Source of the DNA: an uncultured Thiohalobacter sp.
GTDB lineage: Bacteria; Pseudomonadota; Gammaproteobacteria; DSM-19610
Direction: 5' to 3'
Assembly (NCBI GenBank): GCA_964433205.1
Contig: CAYSRA010000003.1
Location: 670 to 64,669, forward strand
DNA length: 64,000 bases
Each line of letters starts with the position of its first letter. Position 1 is the first letter of the stretch. Shown here piece after piece: positions 1 to 64,000 of the stretch. The translations under genes and the position numbers were made by a program. Under the pieces are notes generated by a model. It ran no database searches, had not been told where the DNA came from, and was given only the letters and a program-made list of their open reading frames with translations.

Positions 1-752
1 TTGATGGCGCTGTTGCTGCCGGCGTTGTCCCAGCGCGAGAACACGACTTCGCCGCTGCCCAGCACCACCGGGTCGAGGTCATGGCTCTGGTTGAAGGAGA
101 CCTGCCGGATGTTTTCCCGTGCCTGGTCGATGATGTGCAGAACCAGTGCCGGCTCGTTTTCATTCTCGTCGAGCGCGGCAAACTGCGGTTTGCCTTCGTC
201 CACGAGTATGGCGCCGGCTGCGCGCTGACGGGTGGAGGAAAAAATGATGCGGCCGTCGGCGAGGTAGTGCGGCGCGACGTCCTGCCCGGCTTCGGCGATA
301 ATGTCGGAGGCGATGACCCGTGTCAGGGTGTCGGTGGCGATTTCGTATTCCCACAGGTTCCAGGTCGGCTGGTCTTCCGGCGCGGCACCCTCTATATCCG
401 GCAGGCGCAGGGCGAACAGCAGGCGTGTGCCATCAAAGGAAACCTCTACATCCTTGACGTCGCCCATGCCACCCGTCAGTCCGGCGGTAATATTGCGTTC
501 ACGGGCCACCGGTGATGCAAGATCGCGGTAGATCAGATCGCCGCCCGGTTGAAAGCGGGTCGGCTCGCGCACGTCGGCGGTGTCGGTTTCCGGCACCGGC
601 TGCCTGACATAGGCAATACCGAAGTCCTCGACCAGCGGGTCAGGGTCGCTCGAGCTGCCGGTTCCGCCGCCACAGCCGCCCAGCAGCAGGGCCGCGAGCA
701 CGACTGCAATGCGGCGCTCTACCAGTGATCTTGGCCGGGACTGACGGGGCAT
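1..752 (-). CDS. Lipoprotein with TolB/PD40-like beta-propeller repeats; 5' part only, gene runs off the left edge
   Basis: Absent from the ORF track because it has no stop in the window. Reverse-strand ATG at 752-750 gives MPRQSRPRSLVERRIAVVLAALLLGGCGGG (lipobox LLGGC). I translated the frame by hand and it stays open to position 1. Contains DGTRLLFAL, NLWEYEIATDTLTRV and HYLADGRIIFSSTRQR blade-like motifs. Confidence 0.75.
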   Translation of the reverse strand, partial: MPRQSRPRSLVERRIAVVLAALLLGGCGGGTGSSSDPDPLVEDFGIAYVRQPVPETDTADVREPTRFQPGGDLIYRDLASPVARERNITAGLTGGMGDVKDVEVSFDGTRLLFALRLPDIEGAAPEDQPTWNLWEYEIATDTLTRVIASDIIAEAGQDVAPHYLADGRIIFSSTRQRAAGAILVDEGKPQFAALDENENEPALVLHIIDQARENIRQVSFNQSHDLDPVVLGSGEVVFSRWDNAGSNSAI

Positions 753-1194
753 GTGTTTCTCCAGAGATGTTCGTGTTGCGCCAGGTTATATTTCTTCAGG
801 ACTGCGTTTATCAAGCAAATATCGGGCCGGCCATTAGGCGACTGTTGCGGCCTGATTGACTGTTTATTGAGGCTTTTTGCTGTTTCCGTGCCCCGTTTTG
901 TCGTCTTGTGCAGACACTGTCGGCTCATGGAGACGACACGCCTGATCCAGCGTCGCCCGCAATATAGCCAGCCATGCAGCGGGGAAACTGCGATCCAGAT
1001 CACACCGTGGCAATTTTATTTCGCTACCTGAACAGTGAGTTAAACCGCGCCGGACAATTGCCGCCAAGTGTGGACTGGTTCACAGCACTGTGGTCCCCCG
1101 GGGTCTACATTGCGCCAACAAGGCGTGGAACCAGGCTGGTTCGGTAATTGCTAGACACGGGATCAGGGAAAATACCAACTAAAGGGGCGTCTCA

Positions 1195-2418
1195 ATGTTT
1201 TCGACGTACGCACAACAGCAGGACAGGGCTTGGGGGAACGGGAAGGCAGGCTGGCGCGGCGTTCTGGCCGCGGTCGTGGTCGCGGTGCTGGTTGCTTCGA
1301 CGGCGATGGCGGGCGATCTTGAACGCAAGCAGGCCAAGCGCATTCATGATCGTCTGACAGGTGTTCCCCCGACGCCTGCCGTACTGTCAGCGATGGAAGA
1401 CCGGATTGTGGGCGGCGATGCAGTGGCCGCGGCGTTATTTGCGATAGATCCTGGCAGCAATCCGCGTGCCTTTAACTTCTATAACACTACGCTGAAGAAC
1501 TTCGCGACGCCCTGGACTAACGAGGCGCAATCGGTTTTTGATTCACTCAACGACTATAGCGCGACTGTCATCGGTATGATTCGTGACGATGTGCCGTTCA
1601 ATACACTGCTGTCCGCCGACCTGGTCTACGTGGGCAATGGTTCGATTTCCGGCGTGGCGCCCTATTCTCCCTCCAGCAACACGCATTACCAGAACCTTGA
1701 GGATCTGAGTATTGATCTGAGCGATCCGACCAAACTGGTACCTGATCTACAGTCGGTGCGAAACGGTATCCCGGTTGCCGGTGTTGCAGGGGTCATAACA
1801 ACGCGGGCCGCTGCGCAGGCTTTCTTTATAGACGGCACCAACCGGGCCATGTTCCGTTTCACCGTGCTGAACCACCTCTGCACTGACCTGGAACAACTCA
1901 AGGACATCACCCGTCCGGCGGACCGTATTCGCCAGGACGTCAGTCGCAGTCCGGGCGGAGACAGCCGGATCTTCCTCAATTCCTGCGTTGGTTGTCACAC
2001 CGGCATGGACCCCATGACGCAGGCCTTCGCCTATCACAACTACGACGAGAGTCTCGGGCGGATGGTTTATACCCCGGGCCAGGTGCAGCCGAAGTACCTG
2101 ATCAATGCGGAGAACTTCGAGTACGGCTACGTGACCACCGACGACCGCTGGGACAACTACTGGCGCAGTGGCCAGAATGCGGCGCTGGGCTGGAGCAGCA
2201 GTTTGCCCGGCGGTGGAAACGGCGCGGCTTCGCTGGGTATGGAACTCGCCAACAGTAACGCGTTTGCCAGTTGCCAGGCCCGCAAGGCCTATCGAACGGT
2301 GTGCCTCAACGAACCCGACCAGACGCAGCTGGATACGCTGGTCGGCGTGTTGACCGGACAGAACTACAACATGAAGCAGGTGTTCGCTGTTGCAGCTACC
2401 CAGTGCATGGGCAACTAG
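1195..2418 (+). CDS. Secreted CxxCH protein, DUF1585/DUF1588-like; function unknown
   Basis: 407-aa ORF with AAGGGG SD 7 nt upstream. Sec signal VLVASTAMA-GD. One haem-c motif in the context NSCVGCHTGMDP (Cys codon at 1984), resembling the CxxCHxxxDP signature of planctomycete-type PSD families. Confidence 0.8.
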   Translation: MFSTYAQQQDRAWGNGKAGWRGVLAAVVVAVLVASTAMAGDLERKQAKRIHDRLTGVPPTPAVLSAMEDRIVGGDAVAAALFAIDPGSNPRAFNFYNTTLKNFATPWTNEAQSVFDSLNDYSATVIGMIRDDVPFNTLLSADLVYVGNGSISGVAPYSPSSNTHYQNLEDLSIDLSDPTKLVPDLQSVRNGIPVAGVAGVITTRAAAQAFFIDGTNRAMFRFTVLNHLCTDLEQLKDITRPADRIRQDVSRSPGGDSRIFLNSCVGCHTGMDPMTQAFAYHNYDESLGRMVYTPGQVQPKYLINAENFEYGYVTTDDRWDNYWRSGQNAALGWSSSLPGGGNGAASLGMELANSNAFASCQARKAYRTVCLNEPDQTQLDTLVGVLTGQNYNMKQVFAVAATQCMGN

Positions 2419-2436
2419 GCAGTGACGGGCGAGGGG

Positions 2437-5004
2437 ATGACTATGAGCGCGTTTTCAAAGAGTGTGCGATGGGACGAAATGTCCGGCCTGGCCGGTGCGT
2501 TGCGGGCGGGTGCGGTGCTGGCATTGTTGTTTGTGCTGTCAGCCTGCGGCGGTGGTGCGGAGACCAGTTCCAATCCTCCGACATCGAACGATGGTGCCGT
2601 GAATGCATCGAGTTATACCGGGCCGGTCGCGCTGACCAGCGATATCCGCGCATTCCAGGTTAATGTCTGGGAGCCGCTGCGGGCATCGAATCGCTGCGGC
2701 GCCTGCCACGTGCCGGGTATCCAGTCGCCAATGTTCGTTCGTCAGGATGACGTCAACCAGGCCTACGCGGATGTTGCCGGGCTGGTCGACCTGGACGCGC
2801 CGGCCAACTCACGCCTGGTGACCAAGGTGGGCGGCGGCCACAACTGCTGGCTGACCAGTAATGCCGCCTGCGCCACGATTATCCAGAACTATATTGCAAA
2901 CTGGGCCAATGGTGTCTCGGGCGGGCAGCGTGAAATCCAGCTCAGCGCTCCGCTGGTACTCAAGGACCCGGGTGCAACGAAGAACTTTCCCGCGTCCTCG
3001 GCGGATTTTGCGACCACCGTGTGGCCGGTGCTGACCGCTAACTGTTCGGGCTGTCACGTCGAGTCATCGCCCACCGCCCAGTCGCCGTTCTTTGCCAGCC
3101 CGGTCGTCGACGATGCCTATGAGGCAGCAAAGTCGAAGATGGATCTCAATGATCCCTCCAACTCGCGCCTGGTGCTTCGGTTGCGCAACGAGTTCCATAA
3201 CTGCTGGACGGCGAGTTGTACCAATGACGCGGACGTGATGGAAGCCGCGATTACAGCGTTTGCGGGGACAATCTCGCCAACGGTGGTCGACCCCGCGCTG
3301 GTTATCAGCAAGGCACTCACGGTGGCGGACGGTGTGGTCGCCAGCGGTGGCAACCGCTATGAATCGGACGTGATCGCGCTGTACGAATTCAAGTCCGGGT
3401 CCGGCAACGTGGCGATCGATTCCAGCGGTGTCGAGCCGGCGCTGCACCTGACGCTGAGCGGTGACGTGAACTGGGTCGGCGGCTGGGGCATCGAGATCGT
3501 CAACGGGCGCGCCCAGGGTTCGACCACGGCCAGCAAGAAGTTGCACGACCTGATCAAGGCGACCGGCGAATATACGATAGAGGCCTGGGTTGCGCCGGCC
3601 AACGTCACCCAGGAAGGTCCGGCGCGCATCGTCAGTTACTCGGCCGGAACCGGGGTGCGGAACTTTACGCTCGGGCAGACGCAGTACAATTACGACTTCC
3701 TGCAACGCTCCAGTACCACCGACGCGAACGGCGAGCCGGCACTGTCTACCGCCGACGCCGACGAGGACCTGCAGGCGACCCTGCAGCACGTGGTGGTGAC
3801 CTTTGACCCGATCAATGGACGCAGGATTTACGTCAACGGTGTTTTCACCGGCGATGTCGATCCGGTGCCGGCAGGCAACCTGACGGAATGGGACGATACC
3901 TTTGCGCTTGTGCTAGGCAATGAAGTATCCGGTGACCGCCCGTGGGCCGGCCAGATACGCATGCTGGCGATCCATAACCGGGCGCTGACCCAGGAGCAGA
4001 TCCTGCAGAACCTCGATGTCGGCGTCGGTGAGAAGTTCTTCCTGCTGTTTTCCATTGGGGATGTGATTGCGCTGCCCGACAGTTATATCGTATTCGAGGT
4101 CAGCCAGTACGACAGTTACAGTTACCTGTTCAACAAGCCGTTCTTTATCAACCTCAATGCGGATGTGACGCCGGCCAGTATCCCGCTGCAGGGCATGCGC
4201 ATCGGTATAAACGGCAAGGAAGCGGCGGTCGGCCAGGCCTGGACCAACCTGGATACCGTGATCGGCGGTGTCGCCTACGACCCATCGACCGGCCAGGTAT
4301 TGTCGACACGGGGCACCACGATTGCGCTGGAGAACGGCCCGTCAGCGGACGAGTTCTTCCTTACCTTCGAGCGCCTCGGTACACAGACCCATGTGTTTAC
4401 CGAGAACTCGCCGCTGACGCCGGCGCCGCTGCCGACACCGCCTGCCGTGTCGGAGGTCGGGGTCCGTACCTTTGACGAAATCAACGCCAGCATGGCGGCA
4501 TTGACCGGCGTGGATCCGACGCTGGTGCAGGCAAGTTTCCAGACCCTGCGCCAGCAACTGCCCGCCGTTGAAAACCTGGATGGTTTCCTGTCGGCGCACC
4601 AGATGGCGATTGCCCAGTTGTCCATCGAGTATTGCAGCGCGCTGGTCGATGACTCGGGGTTGCGGAGCGGCTTCTTCGGCACATTTGATTTTTCCCAGGA
4701 TGTCGCGACAGCGTTCGGCACGGGGGATTCGACCCAGAAGAACCTGATCGTGAACGCGCTGTACGACGGGATGGTGGGTCTTGCGGAAGGGGGGCGCAGT
4801 GACCTGGTCGATGCGCCGACGCGCGAGGAGGTCAAGACCGAGTTGATCGGCTATGACCTGGGTGGTGCGCAGGTGAACAGCAACAGTCTGTTTGACCGGC
4901 TCACATCGGCCTGCCCGACGGGCTGCGATCAGACGCGTACCCGCGCCGTCGTCAAGGCGATGTGCGGTTCGGTACTGGGCAGTGCCGCAGTACTGGTTCA
5001 ATAG
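2437..5004 (+). CDS. Lipoprotein with two CxxCH modules and a LamG (concanavalin-like) domain; function unknown
   Basis: 860-aa ORF in the track from GTG 2422; ATG 2437 or 2443 sits behind GAGGGG. Lipobox LLFVLSAC. CGACH at 2695 and CSGCH at 3043. LamG-like stretch EYTIEAWVAP...HVVVTFDP..GRRIYVNGV...GQIRMLAIHNRALT. Confidence 0.8.
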   Translation: MTMSAFSKSVRWDEMSGLAGALRAGAVLALLFVLSACGGGAETSSNPPTSNDGAVNASSYTGPVALTSDIRAFQVNVWEPLRASNRCGACHVPGIQSPMFVRQDDVNQAYADVAGLVDLDAPANSRLVTKVGGGHNCWLTSNAACATIIQNYIANWANGVSGGQREIQLSAPLVLKDPGATKNFPASSADFATTVWPVLTANCSGCHVESSPTAQSPFFASPVVDDAYEAAKSKMDLNDPSNSRLVLRLRNEFHNCWTASCTNDADVMEAAITAFAGTISPTVVDPALVISKALTVADGVVASGGNRYESDVIALYEFKSGSGNVAIDSSGVEPALHLTLSGDVNWVGGWGIEIVNGRAQGSTTASKKLHDLIKATGEYTIEAWVAPANVTQEGPARIVSYSAGTGVRNFTLGQTQYNYDFLQRSSTTDANGEPALSTADADEDLQATLQHVVVTFDPINGRRIYVNGVFTGDVDPVPAGNLTEWDDTFALVLGNEVSGDRPWAGQIRMLAIHNRALTQEQILQNLDVGVGEKFFLLFSIGDVIALPDSYIVFEVSQYDSYSYLFNKPFFINLNADVTPASIPLQGMRIGINGKEAAVGQAWTNLDTVIGGVAYDPSTGQVLSTRGTTIALENGPSADEFFLTFERLGTQTHVFTENSPLTPAPLPTPPAVSEVGVRTFDEINASMAALTGVDPTLVQASFQTLRQQLPAVENLDGFLSAHQMAIAQLSIEYCSALVDDSGLRSGFFGTFDFSQDVATAFGTGDSTQKNLIVNALYDGMVGLAEGGRSDLVDAPTREEVKTELIGYDLGGAQVNSNSLFDRLTSACPTGCDQTRTRAVVKAMCGSVLGSAAVLVQ

Positions 5005-5023
5005 AGAAACGGGGAATACTAAA

Positions 5024-6628
5024 ATGGCCAAGCGTACAAAAAACCTGCGTCCTGACGACCCGCTGTATCATCTGAACCACTCCCGGCCAGTGAACCGGCG
5101 GGATTTCCTCCGCCAGGGTTTCATTTCCGGTGCGGGTATGGTGATGGGCGGCTCTATCTTCAGCCTGTTCGCTAACCCGCGCGCTGCCCAGGCAGCATTG
5201 TCGTCCGACCTGGATTCGCTGGCGACCAGTATCGGTTGCTCGCTCGGCGGCGTGGGTGGCGGCAAGATCCCGTTTATCTGTTTCGATCTTGCCGGCGGCG
5301 CCAACATTGCCGGCTCCAATGTGCTGGTAGGCCGGCAGACGCAACTCGACCTGCTGAGTACCGCCGGTTACAGCAAACTGGGCCTGCCCGGCGACATGAT
5401 TCCCGGTGGCACGGAAACCGCGCCGACGGCGACCAGTAATGGCGACTTCACCGATACCTCGCTGGGTCTGGGTTTCCATTCAGACAGCGCATTTCTGCGC
5501 GGCATCCTTGAGCGTGCCGGTGCAAGGGCGACCAATATCAATGGTGCTGTCATTCCTGCGCGGTCCGATAATGATACCGGCAACAATCCGCATAATCCCA
5601 TGTACGGCATTGCCAGGGCGGGTGCGGCGGGTGGCGTCGTGACGTTGATTGGTTCCCGGAACTCGGATTCCGGCGGCAACTCCATGGCGCCGGCGAATAT
5701 GATGAATACCGAAATCCGCCCGACCAAGGTGGATCGTCCCAGCGATGTGACCGGTATGGTGGATACCGGCAATCTGACCGGCATACTCAGCGATCCCGCT
5801 GACGTGGTTGCGGTCATGGAGTCCGTGGCCCGTATCAGCAACAGCAAGCTCGGTTGGGCCGACACGGGGCTGGCGGCGACCATAAATACCGGTGCGGATG
5901 CCGTGGTCAAGGACCTGGTGCGCTGCGGTTACCTGAAGGCGGCGGATATTGCCGACCGGTTTGCCGGCGTCGATATTGATCCCAGTCTCGACGGGGACAT
6001 TGTCGATGGCGTCGATCCCGCCAACCCGGCACAGGGTATATTCACGCAGGCCGAGTTTGATGGTGACCGGGAATTCCGCAAGACGGCGTCGGTGATGAAA
6101 ATGGTCATCGACGGACACGCTGGCGCGGGCACCATTGCCATGGGCGGTTATGACTACCATACCGGTGACCGCAGCACAGGCGAGTTGCGCGACCTGCGCG
6201 CCGGACGCTGCATGGGTGCCTGCCTGGAGTATGCGGCCCGGCGTGGCGTGCCGTTGATGCTGTATGTGTTCAGCGACGGTTCGCTGGCCAGCAACGGCAC
6301 CGTTGACAACAGCGTCGATGGCCGGGGCAAGGGTGTGTGGACCGGCGATAATTCATCCACTGCGGCGTCTTTCTTCCTGGTATACAGCCCCAACGGGCCG
6401 GTGACGGCGCGCAAGCAACAGATCGGCTACTTCCGCGCCGACGGTTCGGTCGAAACCGCGTCCAGTCCTGCGGCAAACAACGTCAATCTGCTGGTTGAGA
6501 CCGTTATCCTGAACTACATGTCACTGAACGGGGATTCCGCGGGCTTCAGTAGCCTGTTTAGCGGTTTCGGTAACCCACCCAGCGCCTCGCTGATCAATTC
6601 GCTGCTTGCCTTCGATACGTTGCCCTGA
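5024..6628 (+). CDS. Tat-exported DUF1501-like (sulfatase/phosphatase-fold) protein; function unknown
   Basis: The track ORF starts at 4892 inside the previous gene. ATG 5024 gives MAKRT...NRRDFLRQGFISGAGMVMGG...PRAAQA-A, a twin-arginine signal. FICFDLAGGAN and GGYDYHTGD resemble DUF1501 signatures. Confidence 0.75.
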   Translation: MAKRTKNLRPDDPLYHLNHSRPVNRRDFLRQGFISGAGMVMGGSIFSLFANPRAAQAALSSDLDSLATSIGCSLGGVGGGKIPFICFDLAGGANIAGSNVLVGRQTQLDLLSTAGYSKLGLPGDMIPGGTETAPTATSNGDFTDTSLGLGFHSDSAFLRGILERAGARATNINGAVIPARSDNDTGNNPHNPMYGIARAGAAGGVVTLIGSRNSDSGGNSMAPANMMNTEIRPTKVDRPSDVTGMVDTGNLTGILSDPADVVAVMESVARISNSKLGWADTGLAATINTGADAVVKDLVRCGYLKAADIADRFAGVDIDPSLDGDIVDGVDPANPAQGIFTQAEFDGDREFRKTASVMKMVIDGHAGAGTIAMGGYDYHTGDRSTGELRDLRAGRCMGACLEYAARRGVPLMLYVFSDGSLASNGTVDNSVDGRGKGVWTGDNSSTAASFFLVYSPNGPVTARKQQIGYFRADGSVETASSPAANNVNLLVETVILNYMSLNGDSAGFSSLFSGFGNPPSASLINSLLAFDTLP

Positions 6629-6637
6629 GTGCCGCCA

Positions 6638-7357
6638 TTACGACCGGTCCTGACGCGACCGGAGTTCCGGGGTGCGCGCAATCACCCATGCTTCCACCTG
6701 CGTGGCGCCGGCCTGTTTGAGTACGCGCGCCAGCGCATTGAGTGTGGCGCCCGTCGTTACCACATCGTCGACCAGAATTACCCGCCGGGCACTGACGTCG
6801 TGCCGGACCCGAAACGCATTGTCGAGGTTGTGGCGACGGGTCGTTGCCGACAGCCTGGACTGCGCGGAGGTATGCCGGGTTCGCGCACAGCAGCGCGCAT
6901 CGATCTGGTATCCCCGCCGTAGCATCGGCCGGGCAATTTCCAGCGCCTGGTTGAACCCACGTTCGCGCAGCCGGCGCGGGTGCAGGGGCACGGGTATCAG
7001 CATTGCTTTGTCTCCTTCGGGCACATGTTCCGCCAGCAGCCGCCCGAGCATTTTCGCCAGCGTCAGTTGCTGGTGAAACTTGATGTTGCGAATCCACTGG
7101 TCGACGGGTGCACGGTAATCGAACAGGGCATGGCAGCCGTCGAGAAATGGCGCTGTTTGCCGGCACGCTGCACACTGCGCCGGGGCGGCGTCAACGGGGC
7201 GGGGTTTGGCACAGGTCGGGCAGCCCGGCGCCAGCCAGGGGAGTTCCTGGTAGCAATCCGGGCAGATCGCAAGTCCGTTGTGTGTCGGCGCCCGGCATAA
7301 CTCGCAGTACATCGGGAACAGCCACGAGTGTGTGTTTTTTAGCCATTTGTAAACCAT
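6638..7357 (-). CDS. comF: ComF family protein (amidophosphoribosyltransferase-like)
   Basis: N-terminal Cys-rich finger CELCRAP...CPDCYQEL...CPTC and PRTase motif VILVDDVVTTGATL. Start is ATG 7357 (MVYKWLKN) or GTG 7396. Confidence 0.85.
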   Translation of the reverse strand: MVYKWLKNTHSWLFPMYCELCRAPTHNGLAICPDCYQELPWLAPGCPTCAKPRPVDAAPAQCAACRQTAPFLDGCHALFDYRAPVDQWIRNIKFHQQLTLAKMLGRLLAEHVPEGDKAMLIPVPLHPRRLRERGFNQALEIARPMLRRGYQIDARCCARTRHTSAQSRLSATTRRHNLDNAFRVRHDVSARRVILVDDVVTTGATLNALARVLKQAGATQVEAWVIARTPELRSRQDRS

Positions 7358-7380
7358 AGACAACCTTCCCTGGTTGACAG
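7347..7380. promoter_or_regulatory. Candidate BirA (bioO-type) operator
   Basis: TTGTAAACC (7347-7355), 16 nt, GGTTGACAG (7372-7380). Imperfect inverted repeat matching the TTGTAAACC/GGTTTACAA half-sites recalled for gammaproteobacterial bio operators. Confidence 0.6.
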
Positions 7381-7403
7381 AGGGACGTCGTGCCACGCAT
7401 AGT
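7374..7403 (+). promoter_or_regulatory. Candidate sigma70 promoter of the bio operon
   Basis: TTGACA (7374-7379), 18-nt spacer, CATAGT (7398-7403). The -35 lies inside the right operator half-site. Confidence 0.4.
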
Positions 7404-7440
7404 TTCGCCCCCGAAACCGCAGTCTATCCTATTGACACCA

Positions 7441-7866
7441 ATGACCGAATCCCGACCTCCCGCCGATCCGCAGGCCAGTCCTGCGCAGCTGTACGGGCGC
7501 CGCGCACGCCGGGCGGCAGCGTTGTTCAACTACGGCAACATTCTGGCCATTCTGGTGCCGATTCCGCTGGGCATGCTGTGGCTCGGCCTGTCGATGCTGG
7601 TGTATGCCATGAACCGCCATCACCCGAACGAGAAAGTCGGGCATTACACCCAGCAGGCAGCCTACCGCTTTTACGGCGTGACCGGGTTTTTCGTGGCTGC
7701 GGCGACCTTTATTCCAGGCGGCGGCTGGACCTATTACCTGATTGCGTGGGCGCTTGCCGCCGCTGTCCTCATCCCCTGGTCGGTCATGGATCTGCTGCGT
7801 ATCTACCGCGATACCTGGTCCGACATGGAACTACCCGTGGAGCATCATGAATCACACAGCCACTAG
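7441..7866 (+). CDS. Small integral membrane protein (about 3 TM), unknown function, first cistron of the bio operon
   Basis: ORF 7390-7866. ATG 7441 lies downstream of the predicted promoter. Hydrophobic segments [39 protein letters not shown] and [18 protein letters not shown]. Overlaps the bioB start by 20 nt. Confidence 0.6.
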
Positions 7867-8830
7867 TGAACAGGCCGGTCCGAACACCGGCACCCCGCGT
7901 TTTGACTGGAGCAGCGACGAAATCGAGGCGCTGTTTGAATTGCCGTTCAACGACCTGCTGTTCCGTGCCCAGCAGGTGCACCGCGCACATTTCGATCCCA
8001 ACGAGGTTCAGGTCAGTACCCTGCTGAGCATCAAGACCGGCGGTTGCCCCGAGGATTGCGGTTACTGCCCGCAGAGTGTGCACCACGAAACCGCCGTCGA
8101 GCCGGAGAAACTGATGGATGTCGAGGCGGTGGTGGACGCGGCGCGCGCAGCCAAACAGGCCGGCGCGAGCCGTTTCTGCATGGGTGCGGCCTGGCGCAAC
8201 CCGCGCGGAAAGAACTTCGAGCGGGTGCTGGAGATGGTCGAACGGGTGCGCGAGGAGGGACTGGAAACCTGCATGACGCTGGGCATGCTGGATGATGAGC
8301 AGGCCGGGCGTCTGGCCGAGGCGGGGCTCGACTACTACAACCACAATCTGGACACCTCGCCGGAGTTCTACGGGGAAATCATCACCACCCGCACCTACCA
8401 GGAGCGGCTGGACACGCTGATGCGCGTGCGTGATGCCGGCATCAATGTCTGCTGCGGTGGCATTGTCGGCATGGGTGAAGGCCGCGCCGACCGTGTATCG
8501 CTGCTGGAACAGCTGGCGAAGCAGAAACCGCACCCGGACAGCGTGCCGGTGAACATGCTGGTGCGTGTCGAAGGCACGCCGCTGGATGATGCCGACACCA
8601 TCGATCCGTTCGAGTTCGTGCGCACGCTGGCGGTGGCGCGCATCCTGATGCCGGCATCGCACGTCCGATTGTCGGCGGGTCGCGAGCAGATGAGTGATGA
8701 GATGCAGGCGCTGTGCTTCATGGCCGGCGCCAATTCCATTTTTTACGGCGAGAAACTGCTGACCACCGGCAATCCCGAAGCCGACCACGATCGCCGGCTG
8801 TTCGAGCGACTGGGCCTGCGCCCGGTCTGA
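7847..8830 (+). CDS. bioB: Biotin synthase
   Basis: Radical-SAM motif [13 protein letters not shown] and [11 protein letters not shown] 7847 (MNHTATSEQ) gives a normal-length N-terminus; the track ORF starts upstream at 7742. Confidence 0.95.
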
Positions 8831-8836
8831 TTGCTG

Positions 8837-10009
8837 ATGCGCGAACTTGCACCGGCGCTGGCGCGTCGCAGGCAGCAGCATCTGTATCGCCGGCGGCAGA
8901 CGCTGGAAAGTCCGCAGGGCGTCGAAATCACCATCGACGGCGAAAGATTTCTGTCCTTCTGCAGTAACGATTACCTCGGCCTGGCCAGCCATCCCGATCT
9001 GGTCAGCGCGCTCGCCGAAGGCGCGCAGCGTTTCGGCGTCGGCAGTGGCGCGGCGCACCTCATAACCGGCCACAGCTATGCGCACCAGGCGCTGGAAGAG
9101 GATCTGGCCGATTTTACCGGCCAGCCGCGCGCGCTGTTGTTCTCGACCGGTTATATGGCCAATCTTGGCGTCGCCTCGGCGTTGCTGGGGCGTGGCGACA
9201 CACTGGTCGAGGATCGGCTCAACCACGCTTCGCTGATCGATGCGGCGCAACTCAGCGGCGCACGCCTGCTGCGTTACCGGCACAACGATATGGACAGCCT
9301 GCAACGTCGTCTGTCGGGCATCGAACGCGGTGAGACGCTGGTAGCAACCGATGCCGTGTTCAGCATGGATGGCGATTGTGCGCCATTGCAGGAAATGGAT
9401 GCCTTGTGCCGCCGGCACGCGGCCTGGTTGCTGGTCGACGATGCGCACGGTTTCGGCGTGCTCGGCGAGCATGGCGGTGGCTGGTACCGCGAACAACTCG
9501 GAACCGGAGGCGACAACAATATTCTTATGGCGACGCTGGGCAAGGCGCTGGGTACGTTCGGCGCCTTTGTTGCGGGTTCCGAAGAGCTGGTGGAAACGCT
9601 GATCCAGCAGGCGCGCACCTTTATCTATACCACTGCCGCGCCGCCGGCCGTTGCCTGGGCTACGCGCACCGCGCTGCGGCTGGTACGGGAAGGCGACGAG
9701 CGGCGGGCGCGGCTGCGCGAGTTGATTGCACATTTTCGCAGCGGGGCGGCGCAGCGGGATCTGCCTCTGATGGACTCGGTAACGCCGATCCAGCCGCTGC
9801 GGGTTGGCGATGCGGCGGCGGCGCTGGCGCTGGGCGAAGCGCTGCGCCGTGAGGGTATCCTGGCCGGTGTCATTCGTCCGCCGACGGTCCCGGAAGGTGC
9901 GGCGCGCCTGCGCATTACCCTGTCGGCACAGCATACACCGCAACAGGTGGACCGGTTGCTCGATGCGCTGGGACGTTGTTACCCCGACGTGAGCCATGTT
10001 GCACGTTGA
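8837..10009 (+). CDS. bioF: 8-amino-7-oxononanoate synthase
   Basis: SNDYLGL and the PLP-enzyme pattern DDAHGFGVLG...ATLGKALG. Starts at TTG 8831 or ATG 8837, directly after the bioB stop. Confidence 0.93.
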   Translation: MRELAPALARRRQQHLYRRRQTLESPQGVEITIDGERFLSFCSNDYLGLASHPDLVSALAEGAQRFGVGSGAAHLITGHSYAHQALEEDLADFTGQPRALLFSTGYMANLGVASALLGRGDTLVEDRLNHASLIDAAQLSGARLLRYRHNDMDSLQRRLSGIERGETLVATDAVFSMDGDCAPLQEMDALCRRHAAWLLVDDAHGFGVLGEHGGGWYREQLGTGGDNNILMATLGKALGTFGAFVAGSEELVETLIQQARTFIYTTAAPPAVAWATRTALRLVREGDERRARLRELIAHFRSGAAQRDLPLMDSVTPIQPLRVGDAAAALALGEALRREGILAGVIRPPTVPEGAARLRITLSAQHTPQQVDRLLDALGRCYPDVSHVAR

Positions 10010-10759
10010 CCGCTACGGCCAGGGGCCGGAACTGGTGCTGGTGCACGGCTGGGGGATGCACGGCGGTCTTTTGCGCATGTTTGCCACGCAACTCGGCAAC
10101 TATTTTCATGTCACTGTGGCCGACCTTCCGGGGCACGGCAACAGCCCGTGGAACGGCGCTGTGTCGCTGGATGAGTGGGCGCGGCAGGTACTGGATTGCG
10201 TGCCCGCGGGTGGATACTGGATCGGCTGGTCGCTGGGCGGGCTGGTCGCGCTGGCGGCGGCCCGGCTCAAACCGCAACGGGTGAACGGCCTGATGCTGCT
10301 GGCATCGACGCCGAAGTTCGTGCGCGCGGAAGACTGGCCGTGCGCGGTCGATGCGCAGGTGTTTGAGCAGTTTGCCCGGCAGCTCGACGCCAACCCGGAC
10401 AAGACGCTGGGGCGCTTCCTTGCGCTGCAGGTGCGCGCCGCCGAGCACAGCGGTGAGTTGCTCAGGCAGTTGCGTTCGGATCTGAAAACCCGGCCATCCG
10501 CTGCCCCGGCTGCCTTGCGCACCGGTCTGGCGTTGTTGCAGGACAGTGACCTGCGCACCCAGATAAGTAGCGCCACGGTGCCGCTGTTCGGGGTGTTCGG
10601 GGAACGTGACACACTGGTGCCGCCCGCAGCCGCCACTGTGCTGGACGAGCAGCACCGCGCGGTACTGGAAGGCGCCGGGCATGCGCCGTTCCTGTCGCAT
10701 CCGGATGCGTGCGTCGAACTGGCGCGGCGCTGGTTTCACAACAACGAGGTGGCGCGCTG

Positions 10760-10760
<1 letters not shown>
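9996..10760 (+). CDS. bioH: Pimeloyl-ACP methyl ester carboxylesterase
   Basis: Alpha/beta hydrolase with LVLVHGWG, nucleophile elbow GWSLGG and C-terminal GHAPF. Sits between bioF and bioC. Confidence 0.88.
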
Positions 10761-12770
<2,010 letters not shown>

Positions 12771-13065
12771 GGTCCGGGTATCCCTGGCTGCGCTTTGCAG
12801 CGCGACTGGATGGGTGTCTTCTCCCATGATTTCGGCAGCAACGACAGCCACTTGAGCCTTATTGATCGATAATGTCCGGGCAGCATCGATAGCGCGGGCT
12901 GCAAACGTCGCCGCGGGACTGCCGGCGGGGCGGTTCCGGCCGCTGCGAGGGGGCGGAAAACCCGTCTCAACCCGACAGGTCTATAAGAACATTAACAGAT
13001 AACTATATTATGTTTTATAAGTTACTGATATAGCGAATATTTATAACCATAAATTATAAATTTTT

Positions 13066-13095
13066 TTGCACCTGAATCGAGTCGTGCTGTAGCAT
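13066..13095 (+). promoter_or_regulatory. Candidate sigma70 promoter for the cox operon, preceded by an AT-rich UP-like tract
   Basis: TTGCAC (13066-13071), 18 nt, TAGCAT (13090-13095). Immediately downstream of the roughly 90-bp AT-rich stretch at 12981-13068. Confidence 0.3.
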
Positions 13096-13159
13096 GCAGC
13101 ACAGCGCGCGAGACTGTGGTTTTTTTCTCGTGACCCGGAATGTTTGCCAGAGGTAACAT

Positions 13160-13636
13160 GTGGTCGCAACCCAGTTTGACAGCTTCAACGCATCCCGCCG
13201 GTTCATGATCCGGCCCAACTGTTCGTTGTCATGGCGACAAACAGTGTGGTTTTTCCTTGGTATGGTCACCGTGTCTTTCAGTATCGCGATCGCCTTCGCA
13301 ATGAAGGGCTTGTGGTTGATTCTCCCGTTTGCCGGGCTGGAAATGCTCGTGCTGGCTGTCGCGCTTTACCATGTGGCGAGACGTGCTGCGCGCTGGCAGA
13401 TGTTGAATATCCATGAAGATTCCGTTGATTTTGTCGAGGGTGTGGATAAATCGGAGAATCGCAGCAGTTTTCAGCGCGCCTGGGTGCGAGTGAGGTTCGA
13501 GGCGGCAGCTATCAAGGGCTACCCGTCACGGCTGATGCTCGGGTCGCATGGCCGTAATACAGAAATCGGTGAGTATCTGGGCGAAGCCGAAAAGCAACAG
13601 CTCGCGCAACAATTACGCGAAGCGCTTGCGTCGTAA
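13160..13636 (+). CDS. DUF2244-like membrane protein associated with cytochrome oxidase operons
   Basis: RPNCSLSWRQTVWFFLGMVTVSFSIAIAFA...LPFAGLEMLVLAVALY, a two-TM pattern. Lies directly upstream of coxB. Confidence 0.7.
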   Translation: MVATQFDSFNASRRFMIRPNCSLSWRQTVWFFLGMVTVSFSIAIAFAMKGLWLILPFAGLEMLVLAVALYHVARRAARWQMLNIHEDSVDFVEGVDKSENRSSFQRAWVRVRFEAAAIKGYPSRLMLGSHGRNTEIGEYLGEAEKQQLAQQLREALAS

Positions 13637-13696
13637 TCCAGTCGACGCAACAAAAAAATAATTCAAGATTCGGGACGAGGAAGGAGAGGCAGTGGC

Positions 13697-14824
13697 ATGT
13701 TGGTTACAAGAATGAAGCGTTTGCTCACCGCAGCGGGGGGGGTGGCAGCGATGCTGGCTGCCCCCGGTGCACTGGCCGAGTACGGTCTTAATCTGCCGCG
13801 TGGCGTCACACCGATCAGTCAGGAAGCATATGACATGCATATGCTGATCTTCTGGGTATGTGTGGTGATAGCCATCGTGGTTTTCGGTGTGATGTTCTTC
13901 TCGATCTTCAGTCACCGCAAATCGAAAGGCGCTGTTGCTGCACAGTTTCATGAGAGTACGACGGTTGAGATCCTCTGGACCGTGGTGCCCTTCCTGATCC
14001 TGGTCGGCATGGCGATTCCGGCCACCAAGGCCCTCGTCAACATGGAGGACACCAGTAACTCCGATCTGAGTATCAAGGTGACGGGATACCAGTGGAAGTG
14101 GGGTTACGAATACATTGACGATGACATCAGCTTCATCAGTTCCCTGGCCACCCCGCACGGTCAGATCTATAACCAGACTCCCAAGGGCGATCACTACCTG
14201 CGCGAGGTCGATAACCCTCTTGTCGTGCCGATCAACAAGAAGGTCCGTTTGCTGATTACCGCCAATGATGTGATTCATTCCTGGTGGGTGCCGAAGCTGG
14301 GTATGAAAAAGGATGCAATACCCGGTTTTATCAACTCCATGTGGATCAAGGTCGAAAAGGAAGGCACCTACCGAGGGCAGTGTGCAGAACTTTGCGGCAA
14401 GGACCATGGTTTCATGCCGATCGTGGTGGTGGCCAAGAACGAGGCTGATTACGCACAGTGGGTCAGTGACCAGAAGTCGGCGTCCGCGGCTGATGCGGCG
14501 GCCGCCGGCAAGGAATGGTCCATGGATGATTTGATGGCGCGCGGCGAGAAGGTCTACAACACCAACTGTGCGGCATGCCACCAGGCAAACGGCTCGGGTG
14601 TTCCGGGGGCATTCCCGGCGCTCAAGGGCAGCGCGATTGCAACCGGCCCCGTTGCGCAGCACATCGCCATCATAATGAATGGTAAGTCCGGCACTGCCAT
14701 GGCGGCATTCGGTGCGCAGCTGAACGATATCGATATCGCTGCTGTGGCGACCTACGAGCGCAACGCCTGGGGTAATAATACCGGCGATCTGGTTCAACCT
14801 TCCGAAGTAAAGGCTGCCCGTTAA
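13697..14824 (+). CDS. coxB: Cytochrome c oxidase subunit II with C-terminal cytochrome c domain
   Basis: CuA motif HSWWVP...CAELCGKDHGFM. C-terminal CAACHQ haem-c motif. Confidence 0.95.
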   Translation: MLVTRMKRLLTAAGGVAAMLAAPGALAEYGLNLPRGVTPISQEAYDMHMLIFWVCVVIAIVVFGVMFFSIFSHRKSKGAVAAQFHESTTVEILWTVVPFLILVGMAIPATKALVNMEDTSNSDLSIKVTGYQWKWGYEYIDDDISFISSLATPHGQIYNQTPKGDHYLREVDNPLVVPINKKVRLLITANDVIHSWWVPKLGMKKDAIPGFINSMWIKVEKEGTYRGQCAELCGKDHGFMPIVVVAKNEADYAQWVSDQKSASAADAAAAGKEWSMDDLMARGEKVYNTNCAACHQANGSGVPGAFPALKGSAIATGPVAQHIAIIMNGKSGTAMAAFGAQLNDIDIAAVATYERNAWGNNTGDLVQPSEVKAAR

Positions 14825-14846
14825 GGGTCGTGGAGGAGAAAAAACA

Positions 14847-16418
14847 ATGAGTACTGAAACTACACACGACGATCATCACGGACCTGCAAGCGGCCTGTCC
14901 CGCTGGGTATTTACAACCAATCACAAGGACATTGGTACGCTTTACCTGCTGTTCTCGCTGCTTATGTTTATTGTCGGCGGCACCATGGCCATGGTGATTC
15001 GTGCCGAGCTGTTCCAGCCCGGGCTGCAGTTCGTCGAGCCGCAGTTCTTCAATTCCATGACCACCATGCACGCGCTGATCATGATCTTTGGCGCGGTCAT
15101 GCCGGGTTTTGTCGGGCTCGCAAACTGGCTGGTGCCGATGATGATCGGCGCACCGGACATGGCGCTGCCGCGCATGAATAACTGGAGTTTCTGGATTCTC
15201 CCGTTTGCCTTCACCATGCTGCTGTCTACCCTGTTCATGGAGGGCGGCGCGCCGGCCGGTGGCTGGACCATGTATCCGCCGCTGGTGATGCAGACAGGTA
15301 ATGCTTTCCCGTTCCTGATCTTCTCGGTTCATCTGATGGGTATTTCCTCCATCATGGGCGCCATCAACATCGTCGTGACCATTCTCAATATGCGCGCGCC
15401 GGGCATGACGTTGATGAAGATGCCGCTGTTCGTGTGGACCTGGCTGATTACGGCCTACCTGCTGATCGCGGTCATGCCTGTGCTGGCAGGTTCGGTGACA
15501 ATGTTGCTGACGGATCGCTTCTTCGATACCTCCTTCTTCGACGCTGCAGGCGGTGGTGACCCTGTCATGTTCCAGCATATCTTCTGGTTCTTTGGGCACC
15601 CGGAGGTGTACATCATGATCCTGCCGGCATTCGGTATTGTGTCGCAGATCGTCCCGACCTTTGCGCGCAAGCCGTTGTTCGGCTACAGCTCCATGGTGTA
15701 CGCGACGTCGTCTATTGCTTTCCTGTCGTTCATCGTGTGGGCGCACCACATGTTTACCGTGGGTCTGCCGCTGACCGGCGAGCTGTTCTTTATGTATGCG
15801 ACGATGCTGATCGCGGTGCCAACCGGCGTGAAGGTGTTCAACTGGGTGTCTACCATGTGGCGGGGTTCCATGACGTTCGAGACGCCGATGTTGTTTGCGC
15901 TGGGTTTTGTGGTTATGTTCACCATCGGCGGGTTCTCCGGCCTGATGCTGGCGATTACGCCGGTTGATTTCCAGTACCACGACACTTACTTCGTGGTGGC
16001 GCATTTCCACTACGTACTGGTAACCGGTGCAGTGTTCTCGATCATGGCGGCCGCCTACTACTGGATGCCCAAGTGGACCGGAAATATGTATAACGAAAAA
16101 CTTGGCAAGCTGCATTTCTGGCTGTCGACGATCTTCGTTAACGTGCTGTTCTTCCCGCAACACTTCCTGGGGCTGGCGGGCATGCCGCGCCGTATCCCGG
16201 ACTACTCGCCCCAGTTCACGGAGTTCAACCAGATCTCCAGTATCGGTGGTTTTGCCTTCGGCCTGACCCAGCTGTTGTTCGTGTATATCGTGTACAAGAC
16301 GATCAGGGGGGGCGAGAAGGCCAGCGACCAGGTCTGGGAAGGCGCTCACGGTCTGGAGTGGACGCTGTCTTCACCGCCGCCATACCACAGTTTTACCACG
16401 GCGCCCGAGGTCAAGTAG
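14847..16418 (+). CDS. ctaD: Cytochrome c oxidase subunit I (aa3-type)
   Basis: TTNHKDIGTLYL, WFFGHPEVYI and HHMF motifs; 523 aa. Confidence 0.97.
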   Translation: MSTETTHDDHHGPASGLSRWVFTTNHKDIGTLYLLFSLLMFIVGGTMAMVIRAELFQPGLQFVEPQFFNSMTTMHALIMIFGAVMPGFVGLANWLVPMMIGAPDMALPRMNNWSFWILPFAFTMLLSTLFMEGGAPAGGWTMYPPLVMQTGNAFPFLIFSVHLMGISSIMGAINIVVTILNMRAPGMTLMKMPLFVWTWLITAYLLIAVMPVLAGSVTMLLTDRFFDTSFFDAAGGGDPVMFQHIFWFFGHPEVYIMILPAFGIVSQIVPTFARKPLFGYSSMVYATSSIAFLSFIVWAHHMFTVGLPLTGELFFMYATMLIAVPTGVKVFNWVSTMWRGSMTFETPMLFALGFVVMFTIGGFSGLMLAITPVDFQYHDTYFVVAHFHYVLVTGAVFSIMAAAYYWMPKWTGNMYNEKLGKLHFWLSTIFVNVLFFPQHFLGLAGMPRRIPDYSPQFTEFNQISSIGGFAFGLTQLLFVYIVYKTIRGGEKASDQVWEGAHGLEWTLSSPPPYHSFTTAPEVK

Positions 16419-16450
16419 TTTTTCCCGGGTGAGGATGGAGAGGAAGTGCT

Positions 16451-16564
16451 ATGAATGAAGAGTCCTTGAGAAAGCGAGCGCGCATGATGGCGGTCATGCT
16501 GGGTGTTGTGGCGACCGCGCTGTATTTTGGCTTCATGTGGTTAACGGCTAACGGGGCGCTGTAG
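16451..16564 (+). CDS. Small single-TM protein (37 aa), cytochrome oxidase small assembly protein-like
   Basis: Below the ORF-track cutoff. ATG 16451 behind GGAGAGGAAG. Sequence MNEESLRKRARMMAVMLGVVATALYFGFMWLTANGAL. TAG at 16562-16564 abuts the ctaG ATG (TAGATG). Confidence 0.6.
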   Translation: MNEESLRKRARMMAVMLGVVATALYFGFMWLTANGAL

Positions 16565-17107
16565 ATGTCTAACCCTGATCTGCAGGCAGCAAACCGCAGG
16601 ACGATAAAACGCCTGCTGTTTTTGGTAGCCGGCATGTTCGGCTTCGTGTTTGCCCTGGTGCCGCTGTACAACGTGTTTTGTGATCTGACCGGGCTGAACG
16701 GTAAAACAGCGGACGGGCCGGCGCAGGCTGTTATTGTCGAGCCCGATCTGTCGCGCACCGTCGTGGTAGAGTTTTTGGCGAGCGTGAATGAAAACATGCC
16801 CTGGGATTTCCGGCCTTCTGTTGTGCGGATGGAAATCCACCCGGGGAAAATGTATCGCACGTCATTTGTGGCGAGGAACCGTACTGATCACGCCATGGTT
16901 GGTCAGGCAATTCCGAGCGTGACGCCGGGGCAGGCGGCTTCGCACTTCAAGAAGACGGAGTGCTTCTGTTTTACCCAACAGAAATTCGAGGCGGGGGAAG
17001 AGCGGGATATGCCGTTAGTGTTTATGGTGGACCCGGAGCTTCCGCGAGACATCAACGAGGTTACGCTGGCCTATACTTTCTTCGATAAAAACAAACTTTT
17101 GAACTAA
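16565..17107 (+). CDS. ctaG: Cytochrome c oxidase assembly protein CtaG/Cox11
   Basis: VPLYNVFCDLTGLNG and the FKKTECFCFTQQ copper-binding motif. Confidence 0.93.
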   Translation: MSNPDLQAANRRTIKRLLFLVAGMFGFVFALVPLYNVFCDLTGLNGKTADGPAQAVIVEPDLSRTVVVEFLASVNENMPWDFRPSVVRMEIHPGKMYRTSFVARNRTDHAMVGQAIPSVTPGQAASHFKKTECFCFTQQKFEAGEERDMPLVFMVDPELPRDINEVTLAYTFFDKNKLLN

Positions 17108-17130
17108 TACCATTAGATGAGGATGCGGGA

Positions 17131-17991
17131 ATGAGCGAAGCACACGGTGGCTATTATGTACCCCATGGGACAAGCTGGCCGATTGTCGGGTCCATCGGCC
17201 TGACCACGCTGGTCGTCGGGCTTGCCAATTACCTGAACGGTTCCAGTGTTGGTTTGACGGTCATGCTGGCCGGCCTCGGTATTGTCCTGCTGATGATGTT
17301 CGGCTGGTTCGGTACCGTGATCCGGGAAAGCGAAGCGGGCATATACAACGAGCAGGTCGACAGGTCTTTCCGTTGGGGCATGAGCTGGTTCATCTTTTCC
17401 GAGGTGATGTTTTTTGCCGCATTCTTTGGTGCGCTCTACTATGCGCGCATGCTGGCGGTCCCCTGGCTGGGGGGCGGCGATGTCGAGACCAACCAGTTGC
17501 TCTGGAAAGGCTGGGAAGCGACCTGGCCGACAAACGGCCCGGGCGAGATCGGCGGCGAATTTGAAACCGTGGGCGCCTGGGGCATTCCGGCGATCAATAC
17601 GTTGTTATTGCTGAGCAGTGGCGTGACCGTCACGCTGGCACACTGGGCGCTGAAAAAGAATCAGCGTGGCGCACTGGTCATGTGGCTGCTTGCGACCGTT
17701 GTGCTGGGGTTTACCTTTCTTGGTCTGCAGATGTATGAATATTCGCACGCCTACCATGAACTCAACCTGACGCTGGGTTCCGGTATCTATGGCTCTACCT
17801 TCTACATGTTGACCGGTTTCCACGGTCTGCATGTGACGATTGGCGCGATCATGCTGACGATCATCATGTTGCGCTGCATCAAGGGGCACTTTACCCCCGA
17901 TCACCACTTTGGCTTCGAGGCGGTCGCCTGGTACTGGCATTTCGTCGACGTGGTATGGCTGGGCCTGTTTATTTTCGTCTACATGCTGTAA
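17131..17991 (+). CDS. coxC: Cytochrome c oxidase subunit III
   Basis: 286 aa, seven-TM pattern, GFHGLHVTIG and WYWHFVDVVW. Confidence 0.95.
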   Translation: MSEAHGGYYVPHGTSWPIVGSIGLTTLVVGLANYLNGSSVGLTVMLAGLGIVLLMMFGWFGTVIRESEAGIYNEQVDRSFRWGMSWFIFSEVMFFAAFFGALYYARMLAVPWLGGGDVETNQLLWKGWEATWPTNGPGEIGGEFETVGAWGIPAINTLLLLSSGVTVTLAHWALKKNQRGALVMWLLATVVLGFTFLGLQMYEYSHAYHELNLTLGSGIYGSTFYMLTGFHGLHVTIGAIMLTIIMLRCIKGHFTPDHHFGFEAVAWYWHFVDVVWLGLFIFVYML

Positions 17992-18007
17992 TCGACCCGC
18001 AAAGACG

Positions 18008-18035
18008 AAAAAGGCGCCTCCCGGGGCGCCTTTTT
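18008..18035. terminator. Bidirectional rho-independent terminator
   Basis: AAAAAGGCGCC-tccc/gg-GGCGCCTTTTT between convergent coxC and the DUF2909 gene. Confidence 0.8.
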
Positions 18036-18055
18036 CGTGAGCGGGGTCTGTCGTG

Positions 18056-18304
18056 TCACGGGTTTTCGGCTGGCCTCTGGTAAACCGGGTGGCTGGCCGG
18101 GTAGATGCCGTGCGGCTTGATGTGGCCGGTGGCGACCGCAAGCATCAACAGCCCGAACAGTGAAACCGACAATGCAATGCGAACAGTCAGCGCTTTGGCG
18201 GTACGCGTCGTCTGCCCCTTGTCGCGAAGCATAAAAAACATGCCGCTGAACAGGCTGGCGAGGATGGCAATGAACACCGCGATGGTGAGCAATTTAATGA
18301 GCAT
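18056..18304 (-). CDS. Twin-TM small protein (DUF2909-like)
   Basis: MLIKLLTIAVFIAILASLFSGMFFMLRDKG...RIALSVSLFGLLMLAVATG; 82 aa. The track ORF is extended upstream to 18436. Confidence 0.7.
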   Translation of the reverse strand: MLIKLLTIAVFIAILASLFSGMFFMLRDKGQTTRTAKALTVRIALSVSLFGLLMLAVATGHIKPHGIYPASHPVYQRPAENP

Positions 18305-18393
18305 GGCGGCACACCTGTGGATATCAGATTTTCTGAGTATAGGGTAAGCAGATTCCGCTTGCGAGCGCGTCGCGCGCTCAGTAGGCTCACGGC

Positions 18394-19125
18394 ATGCGTG
18401 TCGGCAGTCTGGAATTCCGTCCCGGCCTCTGGCCAACTGTTACAACCCTTGTGCTGCTCGGGTTACTGGTGTCTCTCGGGTTCTGGCAGCTGGACAGGGC
18501 GGAGCAGAAGCGCGCATTGCTGGCCGAATACCGGGCTGAAACTGCAGCTGCGCCACTGCGCCTCGACCCGGCAAGGACCAGCTATGAAGGGATGGACTAC
18601 CGGGTGGTGACCGCAAGCGGGCATTTCGATGGAGATCACCAGTTCCTGCTCGATAACCGGACGCATAATGGCCATGTCGGGTACCAGGTGCTGACTCCGT
18701 TTGTGCTGAATGCTGAAGGTACTACGGTGCTGGTGAACCGTGGCTGGGTGCCGCTGGGTAACAGTCGCGAGGTGCTGCCGGATCCGCCGGTTCCGGCAGG
18801 TGAGCAGCGCGTCATTGCGCGCATCAAGCTGCCGGCGGACAAGGTCTTTATGCTGTCGGACGAAGCGCCGCGTGACGGCTGGCCGTGGCGGGTACAGGCG
18901 GTTCAGCTCGATCTGTTTGCGGCGGAACTGGGGCGCTCGCTGATGCCGCTGGTGCTGTTACTGGAAAGCGATGTCGGTGATGGTCTTGTGCGGGACTGGA
19001 AACCGTTAACGTTCGGCCCGGAGCGCAACACCGGCTACGCAGTACAATGGTTTGGTCTGGCGTTGACGCTGTTGATCATTTATTTCGTTGTTAATACAAG
19101 CAAAGTGCATCAGAATCATGAATGA
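18394..19125 (+). CDS. SURF1 family cytochrome oxidase biogenesis protein
   Basis: LGFWQLDRAEQKRAL, VLVNRGWVP and a C-terminal TM containing YAVQWF. Confidence 0.9.
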   Translation: MRVGSLEFRPGLWPTVTTLVLLGLLVSLGFWQLDRAEQKRALLAEYRAETAAAPLRLDPARTSYEGMDYRVVTASGHFDGDHQFLLDNRTHNGHVGYQVLTPFVLNAEGTTVLVNRGWVPLGNSREVLPDPPVPAGEQRVIARIKLPADKVFMLSDEAPRDGWPWRVQAVQLDLFAAELGRSLMPLVLLLESDVGDGLVRDWKPLTFGPERNTGYAVQWFGLALTLLIIYFVVNTSKVHQNHE

Positions 19126-19738
19126 AAAAATTTCCAGAACCCGCTCGCGAACTGTGCTGGTTACGGTGTTGCTGGTGTTTGCTGCACCGGTGATCCTCGC
19201 CTGGCTGGTGTTCTTTGTGTTTCCCGAATACCGTCCGACTACCACCATGAATCATGGTCAGCTGGTTACACCGGTGCGCCCGCTGCCGGCGTTCAGCCTG
19301 CGCGACGCGCAGGGTGCCCCGATTGATCAAACCTATCTGAGGGGTAAATGGACATACGTGTATCTCGCTGACGGTGTGTGTGACCAGCCCTGTGTGCAGC
19401 AGTTGTACAAAATCCGCCAGGTACGCCTGACACAGGGCAAGAATGTCGACCGTCTTCAGCGACTTTTCCTGTGGAATATCGACGCTGTCAGCGAATCGCA
19501 GCGCACTGAACTGGCAAGGCATTTTCCGGGGCTGGCCATCATTCCGCTGGAGCAGGGCCGGCCTGCGGGGCTGATAGAAGTTTTTGCCCTTGATGATGGC
19601 ACGCCACCGATGTCTGCCGGTCGCACCTATCTGGTCGACCCGCTCGGCAACCTGATGATGAGCTACGAGGCCGATGCTGAACCGCGCGGCATCATCAAGG
19701 ATATTGAAAGGCTCTTAAAGTATTCGGGATTAGGGTAA
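19118..19738 (+). CDS. SCO-like thioredoxin-fold membrane-anchored protein
   Basis: N-terminal TM LVTVLLVFAAPVILAWLVFFV. LRGKWTYVYLADGVCDQPC (CxxxC) and TYLVDPLGNLMMSY fit the Sco pattern. ATG 19118 overlaps the SURF1 end. Confidence 0.65.
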   Translation: MNEKISRTRSRTVLVTVLLVFAAPVILAWLVFFVFPEYRPTTTMNHGQLVTPVRPLPAFSLRDAQGAPIDQTYLRGKWTYVYLADGVCDQPCVQQLYKIRQVRLTQGKNVDRLQRLFLWNIDAVSESQRTELARHFPGLAIIPLEQGRPAGLIEVFALDDGTPPMSAGRTYLVDPLGNLMMSYEADAEPRGIIKDIERLLKYSGLG

Positions 19739-19795
19739 AATACCGACTCGTTACTCGATCCGGTTATACGCGCTGACGGGGCGCGGGGGACAAGC

Positions 19796-20713
19796 ATGAG
19801 CTATTCGATGGCGGCTACGCCGGGGACCCACTGGCGGGACTATCTTGGTGTTTGCAAGCTGAAAGTCGTCGCGCTGATTGTGTTCACGGCGCTGGTCGGC
19901 ATGTTTCTCGCGGTGCCCGGCATGGTGCCGTGGCAGCCGCTGATTTTCGGTACGCTGGGCATCGGTATGGCAGCCGCCGCCGCGGCTGCCATTAACCATG
20001 TTGTCGACCGGCATGCCGACGCGCGCATGGCCCGCACCAGTAACCGGCCGGTTGCCAGCGGCGCCATGACCGGTCGCAACTGTCTGGTGTTCTCGCTGGT
20101 GCTCGGCGCGCTGGCAATGTGGATCCTGGTGGAGTTCGTCAATCCGCTTACCGCCGCGCTGACCTTTGCCTCGTTGATTGGTTACGCGGTGATCTACACG
20201 CTTTACCTCAAGCGCGCGACACCGCAGAACATTGTTATCGGCGGCGCCGCAGGCGCGGCCCCCCCTGTGCTGGGCTGGACGGCCGTCACCGGTACGGTCG
20301 ACCCCAACGCGCTGCTGCTGTTCCTGATCATCTTTGTGTGGACGCCGCCGCACTTCTGGGCACTCGCAATCCATCGTCGTAGCGAGTACGCCAAGGTCGA
20401 TATTCCCATGCTGCCGGTGACGCACGGCGTACAGTTCACGCGTCTACAGGTGTTGCTGTACACCATTCTTCTGGTAGTGGTGACGGTAATGCCGTTCGTC
20501 ACTCACATGAGTGGCCTGCTGTATCTCGTCGGCGCGCTCGGTCTGGGTGCGGGGTTCCTGTATCACGCCTGGGCGCTGATGCGCGACGACAGTGGCGGGC
20601 AGGCGATGAAGACCTTCGGGTATTCGATTATCTATCTCATGGCGCTGTTTGCTTCCCTGCTGGTCGATCACTATGTTCCCTCCCTGCTGAGGCTGGCCGG
20701 CCTGGCGGAATAG
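19796..20713 (+). CDS. cyoE: Protohaem IX farnesyltransferase (haem O synthase)
   Basis: UbiA-family pattern: [27 protein letters not shown]. Confidence 0.93.
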
Positions 20714-20943
20714 CGGGCCCGGCGCGCGCGTCGTCCTCAATCCTGAACTACACTGGTTGGCTGACGCGCGCGTAATCATCAAGCGCCGGATTTTTCATAT
20801 TGCATAGCCCCAAAAGGGCCGTGGTATATTCCTTTAATTTGCGAGGGACTTTACCCACCCCGGGGTCGTATATTAGAATGTACCGATTTTATTGACCCGT
20901 TTCCCGGGTCAGGGCCAGATCGCACATACGAGGCAGAAAAAAC

Positions 20944-22398
20944 ATGGCACAGGCAGGTATGGGAAGTACGCAACAGTACAACTATGAAATCATCAGAAAG
21001 TTCGCTTTTATGGCGCTGGTGTGGGGTGTGCTCGGCATGGGTGTCGGCGTTTATATCGCCTCGGAACTGGCGTGGCCTTTTCTGAACTTCGACATTCCGC
21101 AAATCACCTTCGGGCGCCTGCGCCCGGTGCACACCACACTGGTTATTTTCGGTTTTGGTGGCAGTGCCCTGTTTGCGACCTCCTATTACATTGTTCAGCG
21201 TACCTGCCAGACACGTCTGTACAGCGACTGGATGGCAACGTTCACGTTCTGGGGCTGGCAGTCGGCGATTGCCCTGGGTGTGATCAGCTACATGCTGGGT
21301 TACACCCAGGCGCGTGAATATGCCGAGTTCGAATGGCCTATCGATCTGATCATCCTGGTGACCTGGGTGATATACTTTATAATATACGTACAGACCCTGC
21401 GTCGTCGTTCGCAGCCGCACATCTACGTGGCGAACTGGTTCTTCATTGCGTTCCTGCTGGTTATTGCGTTATTGCATATTTTCAACAACCTTGCCGTGCC
21501 GGTGGGGATGTTCTCGGTCAAGTCCTACAGCCTGTTCTCCGGCGTACAGGACGCCATGACCCAGTGGTGGTACGGACATAACGCCGTTGGTTTCTTCCTG
21601 ACCGCTGCTTTCCTCGGCATGATGTACTACTTCGTACCCAAGCAGGCCGGGCGTCCCGTGTATTCCTACCGGCTGTCCATTGTGCATTTCTGGGCGTTGT
21701 CGTTCCTGTACATGTGGGTAGGGGCGCACCATCTGCACTGGACGGCGTTGCCGGACTGGACCTCGACGCTGGCGGCGACGTTCTCCATTATGCTGTTGCT
21801 GCCGTCGTGGGGTGGCATGATCAACGGCATCATGACGCTGTCCGGCGCCTGGGACCGTCTGCGCACCGACCCGATCATGCTGTTCCTGATCACCGCGCTG
21901 TCGTTCTACGGCATGTCGACCTTCGAAGGTCCGCTGATGTCGCTGAAGAGCGTGAACGCGCTGTCCCACTATACTGACTGGACGATCGGTCACGTGCATT
22001 CCGGTGCGCTGGGCTGGGTGGCGATGGTGACCTTCGGTTCCTTCTACCACATGATCCCGCGTCTTTACGATACGCGCCTGTACAGCACCCGGCTGGTGTA
22101 CGTGCACTTCTGGCTGGCGACCATCGGTATCATCCTCTATATCACTGCAATGTGGGTAGCGGGCATCTTCCAGGGCCTGATGCTGCGCAGCTTTGATGAC
22201 TACGGCAACCTGGCCTACACCTTCGTGGAAACAGTGGCATTCCTGCACAGCCCGTACATGGTGCGTGCACTGGGCGGCGCGTTCTTCCTGACGGGTATCC
22301 TGGTGATGTCCTGGAACATCTACATGACCGTGCGTAATGCCCGGGTCGAGGCAGCCGAGCTGGAAGCCAAACTTGCGGCCAAGATGGCGCGTATCTGA
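20944..22398 (+). CDS. ccoN: cbb3-type cytochrome c oxidase subunit I
   Basis: 484 aa; [28 protein letters not shown]. Confidence 0.96.
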
Positions 22399-22415
22399 TT
22401 CTGGAGTAGAGAAAA

Positions 22416-23153
22416 GTGATCAAGCACGAGAGTATCGAAACGAATGCCGGCCTGCTGATTGTGCTGACCCTGATTGTGGTCAGTATCGGCGGCCTGGTTG
22501 AAATCGTCCCGCTGTTTTTTATCAACGACACGGTTGAGGATGTCGATGGTGTACGGCCCTACACCGCGCTGGAACTGCGTGGCCGTGATATCTACACGCG
22601 TGAAGGTTGCTACCTCTGCCATTCGCAGATGATCCGGCCGTTCCGCGACGAGGACCTGCGTTACGGACACTACTCGCTGGCGGCAGAGTCGCAGTATGAC
22701 CATCCGTTCCAGTGGGGCTCCAAGCGCACCGGGCCGGATCTCGCGCGTGTGGGTAAAAAGTACTCCAATGAGTGGCATGTGGCGCACCTGACCAATCCGC
22801 GCAGTGTCGTTCCACAATCCATCATGCCGAACTACCCCTGGCTGCTGGAGAATGATCTCGATTATTCCGACGTACAGGACCGGATGCGCGCGCTGAAGAA
22901 GGCCGGCGTCCCGTACTCGGAGACCCAGCAGGAGTACGATGCCAATGTCGCGCAGTTCGGCAAGGCCGTGGCGGACAAGCTGGATATTCTTCACGCGGAG
23001 GAAAATCTGCTGGCCCAGGCGCTGTCCAATGATTATGACGGACAGCGTTCCCGCATTACTGAAATGGACGCGTTGATCGCTTACCTGCAGGTGCTGGGCA
23101 CCATGGTTGATTTCAGCAAATACAACGAAGGTTACTTCGTAGAGTTCCGTTAG
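22416..23153 (+). CDS. ccoO: cbb3-type cytochrome c oxidase subunit II (monohaem)
   Basis: [20 protein letters not shown] and GPDLARVG. Confidence 0.95.
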
Positions 23154-23169
23154 GTCGGACGAGGAGAGC

Positions 23170-23373
23170 GTGATGCCCGAATGGCTGCTCTGGTTTACGC
23201 GGTTCGAGAACACCAAGGTGTTTGCCGTGGTGCTGTTTTTCGTGACCTTTTGCGGAATCCTGCTTTATGTTTATACGGGGAAGGCCCGGACCGAACGACT
23301 GGAGTCGTACAGGTTCATTCCCCTGGATGACGACGATTCAGATCTGGATGCCGGTGACGGCGAGGTAAAATAA
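23170..23373 (+). CDS. ccoQ: cbb3-type oxidase subunit CcoQ
   Basis: 67-aa single-TM protein between ccoO and ccoP. Confidence 0.8.
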   Translation: MMPEWLLWFTRFENTKVFAVVLFFVTFCGILLYVYTGKARTERLESYRFIPLDDDDSDLDAGDGEVK

Positions 23374-23375
23374 CG

Positions 23376-24302
23376 ATGAGTGATGCAAAGAAACCCCAGT
23401 CTGCGGTGCAGACCACGGGCCACGCCTGGGACGGTGATATCCAGGAGTTCAACAATCCGTTGCCGAACTGGTGGCTGTGGTCGTTCTACGCGACGGTGGT
23501 GTTTGCCGTGGTGTACTGGATTTTTTACCCCGCCTGGCCGGTCGGTGGAAGTTATACCACCGGTGTCATGAACAATATCACCTTCATCGACAGTGACGGC
23601 ACGGAAAAAACCACCCACTGGAATACACGTGCCCTGCTGCTGAAGGAACTCCAGGAAGGCAAGTCTGCAACGCTGAGTCGGGAGTACCTGGAGAAGGTGC
23701 GTGATGCCGATTACCAGACCATCCTTGGTGATGCAGAAATGATGGCTTTCACGCGTTCCATGGCGGTGGGGCTGTTCGGTGACAACTGCATGCCCTGTCA
23801 CGGTGCCGGCGGTGCCGGTGTGATGGGTCTGTTCCCCAACCTCGCGGACGATGACTGGCTGTGGGGCGGTACTGTCGAGGATATCGAGGCGACTATCACC
23901 AATGGGCGTTACGGTTTCATGCCGTCGTTCCGTGAGACCTTCGACGACCGGCAGCTTGGCGATGTTGCTTCGTACGTGCTGTCGTTGTCGGGGCAGGAAG
24001 TCGATAAGGTCGAAGCCGCGCGCGGCAGGGACATTTTCCAGACCCAGGTAGGTGGTTGCTACTATTGCCACGGTACCGATGGCAAGGGTATGAAGTCGCA
24101 GGGCTCGGCGAATCTGACCGACCAGATCTGGACCATTGCCGACGTACCGGGCGCACAAACGCTGGATAAGAAGAAATCGCTGGTCGAGCACGTCATTGTC
24201 AACGGTGTGCAGCGCACCATGCCGGCCTGGAAGGATCGTCTGGATGCCACCCAGATCAAGTTGTTGACAGTCTATGTTCATGAGCTCGGAGGCGGCCAGT
24301 AG
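23376..24302 (+). CDS. ccoP: cbb3-type cytochrome c oxidase subunit III (dihaem)
   Basis: Two haem-c motifs, CMPCHG and CYYCHG. N-terminal TM. Confidence 0.95.
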   Translation: MSDAKKPQSAVQTTGHAWDGDIQEFNNPLPNWWLWSFYATVVFAVVYWIFYPAWPVGGSYTTGVMNNITFIDSDGTEKTTHWNTRALLLKELQEGKSATLSREYLEKVRDADYQTILGDAEMMAFTRSMAVGLFGDNCMPCHGAGGAGVMGLFPNLADDDWLWGGTVEDIEATITNGRYGFMPSFRETFDDRQLGDVASYVLSLSGQEVDKVEAARGRDIFQTQVGGCYYCHGTDGKGMKSQGSANLTDQIWTIADVPGAQTLDKKKSLVEHVIVNGVQRTMPAWKDRLDATQIKLLTVYVHELGGGQ

Positions 24303-24338
24303 CGCTGGTTGACGCAGCCGGGTGCATGTTTTGCTGAT

Positions 24339-25760
24339 ATGACAGAGAAAGCCGGTCAGGCACTGCACCAGGCGCGTATCCCCATTTATCCGCGCTCCGT
24401 CAAGGGGCGCTTCAGGACACTGAAGTGGGGCATACTCACGCTTGCTTACAGCGTGTACTTTCTGTTGCCCTGGTTACGCTGGGAGCGCAACGCGGGGCCG
24501 AACCAGGCGGTGTTGTTCGACATCGCCGATCGCAAGTTCTATATCTTTGACCTGGTCGTACACGCCCAGGATCTGTTCTGGTTGACGGGTCTTTTGCTGG
24601 TCGCCGCACTGCTGCTGTTTTTCGTGACCGGTATTGCGGGGCGCGTGTTCTGCGGCTACTTCTGTTTTCAGACCTTGTGGACGGATCTCTACCTGCTGAT
24701 CGAGCGGCTGGTGCAGGGCGACCGCGTAGCGCGCATCCGTCTCGACAAATCGCCGTGGAACGCCAACAAGTTGCTGCGCAAGCTGCTCACGCACTTGCTG
24801 TGGCTGGCCGTTGCGTTCTGGACCGGGCTGACCTTTACCCTGTACTGGGACAATGCGCCGGAACTGATCGTCAGGTTTTTCAGCGGCACGGCACCGTTTG
24901 CCGCTTATGCGACTACGCTGTTCCTTACCGCGACCACCTACGTGATGGCGGGTCTGGCGCGCGAGCAGGTGTGTACCTACATGTGCCCCTATGCGCGCTT
25001 CCAGTCGGTCATGTTCGATGCGGACACGCGTATCGTGGCTTATGACGTCGCGCGGGGCGAAGGCAAGGCCGGCCGCCACAAGGTCACGCGCGATCTGAAA
25101 ACGCTGGAGCAGCGTCAGCAGCAGGGTGTTGGTGAATGTATCGACTGCGGTTACTGCGTGCAGGTCTGCCCGACCGGCATCGACATCCGTGACGGCCTGC
25201 AGGTACAGTGCATCACCTGCGCACTGTGCATCGACGCATGCGACACCATCATGGCCAAGCTCGGCTGGGGCAAGGGCCTGATCCGCTATACATCCGAAAA
25301 GGAAGCGCGCGGCGAAGAAAGCCGGATCTGGAAACCCAGGACCATTGGCTACGGGCTGATCCTGCTGGCAGCGGCGACGGCGTTGGTCTGGAGTATCAGT
25401 AACCAGGCGCCACTGGAATTGTCGGTGGTGCAGGTGCGCCAGCCGTTGTTCGTGCGGCTGTCGGACGGGCGGATACAGAACAGCTATGAACTGCACATCG
25501 AAAACAAGACCGACCAGCCGGTGAAGGTGGTGATCATGTTGCGCGGCCTGGCCGGCGCCGAGCTGGACATCGGGAAACTTTCGTCAATCGAGGTCGGGCC
25601 GCAGCGCAGCCTGCGCGTGCATGCGCGGGTACGCTGGGACAGCGGCCACAAACTCAAGGGCTCGCGAAGTTTCGAATTCAACATCGTGCCGCAGACGCGC
25701 CGGGAGATCGGCATGGTCAGTGCGCCGGCGACATTCTACCTGCCGGGCAGCGAAAACTGA
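24339..25760 (+). CDS. ccoG: Cytochrome c oxidase accessory protein CcoG/FixG (4Fe-4S)
   Basis: CIDCGYCVQVCP and CITCALCIDAC ferredoxin motifs with multiple TMs. The track starts at TTG 24309; ATG 24339 preferred. Confidence 0.92.
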   Translation: MTEKAGQALHQARIPIYPRSVKGRFRTLKWGILTLAYSVYFLLPWLRWERNAGPNQAVLFDIADRKFYIFDLVVHAQDLFWLTGLLLVAALLLFFVTGIAGRVFCGYFCFQTLWTDLYLLIERLVQGDRVARIRLDKSPWNANKLLRKLLTHLLWLAVAFWTGLTFTLYWDNAPELIVRFFSGTAPFAAYATTLFLTATTYVMAGLAREQVCTYMCPYARFQSVMFDADTRIVAYDVARGEGKAGRHKVTRDLKTLEQRQQQGVGECIDCGYCVQVCPTGIDIRDGLQVQCITCALCIDACDTIMAKLGWGKGLIRYTSEKEARGEESRIWKPRTIGYGLILLAAATALVWSISNQAPLELSVVQVRQPLFVRLSDGRIQNSYELHIENKTDQPVKVVIMLRGLAGAELDIGKLSSIEVGPQRSLRVHARVRWDSGHKLKGSRSFEFNIVPQTRREIGMVSAPATFYLPGSEN

Positions 25761-26587
25761 TGCTGCAGTCGCTGCTGGCTCTGCCGCTGGGCGTTGCTAC
25801 CGAAGTGCTGGTGTTTCTGGCGCTCTATCGACTGACGCCGATGAACGGTCGCCAGGCCGCCGTGGTCGTTGCCATGCTGGCATTTGCCGCGCTGCTCCTC
25901 GACAGTCTTTTCGACTGGCCGGGTGCCGATGTGCTGGCCATGTATGTCGCCGTGCTGCTGGTGTCGGCCTATCTGCTCGGAATTGTCAGTTCTTCACGCG
26001 AGCGACACCAGCGTGAAACGGTGCAGGGCAAACGCTGGTTCCACTGGGGGCCGGCTATTATCGTTATGTTCTTTGTTACGCTGTTTGCAGTGGACGGGGT
26101 GCTGGTGGTGATATCCAGCCAGGGACTGCCTCGCCCGATTGCCGACTGGCTGTTACCGGGGCGTGGGCAGGAAAACGTTAATTCAGTGTTTCCCGGCACC
26201 GTGGCGCGCGATTTCCAGAAAAAAGAGGCGCTGTATAACAAGTACCTCAAACAGGTCGAGCGTCAGCATGCGCGGGGCTGGCAGGTCAGCAAGGGCTGGC
26301 TGGAAGCACCGCGTGCCGGTCGTCCCGAGATTTTTCAGGTCAGGGTGCTTGGGCGCGACGGTACGCCGGTAAGTGGTGCCACGGTCGGTGGCAGCTTTCA
26401 GCGCCCTTCCGACAGCCGCCTGGACCAGGCCTTTGAACTGACCGAGGTCGAGCCGGGGCTGTACCGTGGCCGGATCATCTTGCCGCAACCGGGTATGTGG
26501 CACCTGTTATTGCAGATACGACGTGGTGACGACTTGCACGAGATACATGCGGACACTTCGGTTCGCGCGGCAGATACGGCACCTTGA
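25760..26587 (+). CDS. ccoH: FixH/CcoH family protein with extra N-terminal TM helices
   Basis: Sits between ccoG and ccoI. C-terminal Ig-like part [20 protein letters not shown]...[26 protein letters not shown] overlaps the ccoG stop. Confidence 0.8.
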
Positions 26588-28992
26588 ATGACTCAACCGG
26601 TAAAACGGAATGTTTTCATTGCGGCCTGCCGGTGCCGCCGGGTTCTGACTACACCGTTGAAATAGACGGCCGGGTGCAGCCGATGTGCTGCCGTGGCTGT
26701 CAGGCCGTGGCCCGTGCCATCGTCGACGGCGGGCTCGTCGATTTCTACCGCTACCGTACTGAAAAATCTCCGCAGGCGCGTGACCTGGTGCCGGAGCAGC
26801 TCGACGAGCTGGCCCTGTTCGACCGCGACGACCTGCAAAAGAGTTTTGTGCGTCAGCGGCCGGATGATCAACGTGAGGCGTCGTTGATCCTCGAAGGTAT
26901 CGTCTGCGCGGCCTGTGTCTGGCTCAACGAACGGCACGTCAAGTCACTGCCGGGTGTGCTCGACTTCACGGTCAACTACTCGACCCATCGTGCCCGCGTC
27001 AGCTGGGACAATAAACGCATCCACCTCAGCGAAATTCTTGAGGCGATCAGCGCGATCGGCTACCACGCCCACCCGTTTGACCCCGGGCGCCAGGAGCAAC
27101 TCTATAAACAGGAACGCACCCGTGCCCTGCGTCGGCTGGCGGTCGCGGGGCTGGGCATGATGCAGGTGATGATGCTCGCGGTCGCGCTGTACGCCGGTGA
27201 GGCGGAGGGGATGGACGCCGGCCTTCGTCAGTTCCTGCGCTGGGTGAGCCTGCTGCTGACGACACCGGTCGTGGTGTACTCGGCGCGGCCTTTTTTCGCC
27301 AGCGCCTGGCGCGATTTGAAACGTCGTCGGCCGGGCATGGACGTGCCGGTCACGCTGGCAATCAGCGGCGCGTTTTTCGCCAGCGCCTGGGCGACGGTCA
27401 TCAACCAGGGGGAGGTCTATTTCGACTCGGTCACCATGTTCACCTTCTTTCTGCTGGCGGGCCGGTTCCTGGAAATGGGCGCACGCCACCGCGCCGGCCA
27501 GGCCGCCGAGGAACTGGTCAAGCTGTTGCCGGCGACCGCTGCGCGGCTGGACGAAGACGGTGAACAGCGCGTGCCGGTGGCCGACCTCGCCGTCGGCGAC
27601 CGGGTGCTGGTGCGGCCCGGTGAGAGCGTACCCGCCGACGGTCGGGTGGTCGAGGGCCGCAGTTCGGTAGACGAGTCGCTGCTGACCGGCGAGAGCCGGC
27701 CCTGTCTGCGCCAGCCAGGTGACCTGTTGGTTGGTGGCACCGTCAACAACGAAAGTCCGCTGGTCATGGAGATCGAGAAGATTGGCGAGGAGACGGTGCT
27801 GTCGGCCATTGTGCGCCTGCTGGACCGGGCGCAGACGGAGAAGCCGTCGGTGGCGCGGATCGCGGACCGGGTTGCCGGCTGGTTTGTCAGTGTACTGCTG
27901 TTACTGGCGATTGGCGTTGCGGTCTGGTGGTGGCAGTACGATCCGGCCCATGCTTTTGCCGTCACCCTGTCGGTGCTGGTGGTGACCTGCCCCTGTGCGC
28001 TGTCGCTGGCGACGCCGGCCGCCGTTACGGCGGCAACCGGGGCCCTGACCCGTATGGGTGTGTTGACGACCCGGGGGCACGCGCTGGAAACGCTGGCGCA
28101 CGCAACGCACATGATATTCGACAAGACCGGCACCCTGACGGAAGGCCGGCTGACACTTGCGCAGGTCGAGTTGCTGTCCACGCTCGATCGCGAACAGTGC
28201 CTGCGCCTGGCTGCCGCGCTGGAGCAGGCGTCGGAGCACCCGATTGCTGCTGCCCTGGGCCATGAAGTGGATACTGTCAGCGAGGCGGAAGCGCTGGTCG
28301 CCACGCCGGGTGGTGGCATCGAGGGCTGCGTCGATGGGCGCCGCTACCGCATCGGAACCGCGGCGTTTGTCATCGGCTTGCAGTCGCAGACGCCCGCCGG
28401 TGCCTTGCCCGGGGGGGTCGTGCTGGGCGACGAAAACGGCCTGCTGGCGCACTTCCTGTTCACCGACCCGCTGCGCGAGAATGCGCGCGAAGCCGTGACC
28501 CGGCTGCGTAAACTGGGTCTGGAAATCGAACTGTTGAGCGGTGACGAGCAGGGGGCCGTGCAGCAGATTGCCGAACAGCTGGGGATCTCGCACGCGCAGG
28601 CACGCTGCCGACCGGAAGACAAGCTGGCGCGTATCCGCGCGTTGCAGGAGCAGGGTGCCATCGTCGCCATGGTGGGTGATGGTGTGAATGACGCGCCGGT
28701 ACTGGCTGCCGCCCAGGTATCGATTGCCATGGGCGGCGGTACCCAACTGGCACACGCCAGCGCAGATATGGTGCTGTTGTCGGAGCAGCTTCCCCACCTT
28801 GCAGACGCGGTTCGTACCAGCCGGCGTACGCTGGCGGTGATTCGTCAGAATCTGGGTTGGGCGCTGGGGTATAATCTGCTGGCGGTGCCGCTGGCGGCCA
28901 GCGGCCAGATAGCGCCGTGGATGGCAGCGATCGGCATGTCGGCGAGTTCGCTGGTGGTGGTTCTGAACGCGCTGCGTCTACGGCAGGGTTGA
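26584..28992 (+). CDS. ccoI: Copper-translocating P1B-type ATPase CcoI/FixI
   Basis: N-terminal CFHCGLPVP, transmembrane CPC, DKTGTLT and GDGVNDAP. Confidence 0.95.
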
Positions 28993-29002
28993 GAGGTGTG
29001 TT

Positions 29003-29188
29003 GTGGATATTCTGTTTTTGCTCATTCCGATCAGCCTGATCATTATGGCGATCGCCATCGGCGTGTTCCTGTGGGCGATCCGTTCGGGGCAGTTCGAGGA
29101 CCTTGAAGGGCCGGCGCACCGGATCCTGATGGATGACGACGACCCGCTGATTCCGCGCAAGCCGCAATTGAAGGATGACGACGACTAA
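29003..29188 (+). CDS. ccoS: cbb3 oxidase maturation protein CcoS/FixS
   Basis: MDILFLLIPISLIIMAIAIGVFLWAIRSGQFEDLEG; 61 aa; GAGAGG SD. Confidence 0.9.
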   Translation: MDILFLLIPISLIIMAIAIGVFLWAIRSGQFEDLEGPAHRILMDDDDPLIPRKPQLKDDDD

Positions 29189-29251
29189 GATAAGATAGCG
29201 CTAATATTTAACGCGGCCGCTATAGCGCCATCCATAGTAGAGGATTTCAAC

Positions 29252-29344
29252 ATGTTTACGTTTCAGGGTTTCCCGATGGCCATCGTGATTGCGCTGGTAA
29301 CCATCGCCTGGTTGAGCTTCCTGTCGGTAATATTTTTCTCCTGA
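29252..29344 (+). CDS. Candidate 30-aa single-TM peptide
   Basis: Below the track cutoff. GAGGA 7 nt upstream of ATG 29252. Sequence MFTFQGFPMAIVIALVTIAWLSFLSVIFFS. Followed by the strong terminator. Confidence 0.45.
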   Translation: MFTFQGFPMAIVIALVTIAWLSFLSVIFFS

Positions 29345-29361
29345 TCGACGGCACGAGTGCT

Positions 29362-29390
29362 AAAAAAAACGGCCCTTTCGGGCCGTTTTT
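29362..29390. terminator. Bidirectional rho-independent terminator
   Basis: AAAAAAAACGGCCC-tttc-GGGCCGTTTTT between the cco assembly operon (+) and rpoH (-). Confidence 0.85.
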
Positions 29391-29410
29391 GCATTCAGGG
29401 GTACAGCGTT

Positions 29411-30271
29411 TTACGCCATCAGGGTCTTGAGTTTCCTGAGGGCATTTTTCTCCAGCTGACGGATCCGCTCCGCGGAAACTCCATATTGATCGGCCAGTCC
29501 CTGCAGCGTGGTCTTGTTCTCGCTCAACCAGCGCTGTTCGAGAATGGTACGGGAGCGTTCGTCAAGCTGCGCCAGTGCGTCCGTAAGCTGCCGGTTGTTC
29601 TGCTGGGCCCAGTCGATGGCCTCCAGCGTGTTGGCGGGATCCTCGTCGACCGGTGCCGCCAGGTAGGCCGCCGGTGTCCAGGCATCGTCGTCGTCACCCG
29701 CCTCGACCGGGTCAAAAGCAATATCCTGGCCGCTCAGACGCGACTCCATCTCCAGCACCGTGTCCGGGCTGACGCCCAGATCCTCGGCGACCGATTCGAC
29801 TTCTTCGCGGTTCAGCCAGCCCAGCCGCTTCTTGGCGCTGCGCAGGTTGAAGAACAGTTTGCGCTGCGCCTTGGTGGTGGCGACCTTGACGATGCGCCAG
29901 TTGCGCAACACGTACTCATGAATCTCAGCGCGGATCCAGTGCACCGCAAAAGACACCAGGCGCACACCGACGTCCGGATCGAAACGGCGTACCGCCTTCA
30001 TCAGGCCGATGCCGCCTTCCTGGATCAGGTCGGCCAGCGGCAGACCATAACCGGTGTAGCCGCGGGCAATCTTGACCACAAAGCGCAAATGAGACAGCAC
30101 CATTTCGCGCGCAGCTTCCACGTCGCCGTGGTCGCGCAGGCGAATGGCCAGCTCTCGCTCGCGTTCTGCGGTAAGCATCGGGATGCGGTTGACTGCCGCA
30201 AGATAACTGTCCAGCTGTTCGCCGGGTACGGGTAGAGCAATTGCCGATGTTGTGACCAGTGCGTTGCTCAT
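29411..30271 (-). CDS. rpoH: RNA polymerase sigma-32 factor
   Basis: RpoB box QRKLFFNLR. Regions 2 and 4 recognisable. ATG 30271 (MSNALVTTS) behind GGAGGAG; the track ORF is extended upstream to 30319. Confidence 0.95.
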
Positions 30272-30394
30272 CTTTTGCTCTCCTCCATGGTAACCACTGC
30301 CGTTAATATTAGCACTCAAAAAATAAGAGTGGTAACGGCAGAAAAAGTTCCTTTTTTCAGCGTGCCAGATGAAATTTTCCGGTTTCTTCGGGGG

Positions 30395-31708
30395 TCAGGC
30401 GCAGACCTGGTTACGGCCCTGGGCCTTGGCCACGTACAGGGCCCGGTCGGCGTCGCCGATCAGTTGCGTGAGGGTCATTTCCGGGTTGTTCTGGTTACTG
30501 CCGAGGCCGATACTGACAGTGATTGGAACATTGCCCGGGCGCAGGGCTTCAATATCCCGGCGCAGCTGTTCAGCGCACCGCTGGGCATCCCGATCACTGC
30601 AGCGGGGGATCAGCAGGGCAAATTCCTCGCCGCCAAAACGTACCGGCAGAGCGTTTTCCGGGAGCCGGTCGAGCAGTAGCTGACCAAGTGCTTCGAGCAC
30701 CCGATCGCCAACAATATGGCCGAATCTGTCGTTAATTTTCTTGAAATGGTCGATATCGAGCAGCACTGTGGCAACCGGGTGGTTGCGCTGGTCGGCGATA
30801 AACTGCTCGCCGTGGTCGAGCAGGTGGCGGCGGTTATAGACCCGGGTCAGGCTGTCAGTAATGGCCAGACGGTGCATTTCGTCGGTCTGCCGCTTGAGTG
30901 CGGCGAACTGCTGGCGGATCATCAGCAGCGAGCGGATGCGTGCCATCAGTACCTCTTCGACGATCGGTTTGGAGACAAAGTCATTGGCGCCGGCGTGGAA
31001 TACCTCGACCTGTTTTTCGCCGGCCTCCGACCCGGTGAGTACCAGCACCGGCATTTCCTGCTGGGAGTAGTGAAAACGGGCGCGGATCGCGTGCAGGAGA
31101 TCGCCGCCGGTGAGGCGTCCGAGCAGGTAAAAATCGGTAATAACGATATCGAAAGCCTCGCTCTCGCGCGGGCTACCGGCGGCGGTCTCACGCAACAGCT
31201 GGATGGCTTGTTCGGCGTTGGTGGTATGCGTTACCTGCAGCCCGTGGCGTTCCATGAGGCGCAGCATCACCGTCGCCGTCAACTGGCTGTCCTCCACGTA
31301 CAGGATGCGCCCGACCAGTCCCGAGTGGCGCTGTGCGAAGTCCATAATAAAGGATGCAAACGCGTGGTAGCCCAGTGACTTGTCGAAATAGTCGGTGACA
31401 CCGGCGGCGAAACCTTCGCGCAGCAGACGGGTGTCGGCATCGCCGGACACCACTATGGTGGGGGTGTAGTGATGGTGCTTCGAGGCGCGCACGTAACGGC
31501 ACAATTCCAGCCCGTCCTTGTCCGGCAGCATGAGTGCGGTGGTGATCAGGTCGAAGTGGCTGCGTTCCAGCCAGGCACAGGCTTCCTGCACTGTGCCACA
31601 GGTGGTGGTTTCGGTGTCGGGCATCTCATCGCTGAGGATGCGCGTGATGAGAGTGCGGGCGACTTCCGAGCCGTCCACCACCAGGATTCGATTCAATACT
31701 CGGGGCAT
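30395..31708 (-). CDS. Response regulator: pseudo-receiver + receiver + GGDEF diguanylate cyclase
   Basis: REC1 has Ala at the phospho-acceptor position (FDLITTALMLPDKDG). REC2 is canonical (YVEDS, DIVITDFYL, VLVLTG, DFVSKP). C-terminal RFGGEEF. Confidence 0.9.
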   Translation of the reverse strand: MPRVLNRILVVDGSEVARTLITRILSDEMPDTETTTCGTVQEACAWLERSHFDLITTALMLPDKDGLELCRYVRASKHHHYTPTIVVSGDADTRLLREGFAAGVTDYFDKSLGYHAFASFIMDFAQRHSGLVGRILYVEDSQLTATVMLRLMERHGLQVTHTTNAEQAIQLLRETAAGSPRESEAFDIVITDFYLLGRLTGGDLLHAIRARFHYSQQEMPVLVLTGSEAGEKQVEVFHAGANDFVSKPIVEEVLMARIRSLLMIRQQFAALKRQTDEMHRLAITDSLTRVYNRRHLLDHGEQFIADQRNHPVATVLLDIDHFKKINDRFGHIVGDRVLEALGQLLLDRLPENALPVRFGGEEFALLIPRCSDRDAQRCAEQLRRDIEALRPGNVPITVSIGLGSNQNNPEMTLTQLIGDADRALYVAKAQGRNQVCA

Positions 31709-31837
31709 GAATAAGCGCCTGCGTTGCGGATTCTTGTTATTGGTTCGAGACTATCCTGCATCCCACTGTGTCGGCGCCTTGATCCGGAAACTTTAGTGAA
31801 TTGTGGGCTGGCGGACATTTCCAGCCTGATCAGAGCA

Positions 31838-32770
31838 TTACCGTGGCTCGATAGCGGAGAGGTGGCGTCCTACAGCGATCCAGGCGCCGAGCAGGCCCAG
31901 GCCGGCGCCGCCCAGCAGCAGATAGAGCAGCTCACCTGCGGTGAGCATGTCGAGGCTGAAACTGCTCTGGTACAGGCCGACCAGACGGTGTACCGGGTCG
32001 AGCAGCTGCAGGAGCGCCAGTTCCACCAGCAGCGCGCCAGCCAGTGCACCGAACAAGCCGTACCACACGCCGGTATAGAGGAACGGACGGCGGATAAAGC
32101 CGCTGGTGGCACCAATCAACTTGGTTACCTCGATTTCCTCGCGGCGGTTCTGGATCTCCAGGCGGATGGTGTTGCCGATGATGAGCAGTACCGCCAGCCC
32201 CAGCAGTGCCGCCATTACCCGGATGGTGCGCCGCACGATTTCCACGATGGCATTGAAGCGTTTGACCCACTGCAGGTCGAGCTGGGCCAGTTCCACTTCG
32301 GGCAATGCGCGCAGCTTGTCGGTCAGTGCCGCCGCTGCCTGCGCCGTGGCGTGAGTGGTTGCCGGCTTGATAGCGAGTACCGCGGGCAGCGGGTTTTCGT
32401 CCAGCAGGTCCAGTGTCTGGCCAAAGCCCGATGCCTCGCGGAATTCCGCCAGCGCCTGTTCCGGCGTGATCAGTTGCAGCGATTCGATTTCCGGCCAGCG
32501 GGCCAGTTTTTTCTCCAGCGCGCGGGCCTGCCCGATGCTGACCGACGGGTGCAGGAACAGCGACAGGTTGGCGCCGCCATCCCATTGCGCGCCAAGTTTC
32601 TGCAGGTTGCCGGTCAACAGGTACAGGCCGGACGGCAGTGCCAGCGCAATGCCGATGACGGCGACGGTCATCAACGAGGCAAGCGGTGCCCGGTACAGCC
32701 TGCCCAGGCTGTTCAGCGCAACCTGCGCATGCCGGGTCAGGTAATTATGAACCGGGCGCGGCAGCCTCAT
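31838..32770 (-). CDS. ftsX: Cell division permease-like protein FtsX
   Basis: 310 aa, four-TM pattern. ATGA overlap with ftsE. Confidence 0.9.
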   Translation of the reverse strand: MRLPRPVHNYLTRHAQVALNSLGRLYRAPLASLMTVAVIGIALALPSGLYLLTGNLQKLGAQWDGGANLSLFLHPSVSIGQARALEKKLARWPEIESLQLITPEQALAEFREASGFGQTLDLLDENPLPAVLAIKPATTHATAQAAAALTDKLRALPEVELAQLDLQWVKRFNAIVEIVRRTIRVMAALLGLAVLLIIGNTIRLEIQNRREEIEVTKLIGATSGFIRRPFLYTGVWYGLFGALAGALLVELALLQLLDPVHRLVGLYQSSFSLDMLTAGELLYLLLGGAGLGLLGAWIAVGRHLSAIEPR

Positions 32771-33441
32771 GCGCCGCTGACCTCGCCGGTATTCAGCAGT
32801 TGCCCGTGTTCCAGGTGGAGCTGCGGGTAGGGCATGCGCGAGATCAGGTCAAGGTCGTGGCTGGCGATCAATACCGTCACGCCGACCTGATTGAACTGCT
32901 CGAACAGCTGCATGATGTCGCGCGACAGATCCGGATCAAGGTTACCGGTGGGTTCGTCGGCGAGCAGCAGCTTCGGCTTGTTGACGACCGCGCGGGCAAT
33001 GCCGACGCGTTGTTGTTCGCCGCCCGACAGGGTGACGGGAAAGGCGCGCTCGTGGCCCAGCAACCCGACCTTGTCGAGTGCTGCGCGTACCCGTCGGCCG
33101 ATATCCTGGTGACGGTAGCCGGCAATCACCAGCGGCAGTGCGACATTGTCGAACACGGTGCGGTCGAACAGCAGGCGGTGGTTCTGGAAGATCATGCCGA
33201 TCTTGCGCCGTACCATGGGAATGCGCCGTTTCGGCGTGCGTGACAGGTTCTCGCCGTCGAGAAACAGTTGTCCGCGCGTGGTGCGTTCGAGCAGTGCAAT
33301 CAGCTTGAGCAGGGTGCTTTTGCCGGCACCCGAGTGCCCGGTCAGAAATGCCATGCTGCCGGCTTCCATGTGCAGGTTGACGGCCTGCAGGGCGTCCTTG
33401 CCGCCGGGGTAGCGCTTGCAGACGTTATCGAAGCGAATCAT
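32767..33441 (-). CDS. ftsE: Cell division ATP-binding protein FtsE
   Basis: Walker [10 protein letters not shown], signature LSGGEQQR, Walker [10 protein letters not shown]. Start MIRFDNV at 33441. Confidence 0.95.
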
Positions 33442-33476
33442 GGCGTAGCGAGCTGCCGTGTGGGGAAAACGGTGCG

Positions 33477-34472
33477 TCAATCACGTTCAAACAGGGCGTC
33501 GACAAACTCACGGGCGTTGAACGGTCGCAGATCCTCGATACTCTCCCCGACGCCGATAAAACGTATCGGGATGCCGATCTGACTGGCAATGGCGAAAATG
33601 ATACCGCCCCTGGCGGTGCCGTCCAGCTTGGTCAGGGTGATGCCGGTGAGGTGCATGGCCTGGTTGAATTCGCGCGCCTGGTTGAGTGCGTTCTGCCCGG
33701 TGCCTGCATCGACTACCAGCATCACCTCGTGCGGGGCGTTTTCGTCGATCTTGCCCAGTACACGGCGGATCTTCTTCAGTTCCTCCATCAGGTTGGACTG
33801 GGTGTGCAGGCGGCCGGCGGTGTCGGCAATCAGAACGTCGATGTTGCGCGAACGCGCAGCCTGCAGTGCGTCAAAAATCACCGAGGCCGAATCGGACCCC
33901 TGTTGCTGGGCGATCACCGGTACGTCATTACGTTCACCCCAGGCTTGTAATTGCTCCACGGCCGCGGCGCGGAAGGTGTCACCGGCGGCCAGCATCACCG
34001 AATGCCCTTCGTTTTTCAGGCGGTGGGCGATCTTGCCAATGGTGGTGGTTTTGCCGGCGCCATTGATACCGACCATCAGCAGCACGAAGGGATGCTCGGA
34101 GTCGGGTATTTCCAGCGGCGCCTCCACGGGTTCGAGCATAGCGGTCATGTCTTCGCGCAGCGCCGCTATCAGTGCGTCGGCGTCGGCCAGCTGTTTGCGG
34201 GCGACGCGCCGGGTCAGGTCGTTGATGATGGTCTGTGTGGCTTCGACCCCGACATCGGCGGTAAGCAGCTGTGTTTCCAGGTCTTCGAGCAGCTCGTCGT
34301 CGATCTGTTTGCGGCCCAGCACCAGGTTGGCGATGCCCTCGGTGAGGCCGCTGCGGGTTTTCGACAGGCCGGCCTTCAGACGGCCGAACAGGCCGGGCGT
34401 GCTGTCCTTCTCAGGTGCCTTGCCGGTGTTGCCGTCGGACGGAGCGGATTTTTTCTTGCCGAAACCAAACAT
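33477..34472 (-). CDS. ftsY: Signal recognition particle receptor FtsY
   Basis: GVNGAGKTTT, DTAGR and LTKLDGTARGG SRP-GTPase motifs. Confidence 0.95.
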   Translation of the reverse strand: MFGFGKKKSAPSDGNTGKAPEKDSTPGLFGRLKAGLSKTRSGLTEGIANLVLGRKQIDDELLEDLETQLLTADVGVEATQTIINDLTRRVARKQLADADALIAALREDMTAMLEPVEAPLEIPDSEHPFVLLMVGINGAGKTTTIGKIAHRLKNEGHSVMLAAGDTFRAAAVEQLQAWGERNDVPVIAQQQGSDSASVIFDALQAARSRNIDVLIADTAGRLHTQSNLMEELKKIRRVLGKIDENAPHEVMLVVDAGTGQNALNQAREFNQAMHLTGITLTKLDGTARGGIIFAIASQIGIPIRFIGVGESIEDLRPFNAREFVDALFERD

Positions 34473-34548
34473 CGTTTTTGCTGTCTACTTGGGTTCGCGT
34501 ATCCTATCATTCCCCTTCATTTACGGATAGGACGAAAAGGAGTCAGTA

Positions 34549-35916
34549 ATGCGAGGATTACTCGCGCTCGTTCTGGGGCTGGGCGTCAGCCTCGCCTGGG
34601 CCGCCCCGGCGATTCATGAATACAAACTCGACAACGGCCTGAAGTTGATTGTAAAAGAGGACCACCGTGCACCCGTGATGGTATCCCAGGTGTGGTACAA
34701 GGTCGGTTCCAGTTACGAACACGGCGGAATTACCGGCATTTCCCACGTGCTGGAGCACATGATGTTCAAGGGCACGAAGGCGCACCCTGCCGGCGAGTTC
34801 TCTCGCATCATTTCCGAAAACGGCGGACGAGAGAACGCCTTCACCAACCAGGACTACACAGCCTATTTCCAGACTATGGAGAAAAACCGGCTGGAAGTGA
34901 GTTTCGAACTCGAAGCCGACCGTATGCGCAACCTGGTGCTGCCGGAGGACGAGTTCCTCAAGGAGGTACGGGTGGTCATGGAGGAGCGTCGTATGCGCAC
35001 CGAGGATAATCCGCAGGCGCTGACCTGGGAGCAGTTCAACGCCGCGGCGTTTGTCAGCAGCCCCTACCGCACACCGGTGATCGGCTGGATGGACGACCTC
35101 GAGTCGATGCGCATCGAGGACCTGCGCGCCTGGTACCGGCAATGGTATGCACCCAACAATGCCACCGTAGTGGTCGCCGGTGACGTCGATCCCGACGACG
35201 TGCTGCGGCTGGCGCGGCGTTACTTCGGGCCGCTGAAGCCGAGCGACATCGCGCCGCTCAAACCGCGCCGGGAAATCCGACAGCTTGGTATCAAGCGCGT
35301 GCAGGTCAAGGCGCCGGCCGAACTGCCCTATCTTCTGATGGGCTACAAGACCCCCGTGGTGCTGACCGTGGACGAGGCCGAAGCCTGGGAACCCTACGCT
35401 CTGGAAGTGCTCGCCGGCGTACTGGACGGCGGCAGCGGTGCGCGACTGGCCAGCGACCTGGTGCGCGGTACGGCAATTGCCGCCGCGGTCGGCGCGAGTT
35501 ACGACGCACATGACCGTATGCAGAACCTGTTCCAGTTGTCGGGCACACCGTCGCGCGGCCACACGGTCGCGGAACTGGAGGCCGCGTTGCGTGAACAGGT
35601 GCAGAAGCTCAAGGATGAACCGGTGGGCAAGACAGAACTGGACCGGGTCAAGGCGCAGATTCGTGCGCAAAAGGTCTACGAACAGGACTCGATTTTCTAT
35701 CAGGCGATGCAGATCGGCGTACTGGAAACTATCGGCCTGAGCTGGCGCGAACTGGAGCGCTACCATCGGCAGATTCAGGCGGTGACGCCGGAACAGATCA
35801 TGGCGGTGGCGAAAAAGTATCTGGTCGACGATCATCTGACGGTGGCGGAACTGGTGCCGCAGCCGATCGATCCGAAGCACCCGCCGCGTCGTGCCGGAGG
35901 TGGTCATGTACGCTAG
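34549..35916 (+). CDS. M16 family zinc peptidase (active subunit)
   Basis: Signal peptide and HxxEH motif in GISHVLEHMMFKGT. Confidence 0.9.
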   Translation: MRGLLALVLGLGVSLAWAAPAIHEYKLDNGLKLIVKEDHRAPVMVSQVWYKVGSSYEHGGITGISHVLEHMMFKGTKAHPAGEFSRIISENGGRENAFTNQDYTAYFQTMEKNRLEVSFELEADRMRNLVLPEDEFLKEVRVVMEERRMRTEDNPQALTWEQFNAAAFVSSPYRTPVIGWMDDLESMRIEDLRAWYRQWYAPNNATVVVAGDVDPDDVLRLARRYFGPLKPSDIAPLKPRREIRQLGIKRVQVKAPAELPYLLMGYKTPVVLTVDEAEAWEPYALEVLAGVLDGGSGARLASDLVRGTAIAAAVGASYDAHDRMQNLFQLSGTPSRGHTVAELEAALREQVQKLKDEPVGKTELDRVKAQIRAQKVYEQDSIFYQAMQIGVLETIGLSWRELERYHRQIQAVTPEQIMAVAKKYLVDDHLTVAELVPQPIDPKHPPRRAGGGHVR

Positions 35917-35941
35917 GCCGGTCACACCACAAGGGAACCTT

Positions 35942-37267
35942 ATGCAGACGTTTTTCACCGTTGCGCTGGCAACGTTGCTCACCGTCCTGAGCGGTAGCGC
36001 GCAGGCGTTACCGGATATCCAGAGCTGGAATACCGAAAAGGGTGCGAAGGTGCTGTTCGTCGAGGCCCCGGAGTTGCCGATGGTGGATATCCGCCTGGTA
36101 TTCGACGCCGGCAGCGCCCGGGACGGTAAACAGGCGGGCGTCGCCAGGCTGACCAGTGCCCTGCTGGACCAGGGTGCCGACGGCCTCAGTGCCGACCAGA
36201 TTGCGCGCGGCCTGGAGCAGCGCGGTGCCATACTGGGCAGTGGTTCCGAGCGTGATATGGCATGGCTGTCGCTGCGCAGCCTGGTCGATCCGGCGTTGCT
36301 GGAGCCTTCGCTCGGGCTGTTCGGCAAGGTGCTGGCAAAGCCGGATTTCCCGCAGGCGGATTTTGCCCGTGAGCAGAAGCGTATGCTGATCGGCCTGCAG
36401 TACGAGAAACAGAAGCCCGGTGCCATCGCCAAGAAGACCTTCTACCGCGAACTGTACGGCGATCACCCCTATGCCAGTCATCCGTCCGGTACCGTGGACA
36501 GTGTGAAGGCGCTGGGCGTGGCGGACCTGCGCGCCTTCTACAGGCGTTACTACGTCGCCCGTAATGCCACGGTGGTGATCGTCGGCAAGCTCGACCGTGC
36601 GCAGGCGGAAGGTATTGCCGCGCGGCTGGCGGACAGTTTGCCCGCCGGCGAGAAGGCGGCACCGTTACCACCGGTCACAGCACCTGCCGAGGCGCGTGAG
36701 ACCTTCATCGAGCACCCCTCCAGCCAGAGTCATGTGCTGATGGGGCAACCCGGGCTGCGGCGCAAGGACGACGATTATTTCCCGCTGTACGTGGGGAATC
36801 ATATCCTCGGCGGCAGCGGGCTGGTGTCGCGCATCAGCGATGAGATCCGCGAGAAGCGCGGCCTGGCCTACAGCGCCTACAGTTACTTTATCCCGATGGC
36901 GCAGCAGGGGCCGTTCCTGCTCGGTTTCCAGACCCGTAACGACCAGCGCGCCGAGGCGCTCAGGGTGTTGCGCGATACCTTGTCCGATTTTGTTGCATCG
37001 GGGCCGACGGACAAGGAGCTGGCCGCGGCGAAAAACAACATCATCAGCGGTTTTCCGCTGCGTGTTGCCAGCAACAGTAAAATCGCTGAATACCTTGCGG
37101 TGATCGGATTTTACGACCTGCCGCTGGATTACCTGCAGCGTTTCACCGCCGAGGTCGACGCGGTGACAGTAGGAAAGATCCGCGCGGCATGGCAGCGGCG
37201 CATCCATCCGGACAAGATGGTAACAGTGATCGTTGGCGGTGCAGTGGCGGACGGCGCGACACCGTAA
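35942..37267 (+). CDS. M16 family peptidase-like protein (no HxxEH motif seen)
   Basis: Signal peptide MQTFFTVALATLLTVLSGSAQA behind AAGGGA. Insulinase-fold pattern. The track ORF starts at 35891. Confidence 0.85.
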   Translation: MQTFFTVALATLLTVLSGSAQALPDIQSWNTEKGAKVLFVEAPELPMVDIRLVFDAGSARDGKQAGVARLTSALLDQGADGLSADQIARGLEQRGAILGSGSERDMAWLSLRSLVDPALLEPSLGLFGKVLAKPDFPQADFAREQKRMLIGLQYEKQKPGAIAKKTFYRELYGDHPYASHPSGTVDSVKALGVADLRAFYRRYYVARNATVVIVGKLDRAQAEGIAARLADSLPAGEKAAPLPPVTAPAEARETFIEHPSSQSHVLMGQPGLRRKDDDYFPLYVGNHILGGSGLVSRISDEIREKRGLAYSAYSYFIPMAQQGPFLLGFQTRNDQRAEALRVLRDTLSDFVASGPTDKELAAAKNNIISGFPLRVASNSKIAEYLAVIGFYDLPLDYLQRFTAEVDAVTVGKIRAAWQRRIHPDKMVTVIVGGAVADGATP

Positions 37268-37282
37268 GTACGGGCACCCGAT

Positions 37283-37861
37283 ATGCCGGCGGCAACCAAC
37301 CAGGTGCGGATCATCGCCGGGCGCTGGCGCGGCAGCAAGCTGGTATTCCCGGATGCCAGCGGACTGCGGCCGACCCCCGACCGTATCCGCGAAACCCTGT
37401 TCAACTGGCTCGCCGCGGTCGTGCCGGGCGCGCGCTGCCTGGACCTGTTTGCCGGTAGTGGCGCACTGGGTTTCGAGGCGGCCTCGCGCGGAGCCGCGCA
37501 GGTGGTGATGCTGGAACGCAACCCGGAAATCGTCTCGGCGTTGCGGGTCAGTCGCGAACGGCTCGATGATGGCCGTATCGAAATTCATGCGACCGACGCC
37601 AGCGCCTGGTTGCGCCACTGCGATGCTCCATTCGATCTGGTGTTTGTGGATCCACCGTTTGCCGATCCGCAGTTGCTGGCAGACAGCATTGCGGAACTGT
37701 CCGACCATGGCTGCGTGAAGCCCGGCGGGCGGATTTACCTGGAGCTTCCCAAACAGGCGCCGCTGCCCGAACTGCCCGCTGACTGGCTCCAGGAGAAGGC
37801 GAAAACGGCCGGCCAGATCGGTTATTACCTGTTTCGTCGGAGCATCGATACAACCCCCTGA
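37283..37861 (+). CDS. rsmD: 16S rRNA (guanine966-N2)-methyltransferase
   Basis: RIIAGRWRGSKL, LRPTPDRIRETLFNWL, DLVFVDPPF. Confidence 0.9.
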   Translation: MPAATNQVRIIAGRWRGSKLVFPDASGLRPTPDRIRETLFNWLAAVVPGARCLDLFAGSGALGFEAASRGAAQVVMLERNPEIVSALRVSRERLDDGRIEIHATDASAWLRHCDAPFDLVFVDPPFADPQLLADSIAELSDHGCVKPGGRIYLELPKQAPLPELPADWLQEKAKTAGQIGYYLFRRSIDTTP

Positions 37862-37969
37862 GAAGGGCGTCACGAGGCATCCGTGTCACGGCAGGCGGTT
37901 GTTTGCGCGTGCACTTGTGCGTAGATTGCCGTTTACGGATTCATTGACAGACGCTTCCACAGGATCACT

Positions 37970-38446
37970 ATGCAGACAGCCGTTTACCCGGGGACATTCG
38001 ACCCCATTACCAATGGACATACCGACCTGATCGAGCGTGCGGCGAAGCGTTTCGAGCGCGTGATCGTGGCGGTGCACGATAACAGCACCAAGGCCCCGGC
38101 GCTCGACTGGCAGGAGCGTATCGGGCTGGCGCGCGCGGTCCTCGAAGGCCACGATAATGTCGTGGTCGAGGGCTTCAACGGTTTGCTGGTGGAGTTTGCC
38201 CGCCAGCAGGGAGCGGGGGTGATATTGCGCGGTTTGCGCGCGGTTTCCGACTTCGAGTACGAATTCCAGCTGGCCAGCATGAACCGCCAGCTGGCGCCGG
38301 AGATCGAGACCCTGTTCATGACACCGGACGAGCACTATGCATACGTTTCGTCCAGCCTTGTGCGGGAAATCGCCGCGCTGGGTGGCGACGTTACCCCCTT
38401 TGTTCATAGGGAAGTTGTGGCTGCATTGAAGCGGCGATTGGGATAA
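37970..38446 (+). CDS. coaD: Phosphopantetheine adenylyltransferase
   Basis: [21 protein letters not shown]. Confidence 0.95.
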
Positions 38447-38749
<303 letters not shown>

Positions 38750-38802
38750 TTCGTGCCCTGGTGACAGCACCCTTGTTCAGGCTCCTTTATGGAGCCTTTT
38801 TA

Positions 38803-40512
38803 ATGCGCGTGGTTCACCGGCGGGCGGGCTTGCGCCGTCTGTGCCTGAGTGTGACTTTTCTGCTGCTGGTGCCCGCGATTGCACCTGCCGGCGACCAGCC
38901 GGCGCCGCCGCGTCCGGCGGCACAGGCGATTGCTTCTGCGCACCCGCTGGCGACGCAGGCCGGGATGCAGATTCTGGCCGCGGGCGGAAATGCCTTCGAT
39001 GCCGCAGTCGCGGTCAGTGCCGCGCTGGGCGTGGTGGAACCTTACAGTTCCGGTATCGGTGGCGGCGGCTTCTGGCTGCTGCACCGCGCCCGTGACGGCA
39101 AGCAGGTCATGCTCGACGGTCGCGAGCGGGCGCCGCTGGCGGCACACCGCGACATGTATCTGGATGCACGGGGTAAGGTGGTGCCGGGTTTGTCCATGGA
39201 CGGCGGGCTTGCGGCCGCGATCCCCGGCGAACCGGCGGCGCTGGTGTGGCTGGCAGAGCGCTATGGTCGCCTGCCCCTGAAACAGTCGCTGGCGCCGGCG
39301 ATTGAACTGGCGCAGGCCGGTTTCCCCGTCGATGCCCACTACCGGCGCATGGCGCGCTTCAGGCAGCAGGTGTTGCGCCGCTCGCCGGCTGCGGCGAAGG
39401 TTTTCCTGCAGCATGGCGATGTGCCTGAGGAAGGCGCGATAATCCGCCAGCCGGAACTGGCCGCGACGTTGCGCGCGCTGGCGCAGCAGGGGCGGGACGG
39501 GTTCTATGCCGGTGAGATTGCGCGGCGCCTGGTGGACGGTGTGCGCAAGGCGGGTGGTATATGGACGCTGGAGGATCTCGCGCAATACCGGGTGATCGAA
39601 CGCCGGCCGGTCAGCTTCGGTTTTCGTGGTCGGCGTATCGTCGCCGCCGCACTGCCGTCTTCCGGCGGTGTGGGGCTGGCGACCATGCTGAACATTCTCG
39701 CGGGCTATCCGCTGGCGCGGCTCGAGCCGGCACAACGCACCCATTTCATCGTCGAGGCCATGCGCCGCGCCTACCGCGATCGCGCCCAGTATCTCGGTGA
39801 CCCGGACTTTGTCGAGGCGCCCGTGGCGCTGCTGGTGGACCCGCGCTACGCCGATGGATTGCGCGCCTCGATTCACCCGCAACACGCCACGCCGAGCCGA
39901 CTGCTGCCGGGCAAGGCCGTGTTGTCGGCGGGTGCCGATACCACGCACTTCTCCATTCTTGACCGCGACGGCAACCGCGTCGCGGCGACGCTGAGCATCA
40001 ACTACCCGTTCGGCGCGGCTTTTGTGGCGCCGGGCACCGGCGTGCTGCTGAATGACGAGATGGACGATTTCTCGGCCAAGCCCGGTGTACCCAACGCCTA
40101 TGGACTGGTCGGCGCCGAAGCCAACGCTATTGAGCCCGGCAAGCGCCCACTGTCCAGCATGACACCGACCTTCGTCGAGTCGGAGCACGGTGTGGCGATA
40201 CTGGGCACACCGGGTGGCAGCCGCATCATCACCATGGTGTTGCTGGCGATACTCGATATCAGTGAAGGCCACGGCCCGGCTTCGTGGGTAGCGCTGCCGC
40301 GTTTCCACCACCAGTTTCTACCCGATGTCATCCAGTTCGAGCCGGGCGCCCTGTCGGCCGAAACGCAACGCGCGTTGCGCGACCGCGGGTACGCATTGAA
40401 ACAGATGAAATCCACCTGGGGCAATATGCAGGCAGTGTATTTCGACTATCAATCAGGCAAGGTGCAGGCGGCTTCCGATCCCCGCGGCATCGGCCTCGCC
40501 AGCGTGCACTGA
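38803..40512 (+). CDS. ggt: Gamma-glutamyltransferase
   Basis: Signal peptide after MRVVHRRAGLRRL. Autoprocessing site GADTTHFSILD. GGSRIIT. The track ORF start at 38536 overlaps the ferredoxin gene. Confidence 0.9.
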   Translation: MRVVHRRAGLRRLCLSVTFLLLVPAIAPAGDQPAPPRPAAQAIASAHPLATQAGMQILAAGGNAFDAAVAVSAALGVVEPYSSGIGGGGFWLLHRARDGKQVMLDGRERAPLAAHRDMYLDARGKVVPGLSMDGGLAAAIPGEPAALVWLAERYGRLPLKQSLAPAIELAQAGFPVDAHYRRMARFRQQVLRRSPAAAKVFLQHGDVPEEGAIIRQPELAATLRALAQQGRDGFYAGEIARRLVDGVRKAGGIWTLEDLAQYRVIERRPVSFGFRGRRIVAAALPSSGGVGLATMLNILAGYPLARLEPAQRTHFIVEAMRRAYRDRAQYLGDPDFVEAPVALLVDPRYADGLRASIHPQHATPSRLLPGKAVLSAGADTTHFSILDRDGNRVAATLSINYPFGAAFVAPGTGVLLNDEMDDFSAKPGVPNAYGLVGAEANAIEPGKRPLSSMTPTFVESEHGVAILGTPGGSRIITMVLLAILDISEGHGPASWVALPRFHHQFLPDVIQFEPGALSAETQRALRDRGYALKQMKSTWGNMQAVYFDYQSGKVQAASDPRGIGLASVH

Positions 40513-40523
40513 GCGTTGCCGCC

Positions 40524-41339
40524 TCAGCGCTGGCAGTGTGCGCAGTAGAAGGTCGAACGCTGGCCGCTGCGCGTTTCGCGTATTGCTGCACCACACTGCA
40601 AACAGGGTTGCGAGGTGCGGCCGTAGACGCGCAACGATTGCTGGAAGTACCCTGGCTTGCCGTCGCTGTTGAGGAAATCCCTCAGCGTGGTACCGCCCTG
40701 GCGGATGGCCTCAGCGAGTACCTCACGAACGGCGTCAGCGAGCCGCAGGTAGCGTGCCCGGCTGATGCGGCCGGCTGCGCGCGCAGGATGGATGCCGGCC
40801 GTGAACAGCGCTTCGTTGGCGTAGATGTTGCCAACGCCCGCTACGGTATGACTGTCCATGATGAACGCCTTGATCGCCAGTTTTCTGCCGCGTGATTGCC
40901 GAAACAGATACTCGCCGCTGAAGTCCTCGCCCAGTGGTTCCGGACCCAGCGTCGCCAGTAACGGGTGCTGTGTTGCGTCCTGTTCGCACCACAGCCAGGC
41001 GCCGAAGCGGCGCGGGTCCGTATAACGCAGTATTCGCTTTGCGCCAAAATGCAGGTCGATGTGGTCGTGTACTTCGGGTGCCAGCGTGGTATCGATGATA
41101 CGCAGGCTGCCGGACATACCCAGATGAATGATCAGGGTGCCGTGCGAGGTTTCGATCAGCAGGTACTTCGCGCGCCGGGCAACGCGCAGGATCTTCGCCC
41201 CGACGATATTTTCAACCAGTGTGTCGGGCACCGGCCAGCGCAGCTGCTTCTGGCGCACGGTGATGGCCCTGACGCGTGCGCCGACCAGGTGCGGCTCGAT
41301 GCCGCGCCGCGTGGTTTCGACTTCGGGAAGTTCAGGCAT
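40524..41339 (-). CDS. mutM: Formamidopyrimidine-DNA glycosylase
   Basis: MPELPEVETTRRG and a C-terminal zinc finger, CLQCG...YCAHCQ. Confidence 0.95.
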   Translation of the reverse strand: MPELPEVETTRRGIEPHLVGARVRAITVRQKQLRWPVPDTLVENIVGAKILRVARRAKYLLIETSHGTLIIHLGMSGSLRIIDTTLAPEVHDHIDLHFGAKRILRYTDPRRFGAWLWCEQDATQHPLLATLGPEPLGEDFSGEYLFRQSRGRKLAIKAFIMDSHTVAGVGNIYANEALFTAGIHPARAAGRISRARYLRLADAVREVLAEAIRQGGTTLRDFLNSDGKPGYFQQSLRVYGRTSQPCLQCGAAIRETRSGQRSTFYCAHCQR

Positions 41340-41376
41340 GGTTCAACATTAAAAGGCCTGACCCGGAGGTCTGGCG

Positions 41377-42225
41377 TCATGGTGTGTCGGGTGTCGGCGC
41401 GAGGTCGAGCATGCGTGAGGCTACGTCACCCATGCGGTACTCGATACCGAGCGCCGGTCGCGCGAGCACCAGGTCGTGCTCGCGGGAAGTGACGACCAGT
41501 TCGATGGGCCGGTCCTGGCTGGCGAGCTCAATGGTGATGCGCTCGCCTTGCGGTGTGCCGTCGATTTCCCGTACGTTGATGGCGGTGGCAGCCTGCCAGC
41601 TGTCGATGAGTCGCTGCAGGTCGTCGGCCGAAACGTCGCGTTCCGGTGTCATTTCCCAGCCTGAATCGCCCCGGCGCAGCGTCAGGCCGGGCAGCGACAG
41701 GGCCGTGATGCGCGCCTGCTGCGGCAACACCTTGCGCCGTACAAACTGGGTATAGCCCGCTTCGACCAGGTACAGGTAAAGGTCAGGCACCAACTCCACC
41801 TGCTCGCCGACCCGCAGGTAGCGCAGGTTCTCCAGTGCTTCGATGCCGCCGAAGTCGATGCGCAGGTCATTGAGCGTCACACTGGCGCGCGGGGGGTCCA
41901 GTTCCAGTCGGGCAAGATCCATCTCGCCAGCGGGGTAGCTGCGTACGACGGTCTGTTCGGCCAGCCTCGCCAGCGAGCGGACCTGAAACGGTTCCGCCGG
42001 CAGGCGCGGCTCGCGCGCGATCCACCAGAAGCCGTCGTTGTCACGCTCCAGCACCAACTCATCGCGCAGTGGCCGGGTAATCACGATGCGTTCGACGTCG
42101 GCCGTTTTGAACGGCGTGACCGTCTGTGTCACGGGCTTGTCGATGCCCGGCTCATAACGCGCAATCAGCGTGAGGATAACGACCGTGGTAAACAGCAGGA
42201 TATTGGTGAGCCAGCGCGATTTCAT
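41377..42225 (-). CDS. DUF4340-like membrane-anchored protein
   Basis: MKSRWLTNILLFTTVVILTLIA anchor. Downstream of the GldG-like gene, the usual DUF4340 position. The track ORF is extended upstream to 42315. Confidence 0.65.
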   Translation of the reverse strand: MKSRWLTNILLFTTVVILTLIARYEPGIDKPVTQTVTPFKTADVERIVITRPLRDELVLERDNDGFWWIAREPRLPAEPFQVRSLARLAEQTVVRSYPAGEMDLARLELDPPRASVTLNDLRIDFGGIEALENLRYLRVGEQVELVPDLYLYLVEAGYTQFVRRKVLPQQARITALSLPGLTLRRGDSGWEMTPERDVSADDLQRLIDSWQAATAINVREIDGTPQGERITIELASQDRPIELVVTSREHDLVLARPALGIEYRMGDVASRMLDLAPTPDTP

Positions 42226-42238
42226 ATCGGATTCCGGG

Positions 42239-43600
42239 TCAGCGGTTGCGGCGTCGCCACCAGATAGCGACACCCGCGCCCAGCAGTGCCAGTGGTAGCA
42301 CGAACAGGAAACCAAACCCGATCAGTGCCTGGGCAAACTTGTCGAGTTCCAGCTGAACGTCGCTGGCGGTGCGGGCGGTGATGGCAATAAAGCGGTCGTC
42401 GTGGTTGAGCCAGTTGAACAGGGCCAGTCCCAGGTCGATGTTGCCGGCATTGCCCAGATAGGTGTTGGACAGGAAATCCGCGTCACAGATGACAGCAACG
42501 CGCTGCTGCTCCGTGTCGTCGTCGTCTCCCTGTTCACGGGTAAAGACGTAACCGATATCCAGCGGCCCCATGCGCTCGTCGCTGTCCTGGTCGAAACGAA
42601 TGGTGCCGCTGATGGGGCCGAGTTCCGTCCAGGCACGGTCCAGCGTGGTCAGCAGTGGTTGTGCCTGCCAGCCCTCGGGTGGCGCGACGTCGAGCGCGCA
42701 GGCCTGCGGAAACAGTGTGATCTTGCCCTCCATGCGGCGGGTGATTTCGTGCATGGGGTAGTCGGTGATGATGGCAAACGCCGGGTTGTCGATGCCAAAC
42801 AACTGTGTGGTGGCGTCTACCACGGTGCCGGGCAGCTGCTCCACTCCGAGTGTTTCGGCAACCGGTCCCAGACCCGCCAGTGTGCCGGGTTCTATCAGCC
42901 ACAGCAGGTTGCCGCCGCGCTTGAGATAGCGGTTGATCAGGCCGACCTCGCCGGGCAGCAGCGAGCTGCGCGGATCGGCGATGACCAGCAGGCTGGTGTC
43001 ACCGGGAATGGAGGCCGACTCGGCAAACTTGAGCGTTTCCACCTTGATGCCCTTGTCGCCAAGCAGTTTGCCAAATTGCCCCATGTCGTGGTTGGCCTGG
43101 CCGTGCGGGTTACGCTCGCCGTGGCCGCTCAGAAACACCACCCTGCGCGTGTCGGGGCGCGCAATGCGCAGCAGCGCATTGGTCAGGCTCTGTTCCGATA
43201 GCTCCTGGATCTTTTCGCTGCGACCGTCGTAGGCCACCAGCAGTTCGCCGTCCATCGTGATGCCCAGCTCGCGTACCCGTTCCGGTTCGGCGTCGGGGTT
43301 CACGAAGTGCAGTTCCACGTCGGGCTTGTGGCGCTGGTAGCGTGCCACCAGGTCGCGGATATGCTCGCGCAGCGCGGGTGTTTCGCGGGCGAACGCGGTG
43401 ATGTGGACGGGACCTTCCATTTCGTCGAGCAGTTTGCGGCTGTCGACCGACAGGCTGTTGCGCCCGCTGCTGGTCCAGTCGGCTTCCAGATTGTAGCGGG
43501 TGCTCAACCAGCCCAGCAGGCCGGCGATGACCAGCACCCCGATGACAAAGATCAGGTTTTGCAGTTGCAGCTGGCGGCGTGATGCGCGGGAGATTTTCAT
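42239..43600 (-). CDS. GldG-like ABC-transporter auxiliary protein
   Basis: 453 aa with N- and C-terminal TMs flanking a large extracytoplasmic domain. Adjacent to the ABC-2 permease. Confidence 0.7.
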   Translation of the reverse strand: MKISRASRRQLQLQNLIFVIGVLVIAGLLGWLSTRYNLEADWTSSGRNSLSVDSRKLLDEMEGPVHITAFARETPALREHIRDLVARYQRHKPDVELHFVNPDAEPERVRELGITMDGELLVAYDGRSEKIQELSEQSLTNALLRIARPDTRRVVFLSGHGERNPHGQANHDMGQFGKLLGDKGIKVETLKFAESASIPGDTSLLVIADPRSSLLPGEVGLINRYLKRGGNLLWLIEPGTLAGLGPVAETLGVEQLPGTVVDATTQLFGIDNPAFAIITDYPMHEITRRMEGKITLFPQACALDVAPPEGWQAQPLLTTLDRAWTELGPISGTIRFDQDSDERMGPLDIGYVFTREQGDDDDTEQQRVAVICDADFLSNTYLGNAGNIDLGLALFNWLNHDDRFIAITARTASDVQLELDKFAQALIGFGFLFVLPLALLGAGVAIWWRRRNR

Positions 43601-43604
43601 GGCG

Positions 43605-44357
43605 CTATCCGGTCAGCCGTTTCTGGTCCAGCCGGCGGATGCCGAGGGTCAGGAATACCGCGGTAAGCAGCAGGTAATAGACCAGGTCACGGGTGCTGAA
43701 GATACCTTTCAGGAAGGAATCGAGGTGCGTTTTCAGTGACAGGTAATGGAACAGGCCACTGACATTCTGACCGGCGTCGCCGTTCCAGTCGATGATCCAC
43801 AGGAGCATCAGTGCGCCGAGCGTGCTGATGGCGGCGACCACCGGCTGTTCGGTCAGCGATGACATGAACAGGCCGATGGCGGCGAAGGCCGCGGCCAGCA
43901 GCGTGAGCCCGAGCAGGCCCGATAACAGCTTGCCGATGTCGAGCGTTGTGCCGGCGTACAGTGACAGCGGCATGGCGGCGAGCATCAGTATCAGAACAAT
44001 AAAGAACAGCGCGATGCCGAGAAACTTGCCGAGCACGATGTCGCTGATCGCGACCGGTGCCGACATCAGCAGGGTCAGGGTGCGGTTTCTCTGTTCCTCA
44101 CTGATGCTGCGCATGGTGATCGCGGGTGCGATCAGCAGGAAAAGAAAGCCGGCAGTCTGGAACAGTGGCGCAACCACGATATCAGTAACACCGGGTGCCC
44201 CCTCGATGCCGGCGAGACGCGCCTGCCAGGTCATGTAGGTCTCCAGTTGAGAGAGGAACAGGTAAGCCAGCACCAGTTGCAACACCGCCAGTATGGCCCA
44301 GGCCAGTGGTGACAGGAACAGGTTCTTGAACTCTCTCACGGCGATAGTGGCAATCAT
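43605..44357 (-). CDS. ABC-2 type transporter permease (GldF-like)
   Basis: 250 aa, about six TMs, begins MIATIAVREFKNLFLSPLAW. Confidence 0.8.
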   Translation of the reverse strand: MIATIAVREFKNLFLSPLAWAILAVLQLVLAYLFLSQLETYMTWQARLAGIEGAPGVTDIVVAPLFQTAGFLFLLIAPAITMRSISEEQRNRTLTLLMSAPVAISDIVLGKFLGIALFFIVLILMLAAMPLSLYAGTTLDIGKLLSGLLGLTLLAAAFAAIGLFMSSLTEQPVVAAISTLGALMLLWIIDWNGDAGQNVSGLFHYLSLKTHLDSFLKGIFSTRDLVYYLLLTAVFLTLGIRRLDQKRLTG

Positions 44358-45307
44358 CAGGCAGCGTTCTCCGTCGTCTGTTGTTCATCGTGACAGGTGA
44401 GTTCGACGAATACTTGCTCCAGAGTGCGTCGGTCGAGTGCAAGTTCCACCAGGCCCAGCCCCTGTTCCGCGATATACGTTGCAATGGCCCCGGCGGGGTT
44501 TTCGCCACTGAAGTGCAGGCGCGCGCGCGCGGCGCCAAGCCGTTCACGGTGATCCACGCCGGGGAGCTTGCCGAGTATCTCGTCGGACAATGGCTCGCGG
44601 GTTTCCAGCACCAGTACGTGGCTGACCAGCTGTTGTTCGAGTTCCTGCATGCTCTTCGAGAACACCAGCCGGCCTTCGTTAATGATCTGCACGCGCGTAC
44701 AGGTTGCCTGGACCTCGGGCAGAACGTGCGTGGACAGGATGATGCCGTGGGTTTCACCCAGTTCGCGAATCAGCTCACGAATTTCGCGGATCTGGTTGGG
44801 GTCGAGACCCACGGTGGGTTCGTCGAGTATTACCACGGCCGGATTGTGCAGAATGGCCTGGGCAATGCCGACGCGTTGCTGGAAACCCTTGGACAGGTTG
44901 CCGATCAGGCGACGGTTGACCGTCAGCAGTCCACAGCGGCGCTTGGCGCGATTGATCGCGTGGCCGCGCTGCGCCTTGTCGACCCGGTGCAGTCGTGCGC
45001 AGTAGTCGAGGTACTCGTCCACCGTGAGGTCGCGGTACACCGGGGGTTGTTCCGGCAGGTAGCCGATGCTGGCCTTGGCTCGTTTTGGCTCGTCGAGCAT
45101 GTCGACGCCGTTGATCCGCACCCGCCCTTCACTGGGGGCGAGGTTACCGGTGATCATCTGCATGGTCGTGGATTTGCCCGCGCCGTTGGGGCCGAGAAAA
45201 CCCAGCACTTCACCCTGCGCCAGTTCGAAATAGATGTGGTCGACGGCAAGCTGGTGTCCGTAATACCGCGACAACTGTTCAACGCTGATCAGGATTTTTG
45301 ATTCCAT
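44357..45307 (-). CDS. ABC transporter ATP-binding protein
   Basis: GPNGAGKSTT, LSKGFQQR, VVILDEPTVGLD. Start MESKILISVEQL at 45307. Confidence 0.9.
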   Translation of the reverse strand: MESKILISVEQLSRYYGHQLAVDHIYFELAQGEVLGFLGPNGAGKSTTMQMITGNLAPSEGRVRINGVDMLDEPKRAKASIGYLPEQPPVYRDLTVDEYLDYCARLHRVDKAQRGHAINRAKRRCGLLTVNRRLIGNLSKGFQQRVGIAQAILHNPAVVILDEPTVGLDPNQIREIRELIRELGETHGIILSTHVLPEVQATCTRVQIINEGRLVFSKSMQELEQQLVSHVLVLETREPLSDEILGKLPGVDHRERLGAARARLHFSGENPAGAIATYIAEQGLGLVELALDRRTLEQVFVELTCHDEQQTTENAA

Positions 45308-45394
45308 GTGCTTTATGATGGGTTCCACAGTGTCATATCCGCGCCCGGAAGGGAGCATAACGTAAAGTATTGCGGATTTGGATAGTCCTTTATT

Positions 45395-46462
45395 ATGCCA
45401 GCACGAAAACCGGAAACGCCATTGTGCGACCAATTTGGCTTTGATGCCGACTGGCGTAATGCCCAGCTGACGCTGATCGGCCTCGACGACGAATCACGCG
45501 ACACAGTCCGGCAGTTGCATCGCCAGGTGCTGACCGCCGACGCATCCCGGCAAATTGTCGACCAGTTCTACGAGCGATTACTGAACGACTCGCGGGCCCG
45601 GGCGCTGCTGGAAAGTTACGATGTCGAGCGCCTGAAGGTGACGCTGTCGGCCTACCTGACCGATTTCGGCGTGGACTTCCGCGATGCGAGCTATTTCGAG
45701 ACGCGTGCCCGCGTGGGCATTGCTCACGCGCGCGTGGGGCTGCCGCTGGCGCTGTATCTGTCCGCTTTCGGTGTCATGCAGACGCTCATTCTCGAGGCGC
45801 TGACACACAGTACCGGTGACGCGGAAGTCCGCCACGCGCTCGGTCGTCTGGTGTTGAAGTTGACCACGCTGGATATCGCTGTCGCCACCGAGGTCTATCA
45901 TCGCAGCAGTGTGCTGGAGCTGGATCGTTCGGTCAAGCACCTGCAGCTTGAGCAGAGTCTGTTGCGCACCCAGCTTCAACTTGACGCCCTGACCGGTGTG
46001 TCCAGCCGAACCAGCTTGCTGAATGAACTGGAAGGCGCCGTCAGTCGCGCCGCCAAGACCGGTCAGCCACTGTGTATCATCATGGCCGACCTGGACCACT
46101 TCAAGGAAATAAATGACACCCACGGGCATATGGTGGGCGACAAGGTGCTGGCCGAAGTGGGCGCCCGGATTCGCGCCGCGCTGCGAGAGTTCGATGTTGT
46201 CGGACGCTACGGCGGCGAAGAGTTTGTCGTCGTACTGGAAAACACCTCGCGCCACACCGCGCGCCTGATCGCGGAACGTATCCGCCAGCGCATTGCCAGT
46301 TCGCCGATCAAGGTGGGACACCTCCAGTTGCAACTGACCATCAGCCAGGGGCTGGCAGTGCGAGCCGAGGGTGACGACTTGCAGCGCCTGCTGCAGCGTG
46401 CTGACGATGCCATGTACCAGGCCAAGCGCGCCGGCCGTAACTGTGTCGCGGAAGCTGACTGA
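45395..46462 (+). CDS. Globin-coupled sensor diguanylate cyclase
   Basis: N-terminal sensor-globin pattern (DQFYERL distal Tyr; VGIAHARVGLP proximal His). C-terminal REFDVVGRYGGEEF, i.e. RxxD I-site plus GGEEF. Confidence 0.85.
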   Translation: MPARKPETPLCDQFGFDADWRNAQLTLIGLDDESRDTVRQLHRQVLTADASRQIVDQFYERLLNDSRARALLESYDVERLKVTLSAYLTDFGVDFRDASYFETRARVGIAHARVGLPLALYLSAFGVMQTLILEALTHSTGDAEVRHALGRLVLKLTTLDIAVATEVYHRSSVLELDRSVKHLQLEQSLLRTQLQLDALTGVSSRTSLLNELEGAVSRAAKTGQPLCIIMADLDHFKEINDTHGHMVGDKVLAEVGARIRAALREFDVVGRYGGEEFVVVLENTSRHTARLIAERIRQRIASSPIKVGHLQLQLTISQGLAVRAEGDDLQRLLQRADDAMYQAKRAGRNCVAEAD

Positions 46463-46470
46463 GGCAAGGT

Positions 46471-48462
46471 ATGCTGCTGGGTGTTGATACGGGCGGTACC
46501 TTTACCGACTTCGTGTGTTTTGACAGTGGCTGCATGCGTCTCCACAAGGTGTTGTCGACGCCGGATGCACCGGAGCGGGCAATTCTGCAGGGTATCCGCG
46601 AACTGGGGCTGGAAGGTAGAACCTTCCACCTGATACACGGTTCGACCGTGGCCACCAATGCGGCACTCGAAGGCAAGGGGGTACGCACTGTCTATATCAC
46701 CAATCACGGACTTGCCGACGTGCTGACCATCGGCCGTCAGGCGCGCGATGCGCTCTATCAGCTCCAGCCCCGACCCCGCCATCCCCCCGTGCCTCCGCAG
46801 CTGTGTCTTGAAACCGGCGGCAGGCTTGGTGCCGATGGTAGCGTGGTCGAAGCGCTGGACGGAGAGGCGTGCCGGGCACTGGCAGAACGGGTCGCGGCCC
46901 TGCAGCCGCAGGCAGTGGCAATTAACCTGCTGTTTTCCTGGCTGGATGATCGCTTCGAGCAGATGATCCGGCGTGCGCTTCCAGACGGGTTGTTTGTGGC
47001 CTGTTCGTCCGAAGTGCTGCCGGAAATACGCGAATACGAGCGCGGCATGGCGACCTGGCTGAATGCCTGGCTGGGGCCGAAAGTGCAGGGTTATCTGCAA
47101 CGTCTGCAGCAGGCAGTGCGGCCTGCGCCGGTTCACGTCATGCAGAGTTCCGGGTTGACTATCCGCGCCGACAAGGCCGCACAGCGCGCGGTCAACCTGT
47201 TGCTGTCCGGTCCGGCGGGTGGCCTGATGGGGGCGCGCCATGTCGCGGCCCGGCATGGCATTACGCGCCTGCTGACGTTTGATATGGGGGGAACCTCAAC
47301 GGATGTCGCCCTCATCGATGGTCAGATCAACCTGACCTCGCAGGGCTGTATCGGCCACTACCCGGTGGCCGTGCCAATGGTAGACATGCACACGATTGGT
47401 GCCGGCGGCGGATCCATCGCCCGCGTGGACGAGGGGGGCATGCTGACCGTGGGCCCCGAGTCGGCGGGTGCCGACCCCGGCCCGGCCTGCTATGGCCGTG
47501 GTGGCCGCCGGGCAACGGTAACCGATGCCAATCTGCTGCTTGGGCGCCTGCGGCCTAAAGCGTTTCTCGGTGGTGACATGTCGCTCGATATGGAGGCGGC
47601 GCGGCGGGTGATGTCCACCCTCGCGCAGCAGATGGGCGTTTCATTGCAGCAGGCCGCACACGGGGTCATCGACCTTGCCAACGAACACATGACGCAGGCG
47701 TTGCGGGTGATTTCCGTGCAGCGCGGTATCGACCCGGCCGGTTTCACGCTCGTTGCTTTCGGCGGCGCGGGTGGCCTGCACGTCTGCGCGCTGGCCGACG
47801 CGCTGGGTATGCGCCAGGCCATGGTTCCCGCCGCCGCAGGCGTGCTGTCGGCCCTCGGCATGCTGGTTGCCCCGCGTGGGCGGCAGATGTCGCGCACGCT
47901 GAGCGGCCTGCTGGACGAGCAGGAAGACCGGGCGCTGCGGGCGGCATTCCAGCGCCTCGCGGAGCAGGGGCTGGCCGAGTTGAACGAAGAAGGCGTGCAG
48001 CGCGACGGGGTGGATTGCCGATACAGCCTCGATCTGCGCTACCTGGGCCAGAGTTTTACCCTCAATATCCCGTTTGACACGGTTCCCGCGGCTATCGAGG
48101 CATTTCACGAGGCGCACCGCCAGCGTTTTGGTCACCGTCTGGATATGCCGGTGGAAGTGGTCAATCTGCGGGTGGCCCTTTCAGCCGCCGGAGAACCGTT
48201 GGTGGTGCAGGAAAACCCGATTTCGGGGGGCGGAAATCCGCTCGAATTCGCCGATCTGCCGGGATTCTCCGCCGCGGTGCCGGTGTGGCGACCCCGCGAC
48301 CTGGCCTGTGGACAACGGTATGACGGCCCGTTGCTGGTGGTCGACGACGTTGCGACGGTGCTGGTTGCCCCCGGTTGGGCGCTGGGACGGGAGGGGGACG
48401 GCAGTTTGCGGCTGACAAAAAAATCCGCAGTGCCTTGCGACACTGCGGAAAGGACGGGATAG
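46471..48462 (+). CDS. Hydantoinase/oxoprolinase A-type (HyuA family) protein
   Basis: MLLGVDTGGTFTDFV, FDMGGTSTDV and VAFGGAGGLH, ASKHA-type motifs. 663 aa. No hyuB partner nearby. Confidence 0.85.
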   Translation: MLLGVDTGGTFTDFVCFDSGCMRLHKVLSTPDAPERAILQGIRELGLEGRTFHLIHGSTVATNAALEGKGVRTVYITNHGLADVLTIGRQARDALYQLQPRPRHPPVPPQLCLETGGRLGADGSVVEALDGEACRALAERVAALQPQAVAINLLFSWLDDRFEQMIRRALPDGLFVACSSEVLPEIREYERGMATWLNAWLGPKVQGYLQRLQQAVRPAPVHVMQSSGLTIRADKAAQRAVNLLLSGPAGGLMGARHVAARHGITRLLTFDMGGTSTDVALIDGQINLTSQGCIGHYPVAVPMVDMHTIGAGGGSIARVDEGGMLTVGPESAGADPGPACYGRGGRRATVTDANLLLGRLRPKAFLGGDMSLDMEAARRVMSTLAQQMGVSLQQAAHGVIDLANEHMTQALRVISVQRGIDPAGFTLVAFGGAGGLHVCALADALGMRQAMVPAAAGVLSALGMLVAPRGRQMSRTLSGLLDEQEDRALRAAFQRLAEQGLAELNEEGVQRDGVDCRYSLDLRYLGQSFTLNIPFDTVPAAIEAFHEAHRQRFGHRLDMPVEVVNLRVALSAAGEPLVVQENPISGGGNPLEFADLPGFSAAVPVWRPRDLACGQRYDGPLLVVDDVATVLVAPGWALGREGDGSLRLTKKSAVPCDTAERTG

Positions 48463-48611
48463 GAAGACAAAGCTCGATGGTGCGGGATGGGAAAGCTGAG
48501 CAGTATAGCTTTTCCTGCCCCGAACCGGTCACTAGTCCAACCACGGCAAATGTTATGGGGTCTGGTGGCGGCCGTCCTTGATCCAGGTCAAGAAAAGTTG
48601 TGCCGGGGGGG

Positions 48612-49820
48612 TCAGTCCTCAATCAGCGTCTTGCAGATTTCGTTGGCCCACTGCACAGCAGACAGGTAGGCATCGCGTATTTCCGGGGCGTCCAGCCCTT
48701 CGCAGTGGATGTGTTCCCAGTCCCCCCGTTCATAGGCCAGGACGCAGGCGAGGGTTTTGCCATGGGTGCCGCGGTGGTGGAGGAGCGCCTCGGCAATATG
48801 GTCGGCGAGCGGTAACTGGGTGAGAATTTCCTCCATGGTGTTGTCCATCAGCGCGTCCAGCGCGGAAAACAGTCCGATGGTGAAATAGGCTTGCGGGTCG
48901 GGTTCCTTGCGTGTGCGGGCGATATTTTCAGCCATCCTGGCGCGGACCATCGCGGTCACCACCAGTTCCGTGGGCTTGTCATCGATCTGGGACATGGCCA
49001 GCAATGTGGTCCATGAGCGCAGCGTCGCCATGCCGAGAATAATGACCGCCTGCTGTATCGAGTCGATTTTGCGCGGCAGCGCAATCGCGGCCGAGTTGAC
49101 GTAGCGCAGGATCTTGAAGCTGAAAGCGACATCCTGGGCAATCAGCTGTTCCAGTTCGGCGGGCGTAATGTCGGGATCCTGCAGCCGGCTCAGTAGTTTC
49201 AGCGTTGCAAGCCGGTTATTGGGCAGACGCCGACCGCGAATAATCTTCGGTTGGGCGAAGAAATAGCCCTGGAAATAGTCAAAGCCGAGTTCCCGGCAAA
49301 AATCGTATTCTTCGCGGGTTTCGACCTTCTCGGCCAGCAGGCGCAACGGGTGCTGGCGCAACTGGGCGACGTGGTCACGGATTTCGTCCTGGTTCAACGC
49401 CATGATGTCGATCTTGATGATATTGGCCAGTTCCACCAGTGGCTGGAGTGATTCGCGGTAGATGAAGTCGTCCAGCGCGATGGAATAGCCTTGCTGGCAC
49501 AAGCGAGTGACACCGGCGACCACTTCCTCATCGGCCTCGATGTCCTCGAGCAGTTCCAGTACGACGCGGTCCCTGGGCAGCGAGATGGTGGTTTCGTCAA
49601 CAAAAAAGGCACGCGTCAGATTGATGAAGGCGAGCTTGTCTCCAACGATATTGTCCAGGCCGATTTCCATGAAGGTATTGACGATGACGTCAGAGGTTGC
49701 CCGGTCGCCATCGACGAAGTCGGCGACATTGCGCTGCGCCGAACGAAATAGCAGCTCGTAGGCGTAGACCCCCTGTTTGCGGTCATAAATGGGCTGTCTG
49801 CCAATGAAAATATCGTTCAT
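48612..49820 (-). CDS. EAL + HDOD domain protein (c-di-GMP signalling)
   Basis: IGRQPIYDRKQGVYAYELLFR, LELLED, ALDDF, KIDI, EKVETREE, QGYFFAQP, then an HDOD-like C-terminal half. Confidence 0.85.
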   Translation of the reverse strand: MNDIFIGRQPIYDRKQGVYAYELLFRSAQRNVADFVDGDRATSDVIVNTFMEIGLDNIVGDKLAFINLTRAFFVDETTISLPRDRVVLELLEDIEADEEVVAGVTRLCQQGYSIALDDFIYRESLQPLVELANIIKIDIMALNQDEIRDHVAQLRQHPLRLLAEKVETREEYDFCRELGFDYFQGYFFAQPKIIRGRRLPNNRLATLKLLSRLQDPDITPAELEQLIAQDVAFSFKILRYVNSAAIALPRKIDSIQQAVIILGMATLRSWTTLLAMSQIDDKPTELVVTAMVRARMAENIARTRKEPDPQAYFTIGLFSALDALMDNTMEEILTQLPLADHIAEALLHHRGTHGKTLACVLAYERGDWEHIHCEGLDAPEIRDAYLSAVQWANEICKTLIED

Positions 49821-49973
49821 GGTGCTTCGGTCGTGGGTTGGGTGTCGTCCATAAAGTGTAACAGATTCCGGTTGTTATGCTTTGGTAATGCTGTCGGCCG
49901 GCCGGCGGGAAACTGTTGCTTGGGGCAGATGTGGTAAACTTCGCTGCGCCAAACGCGATTTTTTGAGGTTTTA

Positions 49974-51170
49974 ATGGCTACATTGTTTTCCGGCTTCACC
50001 TGGTATGCCGGCCTGGTAGATCTCCCCTGGTGGGGCTACCTTCTGACCGGGTTCGTACTGACTCACATCACGATCGTCAGTGTTACTGTTTTTCTGCACC
50101 GTCACCAGGCGCACCGCGCACTGGATCTTCATCCTGTCACCAGTCACTTCTTCCGCTTCTGGTTATGGTTGACGACTGGCACCGTGACCCGTGAATGGGT
50201 CGCCGTACATCGCAAGCACCACGCCAAATGTGAGACCCCCGACGACCCGCACAGCCCGCAGACGCGGGGTATCCGTACGGTGCTGTGGCGCGGTGCGGAA
50301 CTGTATCGTGCCGAGGCGGACGTCACCGAGACGCTGGAAAAGTACGGTCATGCCACGCCGGACGACTGGCTGGAGCGCAACCTGTACAGCCGTTTTTCCA
50401 TGCTCGGTATTGCCCTCATGCTGATGCTTGACTATGTTCTGTTCGGCTTCCTGGGCATCGCCCTGTGGGCGGTGCAGATGGTTTGGATACCTTTCTGGGC
50501 AGCCGGAGTCATCAATGGCATCGGGCACTGGTGGGGTTATCGCAACTACGAGACACCGGATGCATCACGCAACATCTCCTGGTTCGGTTTCCTGGTGGGG
50601 GGTGAGGAGCTGCACAATAACCACCACGCTTTTGCCAGTTCGGCGCGCTTTTCGATGCGTCGCTGGGAGTTTGATTTCGGCTGGGGTTACATCCGCATCA
50701 TGCAGGCACTGGGGCTGGCGCGGGTCAAGAAGCTGGCGCCGTTGCCGCGTATTGTCCCCGGCAAGGCGCGAGTGGACATGGACACGGTGAAGGCCGTGGT
50801 CGTGGCCCGTTTCCACGTGATGTCCGACTATGCCCGCGAGGTACTGTGGCCGGTGCTGCGCCAGTCCTGCCGCGACGGTGAATGCCGGCGTGGTCTGCGC
50901 AGGACGCGTCGCTTGCTGGTGCGCGACCCGGCTACCATGGATGCGCGCAGTCGCGGCCTGCTGGAGGGGGTTCTGTTGCGTTTCGCCGATCTGCGCGTTG
51001 CCTATCAGTACCGCGAACAGTTGCAGCAGGTCTGGAAACGCTCGGCGGCCAGCCACGAGGCATTGTTGCAGTCCTTGCAGGACTGGTGTCAGCGCGCCGA
51101 GGCAACCGGGGTTCGGGCGTTGCAGGAATTTGCGCAACGGCTCAGGGGCTACAGTCTGCAGATGGCGTGA
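49974..51170 (+). CDS. Membrane acyl-CoA/acyl-lipid (delta-9 type) fatty acid desaturase
   Basis: Three His boxes: HRHQAH, HRKHH, HNNHH. Confidence 0.88.
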   Translation: MATLFSGFTWYAGLVDLPWWGYLLTGFVLTHITIVSVTVFLHRHQAHRALDLHPVTSHFFRFWLWLTTGTVTREWVAVHRKHHAKCETPDDPHSPQTRGIRTVLWRGAELYRAEADVTETLEKYGHATPDDWLERNLYSRFSMLGIALMLMLDYVLFGFLGIALWAVQMVWIPFWAAGVINGIGHWWGYRNYETPDASRNISWFGFLVGGEELHNNHHAFASSARFSMRRWEFDFGWGYIRIMQALGLARVKKLAPLPRIVPGKARVDMDTVKAVVVARFHVMSDYAREVLWPVLRQSCRDGECRRGLRRTRRLLVRDPATMDARSRGLLEGVLLRFADLRVAYQYREQLQQVWKRSAASHEALLQSLQDWCQRAEATGVRALQEFAQRLRGYSLQMA

Positions 51171-51188
51171 CGGTGGTCTCCCGCCCAC

Positions 51189-51217
51189 AAAAAAGCCCGG
51201 CACTGCCGGGCTTTTTT
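51189..51217. terminator. Bidirectional rho-independent terminator
   Basis: AAAAAAGCCCGGC-act-GCCGGGCTTTTTT between the desaturase (+) and rpmG (-). Confidence 0.85.
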
Positions 51218-51236
51218 GTGCAATGGCCGGGGCGAG

Positions 51237-51392
51237 TTACTTGATTTTCGCTTCCTTGTAGGTCACGTGCTTGCGTACCACCGGGTCATACTTTTTCAGC
51301 TCCAGCTTGTCAGGCATGGTGCGCTTGTTCTTGGTGGTGGTGTAGTAGTGGCCGGTGCCGGCACTTGATACCAGTTTGATTTTGTCACGCAT
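51237..51392 (-). CDS. rpmG: 50S ribosomal protein L33
   Basis: Below the track cutoff. Hand translation: [51 protein letters not shown]. Confidence 0.95.
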
Positions 51393-51404
51393 GGATATAT
51401 CCCC

Positions 51405-51641
51405 TTAAACCTTTTCGCCGCGGCCGCGCATGTCGGCCAGCACGGTGTCGATACCGAGCTTGTCGATAATACGCATGCCCTTGGAGGAAACGCGCAGTTT
51501 CACCCAGCGCTGCTCATTTTCCACCCAGAAACGGTGGGTATGCAGGTTCGGCAGGAACCGGCGACGGGTTTTATTGTGTGCATGGGAAACATTGTTACCC
51601 GAGACCGGGCGCTTCCCGGTGACCTGACAAACTTTGGACAT
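51405..51641 (-). CDS. rpmB: 50S ribosomal protein L28
   Basis: [33 protein letters not shown]. The track ORF is extended upstream to 51758. Confidence 0.95.
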
Positions 51642-51811
51642 TGCTCTATTCCTCGAAGATTCTTGCACGGCCCGCCCGGAGGCGAGCAACGAGAACCGCG
51701 CTTTATACCAGAGCAGTAGCCGGTAGACAAGGTTTTTGCATTGGCGTCTGGCCGGCAACAGGAGTGGCGACCTTCGTGTAATGCGAGTGCAATGTATTGC
51801 AATACAGACTG

Positions 51812-52486
51812 TTATAGCCAGCCGCGCTGCGCGAACGACACCGATTTCTGGTCGCCGACGACAATATGATCCAGTACCCGGATGTCGACCAGCGCCAGTG
51901 CGTCACGCAGGCGGTCGGTGATGCGCCGGTCCGCCTGGCTGGGCTCGGCAACCCCGGACGGGTGATTATGGGCGAGAATCAGCGCGGCGGCATTGTGTTG
52001 CAACGCCCGGCGCACCACTTCGCGGGGATGGACACTGGCGCCATCGACAGTGCCGCGGAACAACTCCTCGCAAGCGATGACCCGGTGCCGGGTGTCAAGA
52101 AACAGGCAGGCGAACACCTCGTAGGGGTACTCGCGCAGTCTGGCCCTGAGGTAGCGCTCGGTGTCATCGGGGTTTTGCAGCGCATCATCGCGCGACAGGG
52201 CTTCGCCCAGGTGGCGGTGTGCCAGTTCCAGGACTGCCTGGAGTTGGGCAAACTTGGCATCTCCAAGACCCCGCGTACGGCAGAAGCGGGCATGATCTGC
52301 CTGAAACAGCGCACGCAGGCCGCCGTATTCGGAGATCAGGTCGCGGGCCAGGTCAACGGCGCTGCGGCCGGCGATGCCGGTACGCAGAAAAATCGCCAGC
52401 AGTTCCGCGTCTGACAGTGTATGCGCGCCGGATGCGAGCAGTTTTTCCCGCGGCCGCTCGGCTGCGGGCCATTGCTGGATCGACAT
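51812..52486 (-). CDS. radC: RadC/YicR family protein (JAMM motif)
   Basis: [17 protein letters not shown] and HNHPSG. The track starts two codons earlier at TTG 52492. Confidence 0.9.
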
Positions 52487-52635
52487 GGTCAACCTCCCTG
52501 TTCACCGTTGTCATGAATGACGTGCTGCAGCCGATAATGGTCAGTCTGCGGGGCGGTGTAAAGTCCGCTGTTACCGTGAGCGCGGGCGCGAGACCGGGTC
52601 TTTCCGCGCGCGGCGCTTCTGGTACACTCACGACA

Positions 52636-53865
52636 ATGAGTTTTCTTGCGAAAAAACAGATTCTTCTCGGTGTCTGCGGCGGTATTGCCGCGTACAAGAG
52701 TGCGGATCTCGTTCGTCAGCTGAAAGCCGCGGGTGCCTGTGTGCGGGTGGTTATGACGCCGGCGGCGCGCGAATTTGTCGGTGAGCGCACCTTTCAGGTG
52801 CTGAGCGGCGAGCCGGTCTGGTGCAACTGGCAGGATGATCGCAGTGCCATGGATCACATTGATCTGGCGCGCTGGGCGGACCGTATCCTGATTGCGCCCG
52901 CCACGGCGGATACGCTGGCGAAACTGGCGCAGGGGCGTGCCGACGACCTGTTATCGGCCATTTGTCTCGCCAGCGAACGCCCGCCGGCCGTGGCACCGGC
53001 CATGAATCAGGCCATGTGGCGCAATGACGCGACGCAGGACAATATCAATATGTTGCGGCGCCGCCGGTTTGCGGTCTGGGGCCCGGCCGAGGGCGAACAG
53101 GCGTGCGGCGAAACCGGACCCGGCCGGATGCTGGAGCCGGCGGAGCTGGTGCGCCGGTTGTCGGACAGTTTTTCTACCGGTGCGCTGGCGGGGGCGCGCG
53201 TGCTGGTTACCGCCGGCCCCACCCGGGAGCCGCTCGATCCGGTGCGCTACCTGAGTAACCGCAGTTCCGGCAAGATGGGCTATGCGGTCGCAGAGGCGGC
53301 GCGTGAGGCGGGTGCCTCGGTGGTGCTGGTCAGCGGGCCCACCGCACTCGACGCTCCCTCAGGAGTGGAGACCGTGCGCGTCGAAACGGCGGCGGAGATG
53401 CTGGCGGCGGTACAGGCGCAACTGGCCTCCGGCTGCGACATCTACATCGGCGCAGCGGCCGTGGCGGACTACCGGCCGGCCGCGCCCGCCGCGCACAAGA
53501 TCAAGAAAAAGACCGAAACACTGTCGTTACCGTTGCAGCCGGTCACCGATATTCTCGCCACGGTGGCACGCAGTGAACCGCGCCCGTTTTGCGTCGGTTT
53601 CGCAGCGGAAACCGAAAATCTGCTGGCCTATGCACAGAAAAAGCGCATGGCCAAGGGCGTGGAACTGATCGCCGCCAACCTGGTTGGCGGCGGACTCGGT
53701 TTCGACAGCGATGACAACGCGTTGCTGCTGGTCTGGGAAGGCGGCAGTAAACGCCTTGAGCAAACCTCCAAGCGTCGCCTGGCGCGCCATTTGATAACCC
53801 GGGTCGCCGCGCTGTACGCCGGCGCCGGAACGCCACAGGAACATCATGCAGAGCATTCAGCTTAA
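52636..53865 (+). CDS. coaBC: Bifunctional phosphopantothenoylcysteine decarboxylase / synthetase
   Basis: [14 protein letters not shown] flavoprotein N-terminus and a CoaB C-terminal half. The track ORF starts 417 nt upstream, overlapping radC. Confidence 0.93.
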
Positions 53866-54301
53866 AATTCTTGATTCGCGCATTGGCGCGGAGTATCCCA
53901 TGCCCGATTATGCCACCGATGGCTCTGCCGGCATGGATTTGCGCGCCTGCCTCGACACCGAGCTGGTGCTGGAGCCGGGCGCCACCGAACTGATTCCCAC
54001 CGGACTGGCAATTCATATCAGCGATCCGTCGCTGGCTGCCGTACTGCTGCCGCGCTCCGGTCTCGGGCACAAGCACGGCATTGTGCTGGGCAATCTCGTC
54101 GGCCTCATCGATTCGGATTACCAGGGCCAGTTGTACGTATCCTGCTGGAACCGGGGCGACAGCGCGTTTACGGTGCAGCCGGGAGAGCGGATCGCACAAA
54201 TGGTGTTCGTGCCTGTGGTGCGTGCAAGCTTTGAAGTTGTTGAGGAATTTGTCGATAGTGAACGTGGGGCCGGAGGTTTTGGGCATACCGGCCGCGCCTG
54301 A
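53846..54301 (+). CDS. dut: dUTP diphosphatase
   Basis: [37 protein letters not shown]. Confidence 0.95.
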
Positions 54302-54337
54302 CAGATTGACCAACCAGCCACCACTCAGGGACTGTTG

Positions 54338-56902
54338 ATGAAATTACCGTTTCTATCCGGTAAGGATAAGGGAAAGTCGGCCAAAACTGTGCCGGCGGGT
54401 GAACCTGCAAGTAAAACTGCAAAACGTCTCAGCCTGCGCAGCCAGATGCTGTTGCTGCTGCTGGCGGGCGCCCTGTTGACGGCAATCCCGCCGCTGGCTG
54501 TTTACGTACAAACCGAGGTCACGTTGCGGGAGGCGGGGCAGCGCCACGCTGAACAGGTCTCCGGGCTGCTGGCCGGGGTCGTCGGGCAGTGGGTCGCCGC
54601 TCAGGCCGCGACCGCCGAGCGGGCGGTGAAGAATCCGGAGCTTGCCCGGCTTATGGAACAGGACGATGCCTCGGCGCGGGATGCGGCAGCGGAGCGGCTT
54701 ACCGGTTTGTTTCCGACCGCAGTACGGGTGCGCCTGCTGCCGCGCGGTATTGAGGAAGTCGATCTCAATACCAGCCCGCCGATCGGTTATGCCGCCATCG
54801 ATATGCTCAGGTACGCAGAAACCCACGACACACCGCCGCCGGTAGAAGTCCATATGGGCGGCACGCCGCAGCAGCACATCAATCTTGTGCGGCGCATCCT
54901 CGATCCGACCGGCCGCCACATTGTCGGCCATTTGATGGTCAGTTTCCCTCTGCAGCCGCTACAGGCAATGCTGGCGAAGATACCGGTTGACGGTTACGTG
55001 GAATTGCAGCAGCTGGCCGGCATGACCCCGATGGTTTTCGCCAGCCAGGGGCCGGCCGCGCTCCGGCAGCAGGCTGACGTTCCGCCCATGCAATCGAAAG
55101 TGCCTGGCAGCCGCTGGCAGGTGGCCTACTGGCCGATGGCGATTGGTGCCGGCAGCGATATTTTGCTGATCGGGGCGATGGCAGCCGGCGCCGCGGCTGC
55201 CGCAGCGTTGGTGTTGCTGGTGTGGTTCGTCTTCCGTCGCGTGGTTGCTGCGCTGCGGCAGGATCAGGTGACAGCGCTGACTATCGTCAAGGATATGCGC
55301 GACGGTCGCGTAAGGCAGGAGTACCCCAGTGCGCTCGATGAGTGCCACGATACCATCGAACTGATGGTGCGCACCGCCAGCGCCGGCGTCCCCGCTGCGC
55401 CGGCAACAGCACCACGCGATGACGAGGTCGAAGCGTCCGATGTTGCGGGCGCGATTACCGACGAGATCGAGGGCGATCTGTTGTTTGACGATGCCGCACT
55501 GGAAGTCGCGCGTTCACATACCGACGGCGTCGGCCCCAGTGCCGAGATTTTTCGGGCCTACGACATACGCGGGATAGTGGGTGAGACATTGAATGCCGAT
55601 GTGGCCTACGAGATTGGCCGTGCCATCGGCAGTGAAGCCTACTACCGTGGCGAGCAGACTATTATTGTCGGCCGTGACGGCCGGCTGTCGGGGCCGGATA
55701 TTACCGCCGCGCTGATCCGTGGACTGGTTGCCACCGGCCGTGACGTCAAGGATATCGGCGAAGTACCTACGCCGGTGCTCTATTTTGCCGCGCAATACCT
55801 GGGCAGCGGTTCCGGCGTCATGGTGACCGGTAGTCATAACCCGGCTGACTACAACGGGTTCAAGATCGTGCTGGGTGGTGAAACGCTGGCGAACGAATCC
55901 ATTCAGGCCCTGCGCCAGCGCATCGAGGGCGGCGACCTGCTGACCGGTGAGGGTAGTGTCGAGGAAATCGACGTGTTGCCCGATTACATCGAGCGGGTGA
56001 AAAGCGACGTGCAGATTGTGCGGCCGATGAAGGTGGTGGTGGACTGCGGCAATGGTGTTGCCGGTGTCGCCGCGCCGCGGCTGTTGCGAGAGCTGGGCTG
56101 CGAGGTGGTCGAGCTGTTCTGCGAGGTCGACGGTAATTTCCCCAACCATCACCCCGACCCGGGCAAACCCGAAAATCTCGCGGCACTGATACAGGCGGTG
56201 CAGGAGCACGGCGCAGAAATCGGCATTGCCTTCGACGGCGACGGTGACCGCATCGGTGTGGTCAGTTCCAGCGGCGAAATTATCTGGCCGGACCGCCTGC
56301 TGATGTTGCTGGCGAAAGATGTGCTGGCGCGCAACCCGGGCGCACAAATTATCTATGACGTGAAGTGCTCGCGTCATGTCGCCACCATTGTCGCCGAACA
56401 CGGCGGCGAACCGTTGATGTGGGCGACCGGGCATTCATTGATCAAGGCGAAGATGAAGGAAACCGGTGCGCTGCTGGCCGGTGAAATGAGCGGCCATGTG
56501 TTTTTCAAGGAGCGCTGGTTCGGGTTTGACGATGCGCTCTATACCGCTGCACGGTTGCTGGAAATTCTCGCCAACGATGCGCGCAGTTCCAGCGACGTGT
56601 TCGCCGAATTGCCGGACAGCGTCAATACGCCGGAGCTCAGTGTACCCATGGCTGAAGGCGAGCCACCGGTGTACATGGAGAAACTGCTCAACAGCGCGCA
56701 TTTCGAGAACGCGCGTATCGCCACCATCGATGGTATGCGGGTCGAGTTCGAGCGTGGCTGGGGTCTGGTACGCGCCTCCAACACCACGCCCTGTCTGGTG
56801 CTGCGCTTCGAGGCAGACGATGAAATAGCGCTCAGCACCATACAGGACGAGTTCCGCCGTGTTATGTTACAGGTTGACCCCAACCTGTCATTACCGTTCT
56901 GA
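54338..56902 (+). CDS. algC: Phosphomannomutase/phosphoglucomutase with roughly 400-aa membrane-anchored N-terminal extension
   Basis: C-terminal 450 aa: FRAYDIRG, TGSHNPADYNG, DGDGDR, GEMSGH. N-terminal part has two TM segments (LLLLLAGALLTAIPPLAVYV; LLIGAMAAGAAAAAALVLLVWFVF) flanking a roughly 215-aa loop. Confidence 0.85.
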   Translation: MKLPFLSGKDKGKSAKTVPAGEPASKTAKRLSLRSQMLLLLLAGALLTAIPPLAVYVQTEVTLREAGQRHAEQVSGLLAGVVGQWVAAQAATAERAVKNPELARLMEQDDASARDAAAERLTGLFPTAVRVRLLPRGIEEVDLNTSPPIGYAAIDMLRYAETHDTPPPVEVHMGGTPQQHINLVRRILDPTGRHIVGHLMVSFPLQPLQAMLAKIPVDGYVELQQLAGMTPMVFASQGPAALRQQADVPPMQSKVPGSRWQVAYWPMAIGAGSDILLIGAMAAGAAAAAALVLLVWFVFRRVVAALRQDQVTALTIVKDMRDGRVRQEYPSALDECHDTIELMVRTASAGVPAAPATAPRDDEVEASDVAGAITDEIEGDLLFDDAALEVARSHTDGVGPSAEIFRAYDIRGIVGETLNADVAYEIGRAIGSEAYYRGEQTIIVGRDGRLSGPDITAALIRGLVATGRDVKDIGEVPTPVLYFAAQYLGSGSGVMVTGSHNPADYNGFKIVLGGETLANESIQALRQRIEGGDLLTGEGSVEEIDVLPDYIERVKSDVQIVRPMKVVVDCGNGVAGVAAPRLLRELGCEVVELFCEVDGNFPNHHPDPGKPENLAALIQAVQEHGAEIGIAFDGDGDRIGVVSSSGEIIWPDRLLMLLAKDVLARNPGAQIIYDVKCSRHVATIVAEHGGEPLMWATGHSLIKAKMKETGALLAGEMSGHVFFKERWFGFDDALYTAARLLEILANDARSSSDVFAELPDSVNTPELSVPMAEGEPPVYMEKLLNSAHFENARIATIDGMRVEFERGWGLVRASNTTPCLVLRFEADDEIALSTIQDEFRRVMLQVDPNLSLPF

Positions 56903-57799
<897 letters not shown>

Positions 57800-57806
57800 T
57801 CAGCGG

Positions 57807-58469
57807 CTATTTGCCGGCGGTCTCGACAGCTTCCCGTTCGGCGGCTTTCAGTTCACGGAAGCGCTTGATGTCGGCTTCGAACTTTTCCCTGATGGCCTGC
57901 TGTTCCAGCCGGCGGTTATCGATATAGGCGATGTTCTGCTGAATCTGGTTGCGTGATTCGCCGATTTGCCGGGTCAGCGATTCCGGTACCGGTTTGCCCG
58001 AGCGCTCCATGTTGGCGGCACGTTTTTTCTGCGCGGTCAGGCGTTGACGGATTTTCGCGATACGCCCGTTGGTCACGCGAATGATCGCTTCGATGGCTTC
58101 GATCTTGCCATCGCGTGTCAGGATCATTTCGTCTTCGTTGGTAAAGGTATCGAGGAGTATGCGATCCTTGCGTTGCTGTTCGTGCCGTTTGCGTTCCTGT
58201 TCGGCCTTGATCGCTGCCAGACGCTGCTCTTCCTTGATCTGTTCGGGCGTTTTGGCGGCGGCACGGGTTTCGACCACCACGCCCTGGCTGTTCAGCGTCT
58301 GCACGCTCTGTTTCGCGTAGCGCGCGGGAATGTGGTCGCCGTACTGTACCCGGCCGTTTTCATCGACCCATTTTTTCAGTTTGCCGGCCTGGGCGGGTGT
58401 GACGGACAGCGCGACAACAGCGCACAGTCCGATCGCTGAAAGTTGTTTGATGCGAGCAAGCGTTTTCAT
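57807..58469 (-). CDS. DUF4124-like periplasmic coiled-coil protein
   Basis: Signal peptide, KWVDENGRVQYGD, then a long Lys/Glu/Arg-rich helix. Confidence 0.7.
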   Translation of the reverse strand: MKTLARIKQLSAIGLCAVVALSVTPAQAGKLKKWVDENGRVQYGDHIPARYAKQSVQTLNSQGVVVETRAAAKTPEQIKEEQRLAAIKAEQERKRHEQQRKDRILLDTFTNEDEMILTRDGKIEAIEAIIRVTNGRIAKIRQRLTAQKKRAANMERSGKPVPESLTRQIGESRNQIQQNIAYIDNRRLEQQAIREKFEADIKRFRELKAAEREAVETAGK

Positions 58470-58502
58470 GTTGATCTTTCCAAATCTGCGAGTTACCGGT
58501 TA

Positions 58503-59258
58503 GTGGAACTGCTGAACCAGTTTGCGTTGTTTGTTATTTCCCTGCTGGCGAACCTGCTGTCTGCATTTTCGGGTGGCGGCGCCGGGCTGATCCAGTTGCC
58601 GGCGCTGATCTTTCTGGGACTGCCATTCGTGATCGCGCTGGCCACCCACAAAGTCGCCAGTGTTGCCCTTGGTATCGGCGCGACGGTGCGTCACTTGAGG
58701 GAAGGTGGGCTCGAAAAACGCCTTGCGCTGTTTATACTTGCGACCGGCCTGCCGGGCGTGGTCATCGGTGCAAACCTGATTGTCGATATACCCGGCCGGG
58801 TCGCCGAAGTGGCGTTGGGTATTCTGACAGCCGGGCTCGGCTTGTACTCGTGGCGGCGCCCGGAACTGGGGCAGCTGGAAAACCTTCAGCACCGGGACCG
58901 GCGTGGCTTCCTCGTTGGCGGCGTGGGGCTGTTTGTCATCGGTGCCCTGAACGGTTCCCTGACCTCCGGCACCGGCCTGTTCGTGACACTGTGGCTGGTG
59001 CGCTGGTTTGGTTTCGAGTACAAACGCGCCATTGCCTATACGCTGGTGCTGGTCGGGATTTTCTGGAATGGCGCCGGCGCGCTGACGCTGGGGCTGCTCG
59101 CGGAAATCCGCTGGGACTGGCTGCCGGCTCTGTTGCTGGGTTCACTGCTGGGCGGCTATTTCGGTGCGCACCTGGCGATCCGGCAGGGAAATCGCTGGAT
59201 CAAGCGGGGGTTTGAAGTGGTCACGCTGGTGATCGGGGTTAAATTGATCATCGGTTGA
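58503..59258 (+). CDS. TSUP (TauE/SafE) family membrane transporter
   Basis: SGGGAGLIQLPALIFLGLP and a repeated 4-TM pattern. Start uncertain: GTG 58503 avoids overlap, whereas the track's TTG 58443 overlaps the convergent gene's start. Confidence 0.75.
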   Translation: MELLNQFALFVISLLANLLSAFSGGGAGLIQLPALIFLGLPFVIALATHKVASVALGIGATVRHLREGGLEKRLALFILATGLPGVVIGANLIVDIPGRVAEVALGILTAGLGLYSWRRPELGQLENLQHRDRRGFLVGGVGLFVIGALNGSLTSGTGLFVTLWLVRWFGFEYKRAIAYTLVLVGIFWNGAGALTLGLLAEIRWDWLPALLLGSLLGGYFGAHLAIRQGNRWIKRGFEVVTLVIGVKLIIG

Positions 59259-59274
59259 TTTGGGGTGGGTGCGA

Positions 59275-59491
59275 AGTGCCGGTGGGTTCGGGCGGGACGG
59301 GGGGCTTTCCGGCTCAACGGTTTGCCCGCTACGCGGGTACCCTGCGCTTCTCGCGCCATGTGGCGCGGTCCCAAACTCGCGGTTTCTGCGAAACCGCTCA
59401 AACAGGGACCGCTTCATCCACATGTCGCTGCGATGCTCGGCTGCACCGATTCGCCGGAAAGCCCCCCGTCCCGCCCGAACCCACCGGCACT
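59275..59491. repeat. 39-bp perfect inverted repeat pair enclosing 139 bp (MITE-like or long hairpin)
   Basis: 59275-59313 (AGTGCCGGTGGGTTCGGGCGGGACGGGGGGCTTTCCGGC) is the exact reverse complement of 59453-59491. Confidence 0.85.
59324..59444 (+). repeat. REP-like structured repeat, copy 1 (inside the 39-bp IR loop)
   Basis: Starts GCCCGCTACGCGGGTACCCTGCGCTTCTCG and ends CTGCGATGCTCGGCTGC, with internal hairpins GCGCCAtgTGGCGC and GCGGTTTctgcgAAACCGC. Confidence 0.8.
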
Positions 59492-59581
59492 GGAATTTTT
59501 GGGGCAGACGCGGGAAAGGATAGTTTGTTGCCCCACGGAAAGAGTCACGGGTTGACCTCCCTCCCGCCATTCGGCGTCGGC

Positions 59582-59708
59582 GCAGCCGAGCATCGCAGAC
59601 GTTTTGCGATAGAGCGAGCGTTGTCTGAGTGGTTCGCGCGTTAGCGCGGACCGCGAGTTTAGCGAGCGCGCAAAATGTCGAGAAGCGCAGGGAACCCGCG
59701 TAGCGGGC
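59582..59708 (-). repeat. REP-like structured repeat, copy 2 (inverted orientation)
   Basis: The reverse complement shares the 30-mer (29/30), the internal AAACTCGCGG block at the same offset, and the terminal 17-mer (17/17) with copy 1. The interior has diverged. Confidence 0.8.
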
Positions 59709-59777
59709 AAGTCGTTGTCGAATATCGGGGGGCGGTCAGCCCGCGACGTAAATCATCCACCGGAATCCTCCGTCCCG

Positions 59778-60425
59778 TCAGGCTGCAATGCCGTATCTGG
59801 CCCGATAGTCCGCGATAGCCGCCAGCGCATCGGCATACTCCGGCCGGTCCTTCAAAAAGTCCTGCAACTCCGCAAGTGTGACGATACTGGCGACCTTCAG
59901 CCCCAGGTCCTGTTCGACTTCCTGGATCGCCGAGCGGTCGCCCTGACCGCGTTCCTGGCGATCCAGCGCAATCACCACGCCGGCGGCGCTGGCGCCCGCG
60001 GCGTCGATGATTTGCAGGGATTCGCGGATGGCGGTGCCGGCGGTGATCACGTCATCGATGATCAGTACGCGGCCCTCCAGCGGTGCGCCGACCAGATTGC
60101 CGCCTTCGCCGTGGTCCTTGGCTTCCTTGCGGTTGAAGCACCAGGGGGTGTCGAAGTCGTGGTGGTCAGCGAGTGCGATGCTGGCGGCGGCGGCCAGCGG
60201 GATGCCCTTGTAGGCCGGGCCGAACAGTACATCGAAGCCGATGCCGGAATCGACGATGGCCCGGGCGTAGAAACGGCCCAGCCGGGCCAGGTGGCTGCCA
60301 CGGTTGAACAGGCCGGCATTGAAGAAATAAGGGCTGACGCGCCCGGATTTGAGGGTGAATTCGCCGAAGCGCAGCACGCCGGCGTCGATGGCGAATTCGA
60401 GAAATTCCTGTTTGTAGGCTTGCAT
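59778..60425 (-). CDS. pyrE: Orotate phosphoribosyltransferase
   Basis: [40 protein letters not shown]. Confidence 0.95.
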
Positions 60426-60487
60426 GGTATCCACCGGGAATGAAAAAGCTCCGGTATGATACACGCGCAACCGCAACAGGAGAACGC

Positions 60488-61261
60488 ATGCGCATCATTA
60501 CCATCAACGTGAACGGGATACGTTCGGCCGCCAGCAAGGGTTTTTTTACCTGGATGACGCGCCAGCGCGCGGACGTTGTCTGTATACAGGAAACCAAGGC
60601 CCAGGTGCACCAGTTGAAGGACCCGGTGTTCTGGCCGCGTGGCTGGTATGCGTATTACCACGATGCGGAGAAGAAGGGTTACAGCGGTGTCGCCATCTAT
60701 TGCCGGCGCGAGCCGGACAAGGTGATCAGTGGCCTGGGGTGGCCGGACGTGGACGCCGAGGGGCGTTACCTCGAAGTGCGTTTTGGTTCACTGGGCGTGG
60801 TGTCGCTGTACCTGCACTCCGGGTCTTCCGGTGAGGAGCGCCAGCAGAAAAAGTTCGACATGATGAAGCGTTTCATGACGCACCTGCGCAAGCTGCGGCG
60901 CAGCCGCCGCGAGTACGTGATCTGCGGCGACTGGAATATTGCCCACCGAGAGATCGACCTGAAAAACTGGCGCAGCAACCAGAAGAATTCCGGCTTTTTG
61001 CCCGAAGAGCGCGCGTGGATGGATGAGCTGTTCGGTCCGGTGGGCTTTGTCGATGCCTTCCGCGTCGTCGACCAGCGGCCGGACCAGTACACCTGGTGGT
61101 CGAACCGTGGCCGCGCCTGGGAAAAGAACGTGGGCTGGCGTATCGATTACCAGGTGGTGACGCCGGGACTTGCGAAACGGGTAAAGAAAGCGCGCATCTA
61201 CAAGGACAAGCGGTTTTCTGATCATGCACCGCTGATTATCGATTACGACTACACACTATGA
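60488..61261 (+). CDS. xthA: Exodeoxyribonuclease III family protein (catalytic residues retained)
   Basis: [38 protein letters not shown]. Confidence 0.85.
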
Positions 61262-62490
61262 CGCATACGGTCAGGGTCGTATTCTCGGGGCGCATGCTGG
61301 TGGCCCTGCTGATGGGGTTCTCCTCCGGCCTGCCGTTGCTGCTGACCGGCTCCGTGCTGCAGGCGTGGATGACCGAGGAGGGCGTCGATCTTGGCACCAT
61401 CGGCCTGTTTGCGCTGGTCGGTCTGCCCTACACCCTGAAGTTCCTGTGGGCGCCGCTGGTGGATCGTTTTTCACTGCCGTTGCTGGGGCGGCGCCGCGGC
61501 TGGCTGTTGCTTGTGCAGGCATGTCTGATGCTGGCGATCGCGGCGCTGGGCTGGACGCACCCTGCACAGAATGCCCTGCCGGTGGCCCTGGCAGCATTGC
61601 TGGTGACGTTTTTTTCCGCCAGCCAGGACATTGTGATCGATGCTTACCGGCGCGAGGCGCTGGCCGACCGGGAACTGGGACTGGGGGCCTCGTTGTACGT
61701 GAACGGCTATCGTACCGGCATGCTGCTGGCTTCGGGCGGCGGTCTGATACTGGCCGATTTCATCCCTTTTCCGCAGGTCTACCAGCTCATGGCAATGGTC
61801 ATGCTGGTCGGTATCGGAACGACGTTGTTCGCGCCCGAGCCGCAGGCGGCCCAGGGACTGCCCAGCACGTTACGCGAAGCCGTCATTCATCCCTTTGTCG
61901 ATTATTTCAGGCGCCACCATGCGTGGCTGATCCTGCTGTTTATCCTGTTATTCAAGGTTGGTGACACCATGGCCAGCCATATGACCATTCCGTTCTATCT
62001 CGATCTCGGTTTCAGCAAGACCGAGATCGGCGCGGTGGTCAAGGTGTTCGGCTTTTCCGCCATCCTGGCGGGCGGGCTGGTGGGTGGCATCGTGATGCTG
62101 CGCATCGGCATCTACCGCGCGTTGTGGGGCTTCGGGATCTTGCAGGCGGTATCGACAGCGGGCTTTGCGCTGCTGGCCATCACCGGTTACAGCCTGCCGA
62201 TGCTGACCGCGGTGATCGCATTCGAGAACTTCAGCGGCGGCATGGGGACGTCGGCGTTTGTCGCGTTCATGGCCAGTCTCACCAACCGCCGTTTTACCGC
62301 GACCCAGTATGCGCTGCTATCCAGTCTGATGGGGATACCGCGCGTCATCGTCGCGGCGCCAACCGGCTACATGGTGGAAGGGCTCGGCTGGGTCGGTTTC
62401 TTTGTGTTCTGTACCCTGATCGCAATACCCGGTCTGTTGCTGCTGACGCGGTTCCGGGGCTGGTTGACGGAGGCCGATCGTGCTGACTGA
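61258..62490 (+). CDS. ampG: AmpG family muropeptide MFS transporter
   Basis: GFSSGLPLLLTGSVLQAWM, LVGLPYTLKFLWAPLVDR, multiple TMs. ATGA overlap with the preceding gene. Confidence 0.88.
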   Translation: MTHTVRVVFSGRMLVALLMGFSSGLPLLLTGSVLQAWMTEEGVDLGTIGLFALVGLPYTLKFLWAPLVDRFSLPLLGRRRGWLLLVQACLMLAIAALGWTHPAQNALPVALAALLVTFFSASQDIVIDAYRREALADRELGLGASLYVNGYRTGMLLASGGGLILADFIPFPQVYQLMAMVMLVGIGTTLFAPEPQAAQGLPSTLREAVIHPFVDYFRRHHAWLILLFILLFKVGDTMASHMTIPFYLDLGFSKTEIGAVVKVFGFSAILAGGLVGGIVMLRIGIYRALWGFGILQAVSTAGFALLAITGYSLPMLTAVIAFENFSGGMGTSAFVAFMASLTNRRFTATQYALLSSLMGIPRVIVAAPTGYMVEGLGWVGFFVFCTLIAIPGLLLLTRFRGWLTEADRAD

Positions 62491-63154
62491 TGTTTCCCTG
62501 TTGTCCGCCTTTCTGGTCGGGTTGCTTGGCGGCGTACACTGCGTGGGTATGTGCGGTGGTATCGTGACGGCGCTGACGCTGGGTCTGCCATCCGGCGACC
62601 GCGCGGCGCGCTGGCGCTATCAGTTGTCCTACAACCTGGGGCGGATACTCAGTTACAGTGTTGCCGGCGCTCTGTTCGGGGGCATCGGGTGGCTGGCGTC
62701 ACACTGGAGCGGCATTCATCAGATCCAGCTTGGGCTGCAATTGCTGGCCGCATTGTTCATGGTTGCCCTGGGCATGTACCTTGGTGGCTGGTGGAACGGG
62801 TTGACGCGCATCGAACGACTGGGTGGTGTTGTCTGGAACCGGCTTGAACCGCTGGGGCGGCGTTTCCTGCCGGTGCGAACCAGTGGGCAGGCACTGGCGC
62901 TCGGTGCCGTGTGGGGCTGGCTGCCCTGCGGCCTGGTCTACAGTGTGCTGGTGTGGGCGATATCGGCAGGCAGCCCGGGTCGGGGTGCCGCATTGCTGTT
63001 GAGTTTCGGGCTTGGCACCCTGCCCAACCTGCTGCTGATGGGGGCTGCCGCTGACCGGCTGGCCGCGCGGGTACGCGACGTGCGCACCCGCCGGCTGGCA
63101 GGGCTACTGGTTGCCGGTTTCGGTCTGTACAGCCTGTACCGGCTTATTCCGTAA
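62480..63154 (+). CDS. TauE/SafE-DsbD-like membrane protein with HCVGMCGG motif
   Basis: LLGGVHCVGMCGGI and WLPCGLVYS motifs. 224 aa, six TMs. GTG start overlaps the ampG end by 11 nt. Confidence 0.7.
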   Translation: MLTDVSLLSAFLVGLLGGVHCVGMCGGIVTALTLGLPSGDRAARWRYQLSYNLGRILSYSVAGALFGGIGWLASHWSGIHQIQLGLQLLAALFMVALGMYLGGWWNGLTRIERLGGVVWNRLEPLGRRFLPVRTSGQALALGAVWGWLPCGLVYSVLVWAISAGSPGRGAALLLSFGLGTLPNLLLMGAAADRLAARVRDVRTRRLAGLLVAGFGLYSLYRLIP

Positions 63155-63590
63155 AGAACTGGTGACTGAATTTCACTTCGTGTGCTTCCAGCTTGCCCTC
63201 CGGCTTGACGTGAATCGTAAAGCGCAGGGTCTCCTCGTGTGAAATCGGAAAATCACCAATGTAGTAGATAGCGTTCCCTTCATGTACCTCGCGCAGGTTG
63301 ATTTTGCGCTTCTGGCCAGTCAGGTTGATCGCGACGGCACTGACCTCTGCCTTGACCGGTTTGCCGGTCGTTCCCATGATCTTGCGCAGCACCGCGATAT
63401 TGAGCATGCCGCGATTCTTGCTGCGTTTGAGGCCGTATTCGCGTGTTACCGAGGGGGGCAGGTAATTGGTGTTCAGGGCATTGAAGTGGACGACATAGTC
63501 ACCAAAGTCCTGGGAGTTTTCCGCGCTTGCTACGCCAGACAGGGTGAGCAGTACGCCAAGCAGGAAGGGAAACAAGCTTTTCTTGAACAT
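63144..63590 (-). CDS. DUF4426-like periplasmic protein
   Basis: Signal peptide MFKKSLFPFLLGVLLTLSGVASA, then DFGDYVVHFNALNTNYLPP. The track ORF is extended upstream to 63875. Confidence 0.7.
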   Translation of the reverse strand: MFKKSLFPFLLGVLLTLSGVASAENSQDFGDYVVHFNALNTNYLPPSVTREYGLKRSKNRGMLNIAVLRKIMGTTGKPVKAEVSAVAINLTGQKRKINLREVHEGNAIYYIGDFPISHEETLRFTIHVKPEGKLEAHEVKFSHQFFTE

Positions 63591-63708
63591 CCGGATTCTC
63601 CTTCTGTTTTCTGGTTTGTTCAATGACACTATAGACCAAACCGGACAGTCAGGGTTTCCGGAATTGTTGTGCAGCGCGCGGTGCGGGTGGGCCAGCCGGT
63701 AGCGCCGC

Positions 63709-64000
63709 TCAGACGATAGCCTCCTGGGGGGGCTGTGCGTCCGTGACCGGCGGCAGGGAAGGGTTGGTGCCGGCCGCGTGAATGGTGTGACGGATTTGTT
63801 GCAGGGCGTCGAGCTGGCGCTTGGTTTCGCGCAGGGTGGCGTCCAGCTCCTTGATGCGGGCATCCAGGGTATCACGCGACTCGCTGATGCGGCGCAGTGT
63901 CTCCAGCCGCTTTTCCATGGTCGCCTTGTGTTCCTTGATCTGCCTGACCAGCGGGTTCATGACTTCCTTGAGCCAGGCATTGGCATCCTGGTTGGCCTTG
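63709..64000 (-). CDS. Coiled-coil protein, probably 5'-truncated by the window edge
   Basis: The frame stays open upstream of Met 63960 to position 64000 (KANQDANAWLKEV-MNPLVRQIKEH...). Heptad-like RLETLRRISESRDTLDARIKELDATLRETKRQLDALQQI. Confidence 0.5.
   Translation of the reverse strand, partial: KANQDANAWLKEVMNPLVRQIKEHKATMEKRLETLRRISESRDTLDARIKELDATLRETKRQLDALQQIRHTIHAAGTNPSLPPVTDAQPPQEAIV

Follow-up and report, generated by a model that had tools for sequence, protein, structure and literature searches.

The window considered in this study is a 64,000-nucleotide stretch of a contig from an uncultured Thiohalobacter sp., and its first 6,628 nucleotides hold four genes, here called G1 to G4 (Table 1). 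According to the first-pass annotation, all four products are exported, and each signal is found where it had been placed: the lipoboxes ...AALLLGGC/GG of G1 and ...LFVLSAC/GGG of G3, the Sec signal ...VASTAMA/GD of G2 and the twin-arginine signal RPVNRRDFLRQG...AQA of G4 could be read directly from the translations, as could the motifs CVGCHTGMDP (from nt 1984), FICFDLAGGAN and GGYDYH. The operon-like packing of G2, G3 and G4 and their divergence from G1 are likewise upheld, with gaps of 18 nt between G2 and G3 (3 nt from the alternative GTG start) and 19 nt between G3 and G4, and with a spacer that is lower in GC than G2–G4 (53.4% vs. 60.9%). None of the four proteins matches a characterised pathway.

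Table 1. Genes and sequence features at the left end of the window.
Feature	Position (nt)	Strand	Remarks
G1	1–752	-	starts at 752; 250 aa visible, no stop; cut by the left edge of the window
Divergent intergenic spacer	753–1194	.	442 bp, 53.4% GC
Sigma-54-type -24/-12 promoter-like element TGGTTCGGTAATTGCT	1137–1152	+	ends 42 nt upstream of the G2 start codon
G2	1195–2418	+	407 aa; CVGCH at nt 1984–1998
G3	2437–5004	+	855 aa; alternative GTG start at 2422
G3 haem modules, form CxxCH...H-N-C-W	2695–2709 (CGACH); 3043–3057 (CSGCH)	+	motif
G3 LamG domain	3529–4002	+	Laminin_G_3, E 2e-23
G3 C-terminal domain	roughly 4114–5001	+	about 300 aa, unassigned
G4	5024–6628	+	534 aa; RR at nt 5096–5101

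The spacer contains conserved blocks when aligned with the loci L006 and L008 and is presumably the promoter site for both arms. Neither an Rfam family nor a sigma-70 consensus was found in it. A strict match to TGG-N8-TTGCW occurs at the same position as in the window in L005, L008, L011, L012, L013 and L043; such matches were counted in approximately 10 of 70 loci against an expectation of approximately 1.6, an enrichment that must be read in the light of the clade-restricted and phylogenetically non-independent nature of these loci.

Linkage was examined in 80 genome loci, one per sampled genome, with counts taken over the loci that have enough flank. G2, G3 and G4 are colinear in every locus that extends far enough, and G1 lies divergently upstream in 55 loci, is present but relocated in L038, and is missing in about four of the loci with sufficient left flank. 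The linkage of the four genes across Gammaproteobacteria is thus strongly conserved. In relatives, the full order is DUF3570, DUF4266, thioredoxin, OMP, SH3-OMP and G1 on one strand, followed by G2, G3 and G4 on the other. The arm from G1 to DUF3570 adjoins G2–G4 in 55–56 loci and has been relocated as an intact unit in L038. The genes of the window are therefore one side of a nine-gene divergon conserved in the sampled loci. The four genes that were originally described as a cluster are real, but the unit is larger than that description suggests. Its remainder, which includes a flavinylation/thioredoxin electron-transfer module, is hidden by the window edge; the left arm beyond G1 and ApbE are known from relatives and lie outside the window. 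Because the G1/flavin arm was not found in the flanks of L022, L027, L028 or the distant loci, it is not obligatory.

The left arm contains two small OmpA-like barrels, one of which has an SH3 domain, a TlpA-type thioredoxin with a WCxPC motif (CxxC in 53/53), a DUF4266 lipoprotein that ends in GGGCGCN (C-terminal CxC in 54/54), and a DUF3570 barrel (E 1e-49 in relatives). The site D-x-x-[ST]-[SG]-A-S is present in all 14 DUF3570 orthologues. The strict flavinylation motif [S/T]GA[S/T] occurs in four of them, the others having SSAS or TSAS, and a second site is not conserved. ApbE, which flavinylates DUF3570 in other bacteria, adjoins the cluster in at least 15 loci. A module of ApbE, DUF3570, a thioredoxin-like protein and DUF4266 has been published, and the CXC motif of DUF4266 is considered to redox-cycle (Méheust et al. 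2021, eLife, PMC8238504). The left arm is homologous to this module and shares its DUF3570, its DUF4266 with C-terminal CxC, its thioredoxin-fold protein and, often, an adjacent ApbE. However, the arm is joined with two OmpA-like barrels and an HzsA-like cytochrome and is divergent from G2–G4, an association not discussed in that paper. Moreover, its thioredoxin matches AhpC-TSA/Redoxin instead of PF13899, its flavinylation motif is mostly SSAS with one conserved site, and DsbD was not found in the flanks of the loci.

G1 is predicted from its LLLGGC motif to be an outer-membrane-type lipoprotein. Over its 250 aa, the fragment in the window shares 80% identity with the N-terminus of the orthologue in L006, a protein of 878 aa in which HZS_alpha (E 1.3e-17) and PD40 were found along with two CxxCH motifs. 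The PD40 propeller proposed for G1 is sub-threshold on the fragment (E 0.054) but is found in 25 of 26 full-length orthologues (best 3.6e-11), and the family is more than a propeller: HZS_alpha is present in 26/26 members, two CxxCH motifs are present in 56/56 loci, and the family profile matches HzsA (5C2V_A) with an E of 3.3e-15, collinear through both haem sites. Judged by sequence, G1 is homologous over its full length to hydrazine synthase alpha and has two haem sites; the window holds its N-terminal 250 aa. After the first CxxCH, G1 has an invariant His at +8 and lacks a Tyr at +4, which differs from HzsA, the haem ligand used for this comparison being the one that we assume for HzsA. 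The orthologues share with HzsA (PDB 5C2V) and the HZS_alpha domain-containing proteins the order of propeller, middle domain, first CxGCH, second CxxCH and C-terminal helix, whereas G1 differs in being a lipoprotein, in the absence of beta/gamma partner genes and in the sequence surrounding the first haem. HzsA-like proteins outside anammox bacteria number more than 600 and have no known function (PMC12758564).

G2 has a single CxxCH in 68/68 loci, and CxGCHxGMDP and four other Cys are invariant among 40 sequences. PSCyt3/DUF1588 is matched weakly, at the CxxCH, by 27 of these 40 family members, and PSD2/DUF1585 by 10 (best 8e-6, one reaching the Pfam cutoff), whereas the window copy, at E 0.19, is under every Pfam threshold. 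The likeness to DUF1588/DUF1585 proteins that had been proposed therefore stands at the family level and not for the window copy itself. A PDB relative of G2 was found neither by sequence nor by fold. We consider G2 to be, on its motifs, a Sec-exported periplasmic monohaem cytochrome c, distantly related at the family level only to planctomycete-type PSCyt3 and PSD2 proteins. G3, with its outer-membrane-type lipoprotein signal, is predicted to be lipid-anchored, and in the window it fuses the two haem modules, the LamG module and the C-terminal domain into one protein. The LamG domain and two CxxCH motifs noted earlier were both recovered in it. Laminin_G_3 is present in 33/33 members, and C87, C90, H91, H135, C203, C206, H207 and H254 are invariant. 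Two CxxCH motifs are present in 71 of 76 loci, the remaining five being fragments.

Of the genes in the cluster, G4 is the most conserved, with 61–91% identity across orders in the 80 sampled loci. It had been likened to DUF1501/DUF1552 proteins, and this assignment is not supported: none of 38 close and 13 distant members matches either model at E<=1. Searches of G4 against Pfam, NCBIfam and PDB sequences gave no match. G4 belongs to a large family that has no Pfam model: at least 8000 homologues were counted, which form approximately 1500 clusters at 50% identity, and the family occurs in at least 577 species genomes. Its RR is unchanged throughout 83 family members with 28–91% identity to the window copy, and its leader aligns with those of the Tat substrates NosZ, PaoA and DyP. 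The reading of the fold is based on one AF2 model of medium confidence (pLDDT 65, pTM 0.69), for which the top 50 Foldseek matches all belong to the alkaline-phosphatase superfamily, weakly, with E from 0.012 to 0.31. This superfamily (alkaline phosphatase, sulfatases, cofactor-independent phosphoglycerate mutase, NPP/autotaxin and EptC) is the sole match of the predicted alpha/beta core. Candidate metal or nucleophile residues are D88, S155, D184, D377-Y-H379 (nt 6152–6160), D418 and D442, all conserved; R25, R26, D184, D377, H379, D418 and D442 are invariant in relatives 28–91% identical. The invariant Asp and His fall at beta-strand ends in the model, and the Asp...Asp-x-His...Asp spacing is like that of the PhoA Zn ligands. 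The predicted fold and the conserved Asp/His/Ser residues weakly resemble the bimetal site of this superfamily. However, G4 has no significant sequence or profile similarity to the superfamily; comparisons of sequence profiles with the PDB and with PhoA and GpmM of E. coli all stayed below significance, and Gly takes the place of His after the last Asp. Because the cysteines of G4 are not conserved, an Fe-S cluster is unlikely.

Five distant loci (L085–L089; G4 28–32% identical, GC 34–52%) have the order G2-like, G3-C-terminal-like, G4-like and haem-module protein; the G3 C-terminal domain and the haem modules are thus separate genes flanking G4. LamG is missing from three of these five versions, and a fourth (L086) lies on a contig that breaks off inside the upstream gene. 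Neither DUF4266 nor G1 was found in these operons or beside them. The ancient core is G2, the G3 domains and G4, which are still adjacent at approximately 30% identity.

In PVC bacteria, cytochrome/partner pairs, sometimes with LamG and a propeller protein, have been described without an assigned function (Kamneva et al. 2012, PMC3542564; He et al. 2017, PMC5615132). In these PSCyt/DUF1501 and PSCyt3/DUF1552 modules, as here, a Tat-signal protein is tightly linked to exported CxxCH proteins. Laminin_G_3 is sometimes fused to the cytochrome, as in G3, and the most complex versions have four genes, including a cytochrome-propeller protein; G2 is remotely similar to PSCyt3 and PSD2 in the canonical order. 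In contrast, G4 is not recognised by the DUF1501/DUF1552 models, G2 lacks PSD3, PSD4 and PSD5, the G3 haem modules are neither PSCyt1 nor PSCyt2, and a flavin/thioredoxin arm and an HzsA-like protein accompany the cluster. In addition, the sampled gammaproteobacterial genomes contributed one locus each, whereas PVC genomes have tens of paralogues. The first-pass suggestion of a planctomycete-type pair is a real lead through G2, but the partner family was not detected in G4; in the literature, the partner of PSCyt3-type genes is DUF1552 rather than DUF1501 (PMC5615132).

One explanation is that such a pair has spread into Gammaproteobacteria with its job unchanged and with the G1/flavin arm as an unrelated neighbour. 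The order of PSCyt3 and PSD2 in G2, the Tat signal of G4, which many DUF1501 proteins share (PMC3542564), and the LamG and propeller partners of PVC modules agree with it. We nevertheless find it unlikely, although deserving of some weight, given the silence of the DUF1501/DUF1552 models on G4 and 51 relatives, the sub-threshold window G2 and the lack of PSD4, which always accompanies PSCyt3 (He et al., PMC5615132). Nor is an unrelated neighbour easy to reconcile with an arm that adjoins G2–G4 in 55–56 loci from several orders and is relocated as one piece. G4 might instead be a phosphatase- or sulfatase-like esterase for nutrient scavenging, with LamG binding a polymer and the haem proteins as accessories, for example in sensing or oxidant protection. 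PhoX and PhoD are also Tat-exported. The structural matches of G4 to alkaline phosphatase and sulfatases, the LamG domain of G3, the marine carriers, which include polysaccharide degraders, and the sulfatases and CBMs near PVC PSCyt genes (PMC5615132) favour this explanation. However, an accessory role would come at the high cost of a flavin module, a thioredoxin and five invariant haem sites, the conservation of G4 across orders is unusual for a scavenging enzyme, no expansion beyond one locus per sampled genome was seen, and LamG is not constant in the distant versions; we regard the explanation as improbable.

A carrier pathway resembling Sox has also been considered. The flexible, Gly-rich C-terminal Cys arm of DUF4266, which we take to be comparable to SoxY, would carry a covalent intermediate such as a sulfur species; the cytochromes would load or oxidise it, G4, presumably comparable to SoxB, would hydrolyse it off, and thioredoxin would re-reduce the arm. 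SoxB is Tat-exported and hydrolyses the product off its carrier. The GGGCGCN terminus in 54/54 loci, the thioredoxin always beside DUF4266, the Tat export and predicted hydrolase-type metal site of G4, and the many sulfur-oxidising carriers (Thiohalobacter, Thiogranum, Sedimenticola and Thiodiazotropha) are consistent with this pathway. We hold it to be quite improbable, since Pfam/NCBIfam scans found no similarity to Sox proteins, many carriers are ordinary heterotrophs (Microbulbifer, Paraglaciecola and Alteromonas), the distant core operons lack DUF4266, and the CXC motif redox-cycles in the published view (PMC8238504). Finally, G1 could react NO, hydroxylamine or ammonia as HzsA does, with G2–G4 as helpers. 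Its collinearity with HzsA, including the catalytic-haem CxGCH region, and the HZS_alpha match in 26/26 members speak for such nitrogen chemistry. However, adjacent beta/gamma subunit homologues were not found, the G2 and G3 profiles do not match 5C2V, the surroundings of the first CxxCH differ, carriers are aerobes or sulfur oxidisers, the core occurs without G1, and the many HzsA-like proteins outside anammox bacteria have no known function (PMC12758564). We consider this explanation very improbable indeed.

The reading that we prefer, and to which we give an even chance, is a redox machine that is centred on the putative enzyme G4 and works where the outer membrane meets the periplasm. It would be a gammaproteobacterial counterpart, apparently with one locus per genome, of the planctomycete PSCyt-DUF1501/1552 modules. 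In such a machine, whose proteins would be physically associated, thiol exchange (thioredoxin and DUF4266) and the DUF3570 flavin would carry reducing equivalents between the outer membrane and the inner-membrane pool, after which these would cross as many as five c-type haems on G1, G2 and G3, although the haems could be structural or sensory instead of electron carriers. G4 would be the catalytic centre, a putative hydrolase or transferase that cleaves or transfers an ester-type group (phospho-, sulfo- or similar), and the haem proteins would either oxidise or reduce its substrate or hold it in place, with LamG helping to hold it in the gammaproteobacterial lineage. The earlier proposal that the cluster binds and processes a polymeric or surface substrate is speculation, and LamG is dispensed with in most of the distant versions. 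We know of no enzyme of the alkaline-phosphatase superfamily that works with cytochromes; therefore, the coupling of redox chemistry and hydrolysis would be without direct precedent. The cluster is conserved across hundreds of marine gammaproteobacterial species, and it brings together haem proteins of three kinds, an electron-transfer module based on flavin and thiols, and a Tat-exported, unclassified putative metalloenzyme.

The four exported genes at the left end of the window (G1 to G4) are part of a larger conserved unit. With a profile of G4 we fetched 80 genome loci, and the neighbours of a Chromatiales locus were used as probes. Wherever the contig allows, G2, G3 and G4 are colinear among these loci, and the linkage across Gammaproteobacteria that the first-pass annotation put up for testing is directly observed. 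The "four-gene" unit of that annotation requires amendment: the four genes are real, but the recurring unit is a divergon of nine genes that is cut by the window edge. DUF3570, DUF4266, a thioredoxin, an OMP barrel, an SH3+OMP barrel and G1, in this order and all read leftwards, stand divergent from G2, G3 and G4. Of the 80 loci, 56 have the two barrels, 53 have the thioredoxin and at least 49 have DUF4266; DUF3570 was found in 38 by a strict tblastn filter and in more on a looser map, a count limited by the 10-kb flank. ApbE adjoins in at least 15 of the 80. In one locus of rearranged order (L038), the whole G1 arm nevertheless moves as a unit and stays beside G4 and ApbE.

Within the window, no DUF3570, DUF4266, thioredoxin or ApbE gene of the flavinylation module discussed below was found, and no ApbE, DsbD, TPR or ExbBD genes occur elsewhere in the 64 kb. 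L006, L010, L012 and L043, from the clade to which the window belongs, combine the left arm with its comF/bioB/bioF right flank. The arm is almost certainly missing from the window only because the window begins inside G1. All four genes were recovered as open reading frames with export signals by listing and translation, with plus-strand gaps of 18 nt and 19 nt and a divergent spacer of 442 bp that has a GC content of 53.4% versus 60.9% in G2-G4. The comF-like gene downstream of G4 is followed by a 158-aa ORF, bioB and bioF. Given this flank and the Thiohalobacter-like MAGs that are the closest relatives, the gammaproteobacterial core-genome setting described earlier is correct. The 158-aa ORF overlaps a 5' extension of the bioB ORF and is kept at the same spot by five to six members of the clade of the window, among them L005, L006, L007, L012, L017 and L043; its copy in L001 had no Pfam match. 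No tandem repeats were found.

Features of the cluster and its surroundings, in window coordinates
Feature	Position	Strand	Description	Basis
G1	start 752, runs off left edge	minus	250 codons visible	ORF listing and direct translation
Sigma-54-type -24/-12 element TGGTTCGGTAATTGCT	1137-1152	plus	ends 42 nt upstream of G2 start codon	
G2	1195-2418	plus	407 aa	ORF listing and direct translation
G3	2437-5004	plus	855 aa; alternative GTG start at 2422	ORF listing and direct translation
G4	5024-6628	plus	534 aa	ORF listing and direct translation
G4 Tat leader	5024-5110	plus	conserved n-region	
158-aa ORF	7390-7866	plus	between comF-like gene and bioB	

The sigma-54-type element of the divergent spacer is found at the same position in loci of the Thiohalobacter/Thiogranum clade, and a consensus-grade TGGCAC-N5-TTGCA lies approximately 330-346 nt upstream in the Woeseiaceae- and Steroidobacteraceae-type loci L075, L079 and L082. 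Matches of this type occurred in approximately 10 of 70 loci, compared with an expectation of approximately 1.6. No gene for an enhancer-binding protein was seen near the element. An Rfam scan of window positions 1-8000 returned no riboswitch or sRNA, a sigma-70 promoter consensus was not found, and terminator-like sites were no more numerous than expected by chance.

According to Méheust et al. (eLife 2021, PMC8238504), ApbE flavinylates DUF3570 proteins at [S/T]GA[S/T] motifs. They describe an extracytosolic module for electron transfer in which ApbE, DUF3570 with this motif, DUF4266 with a CXC at its C-terminus and a thioredoxin-like protein recur together, in some cases joined by DsbD, and they state that its function "remains uncertain"; the main text of their paper makes no mention of G1-G4 as neighbours of this module. 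In relatives of the window locus, Pfam identified the arm proteins as DUF3570 (1e-49), DUF4266 (5e-23), AhpC-TSA/Redoxin of the thioredoxin fold (2e-29) and ApbE (2.5e-83), and the barrels as OMP_b-brl and SH3_3. The thioredoxin carries WCxPC in 52 of 53 loci, and DUF4266 ends in GGGCGCN in 54 of 54. The first flavinylation site of DUF3570 reads D-x-x-[ST]-[SG]-A-S in all 14 orthologues, mostly as SSAS rather than SGAS, such that the strict [S/T]GA[S/T] motif is present in 4 of 14; the second site is not conserved among them. DUF4266 (L006 757-978, minus strand, and 54 loci in all) always ends in EGARGAEG-x-GGGCGCN, a tail that is glycine-rich and bears cysteines, in which we take it to resemble the swinging arm of SoxY, a sulfur carrier. 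This analogy suggests that DUF4266 may act as a covalent carrier, instead of or besides redox cycling. Downstream of G4, ApbE and/or a further block are often found. In approximately 24 of the 80 loci (among them L019, L024, L040, L060 and L002 13287-21389), this block consists of p181, three TPR proteins (695, 929 and 220 aa in L002), p98, ExbB and two ExbD, and it resembles a TonB/Tol-like energising system.

The visible 250 residues of G1 are 80% identical to the N-terminus of an 878-aa orthologue from a Thiohalobacter MAG (L006). In this orthologue and 25 others, the HZS_alpha domain (PF18582) was found in every case (26 of 26, best E 1.3e-17), PD40 repeats were found in 25 of the 26, and the number of CxxCH motifs is two in each; in the window copy, the domains that define an HzsA-like protein lie beyond the edge. 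The family profile matched HzsA (PDB 5C2V_A) with an E of 3.3e-15 in four collinear segments: one in the propeller, one in the middle domain where the first CxGCH lies, one at the second CxxCH and one in the C-terminal helix. Because of the orthologue domains and this collinear match, we consider G1 to be, by homology, an HzsA-like dihaem lipoprotein and more than a propeller. The earlier description of G1 as a propeller lipoprotein stands for its lipobox and for the PD40 repeats of its orthologues, but it is incomplete since these orthologues also have HZS_alpha and two haem sites. A 2025 survey counted more than 600 HzsA-like proteins outside anammox bacteria, with a function known for none (PMC12758564). 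This survey discusses only those proteins that stand beside beta-gamma homologues, whereas no beta or gamma genes of the hydrazine synthase complex adjoin G1, its neighbours being the SH3/OMP barrels and G2-G4. The G2 and G3 profiles had no match to the 5C2V chains.

The product of G2 had no Pfam or NCBIfam match even at an E of 0.1, no solved relative in a single-sequence search of the PDB (the family profile gave nothing useful), and no Foldseek match for its model, in which the haem region is disordered. The family comprises at least 8000 matches in a word-indexed search, and it has one CxxCH motif, with CxGCHxGMDP and four more cysteines invariant. In the window the motif reads CVGCHTGMDP, as quoted in the first-pass annotation, which called G2 a DUF1588-like haem protein. 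Measured against the Pfam gathering score of 27 bits for PSCyt3/DUF1588 (PF07627), the window copy falls short (12.4 bits, E 0.19, aa 262-285), and none of 40 family members reaches this cutoff; weak matches nevertheless occurred in 27 of the 40, exactly at the haem motif (best E 0.0037). PSD2/DUF1585 (PF07624, gathering score 25.8 bits) was not matched by the window copy, but it was matched at the C-terminus by 10 of the 40 relatives, with P0235 just above the cutoff (25.9 bits) and P0219 at 24.4 bits. Because these matches lie C-terminal to that of PSCyt3, which is the order of the canonical planctomycete-type proteins, G2 appears to be a remote, truncated relative of the PSCyt3/PSD2 lineage. 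The DUF1588 label survives as remote family-level kinship and not as membership of the window copy, and PSD4 is missing.

In G3, the Laminin_G_3 domain (PF13385, aa 365-522) scored 83.6 bits (E 2e-23), above the Pfam cutoff, and was found in 33 of 33 orthologues; it is the sole Pfam or NCBIfam match of the four window proteins. The LamG domain and the two CxxCH motifs ascribed to G3 are thus both present, and each motif opens an invariant module in which approximately 44 residues separate CxxCH from H-N-C-W, whose invariant histidine is a candidate distal haem ligand. The approximately 300 residues after LamG matched no family in Pfam and PDB profile searches, and the family profile returned nothing useful from the PDB.

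The CxxCH motifs are invariant in G2 (one), G3 (two) and the G1 orthologues (two), and Pfam scans of G3 and G1 orthologues gave weak matches to Cytochrome_CBB3, Cytochrom_C and Haem_bd. We regard G1, G2 and G3 as putative c-type cytochromes from the presence of CxxCH in exported proteins. They represent separate families with no detectable kinship, since hhalign comparisons of G2 with G3 and of G3 with G1 detected homology at CxxCH and the lipoprotein leader but nowhere else. The export signals are as quoted earlier: lipobox LLLGGC in G1, the Sec-type leader STAMA/GD in G2, lipobox VLSAC in G3 and the twin-arginine leader RPVNRRDFLRQG...AQA in G4. A search for [LVI][ASTVI][GAS]C at the end of the signal peptide located L-G-G-C in G1 and L-S-A-C in G3, each behind a hydrophobic stretch, and the lipobox cysteine is invariant in the orthologues (C37 in alignment A3 of G3, C26 in alignment A4 of G1). 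In both proteins it is followed by glycine, and by the E. coli rule a glycine after the lipid-modified cysteine leads to the expectation of outer-membrane sorting.

Distant contigs carry G4 relatives that are 28-32% identical, from organisms of 34-52% GC (L085-L089). In the three loci where the operon is covered (L085, L087 and L088), the order is the same: a monohaem protein that matches G2 with an E of 1e-55 to 1e-73, then a small lipoprotein like the C-terminal part of G3, a Tat G4-like protein and a haem-module lipoprotein, the last of which has one to three CxxCH motifs and matches the haem modules of G3. On the short contig L086, G4 lies with a dihaem module protein and a match to the C-terminal part of G3, and in the short contig L089 the C-terminal half of a G3-like protein (corresponding to G3 aa 463-855) is fused directly upstream of G4. 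The G1/DUF3570 arm is absent from the flanks of all five, which hold unrelated housekeeping genes, and it is also absent within 10 kb in the closer loci L022, L027 and L028. The G1/flavin arm is therefore a frequent but not an obligatory partner of the core. From the same comparisons, we conclude that G3 of the window is a fusion with LamG as a lineage-specific addition, and that G2, the G3 domains and G4 form the ancient core. Two of the five distant operons are preceded, at a distance of 1-4 kb, by a MotA/MotB stator pair (L087 4210-5841, L088 1366-3111), which may be shared synteny of related organisms.

The family of G4 runs to at least 8000 matches; at 50% identity it has approximately 1500 clusters, and members were found in at least 577 species-representative genomes. 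Among the 80 loci, G4 is 61-91% identical across gammaproteobacterial orders. It had no Pfam or NCBIfam match even at an E of 0.1 and no solved relative by sequence. The motifs FICFDLAGGAN and GGYDYH are present as reported, but the likeness to DUF1501 or DUF1552 drawn from them is not supported by the sequence scans: neither PF07394 nor PF07586, nor any other Pfam family, was matched by any of 38 close or 13 distant relatives at E<=1, and tblastn against plasmids found no bridge to these families. Many orthologues (P0007, P0021, P0044 and others) are named "general secretion pathway protein GspF" in NCBI and UniRef records; no scan supports this name, which appears to be a misannotation passed on between records. 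At L028 433-4826, from a hydrothermal MAG without the G1 arm, the neighbours of G2-G4 are MSHA/type-IV-pilus-like genes for a secretin, PilN and an AAA_22 ATPase, and such adjacency may be the source of the misnaming.

Tat substrates are recognized by an S/T-R-R-x-F-L-K-type motif, followed by a hydrophobic stretch and then by AxA as the site of cleavage, and the leader NRRDFLRQG...AQA of G4, whose arginine pair is invariant in 83 sequences, agrees with the predicted twin-arginine signal. The sole PDB match of the family profile is the alignment of this leader with those of NosZ, PaoA and DyP. The n-region is conserved as D/x-H-x(3-4)-[STN]-R-R-[DE]-F-L, with H19 at 97% in relatives that are 27-61% identical, and it appears to be a site at which a dedicated Tat chaperone could dock; no gene was identified as a candidate for such a chaperone. 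An AlphaFold model from 38 sequences is of medium quality (pLDDT 65, pTM 0.69). All of the top 50 Foldseek matches of this model in the PDB belong to the alkaline-phosphatase superfamily (alkaline phosphatases, sulfatases, cofactor-independent phosphoglycerate mutases, NPP/autotaxin and EptC), with a best E of 0.012, none below 0.001, and TM-scores of 0.1-0.3. This superfamily is defined by an alpha/beta core whose beta-strand ends bear metal-binding Asp/His and, as the nucleophile, Ser/Thr/FGly. R25, R26, G91, G92, D184, D377, H379, D418, G419 and D442 are invariant in 83 members that are 28-91% identical to the window copy; D88, S155, N188, Y378 and H19 are conserved at approximately 90% or more, and H152 is conserved in 84% of 79 distant representatives. 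In the model these conserved residues lie at the ends of predicted beta-strands, and S155 lies at a helix start; Asp and His at strand ends with a Ser nucleophile are the pattern of alkaline-phosphatase-type bimetal sites. Profile alignment by hhalign with E. coli GpmM and PhoA was not significant (probability about 1%), and the PhoA alignment placed VFSD418G on the zinc-ligand strand VTAD-H with matching spacing. Because the sequence-profile tests did not confirm the structural matches, we regard this predicted fold as probable but not established. An Fe-S cluster in G4 is unlikely because the cysteines are not conserved.

We give roughly even odds to an envelope redox-enzyme system built on G1-G4. 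In such a system, G4 would be a metal-dependent catalytic subunit with ester-type chemistry that draws on as many as five c-type haems carried by G1-G3 and, in the lineage of the window, is also tied to a thiol/flavin relay of thioredoxin, DUF4266 and DUF3570-FMN. The assembly would be located at the periplasmic face of the outer membrane or within it, since two lipoproteins have glycine after the lipid-modified cysteine and three beta-barrels are present. The gene linkage, the conserved signals and cofactor motifs, and the homologies are observed directly, whereas we infer the physical association, the electron path and the ester-type chemistry.

Among the alternatives, all of which we consider less likely, the cluster could simply be a member of the modules known from PVC bacteria. 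According to Kamneva et al. (2012, PMC3542564), those bacteria have Tat-signal DUF1501 proteins with linked PSCyt1/PSCyt2/PSD1 cytochromes, to which Laminin_G_3 is added in some cases. The most elaborate arrangements comprise four genes, one of them for a PSCyt1/WD40 protein, and electron transport with an enzymatic role for the Tat protein was proposed. In the Group III proteins of He et al. (2017, PMC5615132), PSCyt3 always occurs with PSD4 and often with PSD2, PSD3 or PSD5, and a DUF1552 gene is next door. The architecture is alike, and by position G4 answers to DUF1552 and not to DUF1501, but apart from the marginal PSD2/PSCyt3 signal of G2 the sequences fall outside these families: none of the 40 G2 members has PSD3, PSD4 or PSD5 at E<=1, and G4 has no DUF1552 match. 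We found no functional assignment of PSCyt or PSD proteins in the literature since 2018.

The Cys-bearing tail of DUF4266 allows for a Sox-like carrier pathway that uses this arm, a part of the unit that the core can lack. The predicted fold of G4 would also suit a nutrient-scavenging esterase with accessory haems, in which the invariant CxxCH motifs of G1-G3 would be secondary to the hydrolytic reaction. Nitrogen chemistry of the hydrazine synthase type is suggested by the homology of G1 to HzsA, but we consider it the least likely reading because beta-gamma partners are lacking, the first haem has other residues around it, and the core occurs without G1. More ambitious than the envelope redox-enzyme system, and in our view less likely than not, is an undescribed envelope machine, widespread in marine Gammaproteobacteria, in which one Tat-exported enzyme of the alkaline-phosphatase fold would be served by a thiol relay, by an outer-membrane barrel that is flavinylated, and by three putative families of c-type cytochrome that are unrelated to one another (an HzsA-like one, a PSCyt3-like one and a new one with the CxxCH...HNCW module). 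If this were true, the redox-coupled reaction would be without known precedent in that superfamily, and solving the divergon would also explain the planctomycete PSCyt-DUF1501/1552 modules, a puzzle of approximately twenty years, and the orphan HzsA-like proteins.

The divergon is real, and no characterised pathway explains it among the Pfam/NCBIfam, PDB and Foldseek matches and the literature searched. Three unexplained protein sets had been noted separately: the planctomycete-type cytochromes with their Tat partners (since 2004-2012), ApbE/DUF3570/DUF4266/thioredoxin (2021), and the HzsA-like proteins outside anammox bacteria (2025). One conserved divergon, present in at least several hundred species, combines versions of all three, which argues that they can act in one process. 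The cluster is present in cultured Alteromonas, Microbulbifer, Paraglaciecola and Gilvimarinus, with one locus per sampled genome; its function is therefore approachable by knockouts and biochemistry, a route that is hard in Planctomycetes with their dozens of paralogues. We believe that the main value of these observations lies in the newly seen coupling of three orphan modules, in a very large G4 family that has no Pfam model, and in an apparently single-locus version in culturable bacteria.
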